Source: Candidatus Hydrogenedentota bacterium (GTDB taxonomy: Bacteria > Hydrogenedentota > Hydrogenedentia > Hydrogenedentales > SLHB01). From it: a DNA stretch of 10,939 bases. Every line of letters starts with the position of its first letter. The stretch's first letter is position 1. The position numbers and the translations under genes are program-made. The notes under the pieces were generated by a model. The model had not been told where the DNA came from. It worked only from the letters and a program-made list of their open reading frames with translations, and did not search any database. The DNA lies in the NCBI GenBank assembly GCA_045863335.1, contig BTVY01000079.1, positions 1 to 10,939 of the forward strand, given 5' to 3'. Positions 1 through 10,939 of this stretch are shown piece by piece.

Positions 1-50
1 GGCCTGTAAGGGACTTGCACCCTCAAGTGAACGCGCCCTGCCGGGCGCAC
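1..50 (-). mobile_element. 5' end of a group II intron, probably class IIC (truncated by the window edge)
   Basis: The reverse complement of 1-50 reads GTGCGCCCGGCAGGGCGCGTTCACTTGAGGGTGCAAGTCCCTTACAGGCC. It starts with the GUGYG 5' splice consensus and resembles, from memory, the 5' end of IIC introns (GUGYGCCCGGCAUGGG...AGGGUGARAGUCCC). It begins directly after a terminator-like hairpin and U-tract, the known IIC target context. No RT ORF or domain V is visible in the window. Confidence 0.75.
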
Positions 51-88
51 AAAGAGAAATGCGCTATGCCACGCAGTGCCATAGCGCA
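51..88 (-). terminator. Rho-independent terminator of ncRNA candidate 1, also the 5'-exon hairpin of the intron
   Basis: Minus strand TGCGCTATG-G-CAC-TGC-GTG-G-CATAGCGCA-TTTCTCTTT: a 9-bp stem, one mismatch and 3 further bp, followed by a U-rich tail that ends at the GTGCG intron start. Confidence 0.75.
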
Positions 89-240
89 CTCTACAGAGGG
101 TTAGACCGGCCGGACGCTTCACGTTTGCGGGCGGTGGGATTGGCCACCCCGTGCGGCTTGCGCCGAGTACGTCCTTGGGCCTATTAAAATGGGTGACATC
201 CGTGTCAGTCGACCTTGACCTCCGTGTCTCGGCCCGTGCA
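52..240 (-). ncRNA. Candidate sigma-28-dependent structured sRNA, copy 1 (~190 nt), with CsrA-type GGA hairpins
   Basis: Bounded by the sigma-28 promoter (247-273) and the terminator (51-88). Contains hairpins GAC-ACGGAG-GUC (217-228) and UGAC-ACGGAU-GUCA (194-207), a GNRA hairpin CGGC-GCAA-GCCG (154-165) and closing helices UAGGCC/GGUCUA and GGACG/CGUCC. Paralogous to 1112-1391. Ends are estimated. Confidence 0.6.
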
Positions 241-246
241 CTACCT

Positions 247-273
247 TTATCGGCAGCCCGCGAATGAACTTTA
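247..273 (-). promoter_or_regulatory. Sigma-28 (FliA/SigD/WhiG-type) promoter
   Basis: Minus strand TAAA (273-270), 15-nt spacer, GCCGATAA (254-247): an exact match to the TAAA-N15-GCCGATAA consensus, in an extended CTAAAGTT context. Confidence 0.8.
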
Positions 274-398
274 GCGGGCGAGCGTTTACGGAGATTCCGC
301 TGAAAAGACAAGGACCGACGAGGACTGCAAGGCCCGTATTTGCGACACGTGTTGGGAGAGAGGGATGGGTGCCGGGCCGCATGCTTGGCGTGGGATTC

Positions 399-436
399 TT
401 GACCGTCAGGGTGTGTTATAATTCAAGTAACAACAC
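399..436 (+). promoter_or_regulatory. TA operon promoter (extended -10) overlapped by an inverted-repeat operator
   Basis: TGtTATAAT at 414-422. Inverted repeat TGTTA (414-418)...TAACA (428-432), extendable imperfectly to 411-436, overlaps the -10 and start site, as expected for antitoxin autorepression. TTGACC at 399-404 is only 12 nt upstream of the -10. Confidence 0.55.
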
Positions 437-447
437 AAAGGTGACCC

Positions 448-672
448 ATGGATAAGCTCAAGATCCGGAGAATCGGGAACAGTTTGGGCGCGATTATCCC
501 CGCTGAGATGCTGGCTCGTCTGCACATCGCGGAGGGTGACGAGGTCCACGCCATCATCGAACCGGACGGAATCAAACTCACGCCTTACGATCCTGAATTC
601 GACGCGGCGATGGAAGCGTTCGAAACGGGCCGGCGCCGGTACCGCAACGCACTGAAAAAACTCGCGGAATGA
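448..672 (+). CDS. AbrB/MazE/SpoVT-family antitoxin (74 aa)
   Basis: N-terminal KIRRIGNSLGAIIPAEML...EGDEV is the AbrB/MazE swapped-hairpin signature. The C-terminal RYRNALKKLAE is typical of Doc-associated antitoxins. ATGA overlap with the downstream toxin. Confidence 0.9.
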   Translation: MDKLKIRRIGNSLGAIIPAEMLARLHIAEGDEVHAIIEPDGIKLTPYDPEFDAAMEAFETGRRRYRNALKKLAE

Positions 673-1067
673 TTCGTTGGATTTCGGCCCGGGCGATCCT
701 CGCGGTCCACGACGAACTTATTCGGGAACACGGCGGCACCTATGGGGTCCGTGACGAGGACGCATTGGAATCGGCGCTCGCGCGTCCGCTGAATCGTCAC
801 GCGTACGACCGCACGCAGGATTTGAATCGGCTCGCGGCGGCTCTCGGGTACGGGATTAGCCGCAATCATCCGTTCGTTGATGGCAACAAGCGGACTGCAC
901 TTATGGCGATGTTTGTGTTTCTCGATTTGAACGGGGTCGAACTCGTTGCCGCGGAGACGGAAGCTGTTGATGCCATGGAGGCACTGGCCAGTGGTTCCCT
1001 GGATGAAGACGAATTAGCGGCCTGGTTGCAGACTCATACTCGCAAACGTCCGAAGCGCGCGCGATAA
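669..1067 (+). CDS. doc: Death-on-curing (Doc, Fic-family) type II toxin (132 aa)
   Basis: Doc-type Fic motif HPFVDGNKRTA and N-terminal H...GG..GVRD..LESALARP. Translationally coupled to the antitoxin. Confidence 0.92.
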   Translation: MIRWISARAILAVHDELIREHGGTYGVRDEDALESALARPLNRHAYDRTQDLNRLAAALGYGISRNHPFVDGNKRTALMAMFVFLDLNGVELVAAETEAVDAMEALASGSLDEDELAAWLQTHTRKRPKRAR

Positions 1068-1111
1068 CACGGACGCGTGACACCGCGCAAAGACCACTCG
1101 TTAGATACCAG

Positions 1112-1150
1112 AAAAAAAGGAAGGACGCCACAACTATGGGATTGTGGCGC
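1112..1150 (-). terminator. Rho-independent terminator of ncRNA candidate 2
   Basis: Minus strand GCGCCACAAT-CCCATA-GTTGTGGCGT followed by CCTTCCTTTTTTT. The 8-bp Watson-Crick core is extended by G-U pairs that form only on the minus strand. Confidence 0.7.
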
Positions 1151-1391
1151 CACTCATGGAGGGTAAAACTATGTACACTTTTTCAGGTGTGGTGCAGGGA
1201 TGAACACCCACCTACACTGCGTGATCCCGGCGCAGGGATGATCGCCGGGTCTTCTATGCAAAGGCTTCGTGGTGGGACGACCACTCGGCCGATTTGCCGA
1301 TGGTTGGGAGGGTTTTCCTACCCAACCCCCGCATTCAACTCTCGCGACATCCGTGTCTAGTCTGCCTTGGCCTCCGTGCCTCAGCGTTCCA
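1112..1391 (-). ncRNA. Candidate sigma-28-dependent structured sRNA, copy 2 (~280 nt), with CsrA-type GGA hairpins and C-rich loops
   Basis: Lies between the promoter at 1398-1424 and the terminator at 1112-1150. Hairpins GGC-ACGGAG-GCC (1369-1380) and GAC-ACGGAU-GUC (1346-1357), then GGUUGGG/CCCAACC and UCGGC/GCCGA stems and two stems sharing the loop UCAUCCCUG. Its 5' module is homologous to that of copy 1. Confidence 0.6.
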
Positions 1392-1397
1392 CTACCT

Positions 1398-1424
1398 GTA
1401 TCGGCGATTGCGGGAAAAACTTGA
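1398..1424 (-). promoter_or_regulatory. Sigma-28-type promoter (second copy)
   Basis: Minus strand TCAA (1424-1421), 15-nt spacer, GCCGATAC (1405-1398). The boxes and flanks are conserved with the 247-273 promoter while the spacer sequence has diverged. Confidence 0.72.
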
Positions 1425-1497
1425 GCGCCGTTACAACATCTGGTGTATTCGGCTGTGAAAAGTGCGATGGCTCCGATTTCTTTTAGTCCCCGCGAAT

Positions 1498-1506
1498 TGT
1501 TACAAT
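1498..1506 (+). promoter_or_regulatory. Possible extended -10 promoter for rfbD-rfbB
   Basis: TGtTACAAT ending 22 nt upstream of the ATG, followed by an AAGGGGA RBS. No convincing -35. Confidence 0.35.
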
Positions 1507-1528
1507 CCGGCCCGCTCAAGGGGAATTC

Positions 1529-2377
1529 ATGCAAACACTGATTGTTGGCGCAGACGGCCAGTTGGGCCGCGAACTTATCGAAGTGTTTTCCGTGGAAGGT
1601 CCGACTACCGGAATGACTTTCGCGGAACTCGACATCCTGGATGCATCGGCGTTGCAGTACGCCGCCGACCGCGTTTCGCCGGATATAGTTGTCAATGCTG
1701 CCGCGTATACGGATGTAGAGCGCGCGGAATCCGATCGGAAGGCGGCGTTCGCGGTGAACGAGACCGGCGCGCGCAACGTGGCCGAGCTGGCGCGGGAGCG
1801 CGACATCCCAACCGTGTACTTCAGCACAGATTTTGTGTTCGACGGGTCGAAGCGGGAGCCGTACGAAGCGGACGATCTCGTATCGCCTAACGGCGTCTAC
1901 GCGGAAAGCAAGGCTGCGGGAGAAGCGGCTACGCGGGACACATGGGACAAACATTTCATCATTCGCACGGCGTGGCTTTACGGCATCGGCGGCAACAATT
2001 TCGTCGAGAAGATTCTGAAGGCGGCGGAAACGCGTCCTTCGCTGCGGGTAGTAGACGATGAGGTTGGTTCGCCGACGTATACGCGGGATCTTTCCGAGGC
2101 GACGCGGGCGTTGGCGCGTACCGCGGCATACGGCACGTATCATGGAGTGAACGGCGGCCAATGTTCGCGGTTCGAGTTTGCGCAGGAGATTCTTCGCCTC
2201 GCGGGTCTGACCAATGCGGTTGAACCGTGCCGGGCCAGCGAGTTTCCGTCGAAAGCGCCGCGCCCGGCGTATTCGGTGTTGTCGAATGCGCGGCTGGAGG
2301 CGGCCTGCGGGTTTACGATGCCCCATTGGAAAGACGCGTTGCAGCGTTTCATGCAAAAACGGGAGACGATTCAATGA
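1529..2377 (+). CDS. rfbD: dTDP-4-dehydrorhamnose reductase (RmlD)
   Basis: GADGQLG Rossmann motif, VNAAAYTDVERAE, STDFVFDG, catalytic YAESK, RTAWLYG, V.D..GSPT and APRPAYSVL are all RmlD hallmarks. Confidence 0.95.
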   Translation: MQTLIVGADGQLGRELIEVFSVEGPTTGMTFAELDILDASALQYAADRVSPDIVVNAAAYTDVERAESDRKAAFAVNETGARNVAELARERDIPTVYFSTDFVFDGSKREPYEADDLVSPNGVYAESKAAGEAATRDTWDKHFIIRTAWLYGIGGNNFVEKILKAAETRPSLRVVDDEVGSPTYTRDLSEATRALARTAAYGTYHGVNGGQCSRFEFAQEILRLAGLTNAVEPCRASEFPSKAPRPAYSVLSNARLEAACGFTMPHWKDALQRFMQKRETIQ

Positions 2378-3381
2378 AGCGTATTGTGGTCACGGGCGGC
2401 GCCGGATTTATCGGATCGAATTTCGTCCGGTACACGTTGAATACATATCCGGATGTTCACGTGGTGAACGTGGACAAGCTCACCTATGCCGGGAATTTGG
2501 ACAATCTCAAGGATCTCGATGCGAGCCGGCATACCTTTGTGCAGGCGGACATTGCGGACGCCGAGGCGATGGCCAAGGCGATGGAAGGGTGCGACGCGGT
2601 CGTCAATTTCGCGGCGGACAGTCACGTGGATCGCAGCATCATGGAAGCGTCGGATTTCATCGCGACAAACGTGCGCGGCGTGCATAACATCCTGGAAGCC
2701 GCGAAGACGCAGGGGACGAAACGCGTGCTGCTCGTGTCCACCGACGAGGTGTATGGCAGCATCGCGGAGGGATCGTTCAAGGAGACGGACCCGGTCGGCC
2801 CGCGCAATCCCTACTCCGCGAGCAAGGCGGGCGGGGAATTGCTTGGCCTTTCTTATTTCCACACCTTCGGCATTCCCGTGATCATCACACGCGGTTCGAA
2901 TACCTATGGCCCCTATCAATATCCCGAGAAGGTGCTGCCGCTTTTTGTGACCAACGCCATCGATGACGAGCCCTTGCCCCTCTATGGCGACGGCAAGAAC
3001 GTACGCGACTGGTTGTTTGTGGAGGATCATTGCCGGGGCGTGGATCACGCCTTGCGCCATGGCACGCCCGGTGAGATTTACAACGTGGCGGGTGAAAACG
3101 AGCGGGAGAACATCGCGCTGACCGCGAAGATCCTGGAATGTGTGGGCAAGGACGATTCGCTCATCCGGCCGGTCAAAGACCGTCCTGGCCACGATCGCCG
3201 GTATTCTATCGATTCATCCAAGTTGAAAGCGCTGGGATGGAAACCGCTCATGGACTGGGAAAAGGGGGTCGCCCTCACCGTAAAATGGTATCAGGAGAAC
3301 GAGTGGTGGTGGCGCAAAATCAAAAGCGGTGAATTTCTGGAATACTACAAGCGTCAGTATGCCGACCGGGGCTCCGCGTAA
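2374..3381 (+). CDS. rfbB: dTDP-glucose 4,6-dehydratase (RmlB), 335 aa
   Basis: The true start is ATG 2374 (MKRIVVTGGAGFIGSNF), with a GGGAG RBS and ATGA overlap with the rfbD stop. Motifs DKLTYAGN, FAADSHVDRSI, STDEVYG, PYSASK, YGPYQYPEK and DRPGHDRRY. Confidence 0.96.
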   Translation: MKRIVVTGGAGFIGSNFVRYTLNTYPDVHVVNVDKLTYAGNLDNLKDLDASRHTFVQADIADAEAMAKAMEGCDAVVNFAADSHVDRSIMEASDFIATNVRGVHNILEAAKTQGTKRVLLVSTDEVYGSIAEGSFKETDPVGPRNPYSASKAGGELLGLSYFHTFGIPVIITRGSNTYGPYQYPEKVLPLFVTNAIDDEPLPLYGDGKNVRDWLFVEDHCRGVDHALRHGTPGEIYNVAGENERENIALTAKILECVGKDDSLIRPVKDRPGHDRRYSIDSSKLKALGWKPLMDWEKGVALTVKWYQENEWWWRKIKSGEFLEYYKRQYADRGSA

Positions 3382-3527
3382 TCGGCCATTTACGCCTCCT
3401 TGCCGCTGCCGGAGTGAAACCTGAAGGCGCACTGGCACGTCAAAACAGTGCCAATATGGAGAGGCGTCGAATACGCGGGGATCGCGAGGTGAGAGGTACC
3501 GAGCATACGCGCTGCACGAGCAGGAGC

Positions 3528-3545
3528 ATCGGGGAATTCCCCGAT
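3528..3545. repeat. Perfect 18-bp palindrome ATCGGGGAATTCCCCGAT
   Basis: Self-complementary sequence read directly, in the 389-nt intergenic region between rfbB and the SDR gene. Function unknown. Confidence 0.6.
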
Positions 3546-3770
3546 ACAGAAGTCCGGTGGATTCAAGTATGCTAATGGTTCAGATCAAGTCTCGCCGATC
3601 GCGTGCTGCGAAGGATGGTTGAAACTTGCGGTGCGTCCTCACGTGTAATGGGAAGTCTTTGTTGGGGTAGTGTTTGGAAACCCTCTCAGGGTATAATCCC
3701 GGTCGTCGTGTTTCGACCCGCCTGTTTGGGGGACCCTGAATCAGTTGCCGAGGAACTGTAAGGATCTAAC

Positions 3771-4928
3771 GTGAAAGTCAGTCGCATACGTCGTCCGTCA
3801 ATTCTACTCACTGGTGCAACCGGCATCCTGGGAAGTTGGATACTTAACGAAGCGCTCGAGCGGGGCTATTCGCCAGTTGTGCTCATGCGCGACGAGGACC
3901 GGCCCCATGCGGAACGACGGCTCGATGCCGTTCTTCACCTTCTCGGCAAGCAAAAGATGCGACCAGAGGTCGAGATCGTGCATGGCGATGCGCGTCAAAT
4001 CGAACTAGGGCTCGATTCAGACGTATCCCGGCGGTTGCGCAATTCCGCCTCGGCATTCATCCATTGCGCGGCCTCCACGAGCTTCAATCCCAAGGACGAC
4101 GTGAATCTCTGGGAGACGAACGTGACGGGGGTGCAGAACGTCCTGGATTTCGTTTCGGACAGCGATATGGCGCTCTATCACGTGAGCACGGCGTATGTGG
4201 CCGGATCCCGGCGGGACCCGTCGTACGAATCGGAGTTGGAGGTTGGCCAGGACTTCAATAACACGTACGAGCGGAGCAAGTGCGTGTCCGAGGGGATGGT
4301 GCGCGAAGCATTCGCGGCACGCCAAACCTACGGGGCGATATTCCGGCCTTCCATCATTGTGGGCGCAACGGATCACGGCAAGATTTGCGACTTTCAGAAC
4401 TTCTACGGATTCCTGCGCCTGGTGGATATGGCGTCGTCGCGGAAGCCGAATGAGCATCGGCGAATTCGGCTTGAGGGCAACGCCGACGCCACGACCAACC
4501 TGGTGCCGGTCGATTGGACGGCCCGCGCCTTGTGGCATATCGTTGAGACTGAAGGCGACCGCTGCCAGACCTATCACCTGACGAATCCGTATCCGGACAC
4601 GGTCGGGCGTTTGAAGGAATGGGTCAACGGGGTGATCCGCGAAAGCAACACGGAATTCGAGGTGGTGCGGGAGCTGGATGGGACCCCGTCGACTCTGGAA
4701 GGGATCGCCCATTCCGCGTTTCAGCATTATCGGGTGTACCTTAAGCACCAGCCGACTTTTGACCGGACCAACACGGAGCGGGCGACGCTCAAGGCGGTTC
4801 CTTTCCCGAAACTGGGGCCGGAACTTTATGCGAAGCTCCTTAATTATGCCCGTTCCCAGCGTTGGCGCGGCGCATTGTCGCGTCATGCATTGAAGGCTAT
4901 CCCGCAGCCTGACGCAGCGGCTGTGTAG
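3771..4928 (+). CDS. Extended SDR oxidoreductase, fatty acyl-CoA/thioester reductase-like (male-sterility/NAD_binding_4 type)
   Basis: ILLTGATGILG, IHCAA, YHVSTAYVAG, catalytic NTYERSK, IFRPSIIVG and NLVPVD motifs. GTG start with AAGGA RBS. TATAAT at 3692-3697. Confidence 0.8.
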   Translation: MKVSRIRRPSILLTGATGILGSWILNEALERGYSPVVLMRDEDRPHAERRLDAVLHLLGKQKMRPEVEIVHGDARQIELGLDSDVSRRLRNSASAFIHCAASTSFNPKDDVNLWETNVTGVQNVLDFVSDSDMALYHVSTAYVAGSRRDPSYESELEVGQDFNNTYERSKCVSEGMVREAFAARQTYGAIFRPSIIVGATDHGKICDFQNFYGFLRLVDMASSRKPNEHRRIRLEGNADATTNLVPVDWTARALWHIVETEGDRCQTYHLTNPYPDTVGRLKEWVNGVIRESNTEFEVVRELDGTPSTLEGIAHSAFQHYRVYLKHQPTFDRTNTERATLKAVPFPKLGPELYAKLLNYARSQRWRGALSRHALKAIPQPDAAAV

Positions 4929-4970
4929 CGGTATCAGGCCGTAGCGTCCCCATACCCCTTCCTGGAATAG

Positions 4971-4994
4971 GGCATTCTTCGTCAAAGGAATGCC
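4971..4994 (+). terminator. Hairpin downstream of the SDR gene, possible weak terminator
   Basis: GGCATTC...GAATGCC stem. The T-rich tract lies about 10 nt downstream rather than adjacent. Confidence 0.3.
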
Positions 4995-5130
4995 GACCCC
5001 TGCCTTTTGTGTTTTCACCCTGATGGGAATGGCTGCGGCTTACGTTGACTTCGCAGCTGTGCCTATCCTAAGGTATTGGCATAATTTGATGTAGCGGATA
5101 TCGCGCTGCGAACCGCGCGGCAAGGTTGGT

Positions 5131-6249
5131 ATGAAATTCCTGGCACCATTGTACGGGGTCGTTCTTTGTCTGACGGCCATTCTTCTCACCCGTTGCGGCG
5201 GCCCAGTCGCCGTCAAGGAGATTACCGAGACGCGGACGATTGAGGGGCCTGTCGCCGTTCCCGCTAACCTGACTTCCGCGCAACGTTTCGGTATGCGAAC
5301 GGCCGCCACGCCCGCCGCCCAAGACGGCCTCCCCTTTACCTACGATGTCCCCGGCGGTTGGACGACTGCCCCGGCGAACTCCATGCGCTTGATCAATCTT
5401 GTGCCGGCGGGCGACCCGCGCGCGGAGTGTTACGTCACCATTTTGCCGGGCGAGGGGGGCGGCGTGGATGCCAACGTGAACCGGTGGCGAAATCAGATGT
5501 CGCTGGAACCGTATACGAACGAGGAACTCGAGGCGCTTCCGAAGCGCGAGTTGCTCGGCGCCGAGGCGATTTACGTAGAGTTTGAAGGCGAATACACGGG
5601 GATGAGCGGGGACCAGAGCGAACCGGACTATAAGCTCCTCGGTCTTATTCTCCCGTTGAACAACAGCGGCATGTTCATCAAGATGCTGGGGCCGAAGGGC
5701 CTTATCGAACAAGAGTCCGGCAACTTTGAAGCGTTCTGCGCGTCCTTTCGGATTCGGCAAGACGCAGCCGCGCAGCCGGCCGCTACCCCGTCAGACGGCG
5801 GACATTCCCACCCGGATGGATTGGAAGTAACCTGGACTGCGCCCGAAGGCTGGAACAAGACGGCAGATCGTCCCATGCGGGCGGTCACGTTCACGATGGG
5901 CGAGAACGATTCCACCGAATGCTACGTGAGCGTGTTTCCGGGCGGCGCGGGTGGCCTGGTTCCGAACATCAACCGCTGGGCGCGCCAGATCGGGGCCGAA
6001 CCCCTGACCGAACCGATGATCGCGGAAATGCCGATGGTGACCATCATGGGTTCTCCGGCGCCTTTGGTCGAGTTCTCGGGATCGTTCAGCGACAGCATGA
6101 GCGGAATCGAAGTGGCAGACGCGACGCTGTTGGGCACGATCGGGGAACACGCGGGGCATTCCATCTTCGTGAAAATGGTGGGGCCAGCGGCGGAAGTGGC
6201 GGCGCAGAAGGAGCGATTTGTCGCGTTCTGCGAATCCATCACTCACTAA
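5131..6249 (+). CDS. Uncharacterised exported protein (possible lipoprotein) with two tandem homologous domains, first gene of the ccs locus
   Basis: Hydrophobic N-terminus ending LLTRCGG (non-canonical lipobox). Repeated motifs P.GW......MR, ECYV..PG..GG...N.NRW..Q, F.KM.GP and F.AFC.S occur at a 164-aa offset. 18-nt gap to resB. Confidence 0.8.
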   Translation: MKFLAPLYGVVLCLTAILLTRCGGPVAVKEITETRTIEGPVAVPANLTSAQRFGMRTAATPAAQDGLPFTYDVPGGWTTAPANSMRLINLVPAGDPRAECYVTILPGEGGGVDANVNRWRNQMSLEPYTNEELEALPKRELLGAEAIYVEFEGEYTGMSGDQSEPDYKLLGLILPLNNSGMFIKMLGPKGLIEQESGNFEAFCASFRIRQDAAAQPAATPSDGGHSHPDGLEVTWTAPEGWNKTADRPMRAVTFTMGENDSTECYVSVFPGGAGGLVPNINRWARQIGAEPLTEPMIAEMPMVTIMGSPAPLVEFSGSFSDSMSGIEVADATLLGTIGEHAGHSIFVKMVGPAAEVAAQKERFVAFCESITH

Positions 6250-6267
6250 GGGGCGACGGGTAACACG

Positions 6268-7458
6268 ATGATGACCATGGCAGTAAAACGCACCATTGAC
6301 TTCCTCGCTTCCTACGGGTTTGCGTGCGTGATTTTCCTCTTCATGCTGCTCCTTACGTTCCTGGGAACGCTGGAGCAGACCACACAGGGGCTATTCGAGG
6401 TTCAGAAGAAATACTTCGAGTCGCTCTTCGTGATTCATTGGGCCTTCGATCTCATCCCGCTCCCCCTGCCGGGCGTTTACTTGCTCCTGGTGCTGTTCTG
6501 CATCAACCTCGTATTGGGCGGAATCATCCGGATGCGGAAGGGCAAGAATACCTTCGGCAATCTCATCATTCACCTCGGAATGGTCCTGCTGATTCTTGGA
6601 GGAGGCATCAAGTACTGGTTCGCCATAGACGGCCATATGACCCTTGCCGAGAACGAGAGCAGCAACGAGTTTGAGAGTTACTACCTGTGGGAGATCACGG
6701 TGACCCCGGTTTCCGGGAAAAGCGGAGCGAAGACGTATGTCATCGATCATGAGGATTTCGCGCACCTCGCCCCCAAGGAGTCGGTCACGTTTCGCCATCC
6801 GGACTTGCCCTTCAATCTGACGATTGACGGGTTTCAGCGAAACGCGATACCCATGATGGCGGGTCCCATGGTGGCAGACCAGTATCGAACGGTGGACGGG
6901 TTCTTCCTCCAGGACAGTCCTTTGGAGAAGGAAGCGGAGTTTAACCGGGCGGGCGCGTACGCGACGGTAATCGATCCAGAATCGGGTGAATCCCAGGAGG
7001 CAATCCTGTGGGGCGTTCAGTTGTACCCCGCGACGTTTGACGTGGATGGAACGACGTGGGCGGTGGACATGCATCGGAAGCGGTATCCCCTCCCCTTTAC
7101 GATCACCCTCGACAAGTTCACACACGAATTGCATCCGCGCACGCAGATGGCGCGAACCTTCATGAGCGACGTGACGAAAACGGAGAGCGGGGTCGATCAG
7201 GCGATTAAGATTACTATGAACGAGCCCCTGCGACACGAGGGATACACGTTCTACCAAGCGTCGTGGCAGCCTGCCGATCCGGCTCGCGGCACGCCGGTGA
7301 GGTCCACGTTGGCGGTCGTAAAGGACCCGGCGGATCGAATTCCGCTCTATTCTTGCATCGTGATTACCTTTGGTTTAGTCCTTCACTTCTGTTTGAAACT
7401 TTCCCGGCACTTGCGGCGCGAGAGCCGGCGTCTGGAATCCAGGGAGGCATTGGCATGA
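6268..7458 (+). CDS. resB: Cytochrome c biogenesis protein ResB/CcsB (System II)
   Basis: Three N-terminal hydrophobic segments with LTFLGTLEQ and the conserved TM His (IIHLG), a large soluble domain with LPFTITLDKF and MNEPLRHEGYTFYQAS, and a C-terminal TM after DP. The exact start among ATGs at 6268, 6271 and 6277 is uncertain. Confidence 0.85.
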   Translation: MMTMAVKRTIDFLASYGFACVIFLFMLLLTFLGTLEQTTQGLFEVQKKYFESLFVIHWAFDLIPLPLPGVYLLLVLFCINLVLGGIIRMRKGKNTFGNLIIHLGMVLLILGGGIKYWFAIDGHMTLAENESSNEFESYYLWEITVTPVSGKSGAKTYVIDHEDFAHLAPKESVTFRHPDLPFNLTIDGFQRNAIPMMAGPMVADQYRTVDGFFLQDSPLEKEAEFNRAGAYATVIDPESGESQEAILWGVQLYPATFDVDGTTWAVDMHRKRYPLPFTITLDKFTHELHPRTQMARTFMSDVTKTESGVDQAIKITMNEPLRHEGYTFYQASWQPADPARGTPVRSTLAVVKDPADRIPLYSCIVITFGLVLHFCLKLSRHLRRESRRLESREALA

Positions 7459-9545
7459 GGGCGGCAACCCCAATAGTGCTTGCGATCGTTGCGGCATTCT
7501 GCTCCGGCTTGGCATGGGGGCAATCCGCGGAACTGGTGACGAAACCGATCGACTGGGACAAGGAAACGATCGAACTCTTCTCGACACTTCCCGTTCAGGA
7601 CGGCGGCCGCATCAAGCCGTTGAGCACGTACGCGGGGTTTGCGCTATTAAAGCTGAACGGCAAACGCACCACCAACGATCTCGATGACAACCGTATCGAG
7701 CCGATGGAATGGCTGCTCGATACGATGTTTTTTCCCGAGACCGCCGAGCATTACAAGATTTTTCTCATCCAGAACTCGGAGGTGCTCGATGCCATCGGTG
7801 TGAGCCACGACGATCGCAAGAAGCGGGATCGGTTCTCCATGGCGGAATTGACGCCGGGCGTCGGCAAGCTCTACGAGTTGGGCCGCGAGTACTCTGACGA
7901 GACGAAATACGATCAGGACAAACTTACGTCGACACAACGGCAAATCATCAATCTTGCGTCAAACGTCTTTCAATATCAGCAATTGAGCCACTACCTGGAT
8001 TTCGCCCGCCACGAGTTCACGATTCCGGAAGGCTCCGCACTCGCTGCCGTGCTGCCGGAGAACCGGTATAGCGCCATTCTGGACAAGGCGGTCACGCTGC
8101 GGCTGTTGACCCTTGCGCTGGAACGGGGCATGGACGCCGTGACGGAACGGCTGGCGCCCGCCGAAGTCGAGCGGCTTCATGAGGTATTGCCGCCAGAACT
8201 GGGGCAACTGGACGACGCGACGCGCGAGAAGAATCTCGGGGACCTCCGGCAGTTGCTTCACGAACTCGACATCATGTCGAGCCGCGCGTCAGGGCTGGCG
8301 CTTTTCCCGCCGACCGAAGGCCTGGGGGACCAGGAGCACTGGATGGCCCCGGGCGAAATGGCGGATCTCGCGTTCACTGCCGGGGCACCCATAGAAGGCG
8401 AGTTGGCTCTTGTGCGCTCGTTGGAAGACGTGGCGCGCTCGCCGGAGCAACCGCAGACGCTCAAGACCGAGCTTGCGCAGTTCCACGATGCGGTCGTGGG
8501 ACTCGCGAAGGCGCGCGGCGAGTACGGCAAAGTGCCGCTCGAGGTCAACTACTACAACCTGAACTTGCTCCTCTGGAGTCTGATGCTGTTTGTGTTGGCC
8601 TTCGTCGTGGCCGCGGTGTCCTGGATGGTCCCTTACAGTAAAGGAATGAGCAAGATATACCCGCTCTTCCTGGCGCCGCCGGGCATAATTCTGATCGCCG
8701 CCATCACGTACCGTTGCATCATTCGCGGCCGCCCGCCGGTGAGCACTTTGTATGAAACAATTCTGTTCATCACCGCCGTGATTGTGGTGGTGGCGTTCAT
8801 TATCGAGTACATGAACCGGCAGAAGATCGCCTTTTCCCTGGGCGCGCTGCTGGGGATGATGGGACTGTTTCTCGCGTACCGGTATGAGGCCAAAGAAGGC
8901 GTCGATACGATGCCGAGCTTGATCGCCGTGCTCGATACGAACTTCTGGCTTGCGACCCACGTGACCACGGTCACCATGGGGTATGCCGCAGGCCTCTTTG
9001 CCGGCGCGATCGCTCACGTGTACATTCTCGGAAGGCTCTTCGGCTTCCGGCGCGAGGATAAGGGGTTCTACAAATCCGTCTCGCGGATGACCTACGGCGT
9101 GCTGTGTTTCGGCCTGGTATTCTCGGTCGTGGGGACGGTGCTCGGCGGGATCTGGGCGAATGACAGTTGGGGCCGGTTCTGGGGTTGGGATCCCAAGGAA
9201 AACGGGGCGCTGATGATCGTGCTTTGGGAGTTGGCGATCCTGCACGGGCGGCTCGGCGGCTATATTCGCGATCTGGGTGTGGCAATAGCCAGCGTATTCT
9301 GCGGAATCATTGTGGCCTTTTCCTGGTGGGGCGTGAATTTGCTCGGCGTCGGGCTGCACAGCTACGGATTCACCAGCGGGGTCATGCAGGCCTTGATTAT
9401 CTTCTACTCCATCGAGGCCTTCGTGATCTTGTTGGGGTTTGCCGTGTGGTACATGCAACGGCGCGCCGTGCCGGAGCCGGTACCGGCGCCGGACAAGAAG
9501 AAGCGGCGGGTAAAAGGGCCACTGCCGGCAAAGGCGTCGAAATAG
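7455..9545 (+). CDS. ccsA: Cytochrome c biogenesis protein CcsA/ResC with a large N-terminal periplasmic domain (696 aa)
   Basis: The start is ATG 7455 (GGGAGG RBS, ATGA overlap with the resB stop, signal peptide). WWD domain WANDSWGRFWGWDPKE, conserved His in WLATHV, LHGR and GLHSY, RPPVSTLYE, and multiple TM helices. Confidence 0.93.
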   Translation: MRAATPIVLAIVAAFCSGLAWGQSAELVTKPIDWDKETIELFSTLPVQDGGRIKPLSTYAGFALLKLNGKRTTNDLDDNRIEPMEWLLDTMFFPETAEHYKIFLIQNSEVLDAIGVSHDDRKKRDRFSMAELTPGVGKLYELGREYSDETKYDQDKLTSTQRQIINLASNVFQYQQLSHYLDFARHEFTIPEGSALAAVLPENRYSAILDKAVTLRLLTLALERGMDAVTERLAPAEVERLHEVLPPELGQLDDATREKNLGDLRQLLHELDIMSSRASGLALFPPTEGLGDQEHWMAPGEMADLAFTAGAPIEGELALVRSLEDVARSPEQPQTLKTELAQFHDAVVGLAKARGEYGKVPLEVNYYNLNLLLWSLMLFVLAFVVAAVSWMVPYSKGMSKIYPLFLAPPGIILIAAITYRCIIRGRPPVSTLYETILFITAVIVVVAFIIEYMNRQKIAFSLGALLGMMGLFLAYRYEAKEGVDTMPSLIAVLDTNFWLATHVTTVTMGYAAGLFAGAIAHVYILGRLFGFRREDKGFYKSVSRMTYGVLCFGLVFSVVGTVLGGIWANDSWGRFWGWDPKENGALMIVLWELAILHGRLGGYIRDLGVAIASVFCGIIVAFSWWGVNLLGVGLHSYGFTSGVMQALIIFYSIEAFVILLGFAVWYMQRRAVPEPVPAPDKKKRRVKGPLPAKASK

Positions 9546-9776
9546 GATTCGTGCTCGCTTTGAGGCTGTAGCACCCTCCATCAAGGGAATCTGATGGGTT
9601 GCAACCGTCAGCGGGGCTGATTTCTATTGAGTTGCAGACCGGCCTTCGCGTAGAATCGCGCCGTGTTTTTGCATGTAAGGTTAAGTGGTGACCTGCGTGA
9701 AGGCGCGGCAAGCCGCGTTGCAGCGTACCGCAGTCGGGATCTGGGTCTGTCACGATGAACTCTGGGAGGAGAGGGA

Positions 9777-10802
9777 ATGATCACGTTGGATAGTCGTCGC
9801 TCGATAGTTCAGCTTGTTGCCATTTTGACGTGTGCCGCGGTGCTCGTCTTCGGATCCGCTCCAGCGGAAGCGGGGATTCTGAAGAAGCTCACCGGAGGCG
9901 GAGGGGAAGAAGAATCCGCGTCCGAGCCGGCCGAGGAATCGGCGCCGGCCCCGGCGCCTCACTCGGGACCCAAGCAGGTCGTGGCCGTGGGCGCCTTCGA
10001 GGGCGCTGGGAAATTGGGTTGGGACGAAGGTCCCGTGATGGCGGCCATGCTGCAGGATCAGTTGATGCAGAGCGGCCGGTTTGTGGTGGTCGAACGCCAG
10101 CAGTTGGATTCGATCCTCCAAGAGCAGGATCTGGGCGCGGCGGGCCGGATTAATTCCGAGACCGCCCTGAAGATCGGGCAGATCGTCGGCGCCAGTATCA
10201 TGATCCAAGGCACGGTGACGCAGTTTGAACCTGGAGAAGAAGGCAAGAGCGGCCGCGTGAACATTCCGATCGGCGGCGTCGGCCTTGGAGTTGGCGGCAG
10301 CAAGGTTACGTCCAAGGTCGCCATGCAGCTTCGCATCATCGACCTGACGACTTCGCAGGTGTTGTCCACGCACAAGGCGGAACACACCGGCACGCACAAA
10401 TCGATGGGCATGGACGTGTACACGAGCGTCGGCAGCGCGGGCGGCGATCAATTCAAGAAGACGCCCCTGGGCGAAACCGCGGAAGAGTGTATCGCGAAGT
10501 GCGTCGATCACATCATTTCGACGATGGCCAACGTTCCCTTCTCGGCGCGCGTGGCGGAAGTGGACGGCAGCAGCATCTACATCAATGCCGGCAGTAACCG
10601 CGGCATGACAGAAGGCACGGTGCTGACCCTGTACAAGACGGGGAAGATCATAACGGACCCGGACACGGGCCTGGCGTTGGACGTGAAGTTGGAGCGCACG
10701 GGTTCGGTGAAGGTTGATTCCGTTCAGGAAAAGATTTCGGTCTGCTCGCTGGTGGACGGCCAGATGCCAAAACGCGGCGATACGCTGAAGATCGATAAGT
10801 AA
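9777..10802 (+). CDS. CsgG/HfaB-family exported protein with a FlgT-like C-terminal beta domain
   Basis: Signal peptide (…APAEA). CsgG-like core L.QSGRFVVVERQQLDSILQEQDL...G.I...TA.KIGQ..GA...I.G.VTQF. C-terminal IYINAGS..G...G..L typical of FlgT_C-like domains. Strong GGAGG RBS. Confidence 0.8.
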   Translation: MITLDSRRSIVQLVAILTCAAVLVFGSAPAEAGILKKLTGGGGEEESASEPAEESAPAPAPHSGPKQVVAVGAFEGAGKLGWDEGPVMAAMLQDQLMQSGRFVVVERQQLDSILQEQDLGAAGRINSETALKIGQIVGASIMIQGTVTQFEPGEEGKSGRVNIPIGGVGLGVGGSKVTSKVAMQLRIIDLTTSQVLSTHKAEHTGTHKSMGMDVYTSVGSAGGDQFKKTPLGETAEECIAKCVDHIISTMANVPFSARVAEVDGSSIYINAGSNRGMTEGTVLTLYKTGKIITDPDTGLALDVKLERTGSVKVDSVQEKISVCSLVDGQMPKRGDTLKIDK

Positions 10803-10823
10803 GTAGACCCTGCGTAGATATCG

Positions 10824-10862
10824 ACCGGAGAGTGCGCCGCGACGGGCACTCTCCGGTTTTTT
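10824..10862 (+). terminator. Rho-independent terminator
   Basis: ACCGGAGAGTGC (10824-10835) pairs with GCACTCTCCGGT (10846-10857) in a 12-bp stem running into a T-run, 21 nt after the stop codon. Confidence 0.9.
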
Positions 10863-10874
10863 CTATAGCTGGCA

Positions 10875-10939
10875 CACGGACCTGCACGGACCTGCACGGA
10901 CCTGCACGGACCTGCACGGACCTGCACGGACCTGCACGG
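10875..10939. repeat. Perfect 10-bp tandem repeat (CACGGACCTG) x6.5, running off the window end
   Basis: Six full identical units plus CACGG, read directly. No spacers. Confidence 0.97.

Follow-up and report, generated by a model that had tools for sequence, protein, structure and literature searches.

The window, i.e., the whole stretch of 10,939 nucleotides that was analysed, belongs to a 99%-complete genome of 6.75 Mb (G000) and carries, between rmlD and a truA-like gene, two paralogous small-RNA genes on the minus strand: copy B of about 280 nt (1112..1391) and copy A of about 190 nt (51..240). Both are preceded by the sigma-28 boxes proposed in the initial annotation, T[AC]AA-N15-GCCGATA; this pattern occurs 13 times genome-wide, and the boxes were assigned by the sigma-28 consensus only. 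The promoter of copy B (1398..1424, minus strand) consists of the -35 element TCAA (1424-1421), a 15-nt spacer and the -10 element GCCGATAC (1405-1398), that of copy A (247..273, minus strand) of TAAA (273-270) and GCCGATAA (254-247), and the putative start sites lie at about 1391 (copy B) and about 240 (copy A). An alignment of positions 195-276 with 1346-1427 (minus strand) has 61 matching columns out of 83, in agreement with the first count by hand, and in BLAST the copies reach 82% over a 61-nt stretch (E about 1e-7). A third copy in G000 was found neither by a two-copy 5' profile (next match E 0.21) nor by the covariance model or a 3' profile, and the weak covariance-model matches in this genome fall on gene leaders or sigma-28 promoters.

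Each RNA starts with two CsrA-type hairpins. In copy B, hairpin 1 (1364..1385, minus strand) has a CANGGAN loop, and its stem is in two parts with a purine-rich internal loop; it is followed by hairpin 2 (1345..1358, minus strand; GAC-ACGGAU-GUC); the counterparts in copy A lie at 212-233 and 194-207 (minus strand). In hairpin 1, with its ACGGAG loop, GAC/GUC of copy A corresponds to GGC/GCC of copy B; this compensatory change and the identity of hairpin 2 in both copies hold as originally described. Further downstream on the minus strand, local folds of copy B show three hairpins with RUCCC loops (1269-1284, 1226-1249 and 1186-1212, spanning 1186..1284), followed by a region termed seed (1149..1173) and the hairpin of an intrinsic terminator (1112..1151); copy A has an AUCCC hairpin (129-150), a seed (87-107) and a terminator (51-88), all on the minus strand. 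A terminator scan on its own performs at chance level (2 found vs 1.9 expected), and the assignment of an own terminator to each unit is borne out by the terminator-like hairpins at 1151-1112 and 88-51 and by the conservation of the terminators, with covariation, across the family described below. Neither unit contains a conserved open reading frame, as had been stated, and this holds for both strands. As single sequences compared with shuffles, copy B folds better (z -3.5) and copy A does not (z -1.3); copy B is kept at full length and copy A near full length in 5/5 congeners.

Contigs from RNA libraries of three studies, which carry no information on strand or ends, are confined to the two predicted RNAs and skip the genes in between. 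They cover 1169-1370, 1162-1369 and 1113-1375 of copy B, and 94-226 and 89-230 of copy A, the latter two with adapter at both ends of each; the runs were picked for containing part of the window's sequence. One further run (X1) shows DNA-like coverage of all 2.4 kb and is uninformative on transcription, and contigs of run X4 over the intervening and rmlD genes turned out to be 18-32-nt fragments from other organisms. Copies B and A are supported as minus-strand sigma-28 RNA genes with predicted transcripts from about 1391 to 1112 and from 240 to 51.

The genes between the copies are a MazE/AbrB-type antitoxin (448-672, plus strand; Pfam PF04014) and a Fic/Doc toxin (669-1067, plus strand; Pfam PF02661). 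The toxin-antitoxin module flanked by the copies, as seen by the initial annotation, is therefore real but is an insertion present in 2/7 tandem loci examined: the distance from B to A is 871 nt in G000 and G005, and the five remaining tandem loci have 74-242 nt. Its absence from 5/7 tandem loci led us to reject the pair as a component of the RNA system; it is a local passenger insertion. Directly after the terminator of copy A, a repeated element starts with GTGCG (1..50, minus strand). It occurs in 12 identical copies at contig ends, 12/12 preceded by a hairpin and a T-run, all of which end at the contig end after 43-49 nt, and it is absent from the copy A site in G001-G005. A GUGYG 5' end and insertion just after intrinsic terminators are features of group IIC introns, and by these features the element is group IIC intron-like; TIGR04416 (intron-encoded reverse transcriptase) was not found in the assembly, in which the element copies are only 43-49 nt long.

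In the uncultured phylum Hydrogenedentota, the covariance model has strong matches in 98/135 genomes, of which 96 are flagellated, and RNA presence tracks flagellin presence across the phylum. Flagellated members carry csrA; in one genus (g46, 4/4) csrA is present and flagellin and RNA are both absent. In G000, csrA, fliA and fliW, whose presence the initial annotation had wished to see confirmed, were all found together with four flagellins; fliW adjoins csrA, and neither Hfq nor ProQ was found in this 99%-complete genome. No known Rfam family was matched, neither in the window (0 matches at E<=5) nor in seven homologous loci (0 at gathering score), and the homologues stand alone, ending in a terminator with no open reading frame directly after it. 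Among 88 members fetched by a pattern without any -35 requirement, 86 have a -35 T[AC]AA at 15 or 16 nt. The RNA is conserved over at least 13 families with covarying stems: covariation is seen in 3/6 pairs of hairpin 1 (97.6-98.9% of cells paired) and in 8/10 pairs of the terminator stem, while three pairs of hairpin 2 are invariant in 58/58 aligned members and therefore give no covariation evidence for or against this stem. The two CsrA-type hairpins are the most conserved part of the RNA; 108/127 members have two within the 5' 95 nt and one has three, with additional CsrA-type hairpins further in found in a few members. The RUCCC motif is present in 89/109 members vs 17 in shuffles, with a mean unpaired probability of 0.87. 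The central AUCCC hairpin is missing from the RNAalifold consensus, and with a hand-set register only 61.6% of its cells are paired, because its loop sizes differ; in alignment-free folds UCCC lies in a loop in 108/143 cases.

These data also bear on the view that the copies are not functional RNA genes, i.e., that they are flagellin leaders in decay, ends of mobile elements or mini-genes on the plus strand. The plus strand of copy B resembles a flagellin leader with Shine-Dalgarno sequence, ATG and a 74-codon frame, and the toxin-antitoxin pair and the repeated element adjoin the copies. Against this speak the conservation and covariation across families, the terminator fold, which is better on the sigma-28 strand in 107/127 members, the plus-strand Shine-Dalgarno and ATG, found in just 9/109, the plus-strand frame length, which varies from 17 to 74 codons, and the tandem loci without the toxin-antitoxin pair, making this view highly improbable. 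Spread by phages or viruses was rejected, as there were 0 matches in viral contigs.

The 3' half of copy B points to the flagellins. With the whole B region as BLAST query, the start of a flagellin gene (C5:50097 in G000) is the best non-paralogue match (E 0.001). The seed is complementary to this start in 24/25 nt, its complement covering CsrA site, Shine-Dalgarno sequence and AUG; this start takes rank 1 among 44,971 ATG windows, and rank 7 is a flagellin as well. The gene follows another flagellin, precedes flaG and has no sigma-28 box of its own. Moreover, the RUCCC loops of copy B are complementary to the AGGGAUG loop of a CsrA hairpin and to the AUGGGA start of the flagellin mRNA, and UCCCAUAG, the loop of the terminator, has its complement in CUAUGGGA at the start of the flagellin. 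Predicted duplexes between the C-rich hairpins and this leader reach -10.7 to -16.2 kcal/mol, and the stretches paired in the leader are its two CsrA sites. The AUGGGA start occurs in 86/110 flagellins vs 36/3,581 control windows. Folding of whole-RNA duplexes against flagellin leaders was uninformative.

Across the family, 48/56 seeds pair with flagellins of the own genome better than the median of other genera and 8/56 do not, and 48/56 pair with a cognate flagellin better than with 99% of 400 GGAGG-bearing control windows; four RNAs with two hairpins and an unusual 3' part had been excluded beforehand. In a permutation over 18 genera the observed value was -32.9 vs -28.5 +/- 0.6 (0/20,000). 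The effect persisted without the discovery genus (0/20,000), inside one family (1/720), with one genome per family (2/40,320) and on the variable spacer between Shine-Dalgarno and AUG alone (14/20,000), and a control segment showed no effect (4,930/20,000); in these pairing statistics the flagellin sets per genome are incomplete and kin genomes are not independent. Generic anti-Shine-Dalgarno pairing accounts for part of the seed-flagellin pairing. The seeds span the Shine-Dalgarno sequence of a CsrA site which hairpin 1 bears as well, so that some of the complementarity could serve intramolecular folding. There was no support for a conformational switch that would release the seed from the GGA loops of the same RNA upon CsrA binding: seed opening becomes cheaper by at least 1 kcal/mol in 13/109 members vs 22/109 controls (2.0 for copy B). 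Conserved multi-site complementarity to the flagellin 5' UTR including the ribosome binding site is a property of copy B and most members, not of copy A.

This complementarity changes the earlier interpretation of the RNAs as flagellin leaders without flagellin that titrate CsrA. The stand-alone sigma-28 gene and the two CsrA-type hairpins of that proposal stand, but it leaves the conserved 3' half unexplained. A pure CsrA sponge that frees flagellar mRNAs, with the C-rich 3' half being mere structure or generic anti-Shine-Dalgarno sequence, would fit the high conservation of the two hairpins, the match of their loops to CANGGANG and the members without recognisable seed (the four excluded RNAs; copy A is weak). 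As a full account it explains neither why seed and flagellin spacer covary in a genome-specific manner nor the 16/127 members, picked by the C-rich motif, which have no CsrA hairpins and keep the C-rich 3' part. Furthermore, two sites per RNA compare with 14 ANGGA motifs in a single flagellin leader of the same genome, and CsrB and CsrC are reported to bind up to 9 and 5 CsrA, respectively (PMC10729762). We regard the sponge as unlikely.

For copy A, no convincing flagellin target was found in G000 (ranks 11,523-29,046 of 44,971 and 2,289-5,308 of 9,219); its best flagellin pairing is weak (-23.5) and is matched by 7% of control windows, and candidates from two genome-wide G000 scans were GC-rich noise only. 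Its seed is nevertheless conserved within the genus, as it would be if the RNAs were broader antisense regulators of the CsrA-type sites in many sigma-28 mRNAs, with flagellins as best match and copy A retargeted. The short RUCCC loops could pair with any GGGAY, and the AUGGGA start is found in flaG as well; yet the scans gave no convincing second target for copy A, and the next match of copy B in G000, the genome scanned (C12:85206, -35.1), has no evident flagellar role, so this broader function is improbable. Paralogues favour different flagellins in 14 of the 17 multi-RNA genomes listed, which random assignment often gives likewise.

The direction of regulation might also be the opposite. 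Pairing could strip CsrA from the leader or stabilise the mRNA, with the 5' hairpins catching the displaced CsrA and flagellin going up; pairing indeed falls on the leader's two CsrA sites, and both halves of the RNA would push the same way. A duplex of up to 25 nt over Shine-Dalgarno sequence and AUG argues against activation, since such a duplex blocks ribosome loading, an established sRNA mechanism. In favour of activation, UhpU and MotR of E. coli are reported to raise flagellin (PMC10578931). Overall, activation is very unlikely here.

The best reading is a stand-alone, sigma-28-transcribed, dual-function small-RNA family that is phylum-wide and uncatalogued. Each RNA is likely to bind a single CsrA dimer and, by base pairing, to repress certain flagellins in a genome that has FliW and lacks Hfq and ProQ; the RNAs probably tune which flagellins are made. 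Judging from the promoters, FliA, active late in flagellar assembly, would transcribe flagellin mRNAs and sRNAs together. The 3' half would dock on the flagellin mRNA at several points, the C-rich loops contacting either the AUGGGA start or the AGGGAUG loop of the upstream hairpin, and the seed, located just ahead of the terminator, zipping over CsrA site, Shine-Dalgarno sequence and AUG; the target of copy B would be the flagellin at C5:50097. By analogy with Vibrio FlaX, the seed duplex would block ribosome loading and each paralogue would therefore damp its preferred flagellin, the paralogue set tuning flagellin amounts and filament make-up. By its anatomy, the 5' half may bind one CsrA dimer via the two CANGGAN hairpins, which are separated by about 21 nt; across the family the GGA spacing of 18-26 nt is near the range of 18-21 nt given for a CsrA dimer (PMC4894983). 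If CsrA binds, its most likely role, a guess held at a little less than even confidence, is that of a protector or chaperone of the RNA where Hfq and ProQ are absent, and repression would then rise once flagellin accumulates and CsrA is released from FliW. The next likeliest role, a guess scarcely weaker, is to titrate CsrA away from untargeted flagellins, so that one RNA would lift some flagellins and lower others. More tentatively, the RNA might be both mimic and mirror of the flagellin CsrA operator: CsrA would sit on the two sense hairpins in place of Hfq or ProQ, the antisense copies of the same sites would find a given flagellin mRNA, and two to four paralogues, each with seeds specific to certain flagellins, would form an RNA code for filament composition that is read via the FliW-CsrA checkpoint.

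Zere et al. describe fliW as absent in species known for CsrA-inhibitory sRNAs and leave their use in FliW species open (PMC4682653). Similarly, Dugar et al. call the cooperation of FliW with RNA-based control unknown, and report an mRNA, not an sRNA, as doing so (PMC4894983). The family permits a direct test, being a conserved sRNA with CsrA hairpins in a phylum with csrA in its flagellated members, here with fliW next to csrA. Moreover, it supplies natural covarying sRNA-target pairs from dozens of genera, so that a laboratory host can be used to exchange seeds and targets, and it suggests that multi-flagellin filaments can be regulated post-transcriptionally where Hfq and ProQ are absent. 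If the mimic and mirror idea were true, CsrA-binding sRNAs would exist in a FliW lineage of the kind thought devoid of them.

Several known systems share single traits with these RNAs. CsrB/CsrC and RsmX/Y/Z are likewise untranslated RNAs with GGA in hairpin loops, but are reported as many-site, BarA-UvrY-driven RNAs of Gammaproteobacteria that anti-correlate with fliW (PMC4682653, PMC7652899). The Hydrogenedentota RNAs have GGA in the loops of two CANGGANG hairpins, the first with a covarying stem, and differ by having only two sites rather than many CsrA-dimer sites, a sigma-28 promoter instead of a BarA-UvrY/GacS-GacA-type promoter, fliW in the genome, an antisense arm and no Rfam Csr/Rsm match. 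Base-pairing sRNAs that also bind CsrA are E. coli McaS (PMC10729762) and Bacillus subtilis SR1, for which CsrA promotes pairing with its target (PMC6546359); the available parts of these reports describe neither as sigma-28-driven, aimed at flagellin starts or pairing with CsrA sites of the target. As to sigma-28-dependent sRNAs, a sigma-28-type promoter (by consensus only) and fliA are both present here. In the FliW/CsrA organism Campylobacter jejuni, the paralogous FliA-dependent sRNAs CJnc170/FlmR and CJnc10 shorten flagella upon overexpression, and their predicted targets are given as class II genes, e.g., flgE, rather than flagellins (PMC11187230); a C. jejuni CsrA pull-down is reported to have enriched no sRNA (PMC4894983). 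UhpU, MotR, FliX and FlgO, which are FliA-dependent sRNAs of E. coli, act on flagellin levels, FliX lowering them, but are described as UTR-derived and Hfq-associated, pairing within the fliC coding sequence (PMC10578931), whereas the predicted pairing in Hydrogenedentota covers Shine-Dalgarno sequence and AUG, without Hfq and without an Rfam match. The remaining comparison is FlaX of Vibrio cholerae, an RNA of about 265 nt that is cut from the flaA 3' UTR, belongs to RpoN/class III control and depends on ProQ; it pairs with a flagellin 5' UTR at multiple sites, prevents 30S binding and determines the composition of a multi-flagellin filament (PMC11879080). Here, own promoters and the locus between rmlD and the truA-like gene speak against an origin in a flagellin 3' UTR, and neither ProQ nor Hfq was found in the genome; unlike FlaX, the Hydrogenedentota RNAs are stand-alone sigma-28 genes with own terminators, CsrA hairpins and paralogue sets in a genome without ProQ, and what they share with FlaX is the multi-site complementarity, i.e., predicted pairing, to the flagellin 5' UTR.

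The two minus-strand small-RNA genes lie where the initial annotation had placed them, copy B from about 1391 to 1112 and its paralogue, copy A, from about 240 to 51, and the cores of the two can be aligned at 61 of 83 columns (BLAST E about 1e-7). Each is headed by a promoter of sigma-28 type, whose pattern is strictly matched 13 times in the 6.75 Mb genome, carries two CsrA-type CANGGAN hairpins and ends in its own terminator, a 3' hairpin followed by a U-rich stretch. A two-copy profile and a covariance model both failed to reveal a third copy in this genome, and the suggested Rfam search gave 0 matches for the window and for 7 homologous loci. As anticipated, the genome encodes FliA, CsrA with adjoining FliW, and four flagellins; a 462-aa frame is a fifth, weaker Flagellin_N match. 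Neither Hfq nor ProQ was found in this 99.4% complete genome.

The toxin-antitoxin module described between the copies is present as a MazE/AbrB-type antitoxin and a Fic/Doc toxin (448-1067), but it is a passenger: among seven tandem loci compared, it occurs only in this genome and the congener G005, where B and A are 871 nt apart versus 74-242 nt in five other tandem loci, marking it as an insertion. The genes at 1529-10802 (rmlD and rmlB-like genes, an SDR, a 372-aa protein without Pfam match, ResB-like and cytochrome c assembly genes, a CsgG/FlgT-like protein) are, as far as seen, unrelated to the RNAs. In a congener, the gene convergent on copy A (L019:2140-2907, minus strand) is by its motifs presumably truA, so that the RNA locus would sit between rmlD and truA. 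Behind copy A, an element starting GTGCG (window 50 to 1) recurs identically at 11 other contig ends of the genome, in 12 of 12 cases directly behind a terminator hairpin and T-run. We take it to be group IIC intron-like, assembled only at contig ends and without its body; its choice of insertion site weakly suggests that the hairpin of copy A works as a terminator.

At E<=0.1 copy B was matched in 18 and copy A in 31 of 41 relatives, and both are near full length in all five congeners. An exact-pattern search, with one genome per species, returned 73 loci, labelled by record titles only as Ca. Hydrogenedent- (52), uncultured Nitrospiraceae/Nitrospirales (17) and unnamed bacteria or metagenome (4), and none in viral contigs. 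The covariance-model scan of the phylum that had been proposed, using promoter plus hairpins, matched 105 of 135 genomes, 98 of them at E<=1e-10. Flagellin was found in 104 of the 135; a strong RNA match and flagellin occur together in 96, flagellin alone in 8, neither in 29 and the RNA alone in 2, which are 60% and 80% complete. This co-occurrence is a pattern and not a statistic, because the model includes the promoter and losses are confined to a few clades. All four genomes of genus g46 (G124-G127, 78-91% complete) keep csrA and have neither flagellin nor family RNA; their CsrA may have a non-flagellar role.

The anatomy was derived from 127 members, a set that still contains redundant kin: 109 show at least two 5' hairpins, 2 a single one and 16 none. 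The RNAs have a median length of about 171 nt and follow the order promoter, hairpin 1, hairpin 2, one to three RUCCC-loop hairpins, a seed rich in pyrimidines that ends in GAGUG-like letters, and terminator. RUCCC loops occur in 89 of 109 members versus a mean of 17 in shuffles, and of 88 members retrieved by a pattern that does not require a -35 box, 86 have one at a distance of 15 or 16 nt. Changes on both sides of the stem were seen in 3 of 6 pairs for hairpin 1 and in 8 of 10 for the terminator; no variation was seen in hairpin 2. In 107 of 127 members it is the sigma-28 strand that gives the better terminator fold. The absence of a conserved ORF holds across the family: an SD-led ORF of at least 15 codons occurs in only 6 of 109, and the plus-strand frame over copy B ranges between 17 and 74 codons in relatives. 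The 16 hairpin-less tandem sigma-28 RNAs (L047, L046, L182, L147, L148, L202, L208, L210 and others) keep the C-rich loop, seed and terminator. In G096 and G097 three RNAs follow one another some 2 kb ahead of the flagellin cluster. Four two-hairpin RNAs (L193, L196, L172 and L033:1214, minus strand) have atypical 3' halves without recognisable anti-flagellin seed and are possibly pure CsrA decoys inside the family.

The initial annotation had missed the antisense complementarity of copy B to a flagellin start. When the whole of copy B was compared with the genome by BLAST, this start was the sole match after the paralogue (E 0.001). Over window 1173-1149, 24 of 25 nt are complementary to C5:50075-50099, a stretch that comprises CsrA site, Shine-Dalgarno (SD) sequence and AUG. 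Among 44,971 ATG windows ranked against this seed, which was picked after the BLAST result, the same flagellin (C5:50097) came first at -46.0 kcal/mol, the next at -35.1, and a second flagellin seventh. The runner-up (G000:C12:85206, minus strand) encodes a cysteine-rich protein of 162 aa whose start resembles a signal peptide. Two copy B loops are computed to pair with an AGGGAUG hairpin loop of the target leader, and a third loop together with the terminator loop at its AUGGGA start. The target gene lies between another flagellin and flaG, without a sigma-28 box of its own. Of 110 flagellin leaders across the phylum, 105 carry CANGGAG at the SD and 68 have an upstream GGGAY, and AUGGGA starts 86 of 110 flagellins versus 36 of 3,581 control windows.

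The pairing covaries across genera. Flagellin clusters from 40 regions and RNA loci from 40 more yielded 110 flagellin starts and 91 candidate RNAs; ten were left out by eye (five hairpin-less non-members, one flagellin leader, four two-hairpin RNAs with atypical 3' parts), and 56 of the remaining 81, those whose genomes have at least two flagellin starts, were tested, four with re-anchored seeds. Of the 56 seeds, 48 are predicted to pair more strongly with a flagellin of their own genome than with the other-genus median, and 48 surpass 99% of 400 control windows that contain GGAGG and come from the window's genome. Upon permutation of flagellin sets among 18 genera the observed mean was reached in 0 of 20,000, likewise 0 of 20,000 without the discovery genus or with other representatives, 1 of 720 inside one family, 2 of 40,320 with one genome per family and 14 of 20,000 for the variable spacer alone; a control segment taken from these RNAs gave no signal (4,930 of 20,000). 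Long perfect runs span spacer and AUG in G018, G070 and G040, and paralogues within a genome often favour different flagellins, as exemplified by G030 and G094 with three RNAs for three flagellins, a split that chance would often produce. Counting against a flagellin-antisense reading is the weak pairing of copy A with its own flagellins (-23.5; 7% of controls are equally good). Its orthologues reach -33.6 in G001 and -31.9 in G002, and no alternative target for copy A emerged from two scans.

Sequencing runs hint at two discrete RNAs at the copies. From 22 runs listed, four were compared with window 1-2400. X1 covers all of it and is DNA-like. In X2 (presumably RNA), X3 and X4, from three studies, contigs from this organism or a near relative lie at 94-226 and 1169-1370, at 89-230 and 1162-1369, and at 1113-1375 (plus 31 loose letters past the terminator), respectively; promoters, TA genes and rmlD are uncovered. 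This coverage is a hint and not proof, since the contigs carry neither strand nor true ends and depths are 3-10.

Promoter boxes, hairpins, the complementarity with its covariation, co-occurrence and presence in RNA libraries are directly observed; we regard dual antisense and CsrA-binding RNAs as the probable nature of the family. FliA would transcribe them along with the flagellins, C-rich loops would make first contact, and the seed would then cover SD and AUG. By established sRNA action, a duplex over SD and AUG blocks initiation. By blocking initiation in this way, each on its flagellin, the paralogues might set flagellin ratios, as is described for FlaX of Vibrio (PMC11879080).

The GGA motifs of the two 5' hairpins lie 18-26 nt apart, which from sequence would fit one CsrA dimer, given the spacing cited in PMC4894983. 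CsrA titration, the role suggested by the initial annotation, would here lift untargeted flagellins and is nearly as likely as a stabilising or matchmaking role. As a sponge, the RNA would be small next to the 506-nt sigma-28 leader of flagellin C5:49073 (G000:C5:48567-49072, L126), a putative CsrB-like sponge inside flagellin mRNA with 14 ANGGA motifs versus 1.9 expected, and the stabilising or matchmaking role is therefore slightly favoured. By analogy to SR1 of B. subtilis, for which such a role of CsrA was shown (PMC6546359), CsrA might thus link repression to the FliW-CsrA checkpoint (PMC7652899, PMC13443453). The 400 nt preceding a flagellin contain up to 12 ANGGA motifs in congeners; in several other families there are 7-9. 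A test for a conformational switch, with CsrA binding making the seed available, gave no support.

Full-text literature searches, with subscription papers mostly outside their scope, listed no account of the family or of any Hydrogenedentota sRNA. In the published view (PMC4682653), species known to make CsrA-inhibitory sRNAs lack fliW, and whether species with FliW employ such RNAs is left open there. The RNA family is real and new within known kinds of RNA regulators: membership tests place it outside CsrB/Rsm as well as outside the UTR-derived, Hfq/ProQ-bound flagellar sRNAs, whereas its predicted target resembles that of FlaX and FliX, and the proposed joining of CsrA binding to base pairing resembles McaS and SR1.
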